Positions 1 to 49,614 of a stretch of DNA of 49,614 nucleotides are shown in pieces (positions within the stretch are counted from its first letter, which is position 1; each line of letters begins with the position of its first letter). The notes beneath the pieces are model-generated. The model did not search any database, had not been told where the DNA came from, and saw only the letters and a list, made by a program, of their open reading frames with translations. The position numbers and the translations under genes were made by a program. The DNA comes from a virus. The DNA lies in UHGV virus genome UHGV-0299211; one strand, given 5' to 3'.

Positions 1-618
1 AACATTGGAGATTTTGTTACAGTAGCAGATGAAGAACTTGGAATGGAAATTGATGCACAGATTACAAATGTGATTATAACAAGGCAGGACGATAGAAATA
101 TAGTTGATATAGAATTTACATATGGCTCAAGAATTAAAGATATTGTGGATGAATCTAAAGTTGCAATAAAAAAAATTGAAGAGAACAATGTTAATGTTAA
201 ATACATTGAAGCAAGCACAAAGAAATTAGAGAGTATACTTGATGATGTTGTAAAAAGTCTATCGGACAAGGTGAATGTAACGGCACTCGGTGTTGATGTT
301 GTAGAATCGTTTACAGGTCAATATTTTAATTCAGCACCAATCTATCAGAAAATGATAAATATTGGAACATTACCGAATGATACTACAAAGTCTATAAATA
401 CAGGTATTACCGATGCCAATTATATCTGGATTGATGCAGAAAATAGTTTTGCATTTAGTGGCGGTGCAAATTATCCAATCCCATATGTAGACCCAAAAGA
501 CGTGTCTAATTCTATAGGCATAAGAATTATTGGAAATGGTACAACAGTAATTATATCAACCGGAGCAAACTGGACTTCATATTCAGGAGTTATTACCTTA
601 AGATATACTAAGAGGTGA
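1..618 (+). CDS. Tail protein, C-terminal fragment. The reading frame is open from position 1. It may continue the Tal gene that runs off the window's 3' end, if the record is circular.
   Basis: The frame of ORF 43..618 is open back to nt 1. The position is immediately upstream of the BppU-like and receptor-binding genes. Confidence 0.5.
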   Translation, partial: NIGDFVTVADEELGMEIDAQITNVIITRQDDRNIVDIEFTYGSRIKDIVDESKVAIKKIEENNVNVKYIEASTKKLESILDDVVKSLSDKVNVTALGVDVVESFTGQYFNSAPIYQKMINIGTLPNDTTKSINTGITDANYIWIDAENSFAFSGGANYPIPYVDPKDVSNSIGIRIIGNGTTVIISTGANWTSYSGVITLRYTKR

Positions 619-633
619 AAGGAGTGATTAGTT

Positions 634-1344
634 ATGGCGGAAAAGTATGGTTTTTTTAACGCAGTAGAAACAAGTAGCGGTGTATATGATAGAACATATA
701 ATGCAGAAGATTTTGCAAATTATTTTTCAAAGTTCATCAGCAATGGCGTGTTTATAGAGCCAACAGATGGTTTAAAGGTGTCAGCACAAAGCGGATTGAA
801 AGTAACAGTAAAAGCAGGAAGTGCTTATATAGATGGATATTATTATGAATTAACAGAAGATAAAACATTAACAGTTCAAGTTAATAGTTCTTCGTATGTT
901 CAAACAGATTCAGTTGTAATAAGGTTGGATAAAACAAATAGAAAAATGTCGCTAGAACTTAAAAACAATAGTACAAATGTCTCAAACACATCAACAGTAA
1001 AAGAACTACAGCTTGCAACAATCAGAAAGTCTGTAGGAGTGTCGAGTATCAGTGCGTCAGATATAACAGATAAAAGACCTTATAATGAAGTATGTGGTTT
1101 TGTTGCAGGAGTTGTTCAGCAAATAAGTACATCTGATTTGTTTTCGCAGTTCACTTCAATGTTCAATGAATGGTTTGACGGAATCAAAGGACAACTTGGT
1201 GGAGATATGGCAACAAGTTTACAAAATCAAATAAATGAGATTAACACAAAGATAAATGCAATGCCAACAATAAGACAGGGAACAGCAGAGCCAAGTGACT
1301 CGACAGGAAAAGACGGAGATATTTATATCCGTATTACTGGTTAG
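634..1344 (+). CDS. Baseplate upper protein (BppU)-like tail protein
   Basis: N-terminus MAEKYGFFNAV...YDRTYNAEDFANYF is the conserved start of BppU-type baseplate proteins of Firmicutes siphophages. RBS GAAAGGAG. Follows Dit/Tal. Confidence 0.55.
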   Translation: MAEKYGFFNAVETSSGVYDRTYNAEDFANYFSKFISNGVFIEPTDGLKVSAQSGLKVTVKAGSAYIDGYYYELTEDKTLTVQVNSSSYVQTDSVVIRLDKTNRKMSLELKNNSTNVSNTSTVKELQLATIRKSVGVSSISASDITDKRPYNEVCGFVAGVVQQISTSDLFSQFTSMFNEWFDGIKGQLGGDMATSLQNQINEINTKINAMPTIRQGTAEPSDSTGKDGDIYIRITG

Positions 1345-1356
1345 GAGGTGTGATAT

Positions 1357-2352
1357 ATGTCAGCACCAAGTGGTACACAATGGAGTCCAGCTTCAACCGG
1401 TACAAATTACCAAGGTTGTATTGGACTTTATGTTACACAATCAAATAGTAAAACACAAACAACAGTTACAGTGCAAGTATGGTATTGGTCACAATATTCT
1501 TGTCAAGATAGCTCTAATACATTTTATTTCGATTGGGGTAGTTCTGCAAATTCTAGTATTGGCAGTAGGAGTATAAACACAAGTTCTGGACATAGCTGGG
1601 ATACAGCAAACCAAGTCTTAATTGGAACATACAGCAAAACATACAATAGAGGAACATCTAGTTCTATTGGTACATGTTCTGCTAGGTTTACTGGAATCGA
1701 ATATGGTGGAGGAAACTCGTACACAGCAAATGTAAACTTTACAATTCCGGCAATAGACAGATACACAATTACTTATCATGGAAATGGTGGTCTGTGGAAT
1801 CAAAAGGATAGATGGTCAGAACAAGTTTACTATGGTTCGAGTTATGTTACACAAAAAAACTTTTTTACAAGAAATGGTTATGTGTTTAAAGGTTGGGTGG
1901 AAAGTAATGGAACGGACTGGACTCCGTGGATTGGAAAGCCATGGACATGGACATATGAAAGAAATGTAGATTTATATGCAGTATGGGAGAGAATAAGTTG
2001 TGCTGTCAAATTTGATGCAGGTTCAAATGGTGGAACTGTTAATGGTTCTGATTCGATTGTACGAACCGTATATTATGGAGACAGGTTAGGAGAACTACCA
2101 ACAGCAAAAAGGCTGAACTATGAATTTTTAGGCTGGAATACAAATCAAAATGGAAGTGGTTCATATATTGAAGAAACGAGCATAATAACAGCAAATATAA
2201 CATTATATGCAATATTCAAGTTACAAGCTAATTGCTACACAAAACAAAGTAGCAAGTACAAAACTGGTATGATGTATAGAAAAGATGGAAAATACAGTAC
2301 AGGAATTGTAAAAGTAAAAGTAAATGGAAAATACAAAGATGCAACAATTTAA
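1357..2352 (+). CDS. Receptor-binding / tail fiber protein with two Listeria-Bacteroides repeat domains
   Basis: Two tandem repeats of about 75 aa (nt ~1759-1980 and ~1996-2217). Both carry YTITYHGNGG...GYVFKGW and AVKFDAGSNGG...YEFLGW signatures typical of the Flg_new / List-Bact repeat. RBS AGGAGGTG. Confidence 0.6.
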   Translation: MSAPSGTQWSPASTGTNYQGCIGLYVTQSNSKTQTTVTVQVWYWSQYSCQDSSNTFYFDWGSSANSSIGSRSINTSSGHSWDTANQVLIGTYSKTYNRGTSSSIGTCSARFTGIEYGGGNSYTANVNFTIPAIDRYTITYHGNGGLWNQKDRWSEQVYYGSSYVTQKNFFTRNGYVFKGWVESNGTDWTPWIGKPWTWTYERNVDLYAVWERISCAVKFDAGSNGGTVNGSDSIVRTVYYGDRLGELPTAKRLNYEFLGWNTNQNGSGSYIEETSIITANITLYAIFKLQANCYTKQSSKYKTGMMYRKDGKYSTGIVKVKVNGKYKDATI

Positions 2353-2367
2353 GGAAGTGAAACAAAC

Positions 2368-2610
2368 ATGGAAGAATTTAGCGAAGTTTTGTTAGACGTG
2401 CAAAAAGAGTATAAACGCTCTAACAAACTAAAAGATATTATAATTATCATTCTAATTGTTTTAATGTTTTTGCAATCAGCATTTAGTTTTGGTTGTTTTG
2501 TTTGGTATGAATCACAATTTGATTATGTGACAACAAATGGAAAAGATGTTGATGTCGAAACAAGTGGAGATAATGCAAATGCAGAATACAACGATGTAAG
2601 CGGAAATTAA
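2368..2610 (+). CDS. Small single-pass membrane protein
   Basis: 80 aa with a hydrophobic stretch IIIIILIVLMFLQSAFSFGCFVW. RBS GGAAGTGA. Confidence 0.4.
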   Translation: MEEFSEVLLDVQKEYKRSNKLKDIIIIILIVLMFLQSAFSFGCFVWYESQFDYVTTNGKDVDVETSGDNANAEYNDVSGN

Positions 2611-2654
2611 TATAATGATAATGCGGTTCACAACCAAGGTGGTGAGAATTAAGA

Positions 2655-2789
2655 ATGGCGAAAGCAAGAATACACGTAACTAAAACAGCTAAAACTGTTA
2701 AGATTGCAAAAAATAGAAATAAACAAGGCGGAAATCATAAGAGGTGTCCGGTATGTGGTAAGTTCATGGGAAGTGGTAAGCATGGATAA
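2655..2789 (+). CDS. Small basic Zn-ribbon protein (44 aa)
   Basis: MAKARIHVTKTAKTVKIAKNRNKQGGNHKRCPVCGKFMGSGKHG. Strong RBS AAGGTGGTGA 8 nt upstream. Its stop overlaps the start of the next gene. Confidence 0.4.
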   Translation: MAKARIHVTKTAKTVKIAKNRNKQGGNHKRCPVCGKFMGSGKHG

Positions 2790-3015
2790 AAAGAACGCAG
2801 AAACTAGGACGAAATTAAAGAATATAAGTTCTGTAAAAGAGTTTGGTGATTTGATGGAACAAACAATGTTGAGTGAGGAAGAAAAGCAGATTTTATGGAT
2901 GCATTATAAGGAAAAGAAAACCTTACAATGTATAGCGGATGAAATTGGACTATCAGAAATTGCAGTTAAAAAGAAACATAGAAAGATGCTTATGAAAATA
3001 GGAAGAATGATTTGA
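2782..3015 (+). CDS. Sigma-70 region-4-like HTH regulator (possible late-gene or accessory-island activator)
   Basis: LSEEEKQILWMHYKEKKTLQCIADEIGLSEIAVKKKHRKMLMKI resembles sigma region 4 / LuxR-type HTH. The start at 2782 is translationally coupled to the upstream Zn-ribbon ORF. The ORF track extends it to 2704. Confidence 0.5.
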   Translation: MDKKNAETRTKLKNISSVKEFGDLMEQTMLSEEEKQILWMHYKEKKTLQCIADEIGLSEIAVKKKHRKMLMKIGRMI

Positions 3016-3016
3016 G

Positions 3017-3042
3017 GGAGTGCGAAAGCACTCTTTTTTTTT
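3017..3042 (+). terminator. Intrinsic terminator
   Basis: Hairpin GGAGTGC-GAAA-GCACTC followed by T9. Confidence 0.7.
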
Positions 3043-3087
3043 ATTGCATATATTCTTTAAGGTTATTCCTAGTATACTTTGTTTATA

Positions 3088-3115
3088 TTTCAAAACATTA
3101 AAAGTGTGATATATT
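3088..3115 (+). promoter_or_regulatory. Putative sigma-A-type promoter with extended -10
   Basis: TTTCAA, 16-nt spacer, TGaTATATT, upstream of the 3141 gene. Confidence 0.35.
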
Positions 3116-3140
3116 ATAAGCATGAAAGGAGTGGTGATTG

Positions 3141-3572
3141 ATGTACAATTATACAGGGTATGGGATGAATCCATATCAGCAACAATTAACACAAAATAGA
3201 ATTGCACAGATGGAACAGCAATATAACTACCAACAGCCATATATGCAAAATCAGAGTCAAACACAGATGTTAAAAGGTAGACCAGTTTCAAGTTATGATG
3301 AAGCGAAAGCAAGTATGATTGACTTAGACGGCAGTTTATTTGTCTTTACAGATATCGCAAATGGTTGTATCTACACAAAGCAAATATTGTTAGATGGTTC
3401 AGCAGAACTTAAAACATATATATTAAAACCAACAGAAAATAAAGTAAATGTTGAATATGTATCTAAACAGCAGTTTGAAAATGTTGTAAGTGAATTGAAA
3501 CAAAGAATAAAAGAACTCAAGGAGGGTGTGGCTTATGTTTCAGAAGTTGAGCAAACAAATGATGCAGAATAA
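3141..3572 (+). CDS. Gln/Tyr-rich hypothetical protein (prion-like N-terminus plus a C-terminal globular domain)
   Basis: ATG at 3141 with RBS AAAGGAGTGGTGA. N-terminus YNYTGYGMNPYQQQ...QQYNYQQPYMQNQSQTQ. C-terminal domain DLDGSLFVFTDIANGCIY. Confidence 0.5.
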   Translation: MYNYTGYGMNPYQQQLTQNRIAQMEQQYNYQQPYMQNQSQTQMLKGRPVSSYDEAKASMIDLDGSLFVFTDIANGCIYTKQILLDGSAELKTYILKPTENKVNVEYVSKQQFENVVSELKQRIKELKEGVAYVSEVEQTNDAE

Positions 3573-3723
3573 TCCGCTTTTTAAAAGAGCAGAAGAAATG
3601 GCACAAGGTAAATCAGAACAAGAACTTGAGCAAGTAGCTAGAAACTTATGTAAGCAAAGAGGAATAGATATAGAACAGGCTTATAAACAGTTTCAAGCAT
3701 TTATGGGTGGTATGAACCGCTAA
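3535..3723 (+). CDS. Small hypothetical protein
   Basis: RBS AAGGAGGGTG precedes the ATG at 3535. It overlaps the end of the previous gene. Confidence 0.3.
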   Translation: MFQKLSKQMMQNNPLFKRAEEMAQGKSEQELEQVARNLCKQRGIDIEQAYKQFQAFMGGMNR

Positions 3724-3773
3724 AGTGTACATATAGCGGTTTATATAAATATTATTAAATGGAGGTAACAATT

Positions 3774-4466
3774 ATGGGAATGGATGGAAATGGATTGAGT
3801 GTAGCTGATGCATTAGCACTCGGAAAAGAAAACAATGGAATGTTCGGAGATGGCAATGGAAGTTGGATTTTCTTCTTATTCTTCCTACTCGCATGGGGAG
3901 GTAACTTTGGAAACTGGGGTGGAAATGGTATGAATAGTACAGCAAGCGCATATACAGATAGTGCAATTCAGAGAGGTTTTGACAACCAAGCAGTCATGAA
4001 TAAGCTGAATGGTTTGGAGAATGGAATTTGTGATGGATTCTATGCAGTGAATACTTCGCTTCTGAATGGTTTTAATGGAACACAGCAAGCAATCAATAAT
4101 GTAGCAGTAGCTGGAATGCAGAACACAAATGCACTTGCTTCACAGCTTGCGGATTGTTGTTGCACAACGCAGAGAAGTATTGATTCTGTAAGATATGAGA
4201 ATGCAAAAAATACTTGTGATATTGTGAACGCCATTAAAGCAGATGGTGATGCAACAAGAGCATTAATGACACAGAATGAGATTCAGAGTTTACGTGACCA
4301 GTTACAGACAGCAAACTTCCAGCTGAGTCAACAGGCACAGAACGCAACGCTGATTTCAACATTAAGACCAACACCAATTCCAGCATATCAGACATGTAGT
4401 CCATATGAAAGCGCACAGATGTTTTCACATTATGGAACAGCTTGCAACAATGGATGTGGGTGCTAA
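3774..4466 (+). CDS. Gly/Asn-rich membrane-anchored protein with a Cys-rich C-terminus
   Basis: Perfect RBS GGAGGT 8 nt before the ATG at 3774. TM segment WIFFLFFLLAWGG. GNFGNWGGNG repeats. C-terminal CCC...C...CNNGCGC. Confidence 0.5.
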   Translation: MGMDGNGLSVADALALGKENNGMFGDGNGSWIFFLFFLLAWGGNFGNWGGNGMNSTASAYTDSAIQRGFDNQAVMNKLNGLENGICDGFYAVNTSLLNGFNGTQQAINNVAVAGMQNTNALASQLADCCCTTQRSIDSVRYENAKNTCDIVNAIKADGDATRALMTQNEIQSLRDQLQTANFQLSQQAQNATLISTLRPTPIPAYQTCSPYESAQMFSHYGTACNNGCGC

Positions 4467-4519
4467 AGCGTTTATTTGATGATTTAAGAGAGTTTCCGCT
4501 TATGCGTGATATATTTGTA

Positions 4520-4550
4520 GGGGCGGCATAAAAACCGCCCTATTCGTTTA
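4520..4550 (+). terminator. Intrinsic terminator
   Basis: GGGGCGG-cataaaaa-CCGCCCT followed by a T-rich tract. Confidence 0.45.
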
Positions 4551-4579
4551 ATTAAAAGTATTAGAAAGGGTGATATAAA

Positions 4580-4954
4580 ATGGCATGTAGTTTATATAAT
4601 AATAATGGATATGGATGCGGTGGTTGCATACACTTTGTTAAAACAAACAGCGTAGTAGTTCAAGATGGTGTTTTGATTTTGAATATACCACAGGCAAGTT
4701 ATAGTAATAAAGAAAGAGTATGTATTTGTATAGCACAGGCAATTCCAACAGTAACAAGTGCAGAAACGGTAGCTATAACAATCGGAACAGGAACAACACA
4801 ATATGTACTTAGAACAAAGTGCGGAAATAATGTTCATGCAGACCAGTTAAGAAGTAGAAAAGTGTACCACACAAATGTTGCGACAGATGTTGGTACTTTC
4901 ATGGTTAGTAGCTGTGAGTTATGCGGAACAAGTTATAATTTTCCAGTAATATAA
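4580..4954 (+). CDS. Cys-rich hypothetical protein
   Basis: RBS AAAGGGTGA. 124 aa with GYGCGGC, CICIAQ and CELCG motifs. Confidence 0.5.
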   Translation: MACSLYNNNGYGCGGCIHFVKTNSVVVQDGVLILNIPQASYSNKERVCICIAQAIPTVTSAETVAITIGTGTTQYVLRTKCGNNVHADQLRSRKVYHTNVATDVGTFMVSSCELCGTSYNFPVI

Positions 4955-4967
4955 GGAGGGTAAAACA

Positions 4968-5360
4968 ATGTATGAAGTAAATGGTGTGAAATATGACGAA
5001 AATGTAAATACAAACAAAACAAATACAGAACAGGGATGGAATACACAGGAACAGCAACCATATATGGGAACACAAAGAAACAAACGCATGCAAGAAAACA
5101 TTGCAGAAGAAGTGTATGTAAAACTTGATGAACACATGCAGAAAGCATTAAGTTTCCATGAACAGCTTGCAGACTATTTCTGTTTCCTTGGTTTACAAGG
5201 TTTTAAGAGAAAGTTAGAATGTCAGTATATGGATGAATGTGCAAACAAAAGAAAGCTACACCACAAGTACATAAATCTTCACCAAAAATTGATTCCGTTA
5301 AGACAAGTGCAGTTCCCACAGATGATTCCAAGAGATTGGAGTAAATACACAAGGTTATAG
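4968..5360 (+). CDS. Hypothetical protein
   Basis: RBS AAGGAGGG. 130 aa. No recognizable motif. Confidence 0.5.
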   Translation: MYEVNGVKYDENVNTNKTNTEQGWNTQEQQPYMGTQRNKRMQENIAEEVYVKLDEHMQKALSFHEQLADYFCFLGLQGFKRKLECQYMDECANKRKLHHKYINLHQKLIPLRQVQFPQMIPRDWSKYTRL

Positions 5361-5405
5361 TTATGCAAGATATTGCTTATTCAATTAAAAAATATAATTA
5401 AGGGG

Positions 5406-5434
5406 TTGACAAAATCAGCCCTTTGATATATAAT
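5406..5434 (+). promoter_or_regulatory. Consensus sigma-A promoter (TTGACA-17-TATAAT) inside a GGGG...CCC hairpin element
   Basis: Exact -35 and -10 hexamers with a 17-nt spacer. The same 30-nt element recurs at 9506. Confidence 0.7.
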
Positions 5435-5483
5435 TAAATTAAGTTAAGAGAAAACAAATAAAACAGAAAAGGAGAAAACAAAA

Positions 5484-5636
5484 ATGAAGAAAGAATTTAT
5501 TAAAAATAATAATTTAACAGGAATGGTTATAGAGCTTGTTGATGGTCTTGGAATGAGCAGTGCAGATGCTATTGAATATGTTTATGATATGAAAACAATG
5601 AGCAATGAAGAATTTGCTAAAAAATATTTAAAATAA
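5484..5636 (+). CDS. Small ORF (50 aa)
   Basis: RBS AAAGGAGAAAACAAAAATG. MKKEFIKNNNLTGMVIELVDGLGMSSADAIEYVYDMKTMSNEEFAKKYLK. Confidence 0.4.
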   Translation: MKKEFIKNNNLTGMVIELVDGLGMSSADAIEYVYDMKTMSNEEFAKKYLK

Positions 5637-5639
5637 ATG

Positions 5640-5668
5640 TTGACAGTATTTGAAACATATGTTAATAT
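5640..5668 (+). promoter_or_regulatory. Sigma-A promoter TTGACA-17-TAATAT
   Basis: Read directly from the sequence. Confidence 0.65.
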
Positions 5669-5711
5669 AGTTTTAGAAATAAGAAAGAAAACAAATTAGG
5701 AGGAAATAAAA

Positions 5712-5909
5712 ATGATAAAATATGTAGAGTTTGAAACAATCGTATTAGCAACATACAGAAGAGGATTGGCTAGTTTTGAGGAAGCAGAAAACAAGTTGTA
5801 TGGATATCTGAAATGTATGACAGATATAGGAGTGTTAGAAGTGCATAGAGCAAGCGAGGAATTTCAGATTTCAGTAAAGAAACTTTTAGATATTTCAAAT
5901 AGAAAATAG
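5712..5909 (+). CDS. Small hypothetical protein
   Basis: RBS AGGAGGAAATAAAAATG. Confidence 0.45.
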   Translation: MIKYVEFETIVLATYRRGLASFEEAENKLYGYLKCMTDIGVLEVHRASEEFQISVKKLLDISNRK

Positions 5910-5922
5910 GAGATAAAACAAA

Positions 5923-6114
5923 ATGACACCATACAACTACAGAAAGCTACGGAGAAAAGTAAAAAGAAAGGTGAGAACGTTCAAAAGAGCGTTCCGAGCC
6001 TTTTGGAAAGAATGGGGCATAACAAAACAGGATTTCAATGACATTATAGCTTGTTTATCATTGTTTGGAATGATTTATATGTTATCAGTAATTTGTATAA
6101 TCGTTTTAAAATAA
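5923..6114 (+). CDS. Small basic protein with a C-terminal transmembrane helix
   Basis: RKLRRKVKRKVRTFKRAFRAFWK followed by LSLFGMIYMLSVICIIVL. Confidence 0.45.
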   Translation: MTPYNYRKLRRKVKRKVRTFKRAFRAFWKEWGITKQDFNDIIACLSLFGMIYMLSVICIIVLK

Positions 6115-6117
6115 ATA

Positions 6118-6146
6118 TTGACAAAGAAAAAGTAGAGTGATATAAT
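6118..6146 (+). promoter_or_regulatory. Sigma-A promoter TTGACA-17-TATAAT
   Basis: Read directly from the sequence. Confidence 0.7.
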
Positions 6147-6178
6147 TAAGACATAAAAAGAAAAGGAGAACAAAACAA

Positions 6179-6823
6179 ATGAGATTTGAAGAAATGAAAG
6201 TTGCAGATTTAAAACAGGAGTCAAGAAATAGAGGACTCACATTAGAAAGCAAAGGATATAAGTTCACAAAACAGGAGTTGATTGACAGACTTAATGCTTA
6301 TGAGAATGAAGTTGTTGAAAAACAGCCAGAATCAAATAATGAGGATAATGAAGCATGGGGTGAAGTAAAAAGCGAAACAAAGGTAGAAAAACCAGTTGAA
6401 ACAAAAGAGGTTAAAACAAGTACAGATGAAACAGAAGAAAGAAAATTTGCAACACTTGAAGAAATCGAAATGAAATATGGTTCAAGAAAAGAGCAGAGAA
6501 TTTATGACAATGTTTTACAGGTTGGGTGCATGATTTGTTATGTTAGATTTATCGAAACAAAGCACGGAAAACTTTTAAAGAAGTTGGGAACAGCAAAAGT
6601 TGTCGGAGTAAATAGAAGAAAGGAGCTTGTAAGAGTACAGACACCAGTAGGAGAAGAGAAAGAACTAACATTTGATGAACTTATTTTCATTCGTGATGTA
6701 AATGTCAGAACATATCCGAAAGATATCAATTCAGTATTATATGCACAGAGACAGGCAGTAAAGGAATACAAGGAAAGGATAGGACAGAAGAATGAATACA
6801 GCACAGATAGAACAGAGCGTTAG
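6179..6823 (+). CDS. Protein with an N-terminal SAP/HeH-like motif and an acidic linker
   Basis: MKVADLKQESRNRGLTLESKGYKFTKQELIDRLNAYE resembles a SAP / Rho-N helix-extension-helix. RBS AAAAGGAGAA. Confidence 0.5.
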   Translation: MRFEEMKVADLKQESRNRGLTLESKGYKFTKQELIDRLNAYENEVVEKQPESNNEDNEAWGEVKSETKVEKPVETKEVKTSTDETEERKFATLEEIEMKYGSRKEQRIYDNVLQVGCMICYVRFIETKHGKLLKKLGTAKVVGVNRRKELVRVQTPVGEEKELTFDELIFIRDVNVRTYPKDINSVLYAQRQAVKEYKERIGQKNEYSTDRTER

Positions 6824-7328
6824 AAGATTATATGAAGCACAGCAAGAGAAAAAGAAGTTTGACCAATATTATGATGAAGTAAGAAAAAAAGAACAGCTTG
6901 CAGTTACAAATTTTATGTTTACAAATCTCCCAAAAGGAGAAGAAACTTTTGACATTGAGTTAAAAGATGGGATGAATTATTACACAAACCATGTGAAGCT
7001 TAAAGTAACAAAAGTTAGAAGAAAGATGATAACATGGAAGTTTGAAAAGTTAAAACATAACATTTCAAAACAGTTGTACAAAACAGTTGTAAATAAGACA
7101 TACAAAGTAAATGATATGGATGGACTTGTTAAGTATTTGAAACAGTGTGGAGTAGATGCGAAGAAGTTCAAAAAGTTCATTGATGTTGAAGAAAGTATGG
7201 ACGAAACAAAGTTAGATAGAATGTATGAAACAGGAAAAATAAGTAAAGAGGACAAAGCACAGTTAGGAAAATGCTGTGATGTTGAAATATCAGAGCCATA
7301 TATTAAGATAACAGAACAGAAAGGCTAG
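6792..7328 (+). CDS. Hypothetical protein (replication module)
   Basis: 178 aa, RBS AAGGATAGGA. Confidence 0.45.
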   Translation: MNTAQIEQSVRRLYEAQQEKKKFDQYYDEVRKKEQLAVTNFMFTNLPKGEETFDIELKDGMNYYTNHVKLKVTKVRRKMITWKFEKLKHNISKQLYKTVVNKTYKVNDMDGLVKYLKQCGVDAKKFKKFIDVEESMDETKLDRMYETGKISKEDKAQLGKCCDVEISEPYIKITEQKG

Positions 7329-7338
7329 AACGATATGT

Positions 7339-8301
7339 ATGATGAGAACATATGGAGGAAAGGAACTTGCTAAAGTATTAATCTATTATGGAATTGTTGA
7401 AGAAATAACAACAACAGAGTTTAATATTATATGTCCTTTTCATGATGATATAAACCCATCAATGCGAATTTGTTTAGATGATGGAACATTTTTTTGTTTT
7501 GGTTGTGAAGCAAAAGGAAATGCATTAGATTTTGTTATGAAAGCACATCCAGAGTTAAATGACTTACAGGCATGTTGTTTATTGGAACAAATATTACATA
7601 GTGATAAGATAGAAAAGCTACAAATAAAGGTCAAAAGAAAGCGTAAGAAACAAAGTAAGCAAGCATTGATTGAAGCAAAGGATTATTACTATGGATTAAA
7701 AACAACAGATTGGAATGAAGCAAACAGTAAGGATGAAAAACAAATAATTGAATACATGAAGAAACGTGGATTCAGCAAACGTGCATTGAATGTTTCAAAG
7801 TGTAAATACAATTACAATGTTGCATATCCATTTATATTTCCAATATTGGACAATGGAAAGTTTATGGGATGGGTAGGAAGAACAATGAACCCGCATGTTG
7901 AAAAGAAAAGAAAGTATTTATACAATGAGGGATTCAGAAAGCGTGATACATTATGTGGAACTTATGAAGAGAACTGCATTCCATATATATGTGAGGGGTT
8001 CATGGATTATTTAAGTCTTAAAACAAGAGGGCATATAAAAAATGTTGTTGCAATACTTGGATGGCATATATCAGATGAACAAGTGAACAAATTAAAACAA
8101 AAAGGAATTACAACAGTAATATCTGCATTAGATAATGATGAATGCGGAACAAAAGGAACAGAGTATTTAAAGCGGTTTTTTAATGTTATACGCTTTGATT
8201 ATCCAGCTGATAAAAAGGATGTGGGGGAAATGTCAGAGGAAGAAATAAAAGCCGCTAAACAGCGTTCTAGGAGGGTCAGAAAGCATGGTGCTGAAATATA
8301 A
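7339..8301 (+). CDS. DNA primase (DnaG-like CHC2 zinc finger plus TOPRIM)
   Basis: CPFHDDINPSMRI...FFCFGCEAKGNALDF matches the zinc-binding domain. EGFMDYLSL...SALDNDECGTKG matches TOPRIM. Confidence 0.8.
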   Translation: MMRTYGGKELAKVLIYYGIVEEITTTEFNIICPFHDDINPSMRICLDDGTFFCFGCEAKGNALDFVMKAHPELNDLQACCLLEQILHSDKIEKLQIKVKRKRKKQSKQALIEAKDYYYGLKTTDWNEANSKDEKQIIEYMKKRGFSKRALNVSKCKYNYNVAYPFIFPILDNGKFMGWVGRTMNPHVEKKRKYLYNEGFRKRDTLCGTYEENCIPYICEGFMDYLSLKTRGHIKNVVAILGWHISDEQVNKLKQKGITTVISALDNDECGTKGTEYLKRFFNVIRFDYPADKKDVGEMSEEEIKAAKQRSRRVRKHGAEI

Positions 8302-8668
8302 AGTAACTTGTAAAATGAATTTGTATCACAAAGATACATTGGAAAAATTAACGATTGACAGAGTTGTGCATGGAGAGTATAATGAAGAAAGTGAAGAGTA
8401 CAAACTGATTTGTAGCGAATACGAAACAAAATTCGGATTTATGCGTAATGAGGATAAAGCAAGTTTTGATGAAATGCTTTTAACAGAACTCGTAAAACAA
8501 GCAAAACAAGTTGTGAAAGATTCAGTTAGTAACATAGCAAATGTTATAAAACAATGTTACCTTGAAGATGCAAATGCATATATAGAGTTCGGTGGTTATA
8601 TCATAAATCCAAAGCAGTTCTGTGTGGTAGAAATCGGTGAGTACAAAACAAACATATCAAAAGAATAA
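8285..8668 (+). CDS. Hypothetical protein
   Basis: ORF overlapping the end of the primase gene. Confidence 0.35.
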   Translation: MVLKYKVTCKMNLYHKDTLEKLTIDRVVHGEYNEESEEYKLICSEYETKFGFMRNEDKASFDEMLLTELVKQAKQVVKDSVSNIANVIKQCYLEDANAYIEFGGYIINPKQFCVVEIGEYKTNISKE

Positions 8669-8681
8669 AAGGAGAAACAAC

Positions 8682-9485
8682 ATGGGAAAAATTAAGTTAT
8701 CAGACATTAAAAGTGAAATCAGCAAGAGTGGAACAAGTAAGGGAAAATTTATGTTTTTCAAAGAGGATTCAAAAGCAAGAGTTCATTTCTTAACAGATAT
8801 GGAAGAGGGTTTAGAAATCAAGTTCCATGACAGTTTTGCTTTAGGTGTAAACGTTCCATGCCAAGAGGAATTTGGCAGAACTTGTGAGTATTGCGAAGAT
8901 GAAAATCTGAGAACACGAAAAATGTACATTTGGAGTGTCTATGACTACGAAAGCAAAGAAGTAAAACTGTTAATGGCGGCAGTTAATAACTGTTCACCAG
9001 TTCCAGCACTTGCTTCATTATATGAAACATATGGAACGCTTCTTGATAGAGACTATGAGATTAAAAGAATTGGTAAAGGGCAGAACACAACATATTCTGT
9101 TATTCCGTTAGACAAAGCAAAATTTAGAAATAATAAAATAAAGCCGTTGTCCGATTCAGCAATTTTAAAATATATTGATAAGGCATATCCAGCAGATAAC
9201 AATGAAGATTTTGATGAAGAGGATGAACCTAAGAAGAAATCAAACAAAACAAAAACAAAAGCTAAAACAAAAGTCGAAGAAACAGATGACTGGGATGAAG
9301 AAGAGGACGAAACAAATGACTATGAAAGCATGAAGCCACAGGAGCTTTATAAGCTGTGTAAAGAGCGTGACATTGATTGTAAACCGAAGAAGTCAAAAGA
9401 ATATTACATTGACCTTTTGGAAGAAGCGGACGAAGAAAATGATTCTGATGACTGGGACGAAGAAGAGGACGATTGGGAAGAGTAA
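8682..9485 (+). CDS. T4 gp32-like ssDNA-binding protein with an acidic C-terminal tail
   Basis: RBS AAAGGAGAAAC before ATG 8682. The zinc motif H-x11-C-x7-C-x2-C (FHDSFALGVNVPCQEEFGRTCEYC) is close to the gp32 spacing H-x12-C-x9-C-x2-C. Basic N-terminus. Acidic tail DDWDEEEDDWEE. A HeH-like motif LYKLCKERDIDCKPKKSKEYYIDLLEEA. Confidence 0.5.
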   Translation: MGKIKLSDIKSEISKSGTSKGKFMFFKEDSKARVHFLTDMEEGLEIKFHDSFALGVNVPCQEEFGRTCEYCEDENLRTRKMYIWSVYDYESKEVKLLMAAVNNCSPVPALASLYETYGTLLDRDYEIKRIGKGQNTTYSVIPLDKAKFRNNKIKPLSDSAILKYIDKAYPADNNEDFDEEDEPKKKSNKTKTKAKTKVEETDDWDEEEDETNDYESMKPQELYKLCKERDIDCKPKKSKEYYIDLLEEADEENDSDDWDEEEDDWEE

Positions 9486-9506
9486 AACAAAATAAGTTAT
9501 GTGTTA

Positions 9507-9537
9507 GGGGTTGACAAAATCAACCCTTTTGTTATAA
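9507..9537 (+). promoter_or_regulatory. Terminator-like hairpin with an overlapping consensus promoter
   Basis: Hairpin GGGTTGA-caaaa-TCAACCC followed by TTTTGTT. The -35 TTGACA lies inside the stem. The -10 TATAAT follows a 16-nt spacer. Confidence 0.6.
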
Positions 9538-9573
9538 TTAAGTAGAACATAGAGAACAGAAAGGAAGATATAA

Positions 9574-10767
9574 ATGGGAAATTTTTTCGATTTACACAGG
9601 CACACAGAATATTCATTGTTTGATGGATTTGGAAAGTCTATAAATTTAGCAAAGCACGCAAAGGAGCTAGGCTACAGAGCGTTAGGGATAAGTGACCACG
9701 GAACGATTAGTGGATTAATAAAACATTATCAAGCGTGTAATGAAGTTGGGATAAAACCAGTAATGGGATGCGAGATATATTTTCAACCAAAATTTAATAA
9801 AGAAAATCCGCAGAGAAAAAGTTATCATCTGAATTTGTTTGTAAAGAATTTGAAAGGATATAAAAATCTATGTCACATTATGACAGAAGCAAACACAAAA
9901 CAATTTTATTATAAACCTATAGTTGATTTTAAGTTACTTGAAAAATATTCAGATGGACTTATATGTACAACAGCTTGTATAGCAAGCGCAACGTCACAAG
10001 CTATTTTAAATGGTCATAGAAGCACAGCAGAGCGTTTATTAGATAAGTTTAAGGAAATATTTAAAGATGATTTGTACGTTGAAATACAGCCATATAAGAT
10101 AGACGCACAGGGGACACAACAAAGAACAGATTATGAACTTATGGGAATGGCAAAAAGAAAGAAAATAAAATGTATTCTAACAAGTGATTCACATTTTGGA
10201 AGTAAAGAAGATTTTGATACATATTGTAAAATGCATGAAATCGGAAAAACAACATTGGATGTAAAAAGAACATACAGTGAAAGGTACATGCCTACAGAGT
10301 ATGAGATAACAGAACGGTTTGCAAACATCTATAAAAAGAAGTTTAAAAAGCCAATGGAACTTGCAGAAAGATTTGCAGATAATATGAAAGAAATATATAA
10401 CAAAGTAGAAGAAAACATACTAGATGGGTTAGAATTAGAACTTCCTAAAATATCAGATGATGGAGCAAAACAACTTGAAACATTAACAAAACAGGGATTG
10501 AAAAACAGAAACAAATGGAATAAGGAATACTGGAAAAGATGTAAAGAAGAATTGGAAGTAATTAACTACCATGGTTTTGCAGACTATTTCCTTATTGTTA
10601 GAGATTATATAACATGGGCGAAAGAAAATGGAATTGAAACAGGAAAAGGAAGAGGTTCGGTTTGTAATTGCCTTGTAGCTTATGCAGTAGGAATTACAGA
10701 AGTAGACAGCATAAAATATAACCTTGATTTTAGTAGATTTATGAGAAAGGAAAAGAAGTCATTGCCT
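9574..10767 (+). CDS. dnaE: DNA polymerase III alpha (DnaE-type), exon 1 (PHP domain to ...KKSLP)
   Basis: PHP motif FDLHRHTEYSLFDG...ISDHG. Exon 1 ends in NLDFSRFMRKEKKSLP, which aligns with the E. coli GLLFERFLNPERVSMP segment just before the PDFDVDF catalytic motif. That catalytic motif is found downstream of the intron. Confidence 0.7.
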
Positions 10768-11591
10768 AAACTTATTTGGGCATCATTCGTGAACATTGCT
10801 TAATGGTGTGTATTATTATAATATGCTAACGGTATCAGAAAAATAAGACTCCTTATTGAAATGTTACAACAAGATAATAGGGCATAAGACCATAGACGAA
10901 TAATCTGACTAAGAAACCCTAAACCAGTGATGGTGAGATAGAGGGAATACCGTGCCAAGTCTATATAGAAAGGAAGTGAATTAGATGTTTAAAAGTATGG
11001 AAGAGTTTGACCACCATTCAATAGATGAATATGGAAATGTTTTAAACGAGAAAACAGGAAATATATTAAAACCTTATGTTGGAAGTGGAGGTTATTTGTA
11101 TGTAAAGCCATGTGAGAACAATATAACAAAACATTTGTCAATACATAGAGCAGTAGCAAAATATTTTTGCAAAGGATACAAACCAGAGCTAGTTGTTGAC
11201 CACATAGATGGAAATGTAAAGAACAACTATTATGAAAATCTTAGATGGTGTAAGCAAGCAGACAATTTGAAGTATGGATATGAGAGAAGAAAAGACACGC
11301 CATTCAGAAATTATAGACCATGTAAATTGTATGTTGGAAATAAATTGATAGATGAATTTCTAAGTATAACGGAAGCTGTGGAATATGCAGAAAAACACTA
11401 CGATGTTAAAAGAACAATGTTACATAAACATCTAGTTTATGGAAATGTTCGTATAGAAAGGTGTAACGACTAGTTTGTGAAGAGAGTAACAAGTGTAGGA
11501 ATGGAGATAAGCACCATTCCGAAGTGCGAATGCCACAATAGTGGAAGATATAGTCTAGCCTTGATAGTTTGGAAACGAACGACTAAGGTAG
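10768..11591 (+). mobile_element. Group I intron interrupting dnaE and carrying an HNH homing endonuclease
   Basis: P1: exon ...TGCCT pairs with intron GGGCA, with a U.G pair at the splice site. P7 GACTA (10907-10911) pairs with TAGTC (11551-11555). An AAGATATAGTC S-element is present. The intron ends in G. Splicing restores ...SLP/DIDLDF. Confidence 0.7.
10985..11473 (+). CDS. HNH homing endonuclease (intron-encoded)
   Basis: VDHIDGNVKNNYYENLRW matches the HNH_3 motif. It has its own RBS AGGAAGTGA. It sits in the loop between P7 and P7'. Confidence 0.75.
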   Translation: MFKSMEEFDHHSIDEYGNVLNEKTGNILKPYVGSGGYLYVKPCENNITKHLSIHRAVAKYFCKGYKPELVVDHIDGNVKNNYYENLRWCKQADNLKYGYERRKDTPFRNYRPCKLYVGNKLIDEFLSITEAVEYAEKHYDVKRTMLHKHLVYGNVRIERCND

Positions 11592-13118
11592 GATATTGAC
11601 TTAGATTTCGAACGAGATAGGAGACAGGAAGTAATTGATTATGTTATAAACAAATATCCAAACAAAGCAATACAAATTTGTTCTTATGGAATGTATGGAG
11701 TTGATAATCTTGTGAATGATTTGGCAAGTGTCTGTAACTTAAAAACAACAAAAGATGTTGATTGGTTTGAAGCAGATGAAAATAAAAAAGTAATTGCAGA
11801 AATCAAGTCATATATTAAGGGATTCATAGTAGATGATGAGCTGAATATGAGTAATTTATTGAATGGATACAGAACAGAAGAGTTTAATGAAAAGTATGAC
11901 AACATTATAAAACATTTTTCAAAACTTTATGGTAAAATAAAGTACCTTGGAAAACATTCGGCTGGGGTTGCTGTGGTTGGAACAGATATAAGTGATTATA
12001 CTTGCATTATCATGAGAGATAGAAAGACAGGAGCATTAAGCAGTTGTTTTGACAAAGATGATTTAGAGCATATTAATTGTGTAAAGTTTGATATGCTTGG
12101 ACTTAAAACAATGTCAGAAATGCGTGAGCTTAGAGAGAAAACAGGGCATGAGATAACAGAAGAAGATGAAGAAAGCAAAGAGGTTATAGAGGGATTCAGA
12201 GAGGGAAGAACAGATGGGATTTTTCAGATGGAAAAGTCAGCACCTAAAAAGATTCTTGATATGATTCAGTGTGATTGTATAAATGATATTATAGCAGTGA
12301 ATGCATTAAACAGACCAGCACCATTACAGTTGCACATGCATGAAACATATGCACATAACAAACTTTCTGATAATGTGGATAAGAATACACCATATTATAA
12401 ATATACTCAAGAAACATATGGAACAATGTTATATCAAGAGCAAACAGTTGAAGTAGCGCAGAAAGTTGGACACTTAACACCACAGCAGAGTTTTGATATG
12501 TTAAAGATTATGAAGAAAGCAGAGAACTTAACAAAACCAGAGTACATTCCTATTATTGAACAAATGAAAAAAGATTTCTTTAGAGGATGTAAAAAAGAGG
12601 GACTGACAAAAGAACAAACAAATAGCATATGGGCGAGTATGCTAATCTATGGATTCAACAAGGGGCACTCAACAGGGTATGCGTTAATAAGTATTGACCA
12701 GATGTATTACAAAGTACATTATCCAACACAGTTTTGGTATGTTAAAATGAAGTATGCAGATAATGATGCAGATATCTTTAAATATTCACAGTTTGCAGTA
12801 AAAGATGGTACTGTGGTTATGTTACCGCATGTAAATTATTCAGCTAAAACTTCATTACGTAAAATGGACGGAGAGGACGTTATACAGCAAGGGTTGAGTA
12901 TTATTAAGGGTATTGGAGAAAAAGCCGCAGAAACCATAGAAGAAGAGCGTAGAAAGGGTGTGTTTAAATCATATGATGATTTCTATGACAGATGTAAAGG
13001 AAGAAGTGTTACAAAAGGGGTAATTAAAACATTGAAAGAACAGGGCGCACTTGAATTTAACAAAAACAAATATATGAGCAGAGTAGTAAAATATAATAGC
13101 ACATTAATGGCGAGGTAG
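11592..13118 (+). CDS. dnaE: DNA polymerase III alpha (DnaE-type), exon 2
   Basis: Frame is open from 11592. DIDLDFERDRRQEVIDYV matches the PDFDVDF...RDEVI catalytic region. LGKHSAGVAV matches GxHAAGVVI. Confidence 0.7.
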   Translation, partial: DIDLDFERDRRQEVIDYVINKYPNKAIQICSYGMYGVDNLVNDLASVCNLKTTKDVDWFEADENKKVIAEIKSYIKGFIVDDELNMSNLLNGYRTEEFNEKYDNIIKHFSKLYGKIKYLGKHSAGVAVVGTDISDYTCIIMRDRKTGALSSCFDKDDLEHINCVKFDMLGLKTMSEMRELREKTGHEITEEDEESKEVIEGFREGRTDGIFQMEKSAPKKILDMIQCDCINDIIAVNALNRPAPLQLHMHETYAHNKLSDNVDKNTPYYKYTQETYGTMLYQEQTVEVAQKVGHLTPQQSFDMLKIMKKAENLTKPEYIPIIEQMKKDFFRGCKKEGLTKEQTNSIWASMLIYGFNKGHSTGYALISIDQMYYKVHYPTQFWYVKMKYADNDADIFKYSQFAVKDGTVVMLPHVNYSAKTSLRKMDGEDVIQQGLSIIKGIGEKAAETIEEERRKGVFKSYDDFYDRCKGRSVTKGVIKTLKEQGALEFNKNKYMSRVVKYNSTLMAR

Positions 13119-13125
13119 AAAAGTG

Positions 13126-13479
13126 ATGAAAGAAATTATTGAAACAATGGAGAATGAAGAACGAAAGAAACATGATAATGTAAACCATCCAAAACATTAT
13201 GATGGGAATTGTAGCATTGAATGTATTGATAACATGAGATTGATTTTTGGGAATCAGAGAGTAACTGATTTTTGTATTGTAAATGCATATAAGTATTTGA
13301 GCAGATATAAATATAAAAATGGTAATGAAGATTTAAAAAAAGCAAAATGGTATCTAGACGAAGCAGAGGTATTGAAGTTAACAATGGAAACAGATTTTGA
13401 TTATGGAACATTTGACAAGCTCGTAGATTTATGTAACAGATATATGGAGGAATACACACATGGCAAAGGGAATGAATAA
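13126..13479 (+). CDS. DUF3310-like protein (NHPxHY motif)
   Basis: VNHPKHYDGN...Y motif typical of the phage DUF3310 family. Confidence 0.4.
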   Translation: MKEIIETMENEERKKHDNVNHPKHYDGNCSIECIDNMRLIFGNQRVTDFCIVNAYKYLSRYKYKNGNEDLKKAKWYLDEAEVLKLTMETDFDYGTFDKLVDLCNRYMEEYTHGKGNE

Positions 13480-15340
13480 AGATGGAATATTAAAACTTAT
13501 GTCAGAGATTGACAAAAAAGAAAAAGGAAGTGTTTACAGTTTAGGAAGTAAATCGGATGCACTTAAGATTCCAAGATGGAGTACAGGACTTGTTGACCTT
13601 GATAACATTATTGGTGGCGGAGTTCCTAAAGGAAGAGTCATAGAGATTTTTGGTGCAGAGAGTGCTGGAAAAACAACATTAGGTTATCAGTTATGCGCCC
13701 AGCATGATATGTGTTTGGATATTCCGATTGAGGGATGCGTAGATAAAGATACAGAGTTTTTTAATGGTAGCAGATGGAAAAAGATATGCAATTACAAACA
13801 AGGAGAAAGTGTTTTACAGTATAATGCAGATGGAACAGCAACGTTGGAAAAGCCATTAAAATATCATAAAAAAGATGCTTGTGCAATGTGGAGAGTACAA
13901 ACAAAGAATAGACTTGATATGGTTGTTTCTGAACATCATAATGTTGTTTATAGAACTGTTGGAAGTAATAATTTGCAGATTAGGTCATTCCATGAAATAC
14001 GAAAACGTATAGAAATGAATAAGGATGGTTTTGCTGGGAATATTCCGAAAACATTTATGTACAATGGAAGAGGTATAAATTTATCTGATAGTGAAATTCG
14101 CCTTATGGTTGCCGTGTTTGCAGACGGAAGTTTTAATAAAGGTAACAATTCAAAACAATGTTATATGGGACTCATGAAAAAGAGAAAGCGCAAAAGAATA
14201 AAAATGCTATTGTCGAATTGTAGCGTAGAATATAGAATGTCACAGAATAAAAAGTTTTTTATTTTTGATGCACCGTTTCGTGAAAAGAACTATCCTAGTA
14301 GTTGGTACAATATGACGAATAGACAGTTGATGATAGTTTTGGATGAAATGAAACACTGGGATGGTTGTCAGTTTGAAGTTGGTCATATGCCAAGTTTTAC
14401 AACAACAAATAAAAGTGATGCAGATTTTATTCAATTTGCATACACTTCATGTGGATATTCAGCATATATACAGAAAGTTGATAATTCATGGAAAGATATT
14501 CGCATTGTAGACCATAATGTAAAAAATATGAAGTTGGCGTATACGGTATGTGCAGGGATGAAAAGCAATATTGTAAGTTTGAAAAAAGCGTGGGTTGAAC
14601 CATTTGCCACAGAAGACGGTAAAATGTATTGCTTCACAATGAAGTCTGGAATGTGGGTTATGAGAAGAAACAATAGAATAATCATAACAGGAAATACTTT
14701 TGATGGAGAGAGAGCAAAGCTATTCGGAAACAGACCAAAACAAATGATTGTATATAGAGCAAGATATGGAGAAAAAGCATTTAATAGAGCAATAAGGTTT
14801 GCGGAAGAGGGAATACCACTTGTTATGATTGATAGTGTTCCATCAATGCAGCCAAAGGATGATATCGATAAAATCAGAAAAGCGGTAAATACAGATAGTG
14901 AACAGGAAATGCGTATCGGTGGTGTAGCTAGGTTGATGGATAAGTATTTACCAACACTTGAGGATGTAATAGAACAGACAGGAACAACAGTTATATTTAT
15001 TAATCAGATTCGTGATAAAATGAATGCGTTGCCTTTTGGAGATAACATACAAACTCCGGGCGGTCATAAATTAAAACATAGTGCGTCACTTAGAATACAA
15101 GTAGCAAGAAAAGGTTATATTGAAATTCCTAACCATAATCCATTCAATACAGAAGCGAAAGAGCGTATAGGAATGATTATGAAAGTTAAGGTCGTAAAAA
15201 GTAAAGTGTGTAATCCAATGCAGAGTTGTGAAATCCCATTATTCTATGAACGTGGTTTTGTTGATTTTGCAGACCTTGATTCTGTTAGAAAAGAAATCAT
15301 GGATGAACATAAGAAAAAATACAAGGAAATGTTAGAGTGA
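13460..15340 (+). CDS. recA: RecA recombinase interrupted by an intein
   Basis: P-loop GAESAGKTT. IPRWSTGLVDLDNIIGGGVPKGRVIEIFG. C-terminal extein IDSVPSMQPK...VIFINQIRDKMNALPFGDNIQTPGGHKLKHSASLRIQVARKG aligns with the E. coli RecA core. It is 626 aa against about 306 aa of extein. Confidence 0.8.
   Translation: MAKGMNKDGILKLMSEIDKKEKGSVYSLGSKSDALKIPRWSTGLVDLDNIIGGGVPKGRVIEIFGAESAGKTTLGYQLCAQHDMCLDIPIEGCVDKDTEFFNGSRWKKICNYKQGESVLQYNADGTATLEKPLKYHKKDACAMWRVQTKNRLDMVVSEHHNVVYRTVGSNNLQIRSFHEIRKRIEMNKDGFAGNIPKTFMYNGRGINLSDSEIRLMVAVFADGSFNKGNNSKQCYMGLMKKRKRKRIKMLLSNCSVEYRMSQNKKFFIFDAPFREKNYPSSWYNMTNRQLMIVLDEMKHWDGCQFEVGHMPSFTTTNKSDADFIQFAYTSCGYSAYIQKVDNSWKDIRIVDHNVKNMKLAYTVCAGMKSNIVSLKKAWVEPFATEDGKMYCFTMKSGMWVMRRNNRIIITGNTFDGERAKLFGNRPKQMIVYRARYGEKAFNRAIRFAEEGIPLVMIDSVPSMQPKDDIDKIRKAVNTDSEQEMRIGGVARLMDKYLPTLEDVIEQTGTTVIFINQIRDKMNALPFGDNIQTPGGHKLKHSASLRIQVARKGYIEIPNHNPFNTEAKERIGMIMKVKVVKSKVCNPMQSCEIPLFYERGFVDFADLDSVRKEIMDEHKKKYKEMLE
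13736..14695 (+). mobile_element. Intein (320 aa) with a LAGLIDADG homing-endonuclease domain, inserted in recA
   Basis: It starts at CVDKDTEFF (block A). LAGLIDADG-like motifs LMVAVFADGSF and LMIVLDEMKHWDGC. It ends ...IIITGN, followed by Thr+1 and the extein TFDGERAKLFG. Confidence 0.6.
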
Positions 15341-15505
15341 TATTTTATTGTATAGTATTTAAGCGAACATATACAAGCGGTGGAAGTGCAGAGCATAAAT
15401 TCTTCTGTTATGCTGAGACAGAAAAGCAAGCAAGAACAAGGTTCTGTACAACTACTGGTTTGAAACAAACAAACATATTATCTATTTCAGAACAGGGAGA
15501 AGAAA

Positions 15506-16360
15506 ATGGGAATAATAGACGATATTAAAAAGGATGCAGACAAAACATTTACGAAAGTACAAAGTACGCAAGAAAAAGAAATAGAACAAATGTTAAATGG
15601 TTTATTCTACTTAGATAAAGACATTCCGAAAGAACTTAAATTCCTTAAGAGTGTAATGACAAGGGGAGCAGAAACAACAGAAAGAAAAGGGTTACACGCC
15701 AGTGCAGTAATTGTATCAGATGATAAGTTTTGTATACGACAGCAAGTGTTATCATTATTTTACAAACAGTTACAGGGAGAACAAGTTCCAGTAGGTTTAA
15801 GGAGAATATTCAGCGAGGGTGATGCAATACATGAGAAGTGGCAAAGGTTATTTATTAGGGGTGGCTTGTGTAAGCCTCTAGATTGCGATTATAGCCGCTT
15901 TGCAGAAGAGTTTGACTTATCATATACCCCCGATATAATATGCGAAATACCAGCCGATTACAAGCTTGAAAGCGTATATGATGATAGTGTTAAAAAGATT
16001 CCATATATAGTTGAAATCAAAAGTGTAAATACATTTACCTTTAAGAAACAAAAGTACCATGCAAGTGGAAGAAAGCAATGTCAGTTATATATGTACCTAA
16101 CTGGAATACACCATGGAATAGTTTTATGTGATGATAAAAATACACAGGAATTTAAAGTATACCATTATGAATATAATCCAAGTGAAATTGCACAATACAT
16201 TGGAAGATTGGAAAGAATACAGGAAAGTAAAACAAAGCTATTAGAACAAAACAAACTTGTAAAAAGGCATAAGAAATGTACAGGGTATAATTGTAAGATG
16301 GCAGAAGAATGCAACATGAAAGATGTATGCTATGGAAAAACAAAAGAAAGGTTGGTATAA
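15506..16360 (+). CDS. PD-(D/E)XK nuclease with a C-terminal Cys cluster (Cas4 / RecB-nuclease-like)
   Basis: Motifs D...EIK, then QCQLYMY (QxxxY). Four Cys: CTGYNCKMAEECNMKDVC, plus an N-terminal Cys. Confidence 0.55.
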   Translation: MGIIDDIKKDADKTFTKVQSTQEKEIEQMLNGLFYLDKDIPKELKFLKSVMTRGAETTERKGLHASAVIVSDDKFCIRQQVLSLFYKQLQGEQVPVGLRRIFSEGDAIHEKWQRLFIRGGLCKPLDCDYSRFAEEFDLSYTPDIICEIPADYKLESVYDDSVKKIPYIVEIKSVNTFTFKKQKYHASGRKQCQLYMYLTGIHHGIVLCDDKNTQEFKVYHYEYNPSEIAQYIGRLERIQESKTKLLEQNKLVKRHKKCTGYNCKMAEECNMKDVCYGKTKERLV

Positions 16361-16363
16361 GTA

Positions 16364-16603
16364 ATGGGAATAGAAATGATGGAGGTTATGAAAAATTCAT
16401 GTGGAGAAATGGAAGTTGAGAAAATAAAGGTAACAGAAGCGGAGGTTGTTGTAAGAAGAGTAAACCTAGGTTTTTATTTTGAAATTAAATACAAAGAAGT
16501 AGGAAGCGAATTTTATAATGTTGGTTTTGGGTCATATAACATTCATTTTGTGTTTCAATGGTTAGATAAATATTTAGAAATTGTAAAAGATAAGGATTGC
16601 TAA
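16364..16603 (+). CDS. Small protein, paralog of the N-terminus of 31030
   Basis: Shares YxEIxYKxVGxxxxNxGFGSY with the 31030 product. Confidence 0.4.
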   Translation: MGIEMMEVMKNSCGEMEVEKIKVTEAEVVVRRVNLGFYFEIKYKEVGSEFYNVGFGSYNIHFVFQWLDKYLEIVKDKDC

Positions 16604-16606
16604 TTA

Positions 16607-17008
16607 ATGTCAAAATATTGCAAAGCATATGCACTCCGTGTAACATATTTAGATTGCATGGAGTGCGAAACAAAGGAGTGTAAAGGGATGCAGAACATAC
16701 ATAAAACATATTTGCGATTACTTCCAGAACAGGAATGTTTTCTTGTATTTGTAAGTAAAAGGGAAAAGGCAAAAAAGAATGTTGTTCTAAAATGTATTGT
16801 AAAAGAATGTATAGTACGCAAAGAAGAAACATTGTATAACCTAAAACCAATTAAGTGTGTAACAGATAAAAAGGAAAACATAGAAAGCTATAAACAAAAC
16901 TTTTTATGTATTAACAGTACAATAGATACAGGAATAAGAAAAACACAAAGAGATATTTATCCAGTATTTACAACAAAAGAAAAATGTTTGGAGTGGTTGA
17001 AAGCATGA
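16607..17008 (+). CDS. Cys-rich hypothetical protein
   Basis: CKAY...CMECETKECKG and multiple other Cys. Confidence 0.4.
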   Translation: MSKYCKAYALRVTYLDCMECETKECKGMQNIHKTYLRLLPEQECFLVFVSKREKAKKNVVLKCIVKECIVRKEETLYNLKPIKCVTDKKENIESYKQNFLCINSTIDTGIRKTQRDIYPVFTTKEKCLEWLKA

Positions 17009-17463
17009 GGAAAATAAGTTGTGCAGAATGTTGTTATTTGAACAAAAACAAAAAGGAACAAACAAAGGAACAAAAGTTCTATAGATATGGATGCAGTAAC
17101 AATTTATTAAGTGGCTACATTATAGGATGGATTTCAAAAGACAGCGAACTTAAAACAATGGGATGTAGTGATTGCAACAGAATAGAAATTGGAACGCTGT
17201 TTAAATTAAAATCAGAAACAAACACATATACAATTCTGTATTGTGGTAAAGTAGGAAACAAATATCTTTTATATAACCTAAAATTTAAAACATTTAAACT
17301 TGTAAAAAGTACATGGATTTCTGAACATATAAAAAGAATTCAGTTTTGTGAATGCAACGATACAAAGATGATCACAAAGAAAGATAAAATAGAATTTAGA
17401 AAGAAAATTGCAAAAGCTAAAAAGGAAAGGTATATAAGGGAGTATGGTTGTAATAGGAATTGA
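17005..17463 (+). CDS. Cys-rich hypothetical protein
   Basis: RBS GGAGTGGTTGA before ATG 17005. SCAECCY...GCSDCN...FCECND. Confidence 0.4.
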   Translation: MRKISCAECCYLNKNKKEQTKEQKFYRYGCSNNLLSGYIIGWISKDSELKTMGCSDCNRIEIGTLFKLKSETNTYTILYCGKVGNKYLLYNLKFKTFKLVKSTWISEHIKRIQFCECNDTKMITKKDKIEFRKKIAKAKKERYIREYGCNRN

Positions 17464-18058
17464 TGAAAGTTATACACGAACAGGAATTACAGTATTAGAA
17501 GATAAAAAGCTGTTGAAAATGTATAGTGTAAACTTTGATGGATGCAAAAATAACTATGATAAGCGTAAAGACCTTAGAAGCGTCCTAGAATCAATTTTAA
17601 ATGAGCTACTAAGGGAATATAAGCCTATTGAAATAAAATGTATTATAGAGCGAATTAGAACGTTCAGTGGTGGATATATGAGTTCCCAGTATCTAATTAC
17701 AACAGGTGGTTTAATCGTAACAATATTAGATGTATTTCTAGCACATAATATAAAAGTTTATAGTGTAGATACTAAGGCATGGAAGAATGCAGTTATTGGA
17801 ACAAGCAAACCAAAAGAGAATAAATATGGAATAAATCCTAACAAGTATCCTACAATCTTGTATTTAAAGCAGAAAGGACTTTTAAAGTATATAGCAGAGG
17901 AATATAAGGGTAGGGGTAAGAAAGGCGTTATAAACGTTAAAATAGGAGCTGAGAAAGTATCATGTAAAATAAATGATGATTTAGCAGATTCTTATTGTAT
18001 TGCTATGTATGGATTCATTCCTAAAACAAAACAAAAACTAAAAGAAGAAACATTTTAG
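17444..18058 (+). CDS. RuvC-family Holliday junction resolvase
   Basis: IGIDESYTRTG at the N-terminus. Acidic residues DDLADSYCIAMYG at the C-terminus. Confidence 0.6.
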   Translation: MVVIGIDESYTRTGITVLEDKKLLKMYSVNFDGCKNNYDKRKDLRSVLESILNELLREYKPIEIKCIIERIRTFSGGYMSSQYLITTGGLIVTILDVFLAHNIKVYSVDTKAWKNAVIGTSKPKENKYGINPNKYPTILYLKQKGLLKYIAEEYKGRGKKGVINVKIGAEKVSCKINDDLADSYCIAMYGFIPKTKQKLKEETF

Positions 18059-18088
18059 GGAACGTATAAAAAGCGTTCCTTTTTTTTG
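18059..18088 (+). terminator. Intrinsic terminator
   Basis: GGAACG-tataaaaag-CGTTCC followed by T8. Confidence 0.75.
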
Positions 18089-18112
18089 TTTTATAAAATT
18101 TTAAAGAAAGTA

Positions 18113-18141
18113 TTGACAAAACATAACAAACATAGTAATAT
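18113..18141 (+). promoter_or_regulatory. Sigma-A promoter TTGACA-17-TAATAT
   Basis: Read directly from the sequence. Confidence 0.65.
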
Positions 18142-18183
18142 AGTAATTGTAAACAAGAGAAAACAAACAAGGAGAAAACAAAA

Positions 18184-18981
18184 ATGAAAAGAACAGAGAC
18201 AAACAATGATATAAATATTAGTTTTAATTCAATAGCAGATGTGGTTCATTATATTGATACAACAGAAAGAACATTATTCTATCAAAAATATCATGCATCA
18301 GATAATAATAATTATGGTTTTACAGGAACACATTCAATGGAGGAAGCAAGGGAGTTATTGTTTCATGGTTGGGAAGATGGAGCAAAACATTTAAAAAGTA
18401 AACTGGATGCCAAAGTTAATGTAAATAACAATGGATATAGAAACAAAGCGTTTTATGATATTGCTGGATTCCAGTGCAGTGTTCCAAGATATTTACAAGG
18501 TATTCCAACAAATATGATAAACAATAAAAGAGTTGTTCAAAAACAGAAAGTTGTAAACATAACAAAAGATTTTGGCTATAGTGGTGCAACATCAACACAA
18601 ACAATGATGCGCGAAAGCGTAAAGTTCTTACAGGCTGTAGATAAGCTAGAAAAACAAGGCATGCGTTGTAATGTATTTGTTAGTGTCGTAACAAGAAGTA
18701 GAAAATCAAAGGGTTATATTGATATTCGAGTGAAAGTAAAAGACAGCTCACAGCGTATGAATTTAAAACAGCTTGCATTTCCGTTAGCACATCCGAGTAT
18801 GTTTAGAAGAATAGTATTTGGGTTAATTGAACGATTAGAGGATTGCAAAGACTTTGGTAGAGATTATGGTCTATGCACAGGTTGGGAAGATGTAAAATAT
18901 TTATACAAAGGTGAATACTATGTTCCAAGAAATGTTATGGAAGAAGGGATAACAAACATTGAAAAATACAAAATAAATTAA
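18184..18981 (+). CDS. Hypothetical protein (265 aa), upstream partner of the AAA+ ATPase
   Basis: RBS AAGGAGAAAAC. No recognizable motif. Confidence 0.5.
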   Translation: MKRTETNNDINISFNSIADVVHYIDTTERTLFYQKYHASDNNNYGFTGTHSMEEARELLFHGWEDGAKHLKSKLDAKVNVNNNGYRNKAFYDIAGFQCSVPRYLQGIPTNMINNKRVVQKQKVVNITKDFGYSGATSTQTMMRESVKFLQAVDKLEKQGMRCNVFVSVVTRSRKSKGYIDIRVKVKDSSQRMNLKQLAFPLAHPSMFRRIVFGLIERLEDCKDFGRDYGLCTGWEDVKYLYKGEYYVPRNVMEEGITNIEKYKIN

Positions 18982-18991
18982 AACAAAACTA

Positions 18992-19020
18992 TTGACTTAT
19001 TTGTTTGTTTGGTATATTAT
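18992..19020 (+). promoter_or_regulatory. Sigma-A promoter TTGACT-17-TATTAT
   Basis: Read directly from the sequence. Confidence 0.55.
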
Positions 19021-19072
19021 AATAGATGTAAGGAACAAATAAATAAGTCAGAAAACAAATAAGGAGAGCAAA

Positions 19073-20215
19073 ATGATGATAGGAAGAACATTTGAAAGTG
19101 TAACAAAGATTGATGATATGCACGTGGAGTGCAGAACAAAAACAGATTTTGGTGTTGTAACACTGAAAAGAACATTCAGAAAACATACCAAAGAAATTAG
19201 AGAAATGCAGAAGAATGGTGTTTATGTTTTTGAGATTCATGGCATCTTCTATTATTACACGTTTGATGAAAATGGAAATGGTACACAGTATAAAGAGCCG
19301 GAAAATTTCCGTTCAGAAAACAGAACAACAAACGAACTTAAAACACAAGGAAGAAAAAGTAAAACAAATAAAACTTCTGTGGAGCTTATTCACCCAGTAG
19401 TAAAACCTAAAAAGGAAGAACCAGTAAAAGAAATTTCTTTAGTGGAAGAAGAAAAAGAAATCAGACATGAGAAATATAATTTAATTAAAACTTGTATTGA
19501 ACAGAATGAAGCTGTTTACCTTGTAGGGGATGCAGGAACAGGAAAGAACTTTACACTTGAACAGATTGCATGGGATTTAGGTTTGGATTTCTATTTCACA
19601 AACAGTGTACAGCAAGAATATAAAATCACAGGATTCATTGATGCTGGTGGCGTTTACCATGAAACAGAATTCTATAAAGCGTTTACAAAAGGTGGTTTAT
19701 TCTTCCTTGATGAAATGGATGCAAGTATTCCAGAAGTATTAGTATTACTTAATGCGGCACTTGCAAATAGATATTTTGAGTTCCCAATTGGTAGAGTAGA
19801 AGCAAATGAAAACTTTAGAGTTGTAGCGGCTGGAAATACTGTTGGAAGTGGTGCTGATGAAATGTATACAGGAAGACTTGTTCTTGACCAAGCAACACTT
19901 GATAGATTTGTTACAATTAAGTTTGATTATGATAGAAGAATAGAACTTAACCTTGCAAAGGGAAACACAGAGCTTGTTGATTTTATCGAAGAACTCAGAA
20001 CACAGGCTAGAACAAATGGAATCAGAGCAACATTTAGTTATAGATGTATTATGGCAGTAACAAAACTTGAGAAAGCTGGAATTGATATTAATACATTGTT
20101 AGAGATTGCAGTATTTAAAGGGTTGGGAGCTGATACAATTAATACATTTAATAAATACAGACTTTGTAATAACAAATACATGAAAGTATTTAGGGAAGAG
20201 TTTAAGGTAGTCTAA
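19073..20215 (+). CDS. AAA+ ATPase, MoxR/AAA_5 (CobS-like) family
   Basis: Walker A GDAGTGKN. Walker B LFFLDEMD. Sensor RVVAAGNT. A 150-aa N-terminal extension of unknown function. Confidence 0.6.
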   Translation: MMIGRTFESVTKIDDMHVECRTKTDFGVVTLKRTFRKHTKEIREMQKNGVYVFEIHGIFYYYTFDENGNGTQYKEPENFRSENRTTNELKTQGRKSKTNKTSVELIHPVVKPKKEEPVKEISLVEEEKEIRHEKYNLIKTCIEQNEAVYLVGDAGTGKNFTLEQIAWDLGLDFYFTNSVQQEYKITGFIDAGGVYHETEFYKAFTKGGLFFLDEMDASIPEVLVLLNAALANRYFEFPIGRVEANENFRVVAAGNTVGSGADEMYTGRLVLDQATLDRFVTIKFDYDRRIELNLAKGNTELVDFIEELRTQARTNGIRATFSYRCIMAVTKLEKAGIDINTLLEIAVFKGLGADTINTFNKYRLCNNKYMKVFREEFKVV

Positions 20216-20231
20216 AAAGCTACCTTTTATT
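20204..20231 (+). terminator. Intrinsic terminator overlapping the stop codon
   Basis: AAGGTAG-tctaaaaag-CTACCTT followed by TTTATT. Confidence 0.6.
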
Positions 20232-20342
20232 ATACCTTTAGAGCTTGTATTTTAAGTTTCTAGCGTGTTTATATAGTTCAGTAATAAAAGTATAGGCTAA
20301 AGGCATAAAGTGTCTTAAATCGTTAAATAGGAGGGTCATATA

Positions 20343-20627
20343 ATGGAATGTAATATTTTAAGATTAGCAGATGAAAAACCAGAAAAGAAACAGTGTTTTA
20401 AAACAAAATACAAAAATGTTGTTATTGTAAAGTTAAAAGATAGATGCTATTCTATAACGCATTATCAAACAGGAGTAGCAATAAGTATTAACCGCTATAC
20501 ATCAATAAACAAAGCGTTGTTAGATTTAGATGAAACAGTTTATAGCGCAAGGAAATATTTAAAGAAAAACAATATAACATTCAAACAAGATTGCAAACGA
20601 AGAGGGATAAAACAAATAAATTTCTAA
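20343..20627 (+). CDS. Hypothetical protein
   Basis: RBS AATAGGAGGG. Confidence 0.45.
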   Translation: MECNILRLADEKPEKKQCFKTKYKNVVIVKLKDRCYSITHYQTGVAISINRYTSINKALLDLDETVYSARKYLKKNNITFKQDCKRRGIKQINF

Positions 20628-20730
20628 AAGGAAAATTTTCTTTTTGTATATATATTTATATATATTTTTCTTTATAAAGCTATACAGCTTATATTATAAA
20701 AATATAACATAAAAAGTTTTTAAATAGTTA

Positions 20731-20759
20731 TTGACATATAATAACAAATGTATTATAGT
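20731..20759 (+). promoter_or_regulatory. Sigma-A promoter TTGACA-17-TATAGT
   Basis: Lies in an AT-rich region that contains repeats. Confidence 0.5.
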
Positions 20760-20850
20760 ATTATTTGTAAACAAGATAACAGTAATATAACAAATAAGGA
20801 GATTAAAACAGATTAGAAGAAAATATAATAACAAAGGAGGTAAATAACAA

Positions 20851-21165
20851 ATGTATATTTTTCCAGCATATTGGACAGATAAATTAAAAATAGATTTCTT
20901 ACAAAGAGTTATTTTAATACATAGTTATTTGTACTATGAAGAGGATAATCCAAAATGGAGTGATAAAAAGTTTGATGAAATAGCACAGCAGTTAGTAAGA
21001 GAACAAAAAGTATATTCACAGAAAACATTAAGAATATATACACAATATGGATATGTTTTCTATGATTTTGATGGGACAACAGGTTTTGATTTGTTTAGTA
21101 GGTTGAATGGAATGGACAAACAGTTCATTGGTAAACTAGCAAAGGGGATTATAAAAGGTGAATAG
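20851..21165 (+). CDS. Hypothetical protein
   Basis: RBS AAAGGAGGT. Confidence 0.45.
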   Translation: MYIFPAYWTDKLKIDFLQRVILIHSYLYYEEDNPKWSDKKFDEIAQQLVREQKVYSQKTLRIYTQYGYVFYDFDGTTGFDLFSRLNGMDKQFIGKLAKGIIKGE

Positions 21166-21166
21166 C

Positions 21167-21892
21167 ATGAATAAAATTAAAACATTAACAGAAATACAAA
21201 ATGAAACAGGATTGAGTAAAACAATTATTAAATCGTTAATAGTTGATTACAATATCCCATGTGTTCAAATAGGTGATAACAGAGATGCTCTGATTCTAGT
21301 AGATGAAGAACAATTTAAAAAAGTATTTACAAATGTAAATGTTGAACTAAAGTTAAGAACACAGGAACGAAGAAGAAAGAGCAGAGAGTATAACAGAAAG
21401 TGGTATTCTGAAAACAGCGATAGTGAAATTGAAAAAGCAACAGAAAGAGCAGATAAGAATACGAATACTTTTGGAAGAAGAACAGGACATGCAAGAGGGC
21501 AAGGGAGCATGGTGAAACGTGATTATGAATTGACAAAAGAGGAACTAGATAGAAGAAACAATAAAAGGGAATCACGCAAGGGAAGAAAAGCAAAGTCAAA
21601 AAGAAAAGGTCACAGTATTCTTGTTTGGTATGATGGAACATTAGAACATCTTACAGAATCAGAATACAATAGATTATATAATTTAGAATTAAAAAGGCAG
21701 AAACGTTGTGCAGTCATTGGTTCAGTTGGAACAGTAGTTCCGTCAATACATTTCTTGTTTGATTTTGATTTAGAACAAATGTTAAAAGACAATGCATATA
21801 TCACAACAGGAAATAAAAAGAAATGCATAACAAAATGGTGGGATGGGGAAATAAGGCATTGGACAGTAAATGATGGTATATGGAAGAAGTAG
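21167..21892 (+). CDS. HTH DNA-binding protein with a basic Arg/Lys-rich middle region
   Basis: LTEIQNETGLSKTIIKSLI resembles an Xis/MerR-type HTH. RRRKSREYNRK...RKGRKAKSKRKG. Confidence 0.5.
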   Translation: MNKIKTLTEIQNETGLSKTIIKSLIVDYNIPCVQIGDNRDALILVDEEQFKKVFTNVNVELKLRTQERRRKSREYNRKWYSENSDSEIEKATERADKNTNTFGRRTGHARGQGSMVKRDYELTKEELDRRNNKRESRKGRKAKSKRKGHSILVWYDGTLEHLTESEYNRLYNLELKRQKRCAVIGSVGTVVPSIHFLFDFDLEQMLKDNAYITTGNKKKCITKWWDGEIRHWTVNDGIWKK

Positions 21893-21904
21893 GAAGTGAA
21901 ATAA

Positions 21905-22135
21905 ATGGTAAATAAACATCCATCACAGAAAGACATAGAACAGGAAAGAATAAAAGGCGCAATAAATATTTTATTAAAAAGGCATAATAATCTTCCTTGT
22001 TTGAAATGGGAATGTAGGAATGGTAATTGTTTAGCACGTAAACATAAAGATTGTGGTAGAGAATGCCAGTTCTTTAGCTGTTTAGGTTGTAAATATGTTA
22101 GTGAATGTGTAGGAGAAATAACAAAAGTACAATAG
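21905..22135 (+). CDS. Cys-rich small protein (8 Cys)
   Basis: CLKWECRNGNCLARKHKDCGRECQFFSCLGCKYVSEC. Confidence 0.4.
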   Translation: MVNKHPSQKDIEQERIKGAINILLKRHNNLPCLKWECRNGNCLARKHKDCGRECQFFSCLGCKYVSECVGEITKVQ

Positions 22136-22150
22136 GGAGGCAAAACAAAC

Positions 22151-22672
22151 ATGGAACAAAACATATTAAAAAGGTACAATGAAATACATATAATGCTTTG
22201 GGAAGAAGTAATAAAGGTATTTGCATCTAGAACAAGCAAAATTAGAGGTATTGAATATTATAGAGTAATCCAAGAACAAATAGAAACATTATATATTTCA
22301 TCATTAAAAAGAACAGCAATATTTAATCTGTTTGTTAGGGGAAATATAACAGAACAGGAAAAGAACAATTTATTAGTGTCTTGTGACTGTTCAGCTTGCT
22401 ATATTGCAAGTAAAGAACGTGATTTACAGTATAGATTTGATTCACCATGTAATTATTGTCCTATAGAAAAATGGAGAGGAATTGATAAACATTGTAATGA
22501 TTATTGTACATTACAGGATAGAATAGACAATTTAATTAGATACATAACAAAATGTATTGATGGAAAAGAAAAGTTCAATCTAGGGGCATATACAAGCCTT
22601 AGAAAGGCTGTTATGAAAAAGATGTATATAATAGCGCATTTAGAATGGGGATATGAAGAAAATGAAGTATGA
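22151..22672 (+). CDS. Cys-rich hypothetical protein
   Basis: CDCSACY...CNYCP...HCNDYC. RBS AGGGAGG. Confidence 0.45.
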   Translation: MEQNILKRYNEIHIMLWEEVIKVFASRTSKIRGIEYYRVIQEQIETLYISSLKRTAIFNLFVRGNITEQEKNNLLVSCDCSACYIASKERDLQYRFDSPCNYCPIEKWRGIDKHCNDYCTLQDRIDNLIRYITKCIDGKEKFNLGAYTSLRKAVMKKMYIIAHLEWGYEENEV

Positions 22673-22820
22673 AGAATATAATATCACAGAAGCAGAAATA
22701 AATGATTTAAGAAAATACATGGCGAAATGTATTAAAAAGCTCAATAAAGTTGCACGTATAAATCTTAGAAATGCTATTTTAAGAAGATTATATTTTTTAG
22801 AATGGAGGTATAAAGATTAA
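22662..22820 (+). CDS. Small ORF (52 aa)
   Basis: Its ATG overlaps the upstream stop (ATGA). Its stop overlaps the downstream ATG. Confidence 0.3.
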   Translation: MKYEEYNITEAEINDLRKYMAKCIKKLNKVARINLRNAILRRLYFLEWRYKD

Positions 22821-23033
22821 ATGTTAAATGGAAAAGGAAGTAACTATAGTTATGTAATAGTACAAACAGAAACAAGATTCAAAGACTTGTTTGGAACAGC
22901 AGAACTCAATGAAGCAAGAAAGAATTACAGAAGTAAAAGTACACAGAAACTTGGTTTAGGGTATATCAAATACCTTGAAGCATTAACAAAACAAAAGTTA
23001 AAAGAACAGGATGGAGAAACAAATGAAGATTGA
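22821..23033 (+). CDS. Small hypothetical protein
   Basis: RBS GGAGGTATAAAG. Confidence 0.4.
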   Translation: MLNGKGSNYSYVIVQTETRFKDLFGTAELNEARKNYRSKSTQKLGLGYIKYLEALTKQKLKEQDGETNED

Positions 23034-23412
23034 AAAAGAATATAATGTACAGGGACTTGCGGACAAAGTAAAAGGTTGTATTAAAACAGTATGTGAAACT
23101 AAATCAAGAAATGTGAGTCTTGAAGTTATAACAGCACAGGAGATTGTAGATGTTTTGGAAGTGGTAGCAAGCTGGGAAAACAAAAGAGCAGAATTAAATG
23201 ATATAAGTGACGAAGAGTCAAAAGGTTGTTGTTTTGGCTGGCATATTAATGGGGATAAGAAATGCAATTTATGTGTATATGAAAGAGAATGTATGATTGA
23301 AGCAAAAGAAAGAGAGAAGTGTTTTGGAAAATCTTATGGTAAAAGACCTATCATTGTATGTGGGACTTGTAAATACAGAAAGAAGTGCGAGGAACTAACA
23401 AAACATGAATAA
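23023..23412 (+). CDS. Cys-rich hypothetical protein
   Basis: GCCFGWHINGDKKCNLCVYERECM...CFGKSYGKRPIIVCGTCKYRKKC. Confidence 0.4.
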   Translation: MKIEKEYNVQGLADKVKGCIKTVCETKSRNVSLEVITAQEIVDVLEVVASWENKRAELNDISDEESKGCCFGWHINGDKKCNLCVYERECMIEAKEREKCFGKSYGKRPIIVCGTCKYRKKCEELTKHE

Positions 23413-24091
23413 ACGTAGTACAAAGTGGTATAGAAAGAATGAAGCAGATGTAATGCACAGGCTAGGTTTAAAACCTACAAGAAACAGTGGTGCTGGATGG
23501 ATAGAAAAATGTGATGGAGAGAGCGAGAATTTCCTTTGTGAGCTTAAAAGCACAGACAATGAAAGTTTTAGTATTAAGCAAAGTGTATTACATGTATTAG
23601 AGCATCATGCTTTAGAAGCTCATAAAATACCACTATTTGCCTTTCAATTCATTAACAGGGATGAAGTATGGGTCGCAATAAAAGAAGAGGATATACAAGC
23701 ATATAGGGAGCTTATAGAGCGTGATGTATTAAGTAAGCTTGCAGAAGAAGATGAAGAATTCTTAAAAAAGTATAAAATCTGCAAAAAGGGTATTGGCAAC
23801 CAAAGTGAAGAAGAGTATTATAAGGGGGAGAAAGAAAGAGGGGGTTCTGAAGCTGTTAGCTTCATGCCCAACACAGATAAGTTAAACAGCTTAGATTCTA
23901 ACTCAAATAGAAATAGTAATACAAAACAAAGTATTAATGTTATAGATGTTAATAAAGTAAAACATAACATAAATGCTAGAAATAACTATTTCAAACAAAA
24001 AGAACAAGAAAGAAGAAAACAAGAACAGAAGTTTAGAACAGAAAGGAGAAAAACAAAACAGTGGAAAGAAAGTTACAACAAAAAGGGATAG
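23405..24091 (+). CDS. PD-(D/E)XK nuclease, Hjc / VRR-NUC-like, with a basic C-terminal tail
   Basis: NSGAGWIEKCDGESENFLCELKST matches the SG-G...DG...E-x-K core of Hjc-type resolvases and VRR-NUC domains. Confidence 0.5.
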   Translation: MNKRSTKWYRKNEADVMHRLGLKPTRNSGAGWIEKCDGESENFLCELKSTDNESFSIKQSVLHVLEHHALEAHKIPLFAFQFINRDEVWVAIKEEDIQAYRELIERDVLSKLAEEDEEFLKKYKICKKGIGNQSEEEYYKGEKERGGSEAVSFMPNTDKLNSLDSNSNRNSNTKQSINVIDVNKVKHNINARNNYFKQKEQERRKQEQKFRTERRKTKQWKESYNKKG

Positions 24092-24447
24092 CTACTTTTG
24101 AGGGTTTAACTATTGGAAAAAACAAAACAGTACAGGTTAAGTTTAAACTCCGATATGATGAAATCTTAACAAGTGTAGAGTTATTACAGGGATTAAACAA
24201 TGATATTACTTTACATGCAAAAGGAGCTACAAGCAGGGAAGTAAATTTGGGTATGTTTACTATTGGAGCAATTAACTTTGATAAAGATGGAAATGCAACA
24301 ATCCCATTTAAGTCACTTGTGGAAAATGTAAACTTAGATAATATTTGTTCATTGGTTGATGAAGAATATATTATGCTTAAGTTTATGGCAGTATTAGAGT
24401 TACCAGATAACGGAGAAGAGGGAGGTGGAGAAGAATGGGAAGATTAA
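24061..24447 (+). CDS. Hypothetical protein
   Basis: GTG start overlapping the upstream gene. Acidic C-terminus. Confidence 0.35.
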   Translation: MERKLQQKGIATFEGLTIGKNKTVQVKFKLRYDEILTSVELLQGLNNDITLHAKGATSREVNLGMFTIGAINFDKDGNATIPFKSLVENVNLDNICSLVDEEYIMLKFMAVLELPDNGEEGGGEEWED

Positions 24448-24728
24448 CGTTCAGAGAGCTTTCCTCAAAACGTTTTAAGGACAGAAGAAACGTAGTAATT
24501 TCAGAAGCATACAACAGTGAAACAAACAAAGTAGGTTATAGTGTTGCAGAACAGCTTGTAACAGAAGAGGATGGAAAAGAAACAAAGGTATTTCTTAAAG
24601 GCAGTTTAGGCATCCTTGATGAAGATGGTCTAATTGCTTTAGCAGATTGTGTTCTTGAAGCATGTGAAGCTGTTGGACTTGTAGAACATGCTGAGACATG
24701 TGAATGCTGTGAAGAAGAAAGTAAATAA
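24435..24728 (+). CDS. Hypothetical protein
   Basis: RBS GGGAGGTGGAG. Confidence 0.4.
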   Translation: MGRLTFRELSSKRFKDRRNVVISEAYNSETNKVGYSVAEQLVTEEDGKETKVFLKGSLGILDEDGLIALADCVLEACEAVGLVEHAETCECCEEESK

Positions 24729-24756
24729 ATTAATGTTTTATTTTATCAAATAACTA

Positions 24757-24785
24757 TTGACAAAAACAAAAACATATGTTAATAT
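24757..24785 (+). promoter_or_regulatory. Sigma-A promoter TTGACA-17-TAATAT
   Basis: Read directly from the sequence. Confidence 0.65.
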
Positions 24786-24860
24786 TTAAGAGTAAACAAA
24801 ATAAAACAGATTCAAGAAAAAAATTAAGAGAACAAAGTAAAAGAAAAAGGAGAAAGAAAA

Positions 24861-25526
24861 ATGGCAAAGAACTGGACAGCTTATGAAGCGGCAAAGGAAA
24901 TTATTGAGGGAAAGAACAAAGAAAATATCTGTGAGATTGGTTCACGTTACCCAATGCTTACAAGAGAGGTAGCAGTAGCGGGAGATAAGATTCTTGTGAT
25001 TCTTAAAGCACTTCCAAAGGTTACAGCAAGAGTTCTTGAAATAGGACTTAAGGACGGTGTGGAAGTTGAAACAGAAGTAGAAGAGGAAACAAAAGAAACA
25101 GAGAATGATGAAGATGTAGAAGATGAACTTGATTACACTGATATGACAGGTGCAAACCTTTACAAGTTGTGTTGTGCAAGAGGAATTTCTTCTAAGTGTA
25201 AATCAAGAAAGAAAGATGCGCTGATTGAACTTCTTGAAAAGTTCGATAGAGGTGAACTTGACGAGGAAGAGCCTAAGAAAGAAGCAAAGAAAGCAGAACC
25301 AGTTGTTGAAGAGGATGAGGATGATTGGGATACAGAGGATGATGAAGAGAAAGACCCATATGAGGGAAAAACAGCGAAAGAGCTGTTTAACATGTGTACA
25401 GAGCGTGGTATTAAAACAAAACCAAAACAGAAAGCAGATGCATATGTAAAACTTCTTAAGAAAGCTGATGCAGAGTCCGAAGCAGAAGAAGCAGAGGATG
25501 ATGAAGATGATGATTGGGAAATCTAA
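24861..25526 (+). CDS. Highly acidic protein with two HeH/SAP-like motifs
   Basis: LYKLCCARGISSKCKSRKKDALIELLEKF and AKELFNMCTERGIKTKPKQKADAYVKLLKKA. Long Glu/Asp runs. C-terminus DDDWEI. Confidence 0.5.
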   Translation: MAKNWTAYEAAKEIIEGKNKENICEIGSRYPMLTREVAVAGDKILVILKALPKVTARVLEIGLKDGVEVETEVEEETKETENDEDVEDELDYTDMTGANLYKLCCARGISSKCKSRKKDALIELLEKFDRGELDEEEPKKEAKKAEPVVEEDEDDWDTEDDEEKDPYEGKTAKELFNMCTERGIKTKPKQKADAYVKLLKKADAESEAEEAEDDEDDDWEI

Positions 25527-25624
25527 AACAAATAAATAAAACAAACGTTGCATAGATGTTGATAAAAGGCAGGAGGTAGGAATTATTCTATTTCTTGCCT
25601 TTTTTAATTAAGAGGAATAAAACA

Positions 25625-26020
25625 ATGAAAACAGAAGAGATTTTAAACTTAGATTGCACAAAACAGGAGAACATAAAAATATTAAACAATTTTCTTTGGA
25701 AAGTAAAACCAGTTGCAAAGATGCTTGAAAAACAAAACTATACAAAAACAGAGATTGCACCACTTGAAATATTAGAAAAAGCAATGCAAGGAATTTGTAT
25801 CAGATATAACTACAGAACACAGAGCTTTAGGCCATATTATGAACAACTTAATGAAACAAGAAAGTTCATATTCTATTCATGTTCATGTGTAAAAGTAAGG
25901 GAAAAGCATGATTGGATTGGAACAGTATATGGTAAAACATTGTGGGAGCTAGTTGCAAAGATTATTGTGAAATTATATGCAGACATTAAAGCAGATGTAA
26001 AGAAAGGAACAAATGAATGA
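25625..26020 (+). CDS. Hypothetical protein
   Basis: RBS AAGAGGAATAAAACAATG. The ORF track starts it at 25595. Confidence 0.4.
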   Translation: MKTEEILNLDCTKQENIKILNNFLWKVKPVAKMLEKQNYTKTEIAPLEILEKAMQGICIRYNYRTQSFRPYYEQLNETRKFIFYSCSCVKVREKHDWIGTVYGKTLWELVAKIIVKLYADIKADVKKGTNE

Positions 26021-26484
26021 AAGAATTGATATTTTATACAGATGGTGCTTGTAGCGGAAACCCTGGTATAGGTGGATGGAGTTATGTGGAACTTGTAAAA
26101 TGTGACAGCGGATTTAAAACAAGTGTAACAAAAGGGAACAAACGAAACACAACAAACAATGAAATGGAATTAACAGCTGTATATATGGCATTAGTAAAAG
26201 CCTTTAAGAGTAAAGCAAAAAAGGTGACAGTGTATTGTGATAGTGCGTATGTTGTGAATGCTATAACAAAAGGATGGCTTTTAAACTGGTATAAAAATGG
26301 ATGGAAAACTAAAGAAGATAAACCAGTGAAAAATAAACATATATGGGAAAAGATGTTCAAGTTAGTGTATGAAAAGAAAATGGTAATAAACATGGTACAC
26401 ATAAAAGGACATAATGGAGACCAACTAAATGAGCTTGCAGATAGAAGTGCAGTAGAAGCAAAGCAAGAGTTATCGGAGGATTAA
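26017..26484 (+). CDS. rnhA: Ribonuclease H (RNase HI)
   Basis: IFYTDGACSGNPGIGGW, ELTAVYMAL, YCDSAYV, GW...W...GWKT, HIKGHNGDQLNELAD. Confidence 0.8.
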   Translation: MKELIFYTDGACSGNPGIGGWSYVELVKCDSGFKTSVTKGNKRNTTNNEMELTAVYMALVKAFKSKAKKVTVYCDSAYVVNAITKGWLLNWYKNGWKTKEDKPVKNKHIWEKMFKLVYEKKMVINMVHIKGHNGDQLNELADRSAVEAKQELSED

Positions 26485-26488
26485 AGCC

Positions 26489-26854
26489 ATGTTAATAGCA
26501 GAAAAGATTATAAGCAAACAGTTCAAAGCTAAAACAATGAAACAGGCATATCTTGAATGTTGTAAATGGATATCAACAAACATTATAGCAAAGAATAATT
26601 CAAAAAACATAAGCTACAATATAAAGAAAAATGAAAGTAGTGGAATTGGTTGTGTAGAATTAGAAGTATATGCTATGGCAGATGAAAAAGAAGTGTTTGA
26701 GCATAACTGTGAAATATGCAAAGAGTTTGCCGGGGCGTTTTTCAACAAAGAAAACAAATACAGATGTGAAGTGTGCAAAATTCCGCCATATAGAAAAAGG
26801 CTTGAAACAAAACTGGAAACATTAAAAATGGGATTGAAAGGCAAGGTACTATGA
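26489..26854 (+). CDS. Hypothetical protein with a C-terminal Zn-ribbon
   Basis: NCEICKEF...CEVCKIPPY. Confidence 0.4.
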   Translation: MLIAEKIISKQFKAKTMKQAYLECCKWISTNIIAKNNSKNISYNIKKNESSGIGCVELEVYAMADEKEVFEHNCEICKEFAGAFFNKENKYRCEVCKIPPYRKRLETKLETLKMGLKGKVL

Positions 26855-27225
26855 GTAAACTATTTGAAGCAGTAGCAAGTTCATCAAAGGAAACTGTTGT
26901 ACAGGCTCGTAATTGGCTTGTAGGGCATTTTGAAGAACTTGTATGTATTATTTATATATTACTTCCATATGTGCTGATAAAAAGCCATATAGGGGCATTA
27001 GAAAGCATTGTAATAACATTGGTTGTAGTATTCATATTAAACTTTATAACAAAAGTAAAGCGAAAGTTAAAGAATGAAACAAAAGAGGGATTCCCAATAT
27101 CAGAATACAGGTACACAGTAAAAGATACAGATGGAATAGTAAGTATTAGGGAACAGGATACACAGGAAGCAATATTATATTTATGTGATGTAGAGGACTA
27201 CTTAAGGAGAAAAGGGTTGATATGA
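26851..27225 (+). CDS. Membrane protein
   Basis: Two hydrophobic helices: ICIIYILLPYVLI and IVITLVVVFILNFI. Confidence 0.4.
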   Translation: MSKLFEAVASSSKETVVQARNWLVGHFEELVCIIYILLPYVLIKSHIGALESIVITLVVVFILNFITKVKRKLKNETKEGFPISEYRYTVKDTDGIVSIREQDTQEAILYLCDVEDYLRRKGLI

Positions 27226-27398
27226 TGTTACACAGTCCATGTAAGAATTGTGGAGAAAGAATATTACATTGCCATGGAACATGCAGTAAGTATATGGAAT
27301 ACTACAAAGCAAATGAAAAGGCGAAAGCAGAAAGGGTAAAAGCTAAGAAAGAAAGGGATTTACTTTTTAGGCAAAACAAACAAAGAAAACATAAATAA
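27222..27398 (+). CDS. Small Zn-ribbon protein (58 aa)
   Basis: CKNCGERILHCHGTC followed by a basic tail. Its ATG overlaps the upstream stop. Confidence 0.3.
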   Translation: MMLHSPCKNCGERILHCHGTCSKYMEYYKANEKAKAERVKAKKERDLLFRQNKQRKHK

Positions 27399-27422
27399 AA
27401 GCAAAATAAATTAAATTTTACA

Positions 27423-27451
27423 TTGACAAATAGATAGTAACATGCTATAAT
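27423..27451 (+). promoter_or_regulatory. Sigma-A promoter TTGACA-17-TATAAT
   Basis: It is followed by about 300 nt of noncoding leader. Confidence 0.7.
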
Positions 27452-27749
27452 AAAATGGAACTAAGGAAATATTCTAGGATAGGGATATATAAGTAACAGC
27501 CATAAATGTTAGCCAAAATATAAAAGGATAAAAACAGTGGACGTATAAAACAAAACAATAAAAAGCCATGTTTGTACTTATAAAATAATTTCGTTCGTAT
27601 ACATAAACCTCGTACACTTGTATAGTTTTATATGTTTACTGTTTTTATATAAAAAGAAATATTGGTGAGGGAGAAGCAAAACAAAGCGAACTTCCTTGCC
27701 TTATTTGATATTATGGAACAAAAAGTAAAAGGAGTGTGAACAGAAACAA

Positions 27750-28274
27750 ATGGCAACAAATAAGAAGTCTCCAAAAGTATTGCGTAATGGAGTAGAAAAC
27801 TTAATTCCAATGAATGAGAGAACACCAGAAGAAAGAAAAAGAATTGGACAGTTAGGTGTTGAAGCAAGAAAGAAGAAACGTGATGAAAAAATGGCATTAC
27901 AGCAATCCATGAAAGCATTACTCACAATGGATATAACAACACAAAAACAAAAACAAATATTAATGCATATGGGTTTCAAAAGTGGTGAACTAACAAACCA
28001 AAACTTATTAATGGTAGCACTGTTTAAAAAAGGTTTAACAGGTGATGTAGGAGCAATCAAAGAAATCGTAAACATGATGGACAAGTTAGATATGTTCAAA
28101 CAAACAGGTAAGGTACAGAATGAAGTAACAATCAACCTCATAACACAGGGTGATGTATATGAACCAAACAAACAGGACGATGAAGAAATATGGAATGCAG
28201 AAAATGGAACAGATTGGCTTGAAGAAGAAAGCGAAGAAGAAGAATGGGGAAATGATGTATATGGCGGTAAATAA
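27750..28274 (+). CDS. terS: Putative terminase small subunit
   Basis: N-terminus NLIPMNERTPEERKRIGQLGVEARKKKRDEK resembles the NLxPFxKRT...GGxASGEARRKKK signature seen in some Firmicutes phage TerS proteins. Acidic C-terminus. I could not verify this by search. It lies 3.4 kb upstream of terL. Confidence 0.4.
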   Translation: MATNKKSPKVLRNGVENLIPMNERTPEERKRIGQLGVEARKKKRDEKMALQQSMKALLTMDITTQKQKQILMHMGFKSGELTNQNLLMVALFKKGLTGDVGAIKEIVNMMDKLDMFKQTGKVQNEVTINLITQGDVYEPNKQDDEEIWNAENGTDWLEEESEEEEWGNDVYGGK

Positions 28275-28361
28275 GCCTATATAAGCGTTTTAAATCACAT
28301 ACCCTATAAAGTTAAGCACATATAAATAAAAAGGATAGAAAAGGCAGATAGGAGGTTTAGA

Positions 28362-28631
28362 ATGAGTATTGCTAATAAAACATATTTAAAAGCAAAAGAA
28401 GAACTAGAAGAACTAGAAGAACTAAATATGCAAATGGATGAAGAAAAACAAAGTAAGTATTTAGTAATCTATACAAAGCTAGATGATTTCGGTAAGGAAA
28501 CAGAACAAACAAATAAAACATTATGCTATGCAGAAAACATACATGAAGCAAAACATAAAAGTATAATGTTATTATCATTAAAAAATTGTAAGGTTAAAAG
28601 CGTAAAATACATGGGTAAGCTATTGTATTAA
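28362..28631 (+). CDS. Hypothetical protein
   Basis: RBS GATAGGAGG. Confidence 0.4.
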   Translation: MSIANKTYLKAKEELEELEELNMQMDEEKQSKYLVIYTKLDDFGKETEQTNKTLCYAENIHEAKHKSIMLLSLKNCKVKSVKYMGKLLY

Positions 28632-28652
28632 ACAGAAAGGAAACAAAATAAA

Positions 28653-28955
28653 ATGTGTAAGTATAAAAAAGTAATGAAAGAGCAAGCGGAGTATTTTGGT
28701 TTAGATAACAGAATGTTACAGTGTACAGAAGAAATGGCAGAACTAACACAGGCATTATGTAAATACAGAAGAGTAATAGATGGAGATAAAACATGTATAG
28801 TAAATGCAACAGAAGCAAAACAGATGATAGCAGAAGAAATAGCAGATGTTGAAATATGTTTAGAACAATTAAAGTACTTACTATGCAACAAAGGACAAGT
28901 AGAAAGAAGAAAAAAGCAGAAAATAAAAAGAACACAGGAAAGGCTAAACAAATAA
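28653..28955 (+). CDS. MazG-like nucleotide pyrophosphohydrolase (small all-alpha)
   Basis: EEMAELTQAL...IAEEIADVEICLEQL matches the ExxE...EExxD MazG motif pair. Confidence 0.5.
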   Translation: MCKYKKVMKEQAEYFGLDNRMLQCTEEMAELTQALCKYRRVIDGDKTCIVNATEAKQMIAEEIADVEICLEQLKYLLCNKGQVERRKKQKIKRTQERLNK

Positions 28956-29110
28956 TAATACTTATATAATAAAAAAAACACAGAACACCATGTGCATAAT
29001 AAAAAGCTATATAAGAAAACATAGAACAAACACAAAACAGAACAAAGGCAAGCATAACAAAGAAGTATAGAACATATATATAATAAAACATAAGAAAGGA
29101 TAGAAGAACA
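28928..29110 (+). repeat. Six copies of an A(T/C)AGAACA / AGAACA direct repeat upstream of the ParB-like gene
   Basis: Copies at 28928, 28980, 29021, 29037, 29067 and 29103. Confidence 0.5.
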
Positions 29111-29658
29111 TGGAAGAACTAAACATTGTTTATAAACCAATAAAAGAACTAAAACCATATAAGAAGAACGCAAAGAAACACAGTAAAGAACAAGTAGAAC
29201 AAATAGCAAACAGTATTAAAGAGTTTGGTTTTACACAGCCAGTAATAATAGATAAACATAACAGTGTAGTAGCTGGACATGGTAGAATATTAGGAGCAAA
29301 GAAAGCAGGACTAAAACAAGTACCTACAGTTTGTTTGGAAGATTTAACAGAAGAACAAATAAAAGCATACAGGCTAGTAGATAACAAACTGAATGAAAGT
29401 GAATGGTACAATGATTTGCTTAACACAGAATTACAAGAACTATGGGATATTGGCGAAGTAGATATGGGGCAGTTCGATTTTGATATTGATGCATTGTTTT
29501 CAGAAGATGAACCAACAGAAAAAGAAGTGAAGTTCAAAACAAAAGAAAAACACGATGTGGTGTTACATTTTAAGAACACAACAGAAATGAACAAAGCATT
29601 CAAAACATTAAAAGGTAAATATCCAGATGCAGTAGTAGAAACAAAGGAAAGTATTTAA
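29110..29658 (+). CDS. ParB-like nuclease domain protein
   Basis: KPYKKNAKKHSKEQVEQIANSIKEFGFTQPVIIDKHNSVVAGHGRILGAKKAG matches the ParB N-terminal (ParBc) domain. Confidence 0.6.
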   Translation: MEELNIVYKPIKELKPYKKNAKKHSKEQVEQIANSIKEFGFTQPVIIDKHNSVVAGHGRILGAKKAGLKQVPTVCLEDLTEEQIKAYRLVDNKLNESEWYNDLLNTELQELWDIGEVDMGQFDFDIDALFSEDEPTEKEVKFKTKEKHDVVLHFKNTTEMNKAFKTLKGKYPDAVVETKESI

Positions 29659-29721
29659 GCACTCATTTTAGGGTTCTTATTTTATTATATAAATAAATAT
29701 AAAATATTTTATAAAAACATA

Positions 29722-29749
29722 TTGACTTTCTGCTATATTGTGTTATAAT
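29722..29749 (+). promoter_or_regulatory. Sigma-A promoter TTGACT-16-TATAAT
   Basis: Read directly from the sequence. Confidence 0.6.
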
Positions 29750-29805
29750 ATAATTAAAGTTAAGGAAAACAAAAACAGAGTAAACAAATTAGGAGGAAGA
29801 ACAAA

Positions 29806-30036
29806 ATGATGAAATTTAAAAAGGATAAAAGAATTGATGGTTTATGGGAAGCAGAAAGAATAGTTGATAAGTTATGGATATCAAGTAACGAATATGTTAT
29901 TGAAAAAGAACCAGTAACAGGAAAGTATTATTTGTATGTAAATGGACAAAAGTATTCAGAAGCCAAAACATTAAAAACAGTAAAGGAACATGCAAATGAA
30001 CATTTTAGAAAAAGTCCTAAAAAAATATTTGCATAA
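29806..30036 (+). CDS. Small hypothetical protein
   Basis: RBS AGGAGGAAG. Confidence 0.45.
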   Translation: MMKFKKDKRIDGLWEAERIVDKLWISSNEYVIEKEPVTGKYYLYVNGQKYSEAKTLKTVKEHANEHFRKSPKKIFA

Positions 30037-30040
30037 AATA

Positions 30041-30069
30041 TTGACATAATAAAGCATATATGTTATTAT
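30041..30069 (+). promoter_or_regulatory. Sigma-A promoter TTGACA-17-TATTAT
   Basis: Read directly from the sequence. Confidence 0.6.
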
Positions 30070-30113
30070 ATAAACAAGTTAAGAGAGATAAAACAAAACA
30101 GGAGGACAAGCAA

Positions 30114-30311
30114 ATGACAAAAAATAATGAAGTATTTGAATTAACACAGGAAGAGTTAGATGTAATCGCAACATATATGAATGATGATATTAGAGAAGAT
30201 GTTGCTTTTGATTTAGATTCATGTACACCGGAAGAGTTTTTAAAAGAGTATGTAAACAGGGATGAAGATTTTGAAGAGCTGTTAAAATCAGAGTTTAGTA
30301 TAGAAATGTAA
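30114..30311 (+). CDS. Small acidic hypothetical protein
   Basis: RBS CAGGAGGACAAG before ATG 30114. The 30060 start in the ORF track lies inside the promoter. Confidence 0.45.
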   Translation: MTKNNEVFELTQEELDVIATYMNDDIREDVAFDLDSCTPEEFLKEYVNRDEDFEELLKSEFSIEM

Positions 30312-30319
30312 AATAATTA

Positions 30320-30348
30320 TTGACAATTGTGGTCGGTTATGTTAATAT
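30320..30348 (+). promoter_or_regulatory. Sigma-A promoter TTGACA-17-TAATAT
   Basis: Read directly from the sequence. Confidence 0.65.
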
Positions 30349-30399
30349 ATAATCAGAAACAAGGAAAACAGTAAAAGATAACAAATAAGGAGAACAGAA

Positions 30400-30615
30400 A
30401 TGGAAAAAAGAAGATTTGAAGTAGGAAAAACATATACAGAAAATGATGTGTTAGTATTTGAGGTAGTAAAAAGAGCAGCAAAGTTTTTAACATATGTTGA
30501 AATTCAGAAGTATGGAAAATACAATGAAACAAGAGAAGAACCAAAAAGAACAAAAATTCATGATTGGGATACAAGAGAAGTGTTCTTCGCAAGTGGTTGT
30601 TTATTAGAAGCATAG
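30400..30615 (+). CDS. Small hypothetical protein
   Basis: RBS AAGGAGAAC. Confidence 0.45.
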   Translation: MEKRRFEVGKTYTENDVLVFEVVKRAAKFLTYVEIQKYGKYNETREEPKRTKIHDWDTREVFFASGCLLEA

Positions 30616-30735
30616 GATTATATGACAGGTGGTTAAAGTCATTAAAACACAGGCATGATGCTTTGAGGGCATTTTTCTTAATCTATTGTAGTTAGTAGGC
30701 TGTAGAGTACTCCCATTCTTTTACAGTCTACGCAT

Positions 30736-30807
30736 TGCCTAGTAGCCAAGTGGTAAGGCACAGGACTTTGACTCCTGCATTCGCTGGTTCGAATCCAACC
30801 TAGGTAG
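30736..30807 (+). tRNA. tRNA-Gln (anticodon TTG)
   Basis: Hand-folded cloverleaf. Acceptor stem TGCCTAG/CTAGGTA with a U1-A72 pair and G73, typical of tRNA-Gln. Anticodon stem CAGGA/TCCTG, loop CTTTGAC. GGTTCGAATCC T-arm with one C.A mismatch. Confidence 0.7.
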
Positions 30808-30895
30808 TTGCACACTGTGAAAAGTTTGCATACCAAATTTCTTTTCTTGCTAAAGTGTTGTGAGTAATGTTCAACAGCATGAAAGCAACACATAA

Positions 30896-30968
30896 GGAGC
30901 ATTAGTTCAATGGCTAGAGCAACCGCCTCATAAGCGGTAAGTTGTAGGTTCGAGTCCCACATGCTCCA
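30896..30968 (+). tRNA. tRNA-Met (anticodon CAT), elongator type
   Basis: Acceptor stem GGAGCAT/ATGCTCC, A73. Anticodon stem ACCGC/GCGGT, loop CTCATAA. T-arm GTAGG-TTCGAGT-CCCAC with one A.C mismatch. Confidence 0.75.
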
Positions 30969-31029
30969 TTAGGTAGTAAAGCCTAAAAGAAAACAAATAA
31001 ATATCTATTTCAGAAAGGAAGTACAAAAC

Positions 31030-31551
31030 ATGTGTGAATATGAAAAGAAAATACCAGTGTATGATATTAAGATAATTGTAGATGATACGATTCTTGTAGA
31101 CAGTAAACTCAAGCCATATTATGAAATTATGTATAGGAAAGTTGGAAGAAAGTATCATAACATTGGGTTTGGTTCATACCATTTAGAGAATGTAATTAAA
31201 TGGAGAAAAGAAGTGTTCGAAGTTGTTGAAAGTAAAAGTGAGCAGCAGAGAGAAGAAATGAAAGAAACAAAAGAAATTAATGAAGAAAGCAAGTTAGATG
31301 TATTAAAGAGAAAGATTGACACTCTGCTTGAAAGTCAAGCAACAATTATGAATGCAGTCGGTTCAGTGATGTGCATGAGCGAAATTAAAGATGAAGATTT
31401 GAAAATGAAAAATGCAATATTTGAGAATCTTATTAATCACAGAGATGAATGCATGAAAGAAGTGTATGGAGAATCTTATGAAGAGCTGTTTAAAACAATG
31501 GATAAAGTAGTTAATAATCTTGGAGATATTTTAGATAAAATATTCAAGTAA
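31030..31551 (+). CDS. Hypothetical protein: an N-terminal domain paralogous to the 16364 product plus a C-terminal coiled coil
   Basis: YYEIMYRKVGRKYHNIGFGSYHLENVIKW aligns with YFEIKYKEVGSEFYNVGFGSYNIHFVFQW. Confidence 0.45.
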   Translation: MCEYEKKIPVYDIKIIVDDTILVDSKLKPYYEIMYRKVGRKYHNIGFGSYHLENVIKWRKEVFEVVESKSEQQREEMKETKEINEESKLDVLKRKIDTLLESQATIMNAVGSVMCMSEIKDEDLKMKNAIFENLINHRDECMKEVYGESYEELFKTMDKVVNNLGDILDKIFK

Positions 31552-31555
31552 AGCA

Positions 31556-31584
31556 TTGACGTATAAAATATAATATGGTATAAT
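31556..31584 (+). promoter_or_regulatory. Sigma-A-like promoter TTGACG-17-TATAAT upstream of terL
   Basis: Followed by a short hairpin CAGAT-N12-ATCTG in the leader. Confidence 0.55.
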
Positions 31585-31673
31585 TAATTCAAACAGAAAG
31601 GCAGATGCACAGTGATGTATCTGTCCTTTTCTGCTATTACAAACAAGTCAAAACAGAAAGGAGAAAAAGAAGC

Positions 31674-33032
31674 ATGGATGTTAATATTGATGTTTCGAAA
31701 AGATTCTCCACTTTTTTAACAGATTGGAATTATGAACAATACCTTTTATTCGGTGGATATGGTAGCGGTAAGAGTTACCATGTCGCACTTAAAATCATAT
31801 TAAAATTATTAGAAGAAAGAAGAACGTGCCTTGTTGTAAGACAAGTATATGGAACAATAAAAGAATCATGTTTTGCATTATTTAAAGAGATACTAGAAAA
31901 GATGAACATGTTAAGTGATGAATCATTACCAAATCAGCACTTGCCTAAGAATGGAAAGGCTGTAGCGGTTATGTCACCAATGGAAGTGAGATTTTCAAAT
32001 GGTAGTAGAATTATATTTAGAGGAATGGACAATGTGGAGAAGATAAAGTCCATACATGGTGTTTCTATCGTTTGGATGGAAGAGTGTAGTGAAATACGTT
32101 ATGATGCCTATACAGAGCTTTTAGGACGTATCAGAGAGCCTAAAATGTCATTACACTTTATTATGACAACAAACCCAGTAGGGAAAGAGAATTGGGTGTA
32201 TAACACATTCTTTGTTCATACAGATGATAAAGGAAAAGAACACGTAATACAGGAAGAACAGGAGATATACAAAAGAAGAACACTTGTAAACAAAAAGAAT
32301 GGAGTATATTATCATCATAGTATTGCAGATGATAACCCTTTCTTGCCAGCATCATATATAAAGCGTCTTGATGGATTAAAGATAAATGACCCGCATTTAT
32401 GGGCGGTAGCAAGGTGGGGAAGATTCGGAGCAAGTGGAACAAGAGTGTTACCACAATTTACGATTGCAACAAACGCAAAACAGTTTACAAATACAATAAC
32501 AAACATACCAAGTAAATATCATTTCTTTGGTTTGGATTTTGGTTTTGAAACAAGTTATAATGCACTAATTAGCTGTGCAGTAGATGATAAAAATAAAATA
32601 CTTTACATTTATGATGAAGTATACAGAAATCATATAACAGATAACAAATTCATTTTGTTGGGTGGAGTACAGAGAACAAAACAAAGAGCAGAAAGGTGTA
32701 AGAAACCTATATTTGCGGATTCAGCAGAGCCAAAAGCAATACAGTATTATAGGCAAGAGGGATTTAACATGTATGCTTGTAAGAAGTATGTAGGAAGTAG
32801 GTTACAGAACACAAAGAAGATGAAACGTTTTAAAAAGATTGTTTGTTCACCTAAGTGCAGAAACACAATAAAGGAATTGAAAGATTTAACATATGCGAAA
32901 GATGCAAAGGGAAATGTGATATATGATGAATTTAATATCGACCCACATACATTTAGTGCCTTATGGTATGCGTTAGACCAGTATACAGTAGCTGATATTA
33001 AGCAAATAAAGACAAATAGCAAGAGTGGTTAG
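31674..33032 (+). CDS. terL: Terminase large subunit
   Basis: RBS AAAGGAGAAAAAG before ATG 31674. Walker A LFGGYGSGKSY. An acidic nuclease-domain region in the C-terminal half. The ORF track starts it at 31605. Confidence 0.75.
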   Translation: MDVNIDVSKRFSTFLTDWNYEQYLLFGGYGSGKSYHVALKIILKLLEERRTCLVVRQVYGTIKESCFALFKEILEKMNMLSDESLPNQHLPKNGKAVAVMSPMEVRFSNGSRIIFRGMDNVEKIKSIHGVSIVWMEECSEIRYDAYTELLGRIREPKMSLHFIMTTNPVGKENWVYNTFFVHTDDKGKEHVIQEEQEIYKRRTLVNKKNGVYYHHSIADDNPFLPASYIKRLDGLKINDPHLWAVARWGRFGASGTRVLPQFTIATNAKQFTNTITNIPSKYHFFGLDFGFETSYNALISCAVDDKNKILYIYDEVYRNHITDNKFILLGGVQRTKQRAERCKKPIFADSAEPKAIQYYRQEGFNMYACKKYVGSRLQNTKKMKRFKKIVCSPKCRNTIKELKDLTYAKDAKGNVIYDEFNIDPHTFSALWYALDQYTVADIKQIKTNSKSG

Positions 33033-33090
33033 TATTTATAGGTTAAGTAAATAAAATGGCATATAGGCGGTAAATAGAAGCTTATAGGGG

Positions 33091-33351
33091 GTGTTAAGAA
33101 TGTTGAGAAGTTGGAAGAAATTAAAAACAATTAAGAATAGTATAAAACAGTTAAAAGGAGTGCAAGAACAAAACATTGGTGATGATTATAGTTGCGGAAT
33201 TTATAACGGCATAGAGCTGTGTATGGCGATCATAGAAGAAAGAGAGCCAGTATTTGCAACATATGATTCAGCACCATTGAATATAGAACATGATGAAACA
33301 GTAGAAAGAACAGTAGCAAGTGGAATAATTAGGCGAGGTGGAAAGCAATGA
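33091..33351 (+). CDS. Hypothetical protein
   Basis: RBS TAGGGGGTG. Confidence 0.4.
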   Translation: MLRMLRSWKKLKTIKNSIKQLKGVQEQNIGDDYSCGIYNGIELCMAIIEEREPVFATYDSAPLNIEHDETVERTVASGIIRRGGKQ

Positions 33352-33656
33352 GAGAATTACACTTTGATGTTACTGGACAGTTATTAAGAAGAAACAAACA
33401 ATGTGATTTTGAAAACATTGTAAGGGGTTCTGATAATTATTTGTGTTTGGTATTTCATTTTAACCAAGAATGGCAAGGAACAAAAAGAGTTATAAGTTTC
33501 TATGATGTAGATGGAAAACAAACAAATGAAATTATAAAAGATAGAGTAACAGTGCCAATAAATGTGACACATGGGAGTATGTTCTATTTTGAACTAACAG
33601 GAAAAAGTAATAAAACAAGAATAACAACAAACAGGGCATATATAGAACAAACATAA
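33348..33656 (+). CDS. Hypothetical protein
   Basis: Translationally coupled ATGA overlap. Confidence 0.4.
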   Translation: MRELHFDVTGQLLRRNKQCDFENIVRGSDNYLCLVFHFNQEWQGTKRVISFYDVDGKQTNEIIKDRVTVPINVTHGSMFYFELTGKSNKTRITTNRAYIEQT

Positions 33657-33662
33657 GAGGAG

Positions 33663-34448
33663 GTGTATAAAGTGCATAGTGTAGATGAACTGTTAAACGT
33701 AGCAGAAGTTATAGCAACAGGATTAACAGAAACAAACGATAAGATAGAAATAGATGCAGACACGAGAACAATGATTATACCGGAAACAGAAAGAATATTC
33801 GGTGTTATGAGTGATGAAAAAGGTGAAAGAAAATATTTCAGATGTAAAAGGTTTGTTGGAAATGGAATAGACTTAAGCAAACTAGATTTAAGAGTTATTT
33901 ATCAAAATGCAAATGGTGTAGTATTAGATGGGTTAGAAGTAAGTGGAACACAGGAGCAAGAAAAAGAAGCGCATGATTATTACAAACAACTTGAAGCAGA
34001 ACTATTAAGAGTAGCAAATGAACAAAAAGCAGAAATAAAAAATGTAGTAAAGAATAAAGTTGATAAACCATCTGTTAATGATAATAATAAAATACCAAGA
34101 GCAAAAGATGGAGAAGTTGAGTGGGTAGAAGTAGGTCAGCCTACGGATGAACAAACAAGTAATGCGGTAGAAAGTTGGTTGAATGAACACCCAGAAGCAA
34201 CCACAACCGTACAAGATGGAGCAATTACTGAAAGTAAAATTAATACCGATTTTTTACCTTATGTCAAAAATGATTATTTTACACCGCAAATGTTTGGTGC
34301 AAAAGGTGATGGAGTGACAGATGATACTGAAAGTCTTAAAGAAGCATTAAAACACAAATGCGTTTTTATTCCATCTGGGACATATATAATTAGTTCAATG
34401 TTGGAAGTTAAAGGTCATGTAACTATTACATATCCTATCAAGAGTTAA
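33663..34448 (+). CDS. Truncated tailspike / depolymerase-like protein. The pectate-lyase-fold N-terminal motif is present and the ORF stops about 45 aa later.
   Basis: FTPQMFGAKGDGVTDDTESLKEAL is the canonical start of pectate_lyase_3 / GH28-type beta-helix domains. The ORF ends after ...GHVTITYPIKS. The likely start is GTG 33663 or 33672 after GGAGG. Confidence 0.45.
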   Translation: MYKVHSVDELLNVAEVIATGLTETNDKIEIDADTRTMIIPETERIFGVMSDEKGERKYFRCKRFVGNGIDLSKLDLRVIYQNANGVVLDGLEVSGTQEQEKEAHDYYKQLEAELLRVANEQKAEIKNVVKNKVDKPSVNDNNKIPRAKDGEVEWVEVGQPTDEQTSNAVESWLNEHPEATTTVQDGAITESKINTDFLPYVKNDYFTPQMFGAKGDGVTDDTESLKEALKHKCVFIPSGTYIISSMLEVKGHVTITYPIKS

Positions 34449-34565
34449 TAACAGGTACTAATCAACTAAATAGTATTTAATTAGCTAAGAAAGAGAGTGA
34501 TACCTTGATAGAACCAAAAATGGACATTCAATTATAACTAGTAATAAGTATTGCCGAGGTGAAAT

Positions 34566-34892
34566 ATGACAACAGCAGAAATGATAGGTATTGTAGTATT
34601 AGGGTTAAGTTCACTTATTGGAATATTTACAGCAGTATATAGACCGTTAAGTGAGAACACAAAAGCAATGACAGAACTAACACTAAGAGTAGAACAGTTA
34701 GCAAAAGAAATGAAAGAACAAAATGAAAAACTGGAAAAACAAAACAAAGAAATAGAAGAATACAAAGAACACGTAAGAAAAGGGCAGAAACAACAGTGGG
34801 ATGCAATAGAAAGAAATGAAAAAGAAATAGGAGAAACAAAACATGCATTAGAGTTATGTCAATTAGAAAATGGAGGTAAAAAACATGTTTAA
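34566..34892 (+). CDS. Membrane protein with an N-terminal TM helix and a C-terminal coiled coil (holin-associated?)
   Basis: IGIVVLGLSSLIGIFTAVY followed by KEMKEQNEKLEKQNKEIEEYKE. It lies immediately upstream of the holin. Confidence 0.4.
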   Translation: MTTAEMIGIVVLGLSSLIGIFTAVYRPLSENTKAMTELTLRVEQLAKEMKEQNEKLEKQNKEIEEYKEHVRKGQKQQWDAIERNEKEIGETKHALELCQLENGGKKHV

Positions 34893-35115
34893 AAATTGTG
34901 TATTCAAACCAAGTGTTGATACTGTTGAATGGTTTAAGGCGGCAAGCATAAGAGCAGTTAAAACAATGGCACAGGCGGCTATTGGTGTAATTGGTTCTAG
35001 TGTGGTTATTAGTTCAGTAGATTGGAAGATGGTAGTGTCTGCAAGTGTAGTAGCAGGTGTTGTAAGCCTTTTAACGAGCATTGCCGGCATTAAAGAAGTA
35101 GAAGCTAAGGAATAG
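34885..35115 (+). CDS. Holin (two TM helices, phi-LC3 / LL-H-like)
   Basis: RBS GGAGGT 9 nt before ATG 34885. WFKAASIRAVKTMAQAAIGVIG and VVSASVVAGVVSLLTSIAG helices. Charged C-terminus. Confidence 0.6.
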   Translation: MFKNCVFKPSVDTVEWFKAASIRAVKTMAQAAIGVIGSSVVISSVDWKMVVSASVVAGVVSLLTSIAGIKEVEAKE

Positions 35116-35170
35116 TAGTGTAGCATATTAAAATTGATTCTAGGGGCATTCTAGGAGGTTATAGAGGTAT

Positions 35171-36085
35171 ATGAGTAAAACAGCACAAGGGTTAATTGAT
35201 TTCGCAAAGAGTAAAGTTGGAACTCCATACATTTATGGGGCAAAAGGAGAAGTTATAACACTGGACAGAATCAGAGAGTTAAGAAGAACATACGGTTCTA
35301 ACTGTGTTTGGTATAGTGATGACAACAAAGCCGGAAAAGTATGTGTAGATTGTAGTGGATTAATTAGTTGGTATACTGGTAAAATGCGTGGCAGTTACCA
35401 ATATAAAGAAACAGCAGTAGAGGTTATTCCAATCTCACAAAGAACAAACAATAACATTGGTTGGGCAGTATGGATGAAAGGACATATTGGAATTTATCTC
35501 GGAGATGATAAATACATTGCAGCAGATGGTTCAGCTTATGGTGTAAGAATAGCTAATCTGTCACAGAATAGATTTACACACCTTTTAAAACTTTGTGATA
35601 TTGATTATGGTAATGGAGTAACAGTAACAGGAGTAACAACACCACAGCCAAGCGGTGGACATTATAACGTACCAGTTAATTTTACATATGCAGTAAGAGT
35701 GGAGGGTGGAACAATATATCCATTTGTTAGAAACCTACAAGATTTTGCTGGTGTACAGGGCAGAAAGATAACAGATATCGCAATTAAGTGTGATGTAGGT
35801 TCAGTATCATATAGAGTTCATGTTCTTGGTGGAAGATGGTTACCATATGTTTCAGGATGTAACTGGAATGACAGTAACAATGGATATGCCGGAATTGGTA
35901 AAGTTATTGATGCTATTGAAGTTATCTATCATCCACCAGTAGGAAGTTGGCAGAAAGCGCAGTACAGAGTATCACCAGTAAAACGAGGATACTACTCATG
36001 GCAGTATAATGACGAAACAACAGGCGGACAAGATGGATATGCTGGTGCATATGGTGTTCCTATTGATAGATTCCAATTATTCTAA
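35171..36085 (+). CDS. Endolysin, NlpC/P60-family peptidase with a C-terminal wall-binding region
   Basis: GTPYIYGAKGE...CVDCSGLISWYTG matches the catalytic Cys motif. Confidence 0.7.
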   Translation: MSKTAQGLIDFAKSKVGTPYIYGAKGEVITLDRIRELRRTYGSNCVWYSDDNKAGKVCVDCSGLISWYTGKMRGSYQYKETAVEVIPISQRTNNNIGWAVWMKGHIGIYLGDDKYIAADGSAYGVRIANLSQNRFTHLLKLCDIDYGNGVTVTGVTTPQPSGGHYNVPVNFTYAVRVEGGTIYPFVRNLQDFAGVQGRKITDIAIKCDVGSVSYRVHVLGGRWLPYVSGCNWNDSNNGYAGIGKVIDAIEVIYHPPVGSWQKAQYRVSPVKRGYYSWQYNDETTGGQDGYAGAYGVPIDRFQLF

Positions 36086-36110
36086 AACAAACCAAAACAA
36101 ATATTTAATG

Positions 36111-36135
36111 GGGTGGAGAAATCCACCCTTTTGTT
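36111..36135 (+). terminator. Intrinsic terminator
   Basis: GGGTGGA-gaaa-TCCACCC followed by TTTTGTT. Confidence 0.75.
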
Positions 36136-36158
36136 ATATATAAAACATAAAATAAATA

Positions 36159-36187
36159 TTGACTTATATATATTTATATATTATAAT
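36159..36187 (+). promoter_or_regulatory. Sigma-A promoter TTGACT-17-TATAAT upstream of the portal gene
   Basis: Read directly from the sequence. Confidence 0.55.
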
Positions 36188-36219
36188 ATATTATATAATA
36201 GAAAGGAGTATAGTATTAT

Positions 36220-37785
36220 ATGGCTAGTAATAAACAACATAGTGTTGAAGTAATACAAGCATTAAGAAACTTTCCTTATTTTGTTTTAAGAAATGAAATA
36301 GAAGAGGGATATAATTTATATACACAAGAATTGTTACAGATACAACAAAACTATATTGATTATAAAAAAGGTGCTGAGTTTATAACAGAGGGAACAGCAG
36401 GGGATTATGTAGCATCAGATGTTAGATTTAAAATTGCAAAAACATTGATTGATAAAGAAGCAAGATTTATGTTTAGTCAAACACCGGACTTTTTAATACA
36501 ACAAAATTATGTTGACGAAGAAAACACAGAACAAGTACAGCAGTATCAAACATTAGTAAACAAGGTTCTAAAGAACAGTAATTTTTCAAGAACATTGTTA
36601 CAAAGTGCAAAAGATTGTTTTATTGGAAAGCGTGTAGCATGTTTAGTTGATTTTTCAGAACAGGATGGAATTCAAACACATTTTTACAACAGTCTACAGT
36701 TTTATTATGAGACAGACTACGGTTCAGACAGATTAACAAAGTTTATAAGTTTTGAAAGTGTGAACAGGACAAGACAAACAAACCAAAAGAAATATTTAGT
36801 AAATAGATATGAAGAAATAAACGGTAAAATACATTTTAGTTCTATTCTGTATAATGGACTTGGAAATGTAGAACAAGAAGTTGTGGCAGAGCAGATAACA
36901 GAGTTGGAATATATCCCAGCAGTTGTTATTTTGAATGATGGAACATTGATTGATAAGCTAGGCGTATCAGAAATTGAAGATTTGGCAATGTATGAAGCAG
37001 GATATAGTAGACTCGGAAATGCAGATATAGACAGTGAAAGAAAAGGCATGAATCCTATTCGTTATACAGTAGATATGAATGCAGAAACAACAGCTAACCT
37101 AAGCAGTGGAGCTGGTGCATATTGGGACTTACGTTCAGAACAAAATCAAAATGAAGTAAATCCGCAAGTCGGAACATTAGCACCACAGATGAATCATACA
37201 GAGAGTGTTAAAACAACACTAGACAGAATTAAAACAACAATGTATGGAGAGCTTGATATACCAAACATTTCAGAAGAAACAATGGCGGGAACAATAACAA
37301 GTGGAAAAGCATTAAAAGCATTATATTATCCATTACAAGTAAGATGTGATGAAAAGATGAAAGCGTGGATTCCAGCGTTAGAGTTTGTTGTTGAATGTAT
37401 TTTGGATATTGCAATGTTAAACAAAGATGAAGTTGTTTCAAGGTATGTTTTAACAGGATTGGATGAAATACAGTATAACATTAATATTTTAGAACATTAT
37501 GCATTAATGGAAGATGAAGATGACGAAAAAGCATCAGACCTTTCAGAGATTGCGGCAAATGCTAGAAGTAGAAAGTCGTACATTAAGAAGTGGAGAAAGG
37601 ACGAATTTAAAACAGATGCACAGATTGATGATGAACTTATGCAAATAGCAATAGAAAACAATATGTTTGATAGTATGAGCATGAATACACAAGTACAAGG
37701 TGAGCTTGATGATATTGGAACACAGAACCAAGTAGAAAAGAATGTACAACAAATTGAAACACAAACAAAATTTGAAAACATGTAA
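36220..37785 (+). CDS. Portal protein (putative)
   Basis: 521 aa. It sits between terL and the Mu-F/gp7-like gene. Acidic C-terminus. Confidence 0.55.
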   Translation: MASNKQHSVEVIQALRNFPYFVLRNEIEEGYNLYTQELLQIQQNYIDYKKGAEFITEGTAGDYVASDVRFKIAKTLIDKEARFMFSQTPDFLIQQNYVDEENTEQVQQYQTLVNKVLKNSNFSRTLLQSAKDCFIGKRVACLVDFSEQDGIQTHFYNSLQFYYETDYGSDRLTKFISFESVNRTRQTNQKKYLVNRYEEINGKIHFSSILYNGLGNVEQEVVAEQITELEYIPAVVILNDGTLIDKLGVSEIEDLAMYEAGYSRLGNADIDSERKGMNPIRYTVDMNAETTANLSSGAGAYWDLRSEQNQNEVNPQVGTLAPQMNHTESVKTTLDRIKTTMYGELDIPNISEETMAGTITSGKALKALYYPLQVRCDEKMKAWIPALEFVVECILDIAMLNKDEVVSRYVLTGLDEIQYNINILEHYALMEDEDDEKASDLSEIAANARSRKSYIKKWRKDEFKTDAQIDDELMQIAIENNMFDSMSMNTQVQGELDDIGTQNQVEKNVQQIETQTKFENM

Positions 37786-37806
37786 ACACAGTAAAGGGTG
37801 TAAGAA

Positions 37807-38802
37807 ATGGCACAAAAGTTCAGTTTAAAAAATGCAGAACAAGTAAGACAGACAACAATAGTACAGATGCAAAAAGACATAAAACAAATGTATGAGAATT
37901 TATACAAAGATGTAACAAAACAAATAGCAAGCATGGGTAATGGAAACATGCAAAAACAAAATCTTGTATTGTTAAAGCGGAGTATAACAAAAAGGATTGA
38001 ACAATTAAATAAAGATATTAAAAATGGTGTTGTTCGAAATATGACAACAGTTTCTGAAAGTGTAGTGTATGATACTAGAACATTTTTAAAATATTGTGGT
38101 TTTAAAGATTCGGACATACATGAAGCATTTAGGTTTATTCCCGATCAAGTTGTTAGAAATATAATAACCGGGAATATATATCAAGATAATTGGACACTAA
38201 GTAAAGCAATATGGGGTTATAACAAACAAACACAGGAAAGTGTAAATAAAATAATCTCAATAGGAACAGCACAAGGAAAAAGCGCATATGAGATAGCACG
38301 TGATATTGAAAGTTATGTAGACCCAAAAGCAAGAAAGGCAAGTAATGTAATCTATAGCACTAGAAAAGCAAGAACGACAGATGTAAACAGTGGTAGGGCG
38401 AACAGAGTTGGAGAAACAATAAATGATAAGTTTAGGTTCGGACGTGTTGATTACAATGCACAAAGGCTTGCTAGAACATTAGTGTCACACGCATATCAAC
38501 AGAGTTTTGAAGCAGTAAACAAAAATGACCCTTTTGTCATTGGTTATAGATGGATAACAAGTAATTTTCATGGGAGAGTTTGTAGGATATGTGAGAACAG
38601 AGCTAAAGAAGATAAATATGGATTAGGACAGGGAGTGTATCCGAAAGATGCATTACCGTTAGACCATCCAAACGGAATGTGTACTTTTGAAGCTGTGATT
38701 CCTGATAGTATGTCAGATATAGCGAAGAAGATAGGAATGTGGTATAAATCACCAGTTGGAACGTTCCCGGAGATTGATAGATATGCATTAGATTTTATGT
38801 AG
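37807..38802 (+). CDS. Head morphogenesis protein, Mu gpF / SPP1 gp7 family
   Basis: C-terminal GRVCRICENRA...LPLDHPNGMCTF matches the HPNCRC-type motif. Confidence 0.65.
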   Translation: MAQKFSLKNAEQVRQTTIVQMQKDIKQMYENLYKDVTKQIASMGNGNMQKQNLVLLKRSITKRIEQLNKDIKNGVVRNMTTVSESVVYDTRTFLKYCGFKDSDIHEAFRFIPDQVVRNIITGNIYQDNWTLSKAIWGYNKQTQESVNKIISIGTAQGKSAYEIARDIESYVDPKARKASNVIYSTRKARTTDVNSGRANRVGETINDKFRFGRVDYNAQRLARTLVSHAYQQSFEAVNKNDPFVIGYRWITSNFHGRVCRICENRAKEDKYGLGQGVYPKDALPLDHPNGMCTFEAVIPDSMSDIAKKIGMWYKSPVGTFPEIDRYALDFM

Positions 38803-38816
38803 AACAGGAGAAGAAC

Positions 38817-39230
38817 ATGGAAGTAAAAAGAGTGTGTAACAAATGTGGAGAAGTAAATAGTTTGGATTCAAAGTCATTACTGAAAAAAGATGTATATGAC
38901 GAAGATAAAAAACATTATGTTATTTTGTATTTTGAATGTGTAAGATGTAAAGAAGTCGAAGTCGTTCAGATAGATGATAATGAGTCCATACAGACGTTTA
39001 AAGAGATTAAGGCACTATTTATCAAGGCAATGAGAAAACGCCTTAAAAAGGAAACTGTGAGCCCTAGAGAGGTAAAGAAAAAGGACAGACTTACAAAGAA
39101 ACTTAATGAAAAAAGAAAGTTGCTTAATGAAACTTCAAAAGGAAAAACTTTTTATGATGAAAATGGAAAAATATTTATAAAAGAGTTGACAATGTATACA
39201 GGTGGTGATATAATTGAAAGTGACATGTGA
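38817..39230 (+). CDS. Zn-ribbon protein with a basic coiled-coil tail
   Basis: CNKCGEV...CVRCKEV, followed by a K-rich helix. Confidence 0.45.
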   Translation: MEVKRVCNKCGEVNSLDSKSLLKKDVYDEDKKHYVILYFECVRCKEVEVVQIDDNESIQTFKEIKALFIKAMRKRLKKETVSPREVKKKDRLTKKLNEKRKLLNETSKGKTFYDENGKIFIKELTMYTGGDIIESDM

Positions 39231-39525
39231 TAAGTGTCAAATATCATTTTATCCAATGATAAAGGAAGAAAACAAACAAGTTGGAAAACAAAACATAACG
39301 AGGACTTTTCTAGCATGTCCGAATTGTGGAAAACAATATGATTCTTATTATGATAATCAAAAAACATTGATTTTGAAAAAACAAATAAGAAAATCAACAG
39401 CAAACATGAACAGTGAAACAAATGAAACAGAAAAGGCGAGATTTTTAAAAGGTATTGAGAAAAAGAAAAGACAGTTACAAAAAGAAGAGAGAATTTTACA
39501 AACATTATATAATAAAGGAGAATAG
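39214..39525 (+). CDS. Zn-ribbon protein, probable paralog of the 38817 product
   Basis: CDKCQIS...CPNCGKQ, followed by a basic helix. TTG start. Confidence 0.4.
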   Translation: MKVTCDKCQISFYPMIKEENKQVGKQNITRTFLACPNCGKQYDSYYDNQKTLILKKQIRKSTANMNSETNETEKARFLKGIEKKKRQLQKEERILQTLYNKGE

Positions 39526-39530
39526 AATAA

Positions 39531-40172
39531 ATGTCAGAAAATATTGATAACAATGCACAGGGAACAGGCGGAGACGATAACACACAGAACAATGACACAA
39601 ATCAGCAGACAAGTACACAGCAGAATAATAATGTTGATGTTGAAAAAGTAAAAGGTGATGCTGTAGCAGAATATCTTAAATCTTTAGGAGTTGAAGATTC
39701 AGAGTCTTTACAGGCAATCGTAAAGAAAGCTAAAGAGGACGAAGAAGCAAACAAAACTGATTTACAGAAAAAGGATGATGCATTAACAGCAACAACAAAA
39801 GAACTTGTTACAGAGCGTGAAGCAAGAGTAATTGCAGAAGCTAAATTGTCAGCTATTCAGTTAGGAGCAAAACCGGAGCTTGTGGATGATTTAGTTATTA
39901 TTGCAAAAGCAAAGGTAACAAAAGAAAAAGACATTAATGCTGTAATTGTAGAAATGAAAGACAGCACAAATGGAAAGATTTATTTTGCGACTGATGAAGA
40001 TGAAACAAACAAAAATGGAACAGTAACACGTTCAAGAGTAAAGAAAACAACAGAGCAAAATAAACAGGGTACAAACGGAGATTCAAACAATGGAGATTCA
40101 AAGTATGCCGGAACAATGGCTGAAAGATTACTTGCTGGAAGAAAAGCAGTAAAGAGCCACTATTTTAAATAA
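39531..40172 (+). CDS. Scaffolding protein (putative)
   Basis: Gln/Asn-rich N-terminus, central coiled coil, position before the decoration and capsid genes. Confidence 0.45.
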   Translation: MSENIDNNAQGTGGDDNTQNNDTNQQTSTQQNNNVDVEKVKGDAVAEYLKSLGVEDSESLQAIVKKAKEDEEANKTDLQKKDDALTATTKELVTEREARVIAEAKLSAIQLGAKPELVDDLVIIAKAKVTKEKDINAVIVEMKDSTNGKIYFATDEDETNKNGTVTRSRVKKTTEQNKQGTNGDSNNGDSKYAGTMAERLLAGRKAVKSHYFK

Positions 40173-40187
40173 AGGAGGGTAAAACAA

Positions 40188-40583
40188 ATGTTAAATCAAA
40201 CAGGAGTTAGAAAAGAAACATATGGTAATACAAACCAAATTCTTTTTGCAGTAGAACATCAAGTTTCTATGGGTGTAGTAGTAAGTAAAACACTCGGAGT
40301 TGCAGAGGGAACAAAGAAAGTTGTTAAAGCAGGAACACCACTTACAGGAAGTCTTGATGCAAGAACAACAGCATTCACAGAGGCATCAGCTGGAAGTTCT
40401 ACAGAAGCATCTGATGCAGTAGGAGTTCTGTTACATGATGTAGATGTTACAACAGGGGATGCAAACGGAACGTTGCTTTTGTTTGGGTTCGTAAACACAA
40501 ACAGAATTGATGCAACAACAAAAGCAAAACTTACAGATACAGTAAAGAAAGCAATGCCAATGATTAAATTCGTTGCTTGTTAA
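40188..40583 (+). CDS. Head decoration protein (lambda gpD-like)
   Basis: 131 aa, Gly/Thr-rich. It comes immediately before a gpE-like capsid gene. Confidence 0.45.
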   Translation: MLNQTGVRKETYGNTNQILFAVEHQVSMGVVVSKTLGVAEGTKKVVKAGTPLTGSLDARTTAFTEASAGSSTEASDAVGVLLHDVDVTTGDANGTLLLFGFVNTNRIDATTKAKLTDTVKKAMPMIKFVAC

Positions 40584-40608
40584 TTAAGAAATAGGAGGAA
40601 AACAAAAC

Positions 40609-41643
40609 ATGACAATTTATGACCTTATTATTAGTTCTGAAATTACATCATATTGGGAACTATTACAACAGGACAGAGATCCATATCTAGGAGAGGAACT
40701 TTTCCCAAATGATAAGAAACTCGGACTTACACTGAAATGGCTTAAAGGTTCTAATGGACTTCCAGTAGTTTTGAAAGCATCAGCGTTTGATGTACAGGCT
40801 ATTCCAAGACCGAGAATTGGATTTGAGAAGTTAAGCGCAGACATGCCATTCTTCAAAGAGTCCAAGTACATTGATGAAGAGTTAAGACAGGAACTTAACA
40901 AAATCATTGAGAGTGGAAACCAAGCATACATTGATGCTATCGTAAATAGAATCTTTGCAGATGAGGTTGAACTTCTTGAGGGTGCTTCTGCACAGAGAGA
41001 GCGTATGAGAATGATGATGCTTACTACAGGAACAATTTCTATGAAAGGAAATGGACAGGTTTATGAGTATGATTATGGTGTAGATAAAAGCCATAAAGTA
41101 ACAGTAACAAAGAGTTGGAGTGACCCGTCAGCAACAATCCTTGATGATATCAGAACAGGAATTACAAAAATCGTTGATGATACTGGCGTAACAGTTGAAA
41201 GAGCGGTATGTTCTTCAAAGGTGTTCGGATATATCAGAGCAAATACAGAAATTAAGAAATCTATCTATGTTCTTACAGATGGTGTTGGTTTTGTATCAGA
41301 TGCAAAAGTTAAACAGTTCATTAAAGATGAACTCGGAATTGATATTGTAGTATATGACAAACGATACAAAGATGAAGATGGAGCAGTTCAGAGATATGTT
41401 CCAGAAGATGTTTTTGTTATGTTCCCAACAGGAAAACTCGGAAACACATGGTTTGGTACAACACCAGAAGAGTCAGACCTTATGTCAAGTAATGTTGCAA
41501 ATGTGTCTATTACAGATACAGGAGTAGCAGTTACAACTATGACAAAGGCAGACCCAGTAAATGTAGAAACAAAAGTTACAATGATTTGTCTGCCAGACTT
41601 CCCGACAGCAGACCAAGTATATATTCTTGATGTAATAAAGTAA
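40609..41643 (+). CDS. Major capsid protein (lambda gpE-like)
   Basis: C-terminal RYVPEDVFVMFPTGKLGNTWFGTT aligns with lambda gpE NFLPDNTMVLGNTQARGLRTYG. N-terminus ...DPYLGEELFP. Confidence 0.65.
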   Translation: MTIYDLIISSEITSYWELLQQDRDPYLGEELFPNDKKLGLTLKWLKGSNGLPVVLKASAFDVQAIPRPRIGFEKLSADMPFFKESKYIDEELRQELNKIIESGNQAYIDAIVNRIFADEVELLEGASAQRERMRMMMLTTGTISMKGNGQVYEYDYGVDKSHKVTVTKSWSDPSATILDDIRTGITKIVDDTGVTVERAVCSSKVFGYIRANTEIKKSIYVLTDGVGFVSDAKVKQFIKDELGIDIVVYDKRYKDEDGAVQRYVPEDVFVMFPTGKLGNTWFGTTPEESDLMSSNVANVSITDTGVAVTTMTKADPVNVETKVTMICLPDFPTADQVYILDVIK

Positions 41644-41656
41644 GGGAGGAATAAAC

Positions 41657-41959
41657 ATGGCAATGGTTAATATTATGAAAGGTGAGCATACCGTTAAGGT
41701 AAGCCGCCAATCATATGAGACAATGTTCAAAAAGAATGGTTATGTTATTGTTGATGAAACAGAACAGAACATTGATGATATTGTAGAAGATGAACAGATT
41801 GAAGAAGATGATCCAGTTGATACAATTCCGATTTCTGAAATGAACAAAGAACAGCTTATGGAGTATGCAGAGAAACATAACATTGATACTTCAAAAGCTA
41901 AAAATGTAAGAGAAGCAAGACAGATTATTCAGAAAGCAATCCAGCAGAGTAAAATGTAA
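41657..41959 (+). CDS. Acidic protein with a C-terminal HeH/SAP-like motif
   Basis: MNKEQLMEYAEKHNIDTSKAKNVREARQIIQKAIQ. Confidence 0.4.
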   Translation: MAMVNIMKGEHTVKVSRQSYETMFKKNGYVIVDETEQNIDDIVEDEQIEEDDPVDTIPISEMNKEQLMEYAEKHNIDTSKAKNVREARQIIQKAIQQSKM

Positions 41960-41980
41960 ACAAATGTGGGAGGTGAGTAT

Positions 41981-42229
41981 ATGGATAATCTAGAACAGTT
42001 AAAATTCAACTTGAGAGAAAAACAAGCACCATATTTTGAAGTGGATGAATTGCAATATCTATTAGAAAAAAATAACGGTGATGTTAGAAAAGCAAGCTAT
42101 GATGGATTAATAATCAAAGCAGAGGTAACAGGGTTGGATGTGAGTGGTTTAACTACAAAAGACAGTTCTAGTTATTTCAAGATGCTTGCATCCCACTTTG
42201 TTTCTGTGAACAGTGGGGTGCTAAGATGA
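41981..42229 (+). CDS. Head-tail connector (gp6 / gp15-like)
   Basis: RBS GGAGGTGAG before ATG 41981. LEQLKFNLREKQ...DELQYLLEK pattern. Confidence 0.4.
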   Translation: MDNLEQLKFNLREKQAPYFEVDELQYLLEKNNGDVRKASYDGLIIKAEVTGLDVSGLTTKDSSSYFKMLASHFVSVNSGVLR

Positions 42230-42606
42230 ATGAGAAAATGTTACAGATAGAACTAAACAAAGTAAAACGAGAAATAAAAACACATGGCAGAAGTTATGTT
42301 GTTAAAAGAACAGTATTAAACAACTATGGAGAAGATACAGACAAGCAAGAGGAAGTTGTAGAAGTACAAGGATTGTTTCATACACAAAAAGGATATATAA
42401 CAAAAAGCGTTTCAGATGGTTCTAAAACACATTCAAAAGGACAGCCGAAATTAATGGTTGCATATGATGATTCTGTTTTGATTAAAAATGGAGATATGAT
42501 ACAAATAAATGAAAACACTTATAAGATTATTGAGAAAAATAATATGCAGGAGTTTAACATTATTTGTGATATATCAATGGAGTTGGTGTTAAATGGGAAC
42601 AATTAG
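42226..42606 (+). CDS. Head closure / head-tail joining protein
   Basis: Overlapping start. Position in the module. Confidence 0.4.
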   Translation: MNEKMLQIELNKVKREIKTHGRSYVVKRTVLNNYGEDTDKQEEVVEVQGLFHTQKGYITKSVSDGSKTHSKGQPKLMVAYDDSVLIKNGDMIQINENTYKIIEKNNMQEFNIICDISMELVLNGNN

Positions 42607-42949
42607 AATTGATGCGAAACAGTTACTTGACAATTTAGAGAGAGCAGAAACAAAATCACAAGTTGCAATTAAAATGTTTGCGACAAGTGGTGCAAAAAAG
42701 TTTCAGAACTATGCTAAGAGGAACAGACCGTGGACAGACAGAACAGGACATGCAAGGCAAAGGCTAACAGGATGGGTTGAACAAATTGGAAAAATGCGAA
42801 CAAGAATATATATAGGTCATGGAGTTGATTATGGTATATATTTAGAGTTATGTAATGAAAGAAGATTTGCTATTCTACAGCCAACCGTTAATGCGTGTTC
42901 CAAGGAAGTTTTGGACGGTTATAAGGATTTATTGAGGTATATCAAATGA
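42593..42949 (+). CDS. HK97 gp10-like tail-attachment (neck) protein
   Basis: KRNRPWTDRTGHARQRLTG motif. Confidence 0.45.
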   Translation: MGTIRIDAKQLLDNLERAETKSQVAIKMFATSGAKKFQNYAKRNRPWTDRTGHARQRLTGWVEQIGKMRTRIYIGHGVDYGIYLELCNERRFAILQPTVNACSKEVLDGYKDLLRYIK

Positions 42950-43305
42950 AAAGCATTATAGAACAGATTAGGGATACTATAGCGGTAGATGGAACAGAAG
43001 TATATTATCCATCACAGCACAAAGGAGAATGTATAAAAGAGTATGTCGTTGTAAAATCAGAGGGAACTTATGAACAGCAATCAGTTTCAAGTGAAAGACC
43101 GCTATACACAATTATGTTATATGTTCCAGTGAACAGATATGGAAGAATTGAAAGTTTCATGTTTGAAACAAAACAAAAAATGAAACAAGTATTTCCACTT
43201 GTTATGTATGTTGGAAATGAAACAGCAAGTTTTTATGATGAAGATAAAAATGCGCATATGGTATCATTTCAATACCAAGGCTGTAGAAAAATAGAAAATC
43301 GTTAG
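42946..43305 (+). CDS. Tail completion / terminator protein
   Basis: Position immediately upstream of the major tail protein. Confidence 0.4.
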   Translation: MKSIIEQIRDTIAVDGTEVYYPSQHKGECIKEYVVVKSEGTYEQQSVSSERPLYTIMLYVPVNRYGRIESFMFETKQKMKQVFPLVMYVGNETASFYDEDKNAHMVSFQYQGCRKIENR

Positions 43306-43316
43306 GAGGTTAAGCA

Positions 43317-43949
43317 ATGGCTAAAACACAGAAAAAAGCAGTTGGAATTCCAACCATTGACGTTTCGCTTGTAGTGATAAGAACAGGTGTGGTTGATGGT
43401 GACGATACAAATGCAACAGAGATTGCGGTAGATACAGCGAATAAAGTAGGAGTCGAACCGCAGACAGAAACAACAGATGCAATTAAACTTGTAAAAGATG
43501 GAAGATTAATTGCACAGAAACCAGCAAAGACAACAATTACTGGACACCAAATTACATTGACAGATAATGTGTTCATTCTAGAAATTGTTAAGACTCTGCA
43601 AGGCGGAACAGTAGAGGGAAGCGGAGATTCATTAACATATACACCGCCAGTTGCAGGAAGTACAGACAAAGGACAAGTATTTGAACTCGATTGTTATTCA
43701 GCACAATATGATGCAAGTGGTCAGATTGTTAGATATGAGAAAATCACATATCCTAACTGTCAAGGAACACCAGTGGCAATGAGTTCAGAAGATAATGTAT
43801 TTAGAGTTCCAGAGTACACAATTAATTCAGCACCAAAAGAGGGAGAAGCACCTTATAAGATTTCTTATACAAAAACACTCCCACAGTTCACAGATGTGTC
43901 TGTATTGTCAGATGAAGATAGTTTTGAAACAGGACTTGCAGTAAATTAA
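43317..43949 (+). CDS. Major tail protein
   Basis: RBS TAGGAGGT. 210 aa. Position before the chaperone and tape measure genes. Confidence 0.6.
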   Translation: MAKTQKKAVGIPTIDVSLVVIRTGVVDGDDTNATEIAVDTANKVGVEPQTETTDAIKLVKDGRLIAQKPAKTTITGHQITLTDNVFILEIVKTLQGGTVEGSGDSLTYTPPVAGSTDKGQVFELDCYSAQYDASGQIVRYEKITYPNCQGTPVAMSSEDNVFRVPEYTINSAPKEGEAPYKISYTKTLPQFTDVSVLSDEDSFETGLAVN

Positions 43950-43973
43950 AACAAAGAATAGGAGAGAAAGAAC

Positions 43974-44381
43974 ATGGCAAGAACAGCAAAAACAGAACAG
44001 GTAACAAGTTTGGAACAGTTGAAGCAATATGCAAATGGTAACATTGTAAGGCTTCCTGATTTTGCAGAGGGTCAGCCTTTTGTTGCAAAACTTAAAAGAC
44101 CATCTATTTTAGGAATGGCAAAACAGGGAAAGATTCCAAACTCATTACTTGTTAAAACAAATGAGTTATTCGTACAGAGTGGAAGTCTTGATACAGAAGA
44201 GAATGGTATGATGCAAGAAATCTATGATGTAATTGATTTGATTGCAAGAGAAACTTTTGTAGAGCCAACATATGAGGAAATCAAAAGTACAGGGATTGAG
44301 CTTACAGATGAACAGATGATGTTCATTTTTAATTACTCACAACAGGGGGTAAAAGCTTTAGAATCCTTTCGTACAGAGTAA
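43974..44381 (+). CDS. Tail assembly chaperone (gpG-like). No -1 or +1 extension is available.
   Basis: 135 aa acidic protein before the tape measure gene. Both alternative frames stop within 10 nt of its 3' end. Confidence 0.5.
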   Translation: MARTAKTEQVTSLEQLKQYANGNIVRLPDFAEGQPFVAKLKRPSILGMAKQGKIPNSLLVKTNELFVQSGSLDTEENGMMQEIYDVIDLIARETFVEPTYEEIKSTGIELTDEQMMFIFNYSQQGVKALESFRTE

Positions 44382-44410
44382 AAAGGTAGAAAGCGTATTA
44401 GCAATATCAA

Positions 44411-44475
44411 GGCAGTATAAACGTTTACCTAGTGAAGTGCTAGGGATAGAGGACAGTTATACTGCCTTTTGTTTT
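44411..44475 (+). terminator. Branched hairpin followed by TTTTGTTTT (terminator or attenuator-like structured element)
   Basis: 10-bp stem GGCAGTATAA/TTATACTGCC enclosing an inner hairpin CCTAG-tgaagtg-CTAGG, then a T-run. Confidence 0.45.
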
Positions 44476-44629
44476 AACGAAGCATGTTGTGAATTAACAT
44501 TGAGATTAACAGAGGGAGAAAAACCTCATTATATAGAACAGAACAAAAAAGCGGAGACAAAACACTATAACAATTTTAAAGATTTTTATAAACAGTACGA
44601 ATAAAAGTATTGTTTGAAAGGAGAAACAA

Positions 44630-47600
44630 ATGGCGGTTAATATGGGAACTGCTGTGGCATATTTGGAACTTGATTCAAGTAAGTTTCAAAAAGGGTTTAA
44701 ATCCGCTTATAATGACCTAAAAGTTTTTGGGGATAAATCAGCCACAGCAGAACAAAAGTTTAAAGGACTTTCAAGTGCCTTTGCTACAGTAGGAAGTACA
44801 ATGTCAAGAAATGTAACATTGCCACTTGCTGGAGTAGGAGCGGCGGCACTTAAAGCGGGAACAGATTTTGAAAGTGCTATGTCACAAGTTGCCGCAACAA
44901 TGGGAACAACAACAGATAAGATTCAAAACCTTTCAAAGTTCGCACAGCACATGGGTGCTACAACAGCGTTTAGCGCAACGCAAGCGGCAGAGGGATTAAA
45001 TGTATTAGCGCAGAGTGGATTAACGGCAGAAGAGCAAATGACAGCATTACCGGAAGTATTAAACCTTGCGGCGGCTGGTAATTTAAGTTTGGCAGATTCT
45101 TCCACTTATGTTGTAGGAACACTAAAAGGTTTTGGAAAAGGAATGGATGAAGCAAAGCGTGTCACAGATTTAGTTGCAAAAGGGGCAACAATGGCGAACA
45201 CAGATGTTCGAGGATTAGGAACAGCACTTTCCTCTTCATCCGCAACAGCTAAGAGTTATGGACAGAACATGGATAGTGTAACATTAAGTTTGTTACGATT
45301 AGCAGAACAAAACATAACAGGAGAAGAAGCGGCAACATCATTAAACAGAGCAATGATGGATTTGTATACACCTACAAGTACAGCCAAGAAAGCACTTGAC
45401 GAATTAGGTGTTTCAGTGTATGATGCACAAGGCAATGCAAGAGATTTCAATGACGTTGTAGATGAATTAAATGGCAAACTAAGTGGAATGTCAGAAGAAG
45501 AACGAAACGCATACAAGAACACAATATTCACAACATATGGATTGCAAGCGTTTAACAAAATGACAGTTTCATCAACAGAGAAAGTTAATAACTTTAAAGA
45601 GGGATTGAAAGACGCAAACGATTCTGCATTAAAACAAGCACAAACACAGCTTGATAATTTAAAGGGTGATATAACACTTTTTAAATCAGCATTAGAGGGT
45701 GCGGGAATTGTTATATCAAATGTGTTAATACCAAACATAAGAAATTTTATTCAGTGGCTTACAAACCTTGTAACAAAGTTTAATGAATTGTCAGAAGAAC
45801 AGCAGAATTTTATTGTAAAAGCGGGTCTTGTAATTGCCGCAATCGGCCCAGTTTTGCTTATTTTGTCAAAAGTGGCAAGCACAATAGGTACTATAATTAC
45901 AGTTGTTAAAACAGCAAGTGGAGTTATTGGAAGTGTAACAAAAACGATACAGCTTCTTAGTATGGGGCAATCAGAACTGATAGCAAGCATGGGTGGAATA
46001 CCAAGTGTTATAACAAAAATCGCAACGACTTTTAGTTCGGTAATAGCACCGATTTTAGGAGTTGTTGCAGTTATTGGAACATTGGTTGCAATGTTTGTTA
46101 CATTGTGGAAAACAAATGAAGAATTTAGAAATAACATAACAAATACATTCAATGAATTAAAGAAAGTGTTTTCAGATTTTGCGAATGAATTTGTAAGTAA
46201 GATAAATGAATTAGGTTTTAATTTTGAAAGTATCACAGATGTAATTAAAACAGCATGGGAGACACTATGTGATATATTTGCACCAGTATTTGAGGGTGCT
46301 TTTTCTACAGTTGTAGATATTATACAGCTTGTTTTAAACAATGTTCTAAGTATAATGGATATATTCATTGGAATATTTACAGGAGATTTTGAACAAGTTG
46401 CAGATGGCATAAAAGGATTGTTTGACAACGTAGTAGAAACGTTCACAAGTATTGGAAGCACAATTTTAAGCACTATAGGAGATATAGGAGCGAAGATATT
46501 AGAGAAGTTTGGACTTGATGAAGCGGCACAAAAGTTTCAAGAGTTCTTTGACAAAGTGTCTGATATTTTCAGCAGACTTCCAGAAATCATTTTGGGAGCG
46601 TTTGATAGCGTTAAAATATTCTTTACCGAAACAATTCCAGAAGTATTTAATAATGCAGTTGAAACAATACAAGGCTTTGTTAATAACATAATTAGCTTTT
46701 TTACAGAAACAATACCGAATGCATTTAATACTTTTGTGAATGAAACAATACCAAACACAATAAATGCGATTGTAACATGGTTCAGTGAATTACCTTATAA
46801 GATTGGTTATGTAATCGGTGAAATGTTAGGACGTATATATTTGTTTGGTCAGTCTTGTATTGAATGGGCAACAACTGAATTACCAGTGATAATTGAAAAT
46901 ATTGTAACATGGTTCGCACAGTTGCCTAGCAGAATATGGGAATGGTTGCTTGATACAATAAACAAAGTTATTGAGTTTGGGACAAACTTAGTTGAGACTG
47001 GTGTTCAAGCCGCAACAAACTTTGTAACAAATGTCGTAACATGGATATCAACATTACCTAGCAGAATATATCAATGGCTATCACAAACTATAAGTAGAGT
47101 AATATCATGGGGTTCACAGCTTGTACAGAGCGGGGTTCAAACAGCAACAAACTTTGTTTCAAGATTTATTTCATTCTTGCAACAATTACCAAGTAAAGTT
47201 TGGAGTATAGTATCACAGATACCTAGTAAGATACTTGCAATAGGCGGTCAGATGTACAATGCCGGAAGAAATATTCTGTCGCAGTTGTGGAATGGATTAA
47301 AGAGCATAGGAAACAGTATACTCGGTTGGGTAAGTGATTTTGCAAGTAAGATAGGAAGTTTTGTCAGTGGAATTGTTAGTGGATTCAAGAATGTTGTAAG
47401 TGGTGCGAATGAAGCAAAGTCAGCCGCTAAGAGTGTAAACGGTAAACACGCAAGTGGTTTGGATTATGTACCGTTTAACGGATATGTAGCAGAGTTGCAT
47501 AAAGGTGAAAGGGTATTGACAAAACAGGAGAATGAAGAGTATAATAACAGTAGAGGTAAAAATAGTAGTGGAGACACATTTAATTTCTACAATACAAAAC

Positions 47601-47665
47601 CAAACGCATATGAGTATTCAAGGCAGATGAAAAAAGCAAAAAGGGAGTTACTGTTAGGATTTTAA
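44630..47665 (+). CDS. Tail tape measure protein
   Basis: 1011 aa. N-terminal TP901-type TMP region AFATVGSTMSRNVTLPLAGVGAAALKAG. Long helical repeats. Confidence 0.8.
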   Translation: MAVNMGTAVAYLELDSSKFQKGFKSAYNDLKVFGDKSATAEQKFKGLSSAFATVGSTMSRNVTLPLAGVGAAALKAGTDFESAMSQVAATMGTTTDKIQNLSKFAQHMGATTAFSATQAAEGLNVLAQSGLTAEEQMTALPEVLNLAAAGNLSLADSSTYVVGTLKGFGKGMDEAKRVTDLVAKGATMANTDVRGLGTALSSSSATAKSYGQNMDSVTLSLLRLAEQNITGEEAATSLNRAMMDLYTPTSTAKKALDELGVSVYDAQGNARDFNDVVDELNGKLSGMSEEERNAYKNTIFTTYGLQAFNKMTVSSTEKVNNFKEGLKDANDSALKQAQTQLDNLKGDITLFKSALEGAGIVISNVLIPNIRNFIQWLTNLVTKFNELSEEQQNFIVKAGLVIAAIGPVLLILSKVASTIGTIITVVKTASGVIGSVTKTIQLLSMGQSELIASMGGIPSVITKIATTFSSVIAPILGVVAVIGTLVAMFVTLWKTNEEFRNNITNTFNELKKVFSDFANEFVSKINELGFNFESITDVIKTAWETLCDIFAPVFEGAFSTVVDIIQLVLNNVLSIMDIFIGIFTGDFEQVADGIKGLFDNVVETFTSIGSTILSTIGDIGAKILEKFGLDEAAQKFQEFFDKVSDIFSRLPEIILGAFDSVKIFFTETIPEVFNNAVETIQGFVNNIISFFTETIPNAFNTFVNETIPNTINAIVTWFSELPYKIGYVIGEMLGRIYLFGQSCIEWATTELPVIIENIVTWFAQLPSRIWEWLLDTINKVIEFGTNLVETGVQAATNFVTNVVTWISTLPSRIYQWLSQTISRVISWGSQLVQSGVQTATNFVSRFISFLQQLPSKVWSIVSQIPSKILAIGGQMYNAGRNILSQLWNGLKSIGNSILGWVSDFASKIGSFVSGIVSGFKNVVSGANEAKSAAKSVNGKHASGLDYVPFNGYVAELHKGERVLTKQENEEYNNSRGKNSSGDTFNFYNTKPNAYEYSRQMKKAKRELLLGF

Positions 47666-47681
47666 AAAGGTGGTGAAAACA

Positions 47682-48614
47682 ATGGTCAAAAAAGTTACAT
47701 TAACAAATAGCGTAACAAAAGACAGTATTGTTATTGATTCAAAAGATGGTTATTATATCATTGATGAAATTGACTGGGATACACCTAGCGTAGAAATGTC
47801 AGCGTATAGAGTGCCTTATCAAATAGGGCAGTCTTATGCTGGTTTAACAGTTGGAACAAGAAAACCAACTATAACAGGATATGTTGTTGCTAAGGATGTA
47901 GAACAGGCAAATACATGGGAGCAATACTGGGAGAATTGCGAAACAGCAGTACAAGACAAAAAGGAAGAACTTGATAGAATGATTTCTATATACCAAGAAA
48001 TTGTGATTGAAGCAAATGGATTTTATTTAGATGCAAGACCAACAGCACCACCAAAATATTCTAATACATATAAAGAAAACAATGAGGTTTTATGTAAGTT
48101 TATTTTGGAGTTTGAATGTTTCAATCCAATGTTTTATAAGGAAACAAAAACAATTAATTTTACTGTTCTTGAAAATAAGTTCAAATTTCCGTTAACGATT
48201 CCTAAAACAAAAGGAATAACAATGGGAGTGGAGCATAGACAGAAAATTATATTGTTTGAAAATAATGGTGATGTTCCAGTCGGTTGTATTATACGAATGA
48301 AAGCAATTAGTGATTCATTAATAACACAGCAAGTAAATAGCATAACAGAAGATGCAAAAATTATATTTTCTGATTTGAGCATGTCTGCCGGTGATGAAAT
48401 TGTTATAAATACTAACATTGGAGAAGAAAGTATTAAACTGCATACACAAAGCGGTGATGAAGTTTCTATTGTTGGAAACATGGAAGTTGGCTACAAATTA
48501 TTTAAAGTTCTTATAGGAAAAAACTATTATTCATATGAAACACAGCCTAGTGATGGTGTCATGGATGTTAGTTTTGAATATAGGGAGCAATATTTTAACA
48601 TAAGGGGGATGTAG
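47682..48614 (+). CDS. Distal tail protein (Dit)
   Basis: RBS AAAAAGGTGGTGA before ATG 47682. Position after the tape measure gene. Confidence 0.55.
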   Translation: MVKKVTLTNSVTKDSIVIDSKDGYYIIDEIDWDTPSVEMSAYRVPYQIGQSYAGLTVGTRKPTITGYVVAKDVEQANTWEQYWENCETAVQDKKEELDRMISIYQEIVIEANGFYLDARPTAPPKYSNTYKENNEVLCKFILEFECFNPMFYKETKTINFTVLENKFKFPLTIPKTKGITMGVEHRQKIILFENNGDVPVGCIIRMKAISDSLITQQVNSITEDAKIIFSDLSMSAGDEIVINTNIGEESIKLHTQSGDEVSIVGNMEVGYKLFKVLIGKNYYSYETQPSDGVMDVSFEYREQYFNIRGM

Positions 48615-48618
48615 AATT

Positions 48619-49614
48619 ATGGTAACAATATTAGATGATACGATGTGCATAGTTGACATTCTCCGCAAATATGAATATTCACAGTATGAGTTTAAGGCAA
48701 GAGAAATAGGAACATTTACAATTAATGCAATGCTTGATAAAGAAAATTTATATTTGATGGATAAAACAAAGAATTATTATGTTTTGTTTGACAATGATGT
48801 TTTCGGAGTCATTGAGTCAGTAAAGCGTGAAAGTGATAGCGAAACAAGTAGAGTGTTCACAATCAAAGGAAGTCTTGCGTTAAAGTTGTTAGAATATAGA
48901 GTAATCAAAGGACAGCTTACATTCAAAGGAAAAAGTTATAAATACATTGAAGAGTTGATCAAACAAAATCTAATTTTTTCAGATGATGAAAATAGAAACA
49001 TTGCGTTATCTGTAGAATTCGAAAATGAAGAAAGATTAAAAAGGGTATGTAGTACAATAGACAAACAAGTTACTGGTGGTTCGTTGTGGGATGAAATAAG
49101 AGAAGTTGCGGAAGCGGATAAATTAAGAATCGAATTAAAGCCTAATATTGTAGTAATCAACAGAGAACACCCATACAATATAGATGGATGGACACTTATA
49201 ATTGGTGCTGGTGAATACAGAACAAGGCATAGAGCAAATAAGACGGTTAGCTCTGTTGTGTTTTCTCAGTCGCTAAGCAATATAGCAAACACTGATTACA
49301 CAGTAAACAGGAGTAAGTTAAGAAATACCGTATATATTGCAGGAGAGGGAGAGGGCGCAGACAGAAAGTGGTATAACATAGACGTTAATTCAGACGTGAC
49401 GTTTGGAGAGAGAAAAGGATGGAACAGAAGAGAATTATGGGTAGATGCGAGAGACATTCAAAGTGAACAGGACAACAAAAAATTAACAGATGCAGAGTAT
49501 GAAGAGCTTATGAAACAAAGGGCAGATGAAAAAGCCAAAGACAATGATTTAAGTGAAGAATACACAGCAACAGTAACAGACATAACAAAACAGTACACAT
49601 ATAAAAAAGATTAT
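48619..49614 (+). CDS. Tail-associated lysin / tail tip protein (Tal), N-terminal part. The ORF runs off the end of the window.
   Basis: RBS AAGGGGGAT. No stop before the window end. Position after Dit. The end of the window is in frame with the ORF at nt 1. Confidence 0.55.
   Translation, partial: MVTILDDTMCIVDILRKYEYSQYEFKAREIGTFTINAMLDKENLYLMDKTKNYYVLFDNDVFGVIESVKRESDSETSRVFTIKGSLALKLLEYRVIKGQLTFKGKSYKYIEELIKQNLIFSDDENRNIALSVEFENEERLKRVCSTIDKQVTGGSLWDEIREVAEADKLRIELKPNIVVINREHPYNIDGWTLIIGAGEYRTRHRANKTVSSVVFSQSLSNIANTDYTVNRSKLRNTVYIAGEGEGADRKWYNIDVNSDVTFGERKGWNRRELWVDARDIQSEQDNKKLTDAEYEELMKQRADEKAKDNDLSEEYTATVTDITKQYTYKKDY

What the first reader, a model, noticed from the sequence alone, without database searches (positions are those of the whole stretch)
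9574..13118. DnaE-type replicative polymerase split by a group I intron carrying an HNH endonuclease
The PHP and N-terminal palm region stop at 10803, but splicing at 10767/11592 restores ...KKSLP-DIDLDFERDRRQEVI. That is the universally conserved PDxDxDF catalytic motif of PolIII alpha. The intervening 824 nt have the group I hallmarks listed in the feature entry (P1 with a U.G pair at the splice site, a P7 pairing, an S-element and a terminal G). The HNH ORF sits between P7 and P7'.
Basis: partly seen in the sequence, partly recalled or inferred. Interest (0 to 1): 0.55.

Follow-up and report, generated by a model that had tools for sequence, protein, structure and literature searches.

The report
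Self-splicing intron splits phage DNA polymerase
A phage replicative DNA polymerase gene is interrupted, exactly at its catalytic motif, by a mobile self-splicing group I intron that carries its own homing nuclease: real and cleanly supported, but an ordinary example of a well-known kind of element.

Summary
Removing 10768-11591 (824 nt) joins 9574-10767 to 11592-13118 in frame and gives a 906-aa DnaE-type polymerase. The Pfam DNA_pol3_alpha profile runs 2-102 | 103-260 exactly across the joint. Dozens of near-identical phages carry the same 906-aa gene uninterrupted.

The insert is a group I intron of the phage IA2 type, like those of SPO1 and T4 td. P1 has a U·G pair at the splice site. P3, P3.1, P3.2, P5, P5a, P6, P7, P7.2 and P8 are supported by compensatory changes across about 37 relatives. 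J8/7-P7' reads AAGAUAUAGUCU, and the last base is G.

The HNH ORF, an I-HmuI homologue, lies in the P6a loop upstream of P7, not between P7 and P7'. The "P7" at 10905 is the 3' strand of P5.

Rfam finds nothing here, but it also misses the proven T4 td intron, so that failure says nothing.

Related ribozymes occupy the same LP|DxDxD site in Bacillus phage G, in Enterococcus phage EF1 (where it is annotated as "Phage intron") and in many metagenomic phages. Splicing itself is inferred, not shown. Verdict: a new member of a known kind, of low to moderate interest.

The parts
9574..10767 (+). Exon 1 of the DnaE-type polymerase gene (398 codons: PHP domain and the N-terminal part of the palm). It ends ...AAG UCA UUG CCU (KSLP).
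   Evidence: Pfam PHP at E = 1.4e-44. DNA_pol3_alpha profile positions 2-102 end at the last residue. Aligns without gaps to intron-less alleles.
10768..11591 (+). Group I intron, 824 nt, IA2/SPO1-like.
   Evidence: Its removal restores the reading frame. Intron-less, ORF-less and ORF-deleted alleles exist in relatives. Helix coordinates were verified. Covariation is shown.
11592..13118 (+). Exon 2 (508 codons plus stop). It starts GAU AUU GAC UUA GAU UUC (DIDLDF) and holds the rest of the palm, the fingers and the HhH domain.
   Evidence: DNA_pol3_alpha profile positions 103-260 start at residue 1; DNA_pol3_finger and HHH_6 also match. An in-frame UAG (11589-11591) closes the frame directly upstream. 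The first in-frame AUG is at 11691, downstream of the catalytic aspartates.
10763..10782 (+). P1. The exon bases UGCCU (10763-67) pair with the internal guide GGGCA (10778-82). U10767·G10778 is the wobble pair at the 5' splice site.
   Evidence: 5 of 5 pairs form. Compensatory changes are seen in relatives at the same site: UUACCU/GGGUA in CS266P3 and CS266P4 and GUGCUU/GAGCA in L058. Every intron-containing allele has CCU; intron-less alleles have CCU, CCG or CCA.
10784..10791 (+). 5' strand of P3 (CAUUCGUG). It pairs with 11525-11532 (UGCGAAUG), forming the P3/P7 pseudoknot.
   Evidence: 8 of 8 pairs form. In 24 of 37 relatives (19 distinct sequences) the exact Watson-Crick complement of the 6-nt strand lies in the relative's own 3' part, each time after a GAAG-YG-type linker (GAAGUG/GAAGCG in most). 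Among non-cognate pairings this happens in 1.45%.
10794..10826 (+). Two hairpins between P3 and J3/4, named here by position. P3.1 is 10794-97/10802-05. P3.2 is 10808-14/10820-26.
   Evidence: Canonical pairs fill 94% and 97% of cells, with 3-6 pair types at the variable positions. P3.2 is also predicted by RNAalifold. The same UGAAC-hairpin-GGUGU-hairpin-GCUAA layout occurs in the SPO1 intron.
10829..10953 (+). P4-P5 domain. P4 is 10829-34/10948-53. P5 is 10835-39/10904-08. The P5a arm is 10851-57/10876-82. The P5b hairpin is 10917-20/10942-45 with an inner stem 10923-26/10931-34.
Evidence: In the RNAalifold consensus of 16 diverse members, 24 of 37 predicted pairs keep pairing through changes on both sides. 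P5 position 4 shows four pair types.
10954..10965 (+). 5' strands of P6 (GCC) and P6a (UCUAUA). Their partners are 11460-62 (GGU) and 11452-57 (UAUAGA). The ORF lies in the P6a loop.
   Evidence: All pairs form. P6 positions 2 and 3 covary: C-G, U-A and G-C. The ORF-less allele L067 keeps a short P6a hairpin in place of the ORF.
10985..11473 (+). HNH homing endonuclease gene (162 aa), preceded by a Shine-Dalgarno-like GGAAGUGA. Its last 8 codons (stop codon included) overlap the 3' strands of P6a and P6, J6/7 and the 5' strand of P7.
   Evidence: Pfam HNH_3 at E = 4.6e-9. I-HmuI structure 1U3E at E = 1.9e-14, with DH..N..N aligned. phrog_59 at E = 4.7e-25. 61.7% identical to the CS266P1 ORF; the equivalent ORFs of CS266P3 and CS266P4 are annotated I-HmuI.
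11466..11472 (+). 5' strand of P7: A11466, bulged C11467, then GACUA 11468-72. It pairs with UAGUC-U at 11551-11556.
   Evidence: All pairs form. The flanking pair covaries strictly across the family: AAC...U in 19 members, AGA...C in 14 and AUC...A in 4. That is an A-U, G-C or U-A pair next to a bulge. The same AACGACUA...UAGUCU occurs in T4 td and SPO1.
11474..11520 (+). P7.1 (11474-78/11489-93) and P7.2 (11498-504/11514-20, loop AGAUAAGCA), followed by the linker GAAG.
   Evidence: All pairs form. The P7.2 stem varies while staying paired, for example GCAAUUG/CAAUUGC, CAUUUGG/CCAAGUG and GAUCUGG/CCAGAUC. The order P7, P7.1, GUA, P7.2, GAAxx, P3', P8 is the same as in td and SPO1.
11533..11556 (+). 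P8 (CCAC AAUA GUGG, 11533-44), J8/7 (AAGAUA, 11545-50) and the 3' strand of P7 (UAGUCU, 11551-56).
   Evidence: All pairs form. For P8, cognate strands form 3.0 of 4 pairs against 1.5 for non-cognate strands. The J8/7-P7' string matches the Rfam group I consensus AAGAUAUAGUCu printed.
11559..11591 (+). P9 (11559-62/11585-88 and 11567-71/11576-80, with a GAAA tetraloop) and the terminal guanosine G11591.
   Evidence: All pairs form. CS266P3 and CS266P4 keep a GAAA-capped hairpin (UCGG GAAA CCGA), and every relative at this site ends in G before GAU.

Best explanation
Positions 10768-11591 are a mobile group I intron of the phage IA2 type. It is inserted between the Pro and Asp codons of the catalytic P-D-x-D-x-D-F motif of a phage DnaE-type (PolIII alpha) polymerase gene.

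Mechanism, inferred from the established chemistry of group I introns:
1. The transcript folds so that the exon bases UGCCU pair with the guide GGGCA (P1).
2. A free guanosine bound in P7 attacks after U10767.
3. The freed 3'-OH of U10767 then attacks after the terminal G11591. This ligates the exons into an mRNA for a 906-aa polymerase.

Unspliced RNA can only yield a 409-aa fragment that ends 11 codons into the intron. Exon 2 has no start codon that would keep the catalytic aspartates.

The intron's P6a loop carries a 162-aa I-HmuI-type HNH endonuclease with its own ribosome-binding site. By analogy with I-HmuI, it most likely nicks intron-less alleles near the insertion site during mixed infection. 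Repair from the intron-bearing genome then copies in the intron together with a short tract of flanking exon.

Shown here: the gene split and the exact in-frame junction; the intron-less, ORF-less and ORF-deleted alleles; the helices and their covariation; the homology of the ORF.
Inferred: splicing in vivo; the nicking activity and target of the endonuclease; homing.
For: Junction
- The Pfam profile is contiguous, 102 | 103.
- The 906-aa product matches PolIII alpha structures over its whole length.
- Uninterrupted 906-aa homologues at 96-99% identity exist. Their DNA aligns without gaps to the spliced sequence.

Ribozyme
- All 19 helix segments form fully in the window.
- P3: an exact cognate complement in 24 of 37 relatives against 1.45% of non-cognate pairings.
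- P3.1, P3.2, P6 and the bulge-flanking pair of P7 covary. So do P5, P7.2 and P8.
- RNAalifold finds 24 of 37 pairs compensatory in the P3.2-P4-P5 domain.
- The 3' core reads AACGACUA - P7.1 - GUA - P7.2 - GAAGUG - P3' - P8 - AAGAUA - UAGUCU. This matches T4 td (my recalled td sequence proved 100% identical to T4) and SPO1 gene 31, annotated 'contains intron'.

Constraint specific to splicing
- Every intron-bearing allele has CCU at the splice site. Intron-less alleles use CCU, CCG or CCA.

Mobility
- The ORF-less allele L067 and the allele L015, which has a 168-nt deletion removing the HNH motif, both keep an intact ribozyme.
- Intron-less alleles differ from the window at 5-7 positions within ±11 nt of the site, against about 1 expected.
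- A related ribozyme sits at the same LP|DxDxD site in Bacillus phage G with a GIY-YIG-type ORF (phrog_314), in Enterococcus phage EF1 with an HNH ORF annotated 'Phage intron', and in many IMG/VR contigs.

ORF
- HNH_3, 1U3E and phrog_59 matches.
Against: - There is no RNA evidence, so splicing is not demonstrated.
- Rfam RF00028 does not match the window at gathering score or at E <= 10. It does not match the ORF-less allele either. The proven td intron also fails, so this weighs little.
- The single-sequence MFE of the ORF-less allele is only marginally more stable than shuffles (z = -1.69). It does not recover P4 or P5.
- P10 is weak in the window: only 2 pairs are possible between UU (10776-77) and GA (11592-93).
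- P4 is invariant in the family, so it has no covariation support.
- The helix names P3.1, P3.2 and P5b are mine, assigned by position.
Confidence: 0.93

Rival explanations
1. The polymerase is a naturally split, two-subunit enzyme. The two ORFs (9574-10803 and 11691-13118) are translated separately and assemble without RNA splicing. The HNH gene is a free-standing endonuclease lying between them.
For: Gene callers and GenBank annotators treat the homologous halves in CS266P3 and CS266P4 as separate 'hypothetical proteins'. The Rfam search fails.
Against: - The break falls inside the catalytic PDxDxDF motif.
- The downstream frame is closed by a UAG at 11589-91, and its first AUG is 33 codons past the aspartates. 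An independently translated C-terminal fragment would therefore lack DIDLDF.
- The non-coding flanks of the HNH gene carry a conserved structure with compensatory changes.
- That structure persists when the ORF is lost (L067) or damaged (L015).
- Close relatives have one continuous 906-aa gene.
Confidence: 0.02
2. This is a 'fractured gene'. The two halves are joined after translation by a split intein, with a homing endonuclease gene between them, as described for some metagenomic dnaE genes.
For: That arrangement is known for replication genes, dnaE included (PMC2677866, listed). The neighbouring RecA gene of this window carries an intein-like insert.
Against: - Only 11 codons follow the junction in exon 1 (KLIWASFVNIA), too few for an N-intein of about 100 aa.
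- The exon 2 frame is closed by a stop codon directly before the junction, so no C-intein can be encoded.
- Pfam finds only polymerase domains in both halves.
Confidence: 0.01
3. The insert is a group I intron by descent but has decayed and no longer splices, so this genome carries a dead polymerase gene.
For: No splicing data. P10 is weak in the window. The thermodynamic signal of the ORF-less allele is marginal.
Against: - Every core helix is fully paired. U·G, the terminal G, J8/7 and the bulged P7 are all intact.
- At least nine further IMG/VR contigs of 44-53 kb carry the intron-borne HNH ORF; the eight closest (94-100% identical in the ORF) differ in the ribozyme only by a handful of substitutions.
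- The exons are 98-99% identical in protein to intron-less alleles but only about 94% in DNA, which indicates purifying selection.
Confidence: 0.04

Closest known systems
Bacillus phage SPO1 gene 31 (DNA polymerase) group I intron, which encodes I-HmuI
   Same: - The 5' layout is the same: P3 - UGAAC - hairpin - GGUGU - hairpin - GCUAA - P4.
- The P6-P7 junction is the same: GCCAAG...AAGGUGY AACGACUA.
- The 3' core is the same: GUA - P7.2 - GAAGYG - P3' - P8 - AAGAUA UAGUCU AGC.
- The ORF is a homologue of I-HmuI (1U3E, E = 1.9e-14; tblastn hit inside SPO1 gene 31).
- Both interrupt a phage replicative polymerase at a conserved site.
   Different: - The host gene is a family C (DnaE/PolIII alpha) polymerase, not family A.
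- The ORF is in the P6a loop here and in the P8 loop in SPO1.
- The P4-P5 domain has a different sequence and a three-way junction: CGGUAUCAG...CUGACUAAGAG...AUACCG here against AGGGG...CCUGU in SPO1.
T4 td group I intron (IA2), which encodes I-TevI
   Same: - The ORF is placed in the P6 extension and ends just before or within the 5' strand of P7.
- The order is P7, P7.1, P7.2, P3', P8, J8/7, P7', with AACGACUA and GAGAUAUAGUCU.
- Like the window's intron, it is missed by the Rfam scan.
   Different: - The td ORF is a GIY-YIG enzyme; the host gene is thymidylate synthase.
- td has a P2 hairpin and no hairpins between P3 and J3/4.
- There is no detectable sequence similarity outside the core junctions.
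Interrupted PolIII alpha genes of Bacillus phage G (gp329/gp330/gp331), Enterococcus phage EF1 and Clostridium phages CS266P1-4
   Same: - Same insertion point (LP|DxDxD), same guide sequence and a related ribozyme: 68-75% identity over the 5' domain, with the P7.2 loop and 3' core conserved.
- EF1 and CS266P3/P4 carry a homologous HNH ORF in the same place.
   Different: - Phage G carries a GIY-YIG-type ORF (phrog_314) instead of HNH.
- These are database records. I found no paper that tests their splicing.
- CS266P3 and CS266P4 annotate the exons as hypothetical proteins and do not annotate the intron.
[quoted passage not shown]
   Same: The P4-P5 module is the same (GCUAACGGUAUCAG ... CUGACUAAGAG ... 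AUACCGUG), as are UGAAC-hairpin-GGUGU and the 3' core. It is found in chromosomal nrdE of B. cereus, B. wiedmannii and others. Group I introns in B. cereus-group nrdE are described in the literature (PMC2248736).
   Different: The host gene and host (a bacterial chromosome) differ. These introns have an extra P2-like hairpin after P1. I did not establish which published nrdE insertion site these loci correspond to.

Membership tests
Group I intron | P1 helix between the end of the 5' exon and an internal guide sequence, with a U·G wobble pair at the splice site | tested here: met
   UGCCU (10763-67) pairs with GGGCA (10778-82), including U10767·G10778. Compensatory variants occur at the same site in relatives. 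U is fixed in intron-bearing alleles only.
Group I intron | Terminal guanosine at the 3' splice site | tested here: met
   G11591. All relatives at this site end in G before GAU.
Group I intron | Conserved core: P3/P7 pseudoknot, P4-P6 domain and P8, supported by covariation | tested here: met
   P3. P6 and the bulge-flanking pair of P7. P5, P7.2 and P8. P4-P5-P5a-P5b by RNAalifold. P4 itself is invariant, which says nothing either way.
Group I intron | G-binding P7 with a bulged nucleotide and the R/S-type consensus (..ACGACUA.. / AAGAUAUAGUC) | tested here: met
   A11466, bulged C11467, GACUA, paired with UAGUCU; J8/7 is AAGAUA. The strings are identical in T4 td and SPO1 and in the Rfam consensus line.
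Group I intron | Match to the curated covariance model Rfam RF00028 (Intron_gpI) | tested here: not met
   No hit at gathering score or at E <= 10 in the window, in relatives or in ORF-less alleles. Controls: the same scan misses the proven T4 td intron but does find an unrelated intron in L123 at 66 bits. The test is therefore insensitive for this clade. The model is a detection tool, not a defining property of the family.
Group I intron | Guanosine-dependent self-splicing that yields ligated exons | not testable with these tools
   Needs RT-PCR, RNA-seq or an in vitro splicing assay.
Subgroup IA2 (phage type) | Extra pairings P7.1 and P7.2 between P7 and the 3' strand of P3 | tested here: met
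   P7.1 is 11474-78/11489-93 and P7.2 is 11498-504/11514-20. P7.2 stems vary with compensation. The order is the same as in td and SPO1. Assignment to IA2 rather than IA3 rests on this resemblance; no subgroup-specific model was available.
I-HmuI-type HNH homing endonuclease | HNH (His-Me finger) catalytic motif and homology to I-HmuI | tested here: met
   Pfam HNH_3 at E = 4.6e-9. 1U3E at E = 1.9e-14, with vvDHiDGN..NN..NLRW aligned to VVDHKDGNKDNN..NLRW. phrog_59.
I-HmuI-type HNH homing endonuclease | Site-specific single-strand nicking near the intron insertion site | not testable with these tools
   Requires a cleavage assay on intron-less alleles such as the L004, L140 and L142 types.
DnaE-type DNA polymerase III alpha | PHP domain, palm with the PDxDxDF aspartates, fingers and HhH domain in the canonical order | tested here: met
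   Pfam PHP, DNA_pol3_alpha, DNA_pol3_finger and HHH_6. Full-length alignment to E. coli and T. aquaticus alpha subunits, with a weaker, N-terminal-only match to PolC. At 906 aa the protein ends near residue 887 of the E. coli enzyme, so the C-terminal OB-fold and tau-binding region is absent.
Split-intein 'fractured gene' | N- and C-intein halves fused to the two gene fragments | tested here: not met
   Only 11 extra codons follow exon 1, and a stop codon lies directly before exon 2. No intein domains are found in either half.

The most novel reading that the evidence does not exclude
The most novel reading that the evidence leaves open has three parts.

1. This intron belongs to a large ribozyme clade that is barely described. 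The clade shares the SPO1-like 5' layout, a three-way P4-P5 junction and the conserved strings GCUAACGGUAUCAG / CUGACUAAGAG / AUACCGUG.
2. The standard Rfam model cannot see this clade even when no ORF is present.
3. The clade has repeatedly colonised the catalytic PDxDxD codons of PolIII alpha in very distant phages, swapping endonuclease genes as it went (HNH, GIY-YIG).

In this gut-phage population all stages of the homing cycle coexist: empty site, full intron, damaged ORF and ORF-less intron. The cluster of mostly silent changes around the empty sites could be selected resistance to the nicking enzyme.
Probability: 0.35. Interest if true: 0.4.

Novelty: new member of a known kind. Interest (0 to 1): 0.25.

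Why it matters
Practical value
- The two polymerase halves should be annotated as one spliced 906-aa gene. In the related GenBank phages CS266P3 and CS266P4 they are listed as separate hypothetical proteins.
- Phylogenies and gene counts that use this marker gene are affected.
- The standard Rfam scan misses this intron clade. It also misses T4 td when the ORF is present. Negative scans of phage genomes therefore should not be read as absence of introns.

Biological value
- It is a tidy natural example of homing-site conservation at an enzyme's catalytic motif.
- The homing cycle is visible within one phage population.
- It does not change what is known about group I introns.

Tried and rejected
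1. Rfam cmscan of the window at gathering score and at E <= 10 on 10600-11800: no group I hit. The same held for seven related loci, twelve further loci including ORF-less introns and three ORF-less loci at E <= 10. I kept this only as a negative result, after the T4 td control also failed.

2. It took GACUA at 10908 as the 5' strand of P7 and ACGGUAU/AUACCGU as P3. I rejected it for three reasons. EF1 has UUCUA at that place. The long-range helix 10784-91/11525-32 covaries and sits where P3 sits in td and SPO1. And AACGACUA at the end of the ORF pairs with UAGUCU with a covarying flanking pair.

3. An unanchored search for the best complement of the P3 strand, with G·U pairs allowed, was not specific: 29% of non-cognate pairings also scored 6 of 6. 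I replaced it with the exact Watson-Crick test.

4. Automatic P8 detection by longest stem picked the wrong stems in about half of the sequences. I replaced it with anchoring on the P3' position.

5. My first regular expressions for the 5' parse and for the P5 strands were wrong and were corrected.

6. The single-sequence MFE of the ORF-less allele had z = -1.69 and did not recover P4 or P5. It does not help either way.

7. An idea noted early on, that the conserved domain upstream of the ORF might be a second ribozyme (a twin-ribozyme analogy), was dropped. That domain is the intron's own P4-P5.

8. Literature searches for a described group I intron in a phage dnaE gene found none. They turned up only general accounts of split polymerase genes in related phages. 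A search for a published definition of P3.1 in IA3 introns found nothing.

9. A search for an empty site with exactly the window's exon flanks found none among close relatives.

Full report
**The observation**

The ORF 9574-10803 (409 aa) carries a PHP domain and the first 102 positions of the Pfam DNA_pol3_alpha profile. The frame that opens at 11592 carries positions 103-260 of the same profile, then the finger and HhH domains. Joining 10767 to 11592 gives 2721 nt in frame and a 906-aa protein that reads ...KKSLP|DIDLDFERDRRQEVI.

That protein aligns over its whole length with solved PolIII alpha subunits: T. aquaticus 2HPI at E = 2e-105 and E. coli 2HNH at E = 4e-98. Its match to PolC is weaker and covers only the N-terminal part. 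It is therefore DnaE-type. It ends near residue 887 of the E. coli enzyme and lacks the C-terminal OB-fold and tau-binding region.

The junction is not a matter of judgement. A search with the spliced protein returned 81 clusters of exactly 906 aa at 96-99% identity. The DNA of four such uninterrupted alleles (L004, L005, L140/141, L142) aligns to the spliced window sequence without a single gap, at 94-95% identity.

**What the insert is**

Rfam gave nothing, at gathering score or at E <= 10, so I worked from relatives. Three groups of phages have the same split at the same place.

- Clostridium phages CS266P1-4 match the region at about 73% identity. In CS266P3 and CS266P4, whose annotation I read, the split has an I-HmuI-annotated ORF and the two halves are listed as hypothetical proteins.
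- Bacillus phage G has gp329 'DnaE-like', gp330 'homing endonuclease' and gp331.
- Enterococcus phage EF1 has an ORF annotated 'HNH homing endonuclease # Phage intron'.

At least 58 of them carry the full conserved module. From these I parsed about 50 introns and kept 37 non-redundant ones.

**The structure**

It failed. EF1 has UUCUA there, and the comparative data point elsewhere. In the model that fits, every helix is fully paired in the window:

| Element | Coordinates |
|---|---|
| P1 | 10763-67 / 10778-82, with U10767·G10778 |
| P3 | 10784-91 / 11525-32 |
| P3.1 (named by position) | 10794-97 / 10802-05 |
| P3.2 (named by position) | 10808-14 / 10820-26 |
| J3/4 | UA(A), 10827-28; A10829 opens P4 |
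| P4 | 10829-34 / 10948-53 |
| P5 | 10835-39 / 10904-08 |
| P5a arm | 10851-57 / 10876-82 |
| P5b hairpin | 10917-45 |
| P6 | 10954-56 / 11460-62 |
| P6a (ORF in its loop) | 10960-65 / 11452-57 |
| P7 | A11466, bulged C11467, 11468-72 / 11551-56 |
| P7.1 | 11474-78 / 11489-93 |
| P7.2 | 11498-504 / 11514-20 |
| P8 | 11533-36 / 11541-44 |
| J8/7 | AAGAUA, 11545-50 |
| P9 | 11559-88, with a GAAA loop |
| Terminal G | 11591 |

**Support from covariation**

- **P3.** The exact Watson-Crick complement of the 6-nt 5' strand is found in the same intron's 3' part in 24 of 37 cases (19 distinct sequences), each time after a GAAG-YG-type linker (GAAGUG or GAAGCG in most). Among non-cognate combinations it is found in 1.45%.
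- **P3.1 and P3.2.** They are 94% and 97% canonical, with up to six pair types per position.
- **P6.** Positions 2 and 3 switch among C-G, U-A and G-C.
- **P7.** The nucleotides that flank GACUA/UAGUC covary strictly: AAC...U, AGA...C and AUC...A. That is an A-U, G-C or U-A pair next to a bulged base, the usual form of a group I P7.
- **P5, P7.2 and P8.** They vary with compensation.
- **5' domain.** An RNAalifold run on 16 diverse 5' domains, given no structure in advance, predicted P3.2, P4, P5, P5a and P5b. In 24 of the 37 pairs, pairing is kept through changes on both sides.
- **P1.** It covaries between exon and guide: UUGCCU/GGGCA in the window, UUACCU/GGGUA in CS266P3 and CS266P4, GUGCUU/GAGCA in L058.

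One constraint makes sense only for RNA splicing. All intron-bearing alleles end exon 1 with CCU. Intron-less alleles use CCU, CCG or CCA for the same proline.

**Comparison with proven introns**

The record annotates I-TevI as 'encoded by group 1A intron in td'. The td and window cores share both order and junction sequences: AACGACUA - P7.1 - GUA - P7.2 - GAAAC or GAAGU - P3' - P8 - GAGAUA or AAGAUA - UAGUCU.

The SPO1 polymerase intron (gene 31, annotated 'contains intron') is closer still. It has:
- the same UGAAC - hairpin - GGUGU - hairpin - GCUAA run between P3 and P4;
- the same GCCAAG ... AAGGUGC AACGACUAU around P6;
- the same GAAGCG - P3' - P8 - AAGAUAUAGUCUAGC.

The two hairpins after P3 are therefore a feature of a known, self-splicing phage intron lineage and not an oddity. 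In SPO1 the endonuclease ORF lies in P8. Here it lies in the P6a loop and runs through the 3' strands of P6a and P6, J6/7 and the 5' strand of P7. The same arrangement is described for the B. thuringiensis nrdF group IA intron (PMC2248736) and is seen in td.

**The Rfam failure**

RF00028 also misses the natural ORF-less allele of this very intron (L067) and other ORF-less members. It misses the T4 td locus at E <= 10. It does find an unrelated intron in L123 at 66 bits. The scan works, but it is blind to this clade and to td with its ORF in place. Its failure cannot count as a refutation.

**The ORF**

The 162-aa protein matches Pfam HNH_3 and the I-HmuI structure 1U3E (E = 1.9e-14, with the DH...N...N motif aligned). 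It also matches phrog_59, the family reported for intron-encoded HNH enzymes in Bastillevirinae polymerase genes (PMC11878797). It has a Shine-Dalgarno-like GGAAGUGA upstream. Nicking activity and target are inferred by homology only.

**Mobility**

- Among the window's closest relatives there are empty sites and full introns.
- One allele has a 168-nt deletion that removes the HNH motif but leaves the ribozyme intact (L015).
- One allele has the ORF replaced by a short P6a hairpin (L067).
- Empty-site alleles differ from the window at 5-7 positions within ±11 nt of the insertion point, where about one difference is expected. This fits co-conversion, selection for P1 pairing or target-site resistance. 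I cannot separate these.
- Phage G has a related ribozyme at the same site with a GIY-YIG-type ORF (phrog_314), so ribozyme and nuclease have been exchanged.
- The same ribozyme module also interrupts B. cereus-group nrdE, a second PolIII alpha site, a family A polymerase, a GyrB/Toprim gene and nrdD in bacterial genome contigs.

**Rival explanations**

- Independent expression of two fragments is excluded in practice. The exon 2 frame is closed by UAG at 11589-91, and its first AUG lies 33 codons beyond the catalytic aspartates.
- A split-intein 'fractured gene' has no room: 11 extra codons on one side and a stop codon on the other.
- A decayed, non-splicing intron cannot be excluded without RNA data. 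It is unlikely given the intact core, the conservation of the ribozyme across at least nine further contigs of 44-53 kb, and the purifying selection on the exons.

**Novelty**

Group I introns with HNH genes in phage polymerase genes have been known since SPO1. Interrupted PolIII alpha genes already exist in GenBank, one of them labelled 'Phage intron'. I found no paper that describes or tests an intron in a phage dnaE gene.

I file this as a new member of a known kind, with low to moderate interest. Its practical value lies in correcting annotation and in showing a blind spot of the standard model.

Noticed in passing
window 13460-15340 (insert about 13736-14695): The RecA gene is 626 aa, whereas close relatives (L004, L005, L006) have 306 aa. 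Residues 1-92 and 413-626 align to the short form. The 320-aa insert starts with Cys (CVDKD...), ends ...ITGN followed by Thr, and contains a LAGLIDADG-like LMVAVFADGSF. It is probably an intein with a homing endonuclease, directly downstream of the intron-bearing polymerase gene.
   Followed up: partly
L006 8305-~9416; L003 (Dulem virus 36) 4464-5612: Some near-identical relatives that lack the window's intron carry a different intervening sequence in the same polymerase gene, at GFNKGH|STGY in the finger region. It holds a 266-aa LAGLIDADG-type ORF (phrog_4645/11023). The window lacks it.
   Followed up: partly
L067 (reverse strand, intron 343 nt) and L015 1501-1818: Natural decay stages of the same intron occur in IMG/VR contigs. 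L067 has no ORF, only a short P6a hairpin. L015 has a 168-nt internal deletion that removes the HNH motif. Both keep the ribozyme core.
   Followed up: yes
L144-L173 (bacterial genome contigs): The same ribozyme module (CUGACUAAGAR...AUACCGUG) occurs in 30 bacterial contigs, mostly Bacillus and Clostridia. It interrupts nrdE of the B. cereus group, a second PolIII alpha site (SYQFG|..NHS), a family A polymerase, a GyrB/Toprim gene, nrdD and another ribonucleotide reductase.
   Followed up: partly
L001, L002 (GenBank OP172778, OP172777): In Clostridium phages CS266P3 and CS266P4 the two polymerase exons are annotated as separate hypothetical proteins and the intron is not annotated. Only the ORF is named (I-HmuI). 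CS266P1 and CS266P2 match the same region, with 'hypothetical protein' and 'DNA endonuclease' features listed under the hits.
   Followed up: yes
L017 (Enterocloster phage CB473P3) 2440-3040: A related ribozyme in another gene has about 240 nt inserted in its P8 loop. A second I-HmuI-type ORF lies about 1.3 kb upstream in the same gene region, which suggests several introns in one gene.
   Followed up: no
L176 1072-1089; L177 5278-5295: Two distant, uninterrupted PolIII-like genes contain the exact 18-nt joined-exon sequence GTCATTGCCT|GATATTGA. They are possible natural empty target sites far outside the window's phage group.
   Followed up: no
window 30736-30807 and 30896-30968: Two tRNA genes (Rfam tRNA, 60 and 65 bits). 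All ORFs of 100 aa or more that look like genes lie on the + strand, and G+C is 32.8%. The window looks like most of a phage genome of about 50 kb.
   Followed up: no

What the first reader, a model, noticed from the sequence alone, without database searches (positions are those of the whole stretch)
28928..29658. Iteron-like AGAACA repeats upstream of a ParB-like nuclease gene, next to MazG
Six copies of A(T/C)AGAACA occur within about 180 bp, overlapping the end of the MazG-like gene and the leader of the ParB-domain gene. This is the classic arrangement of a centromere-like or origin-like binding array with its ParB-family binder. It could be a partition-like or replication-origin element, or a ParB-dependent packaging or anti-defense function. 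ParB-like nucleases next to packaging genes are recurrent in pac-type phages.
Basis: partly seen in the sequence, partly recalled or inferred. Interest (0 to 1): 0.55.

Follow-up and report, generated by a model that had tools for sequence, protein, structure and literature searches.

The report
Conserved AGAACA leader before phage ParB
The AGAACA repeats are real and kept by selection. They look like a regulatory leader in front of a DNA-binding-domain-less ParB-fold gene that in related gut phages partners a DNA-modifying enzyme, not like a plasmid-type centromere or replication origin.

Summary
There are four exact A(T/C)AGAACA copies, not six (28980, 29021, 29037, 29067). The AGAACA core occurs six times in 28929-29110. 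This is the densest AGAACA cluster in the window and exceeds local chance (4 observed against 0.5 expected in the 154-bp spacer).

The array recurs upstream of ParB homologues in several phage sub-lineages whose spacers are otherwise unalignable. In close relatives the repeat units are conserved (0.95 pairwise identity). The linkers between them drift at about the third-codon-position rate (0.77 against 0.78).

The centromere or iteron reading is not supported:
- The 182-aa protein is a ParB N-terminal fold only. It has no helix-turn-helix, no ParA-binding motif and no ParA partner.
- The phage looks virulent, and its replisome genes lie 11-22 kb away.
- Repeat number and spacing differ between lineages.
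- Foreign genes can sit between the array and ParB.
- Some relatives keep ParB without the array.

In relatives, ParB is fused to a methyltransferase or followed by a swappable DNA-modification enzyme. This window has lost that enzyme.

Best reading (confidence 0.5): a cis-regulatory leader for a ParB-led DNA-modification module. The binding factor is unknown. Interest is moderate.

The parts
28653..28955 (+). MazG-like NTP pyrophosphohydrolase gene (100 aa). It is a facultative cassette and not part of the conserved element.
   Evidence: phrog_2245 E 2e-23; no Pfam hit. It is present in the window, L005, L015 and L027 but absent from most clade A relatives. The insertion/deletion junctions fall on ACAGAA microhomology.
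28956..29109 (+). 154-bp non-coding, A-rich (59% A) leader between MazG and ParB. The conserved part begins at about 28982.
   Evidence: Mean pairwise identity among 18 clade A leaders is 0.893, against 0.780 at third codon positions of ParB. The RNA is predicted to be unstructured (-7.5 kcal/mol, z -1.06). No sigma-70-type promoter or terminator is called in it and there is no Rfam match. The only ATG-initiated reading frame is interrupted (ATG TGA) in 5 relatives, so it is not coding.
28980..28987 (+). Repeat unit 1 (ACAGAACA). It coincides with the downstream junction of the MazG cassette.
   Evidence: AGAACA in 15 of 18 clade A leaders, AAAACA in 3.
28984..29010 (+). Block I: a unique, nearly invariant 27-nt element, GAACACCATGTGCATAATAAAAAGCTAT. 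It holds a CATAAT box and, on the - strand, TTATGCACA, which matches the relaxed DnaA-box pattern.
   Evidence: Mean pairwise identity 0.980. The TTWTNCACA match is at 28991-28999 on the - strand. It is confined to clade A (17/18 leaders) and absent from 27 other leaders.
29021..29028 (+). Repeat unit 2 (ATAGAACA, followed by AAC).
   Evidence: AGAACA in 17 of 18 clade A leaders.
29037..29044 (+). Repeat unit 3 (ACAGAACA, followed by AAG).
   Evidence: AGAACA in 14 of 18 clade A leaders, AAAACA in 4.
29052..29059 (+). Degenerate unit (GCATAACA, followed by AAG). It lies in register with units 2, 3 and 4 (start-to-start 16, 15 and 15 bp).
   Evidence: ATAACA in 13 of 18 clade A leaders and AGAACA in 3 of 18.
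29067..29074 (+). Repeat unit 4 (ATAGAACA), abutting a TATATATAAT box at 29075-29084.
   Evidence: AGAACA in 17 of 18 clade A leaders.
29092..29110 (+). Shine-Dalgarno-like AAGAAAGGA, then the spacer ending in AGAACA that overlaps the first base of the ParB ATG (29110-29112).
   Evidence: Sequence read directly. The same AGAACA-next-to-start context is seen at 6167, 9553, 15489, 29798, 30391, 33765, 38812 and 43969.
29110..29658 (+). Orphan ParB-CTPase-fold protein (182 aa). It has the ParB N-terminal domain at residues 10-92, a GHGR motif in place of GERR, and no helix-turn-helix. Its C-terminal ~45 aa align with the first strand-helix-strand of an N6/N4 methyltransferase domain.
   Evidence: PF02195 E 3e-10. 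Aligns to Spo0J residues 23-116 only. TIGR00180 scores 46.2 bits against a cut-off of 58.45. Alignment with the ParB-MTase protein P0084. No ParA-binding motif. The AlphaFold model is poor (pLDDT 58) and was not used for fold search.
27423..27451 (+). Consensus sigma-70-type promoter (TTGACA-17-TATAAT with TG). It is the nearest upstream promoter from which the leader and ParB could be co-transcribed.
   Evidence: 12/12 match. No terminator is called between it and ParB.
27750..28274 (+). 174-aa candidate small terminase (context only). It lies upstream of ParB in every related locus whose flank reaches that far.
   Evidence: Sub-threshold DUF5681 hit in 23 of 23 family members. Foldseek hit to a 534-aa protein annotated as large terminase (E 0.013), from a low-confidence model (pLDDT 63). 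Synteny shown.

Best explanation
Proposal. The AGAACA array is the core of a conserved, non-coding leader of about 130 bp. This leader acts in cis as an expression-control region for whatever gene follows it. That gene is normally a two-part DNA-modification module: an orphan ParB-CTPase-fold protein without a DNA-binding domain, followed by or fused to a swappable DNA-modifying enzyme.

Proposed working. The region is transcribed from upstream (P27423) and/or from a weak promoter inside the leader that lacks a -35 element. The repeated A-Y-A-G-A-A-C-A-A-A-G units, together with the unique block I, are recognition sites for a trans-acting factor. That factor would act on the DNA (operator or activator sites) or on the unstructured A-rich 5' leader RNA (translation or stability). 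It would set the timing or level of ParB-module expression between replication and packaging.

This window. The enzyme partner has been lost. What remains is the ParB fold with a vestigial methyltransferase N-terminus behind an intact leader.

Shown:
- The repeats exist, are locally enriched, and are individually conserved while their linkers drift.
- The leader travels with the 5' end of the module and stays in front of inserted genes.
- The protein lacks the DNA-binding and dimerisation parts of ParB.
- Relatives carry enzyme cassettes whose type co-varies with the ParB C-terminal tail.

Inferred: that the leader is regulatory, whether it acts as DNA or RNA, and what binds it.
For: 1. Local enrichment. 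The spacer holds 4 AGAACA copies against 0.5 expected, and this is the densest cluster in the window.

2. Recurrence across lineages. In 53 ParB-upstream spacers from relatives the density is 1.66 AGAACA per 100 bp, and 75% have 3 or more copies. In 288 other spacers of the same loci the figures are 0.34 per 100 bp and 12.8%. In an unbiased 6-mer count over 9 mutually unalignable leaders, AGAACA has the highest total (27; mean 3.0 per 130 bp against 0.55 expected).

3. Phylogenetic footprint in clade A (pairwise identity):
- repeat hexamers 0.955
- 11-mer units 0.949
- block I 0.980
- linkers 0.769
- ParB third codon positions 0.780
In clade B the last 75 bp of the leader score 0.911, against 0.675 at third codon positions.

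4. The leader behaves like an expression signal.
- It is retained whatever lies upstream: MazG present or absent, or different genes.
- In L020 a 92-aa gene, and in L050 another gene, is inserted between the leader's Shine-Dalgarno sequence and ParB. The leader then precedes the insert.
- It survives in CS266P3, where ParB is truncated.

5. The array is independent of which enzyme follows. The same clade A leader precedes TAGT1, TAGT2, MTase, radical-SAM or no enzyme.

6. The ParB fold is not a stand-alone site-specific binder by sequence.

7. Published work shows phage ParB-like proteins without a DNA-binding domain acting as activators of DNA-modifying enzymes (PMC13229309). It also shows ParB-N6/N4 methyltransferase fusions enriched in phages (PMC12704722).
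Against: - No promoter consensus, terminator, RNA structure or known RNA family was found in the leader. The regulatory mechanism therefore rests on conservation and position only.
- No candidate trans-factor co-varies with the array. The 77-aa sigma-70 region 4 protein of the window has no homologue in the CS266P phages, which do have the array.
- Unit number and spacing vary between lineages, which argues against a fixed cooperative protein-DNA complex.
- AGAACA is a common hexamer in this purine-rich genome, so part of the signal could be compositional.
- Leaders of clades C, D and F have one copy or none.
- Greater conservation of the leader than of synonymous sites could be inflated by recent recombination of the leader.
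Confidence: 0.5

Rival explanations
1. The array is bound by the ParB-fold protein itself. It would serve either as an autoregulatory operator, as DndB does for the dnd operon, or as a loading site. From a loading site a clamp-like ParB could carry its partner enzyme onto phage DNA.
For: - The array is always on the 5' side of the invariant ParB N-domain, whatever enzyme follows.
- ParB-fold partners of DNA-modifying enzymes are known (PMC13229309).
- DndB is described as a ParB-like transcriptional repressor of its own operon (cited in PMC12704722).
Against: - The protein has no helix-turn-helix or other recognisable DNA-binding domain.
- The ParB N-domain is 68-81% identical in clade D and Dulem virus 36, which lack the array.
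- The ParB C-terminal tails differ widely (types T1-T7) behind the same leader.
- Foreign genes can separate the leader from ParB.
Confidence: 0.15
2. The array is part of the pac site, a set of small-terminase binding repeats that starts headful packaging.
For: - The array lies between a candidate small terminase (27750-28274) and a PBSX-type large terminase (Terminase_3, E 9e-58). This order holds in the related loci whose flanks reach these genes.
- Known pac sites (SPP1, P1) use short direct repeats; this is from my own knowledge.
- Five related contigs from clades C, D and E start inside the leader (L022, L042, L050, L051, L062). Two more start in the gene upstream. About one would be expected given the other contig ends nearby.
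- The 50-kb contig of L050 has no terminal overlap at that start.
Against: - The contig starts fall at different, non-homologous positions. They lie in AT-rich, low-complexity leaders of clades that have few or no AGAACA units. None of the clade A or B contigs held starts in its leader. Assembly breaks at low-complexity or hypervariable junctions explain this equally well.
- The small-terminase assignment is weak (pLDDT 63, Foldseek E 0.013).
- pac sites usually lie in or next to terS, which here is 0.7 kb upstream.
Confidence: 0.1
3. The repeats have no function of their own. They would be a by-product of A/purine-rich composition, short tandem duplications and microhomology-mediated cassette exchange at a recombination hotspot.
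For: - Pentamer composition fully explains the genome-wide frequency of AGAACA (136 observed against 132.7 expected).
- The MazG cassette junctions fall on ACAGAA microhomology that includes unit 1.
- The position is a hotspot for gene gain and loss on both sides.
- Single units toggle between AGAACA, AAAACA and ATAACA.
Against: - The units are markedly more conserved (0.95) than the linkers between them (0.77) and than synonymous sites (0.78).
- Clade B shows the same pattern.
- The motif recurs in leaders that are otherwise unalignable.
- Other spacers of the same loci are 5-fold poorer in the motif.
Confidence: 0.12
4. The array would be a centromere-like parS site or an iteron-type replication origin served by the adjacent ParB-family protein.
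For: - The array consists of direct repeats next to a ParB-family gene.
- In clade A the units have a regular 15-16 bp spacing.
- One relaxed DnaA-box match (TTATGCACA) lies in the invariant block I. Its only variable base falls at the N of TTWTNCACA.
- The region has the highest AT skew of the window.
Against: - The window has no ParA, no ParA-binding motif, no helix-turn-helix and no dimerisation domain.
- No integrase or plasmid-maintenance genes were found among the annotated ORFs, and the phage has its own replisome at 7-18 kb.
- No Rep-type initiator is adjacent to the array.
- Unit length (about 11 nt) and variable spacing are unlike 17-22-bp phased iterons.
- The DnaA-box match is lineage-specific and expected by chance at about 4% per leader. 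The window-wide count of near-matches equals the shuffle expectation (20 against 19.2).
- Cumulative GC skew shows no inflection here.
Confidence: 0.03

Closest known systems
Phage orphan ParB-CTPase-fold proteins that partner DNA-modifying enzymes: ParB-dependent 5-methylpyrimidine dioxygenases (PMC13229309) and ParB-N6/N4 methyltransferase fusions (PMC12704722)
   Same: - The protein has the ParB N-terminal nucleotide-binding fold without an obvious DNA-binding domain, and it is encoded on a phage.
- In relatives the gene is fused to an N6/N4 methyltransferase, or is immediately followed by a TET-associated-type glycosyltransferase, a methyltransferase, a radical-SAM protein or an ATPase.
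- The ParB tail type co-varies with the enzyme type.
   Different: - The window's copy has no enzyme partner. It ends in a ~45-aa vestige of the methyltransferase N-terminus.
- No dioxygenase was found among the window ORFs that were scanned.
- Neither paper describes a conserved upstream repeat leader.
ParABS partition systems (P1 ParB/parS, chromosomal Spo0J/parS)
   Same: A ParB N-terminal domain gene lies next to short DNA repeats.
   Different: - There is no ParA, no ParA-interaction motif, no helix-turn-helix and no C-terminal dimerisation domain.
- The repeats are direct, about 11 nt long and irregular between lineages, not 16-bp palindromes or box A/box B sets.
- The phage shows no plasmid-prophage lifestyle.
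Iteron-type origins (lambda ori, theta plasmids)
   Same: Four to five direct repeats lie in an A/T-rich non-coding stretch. Clade A also has one DnaA-box-like 9-mer.
   Different: - No initiator gene overlaps or adjoins the repeats.
- The units are half the length of iterons and are not helically phased.
- The replication genes lie 11-22 kb away.
pac sites of headful phages (SPP1 pacL/pacR boxes, P1 hexamer repeats)
   Same: Short direct repeats lie in the packaging-gene neighbourhood of a phage with a PBSX-type large terminase.
   Different: - The repeats are not within or directly upstream of the candidate terS.
- No ends have been mapped.
- The array is tied to ParB rather than to the terminase genes.
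DndB, a ParB-like repressor of the dnd DNA-modification operon
   Same: A ParB-fold protein is linked to a DNA-modification module, and cis sites lie in front of its own operon.
   Different: As I recall, DndB carries additional DNA-binding determinants and binds palindromic sites. Here the repeats are direct and the protein lacks such a domain.

Membership tests
ParABS partition system | ParB with the central helix-turn-helix parS-binding domain and the C-terminal dimerisation domain | tested here: not met
   Only residues 6-96 align to Spo0J (chain residues 23-116). TIGR00180 matches profile positions 9-101 of 186 at 46.2 bits, below the cut-off of 58.45. Only PF02195 is found by Pfam.
ParABS partition system | A ParA ATPase partner, and an N-terminal ParA-binding motif [LFI]G[KR]G[LFI] on ParB | tested here: not met
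   The motif is absent from the protein. No ORF of 150 aa or more in the window has a KGGxGK[ST] Walker A motif. The flanking genes are MazG-like and small ORFs of unknown function.
ParABS partition system | parS: palindromic 16-bp sites, or P1-type box A/box B arrays, bound by the cognate ParB | tested here: not met
   The units are direct repeats on one strand, and no inverted repeat was found in the leader. Binding itself cannot be tested with these tools.
ParB-CTPase fold (PF02195) | Significant match to the ParB N-terminal domain, with the GxxR phosphate-binding motif | tested here: met
   PF02195 E 3e-10, 40.4 bits against a cut-off of 26.3. GHGR aligns with the GERR of Spo0J. Nucleotide binding was not tested, and PMC12704722 reports that it cannot be predicted from sequence.
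Phage ParB-plus-DNA-modification-enzyme modules | A ParB-fold gene fused to, or directly followed by, a DNA-modifying enzyme | tested here: not met
   The window has no enzyme. ParB is followed by 147 bp and then a 76-aa ORF with its own promoter. The feature is met in relatives: TAGT (PF20691; 35.5 and 33 bits in family 1, 124 bits in family 2), N6_N4_Mtase (106 bits), radical SAM, an ABC-type ATPase, and ParB-MTase fusions of 388-458 aa. The window gene is therefore an orphaned remnant of such a module.
Iteron-type replication origin | Three or more phased direct repeats of about 17-22 bp, bound by an adjacent Rep initiator, with an AT-rich unwinding element and DnaA boxes | tested here: not met
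   The units are about 11 nt long. Spacing is 15-16 bp here, and 8/19/11 bp or 12/14 bp in other lineages. No initiator is adjacent, and the replisome genes lie at 7-18 kb. There is a single relaxed DnaA-box match, confined to one lineage, with a chance rate of about 0.04 per leader.
pac site of a headful phage | Small-terminase binding repeats at the site where the first packaging cut is made | not testable with these tools
   There is only indirect evidence. The large terminase is PBSX-type. The small-terminase candidate is weak. Contig starts in clades C, D and E fall in the leader, but at heterogeneous AT-rich positions.
Sigma-70-type promoter | -35 and -10 hexamers with a 16-18 bp spacer | tested here: not met
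   None is called in 28956-29109. Near-consensus promoters are called at 27423, 29722, 30041 and 31556 (11-12 of 12 matches) and at 30320 (10 of 12).

The most novel reading that the evidence does not exclude
The AGAACA units could be a new kind of parS-like loading site for a ParB-fold protein that has no DNA-binding domain of its own. The ParB fold, with its partner enzyme or another adaptor, would load at the leader and spread along the phage genome. It would carry whichever modification enzyme (glycosyltransferase, methyltransferase or radical-SAM) occupies the downstream slot. One conserved cis site would then serve a plug-and-play anti-restriction toolkit.
Probability: 0.07. Interest if true: 0.8.

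Novelty: new member of a known kind. Interest (0 to 1): 0.4.

Why it matters
If the leader is a regulatory element, it gives a handle on how a large group of gut Clostridia phages time the expression of ParB-led DNA-modification modules. That class of module has only just been recognised experimentally (PMC13229309).

The comparative data also show ParB acting as a constant adaptor in front of a swappable enzyme slot, with its tail type co-varying with the enzyme. This generalises the ParB-dioxygenase pairing to glycosyltransferases, methyltransferases and radical-SAM proteins.

For genome annotation, the result warns against reading 'ParB plus nearby repeats' in a virulent phage as a partition or origin element.

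Tried and rejected
- Chi-like or other genome-wide oriented signal. Rejected: the AGAACA count equals the maximal-order Markov expectation.
- T4-type late promoter TATAAATA. Its 17 sites are mostly in coding sequence and not tied to gene starts, and the box is not conserved in the leaders.
- AGAACA as a -35 element. No -10 element lies at 16-18 bp from any unit (read directly).
- Hidden small ORF in the leader. The only ATG frame reads ATG TGA in 5 relatives.
- Structured RNA or riboswitch. The leader is unstructured and has no Rfam match.
- A second copy of the leader elsewhere in the window. A 14-mer search with up to 2 mismatches gave only low-complexity noise. The one partial paralogue is upstream of the 89-aa gene at 28313-28340.
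- The sigma-70 region 4 protein (2782-3015) as the binder. It has no homologue in the CS266P phages, which carry the array.
- LexA (Cheo box), SinR, PhoP and LytTR site comparisons from memory. None fits the unit or its spacing.
- AlphaFold models of ParB (pLDDT 58) and of the 174-aa protein (pLDDT 63). Both were too poor for firm fold assignment. One Foldseek search gave only a weak terminase-related hit.
- Searches of solved structures with the 174-aa and 173-aa proteins found nothing useful.
- A literature search for CS266P1 found nothing.
Full report
CONTEXT

The window is almost a whole phage genome of about 50 kb. It has about 32% G+C, a purine-rich + strand, and all genes on that strand. 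Gene content:
- It encodes its own primase, a single-strand-binding protein, a PolA-type polymerase split by an HNH endonuclease gene, a RecA-like protein, an exonuclease, resolvases and RNase H, all between about 7 and 26 kb.
- A PBSX-type large terminase starts at about 31.6 kb, followed by structural genes.
- No integrase or plasmid-maintenance gene was seen among the ORFs scanned.
- Near-consensus sigma-70-type promoters are scattered over early and late regions.
- The closest cultured relatives are Clostridium phages CS266P1-4. Many IMG/VR gut contigs of about 50 kb are also related.

THE OBSERVATION

The region is MazG-like gene (28653-28955), a 154-bp spacer, then a ParB N-domain gene (29110-29658).

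Exact A(T/C)AGAACA occurs four times (28980, 29021, 29037, 29067). The core AGAACA occurs six times in 28929-29110. Two of the six have ordinary explanations. One consists of two codons of MazG. The other is the spacer between the Shine-Dalgarno sequence and the ATG, a context seen at eight other genes.

AGAACA is frequent genome-wide, but exactly as expected from pentamer composition. The local cluster is nevertheless the densest in the window. It far exceeds shuffles of the spacer itself: 4 observed against 0.5 expected.

CONSERVATION

I fetched 80 loci with ParB homologues and counted motifs upstream of each.
- Multi-copy AGAACA arrays are present in the window-like clade A, the CS266P-like clade B and its sub-branches, and clade E.
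- Outside the motif and the ribosome-binding site, these leaders cannot be aligned with one another.
- Clades C and F keep one copy.
- Clade D has a different repeat (AATATAATATATA, twice).
- Dulem virus 36 has no spacer at all.

AGAACA has the highest total count of any hexamer across nine representative leaders. ParB-upstream spacers are five times richer in it than other spacers of the same loci.

Within clade A, mean pairwise identities are:
- repeat units 0.95
- unique 27-nt block I (28984-29010) 0.98
- linkers 0.77
- ParB third codon positions 0.78

Clade B shows the same pattern, 0.91 for the last 75 bp of the leader against 0.675 at third codon positions. The units are therefore individually under purifying selection.

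WHAT THE ARRAY IS ATTACHED TO

MazG is a facultative cassette. Its presence/absence junctions fall on ACAGAA microhomology that includes unit 1. The leader follows whatever gene lies upstream.

In L020 and L050 a foreign gene is inserted between the leader's ribosome-binding site and ParB, and the leader stays in front. In CS266P3 the leader persists before a truncated ParB. This is the behaviour of an expression leader.

The leader RNA is predicted to be unstructured. It has no Rfam match, no sigma-70 promoter or terminator call and no conserved ORF. The nearest upstream promoter is a perfect consensus at 27423.

THE PROTEIN

Only the N-terminal nucleotide-binding fold of ParB is present. It aligns to Spo0J residues 23-116, and GERR is replaced by GHGR. 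The partition-protein model TIGR00180 is matched only in its N-terminal half and below its cut-off. There is no ParA-binding motif, and no ParA-type ATPase in the window. The C-terminal ~45 residues align with the beginning of the methyltransferase domain of a ParB-MTase homologue.

In relatives, the gene is one of two things:
- a ParB-methyltransferase fusion of 388-458 aa; or
- a separate gene immediately followed by a TET-associated-type glycosyltransferase (two families, about 43 loci), an N6/N4 methyltransferase, a radical-SAM protein or an ABC-type ATPase.

The ParB tail type co-varies with the enzyme; for example, tail type T2 is followed by TAGT1 in 19 of 19 loci.

This matches recent reports. 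Phage ParB-like proteins without a DNA-binding domain can activate DNA-modifying enzymes (PMC13229309). ParB-MTase fusions are enriched in phages (PMC12704722). The window's ParB is an orphaned member, because the enzyme slot holds only small promoter-bearing ORFs.

INTERPRETATION

The centromere or iteron reading fails its membership tests:
- no ParA, helix-turn-helix or dimerisation domain;
- no initiator next to the array;
- short units with lineage-variable spacing;
- ParB retained without the array in some relatives.

A single relaxed DnaA-box match in block I is lineage-specific and within chance.

The best-supported reading is a cis-regulatory leader for the ParB-led module, with the repeat units as recognition sites for an unidentified factor acting on DNA or RNA (confidence about 0.5).

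Rivals:
- binding by ParB itself, as autoregulation or as a loading site (0.15);
- a pac site, suggested by the position between a weak small-terminase candidate and the large terminase, and by contig starts inside the leaders of clades C, D and E; weakened by the heterogeneous, AT-rich positions of those starts (0.10);
- a compositional or recombination by-product, contradicted by the footprint (0.12);
- partition site or origin (0.03).

VERDICT

This is a real, selectively maintained repeat array, and its classical interpretation was wrong. The gene belongs to a recently recognised kind of phage ParB-fold accessory protein. The leader itself is undescribed but is most simply regulatory. Interest is moderate (0.4). 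It would be high only if the units prove to be loading sites for a ParB-guided DNA-modification machine.

Noticed in passing
Related loci L001, L011-L017, L020-L022, L026-L029, L034, L037, L045, L046, L054, L057, L058: 0-700 bp downstream of ParB: Directly after ParB there is a swappable DNA-modification slot. It holds a TET-associated-type glycosyltransferase (two families), an N6/N4 methyltransferase, a radical-SAM protein, an ABC-type ATPase or a 259-aa unknown protein; alternatively ParB is fused to a methyltransferase. The ParB C-terminal tail type co-varies with the enzyme.
   Followed up: yes
window 27399-27749: A perfect sigma-70 promoter (27423-27451) is followed by a ~300-nt leader with a 31-nt inverted repeat (27528-27558 / 27618-27648). 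The predicted fold is -58.6 kcal/mol (z -3.3). It lies upstream of the candidate small-terminase gene. No Rfam family matches.
   Followed up: partly
window 27750-28274: A 174-aa protein restricted to this phage group. It gives a sub-threshold DUF5681 hit in 23 of 23 members. Its all-helical model gives a weak Foldseek hit to a 534-aa protein annotated as large terminase. It lies upstream of ParB in every related locus whose flank reaches that far, so it is a candidate small terminase.
   Followed up: partly
window 31556-31680: A near-consensus promoter (31556-31584) is followed by a terminator-like hairpin (31600-31625 plus a T-run). Both lie upstream of the probable true start of the large terminase (Met24 of the listed ORF, about 31674). 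This could be a read-through or antitermination control point for the late genes.
   Followed up: no
window 29660-30620: Three small ORFs (76, 83 and 71 aa) each have their own near-consensus promoter (29722, 30041, 30320) and vary between relatives. The 83-aa ORF (30060-30311) has a just-sub-threshold match to the anti-CRISPR family AcrIC5 (25.0 bits against a cut-off of 27).
   Followed up: no
window 30735-30808 and 30896-30968: tRNA-Gln(TTG) and tRNA-Met(CAT) genes lie between ParB and the terminase.
   Followed up: yes
window 28610-28640 and 28975-28990; loci L029, L030: The MazG cassette is present or absent between relatives. Its junctions fall on an ACAGAA microhomology (taaACAGAAagg ... 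acACAGAAcacc), which suggests cassette exchange by short-homology recombination.
   Followed up: yes
window 28991-28999 (- strand): TTATGCACA matches the relaxed DnaA-box pattern TTWTNCACA inside the invariant block I. The only variable base of the block is the N. It is present in 17 of 18 clade A leaders and in none of 27 other leaders. The chance rate is about 0.04 per leader.
   Followed up: yes
Starts of contigs L022, L042, L050, L051 and L062 (also L049 and L056): Seven of 80 related contigs begin within 260 bp upstream of ParB, and five of them begin inside the leader. All are in clades with AT-rich, low-complexity leaders. This could reflect a physical DNA end or an assembly break. The 50-kb contig of L050 shows no terminal overlap.
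   Followed up: partly
window 2782-3037: A 77-aa protein consists only of a sigma-70 region 4 helix-turn-helix (PF04545, E 1.6e-8). It is followed by a strong intrinsic terminator (3014-3037). It has no homologue in the CS266P phages.
   Followed up: partly
window 9574-13118: The PolA-type DNA polymerase is split into two ORFs (9574-10803 and 11691-13118) by an HNH endonuclease gene (10985-11473). This may be an intron or a homing insertion.
   Followed up: no
window 13460-15340: A 626-aa RecA-like protein matches RecA/Rad51 in two pieces (about residues 39-87 and 412-600), separated by about 320 residues. This may be an intein or an inserted domain.
   Followed up: no
window 28313-28340: The sequence upstream of the 89-aa gene (AGCACATATAAATAAAAAGGATAGAA) is a partial paralogue of the 3' part of the ParB leader (AGAACATATATATAATAAAACATAAGAAAGGATAGAA).
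   Followed up: partly
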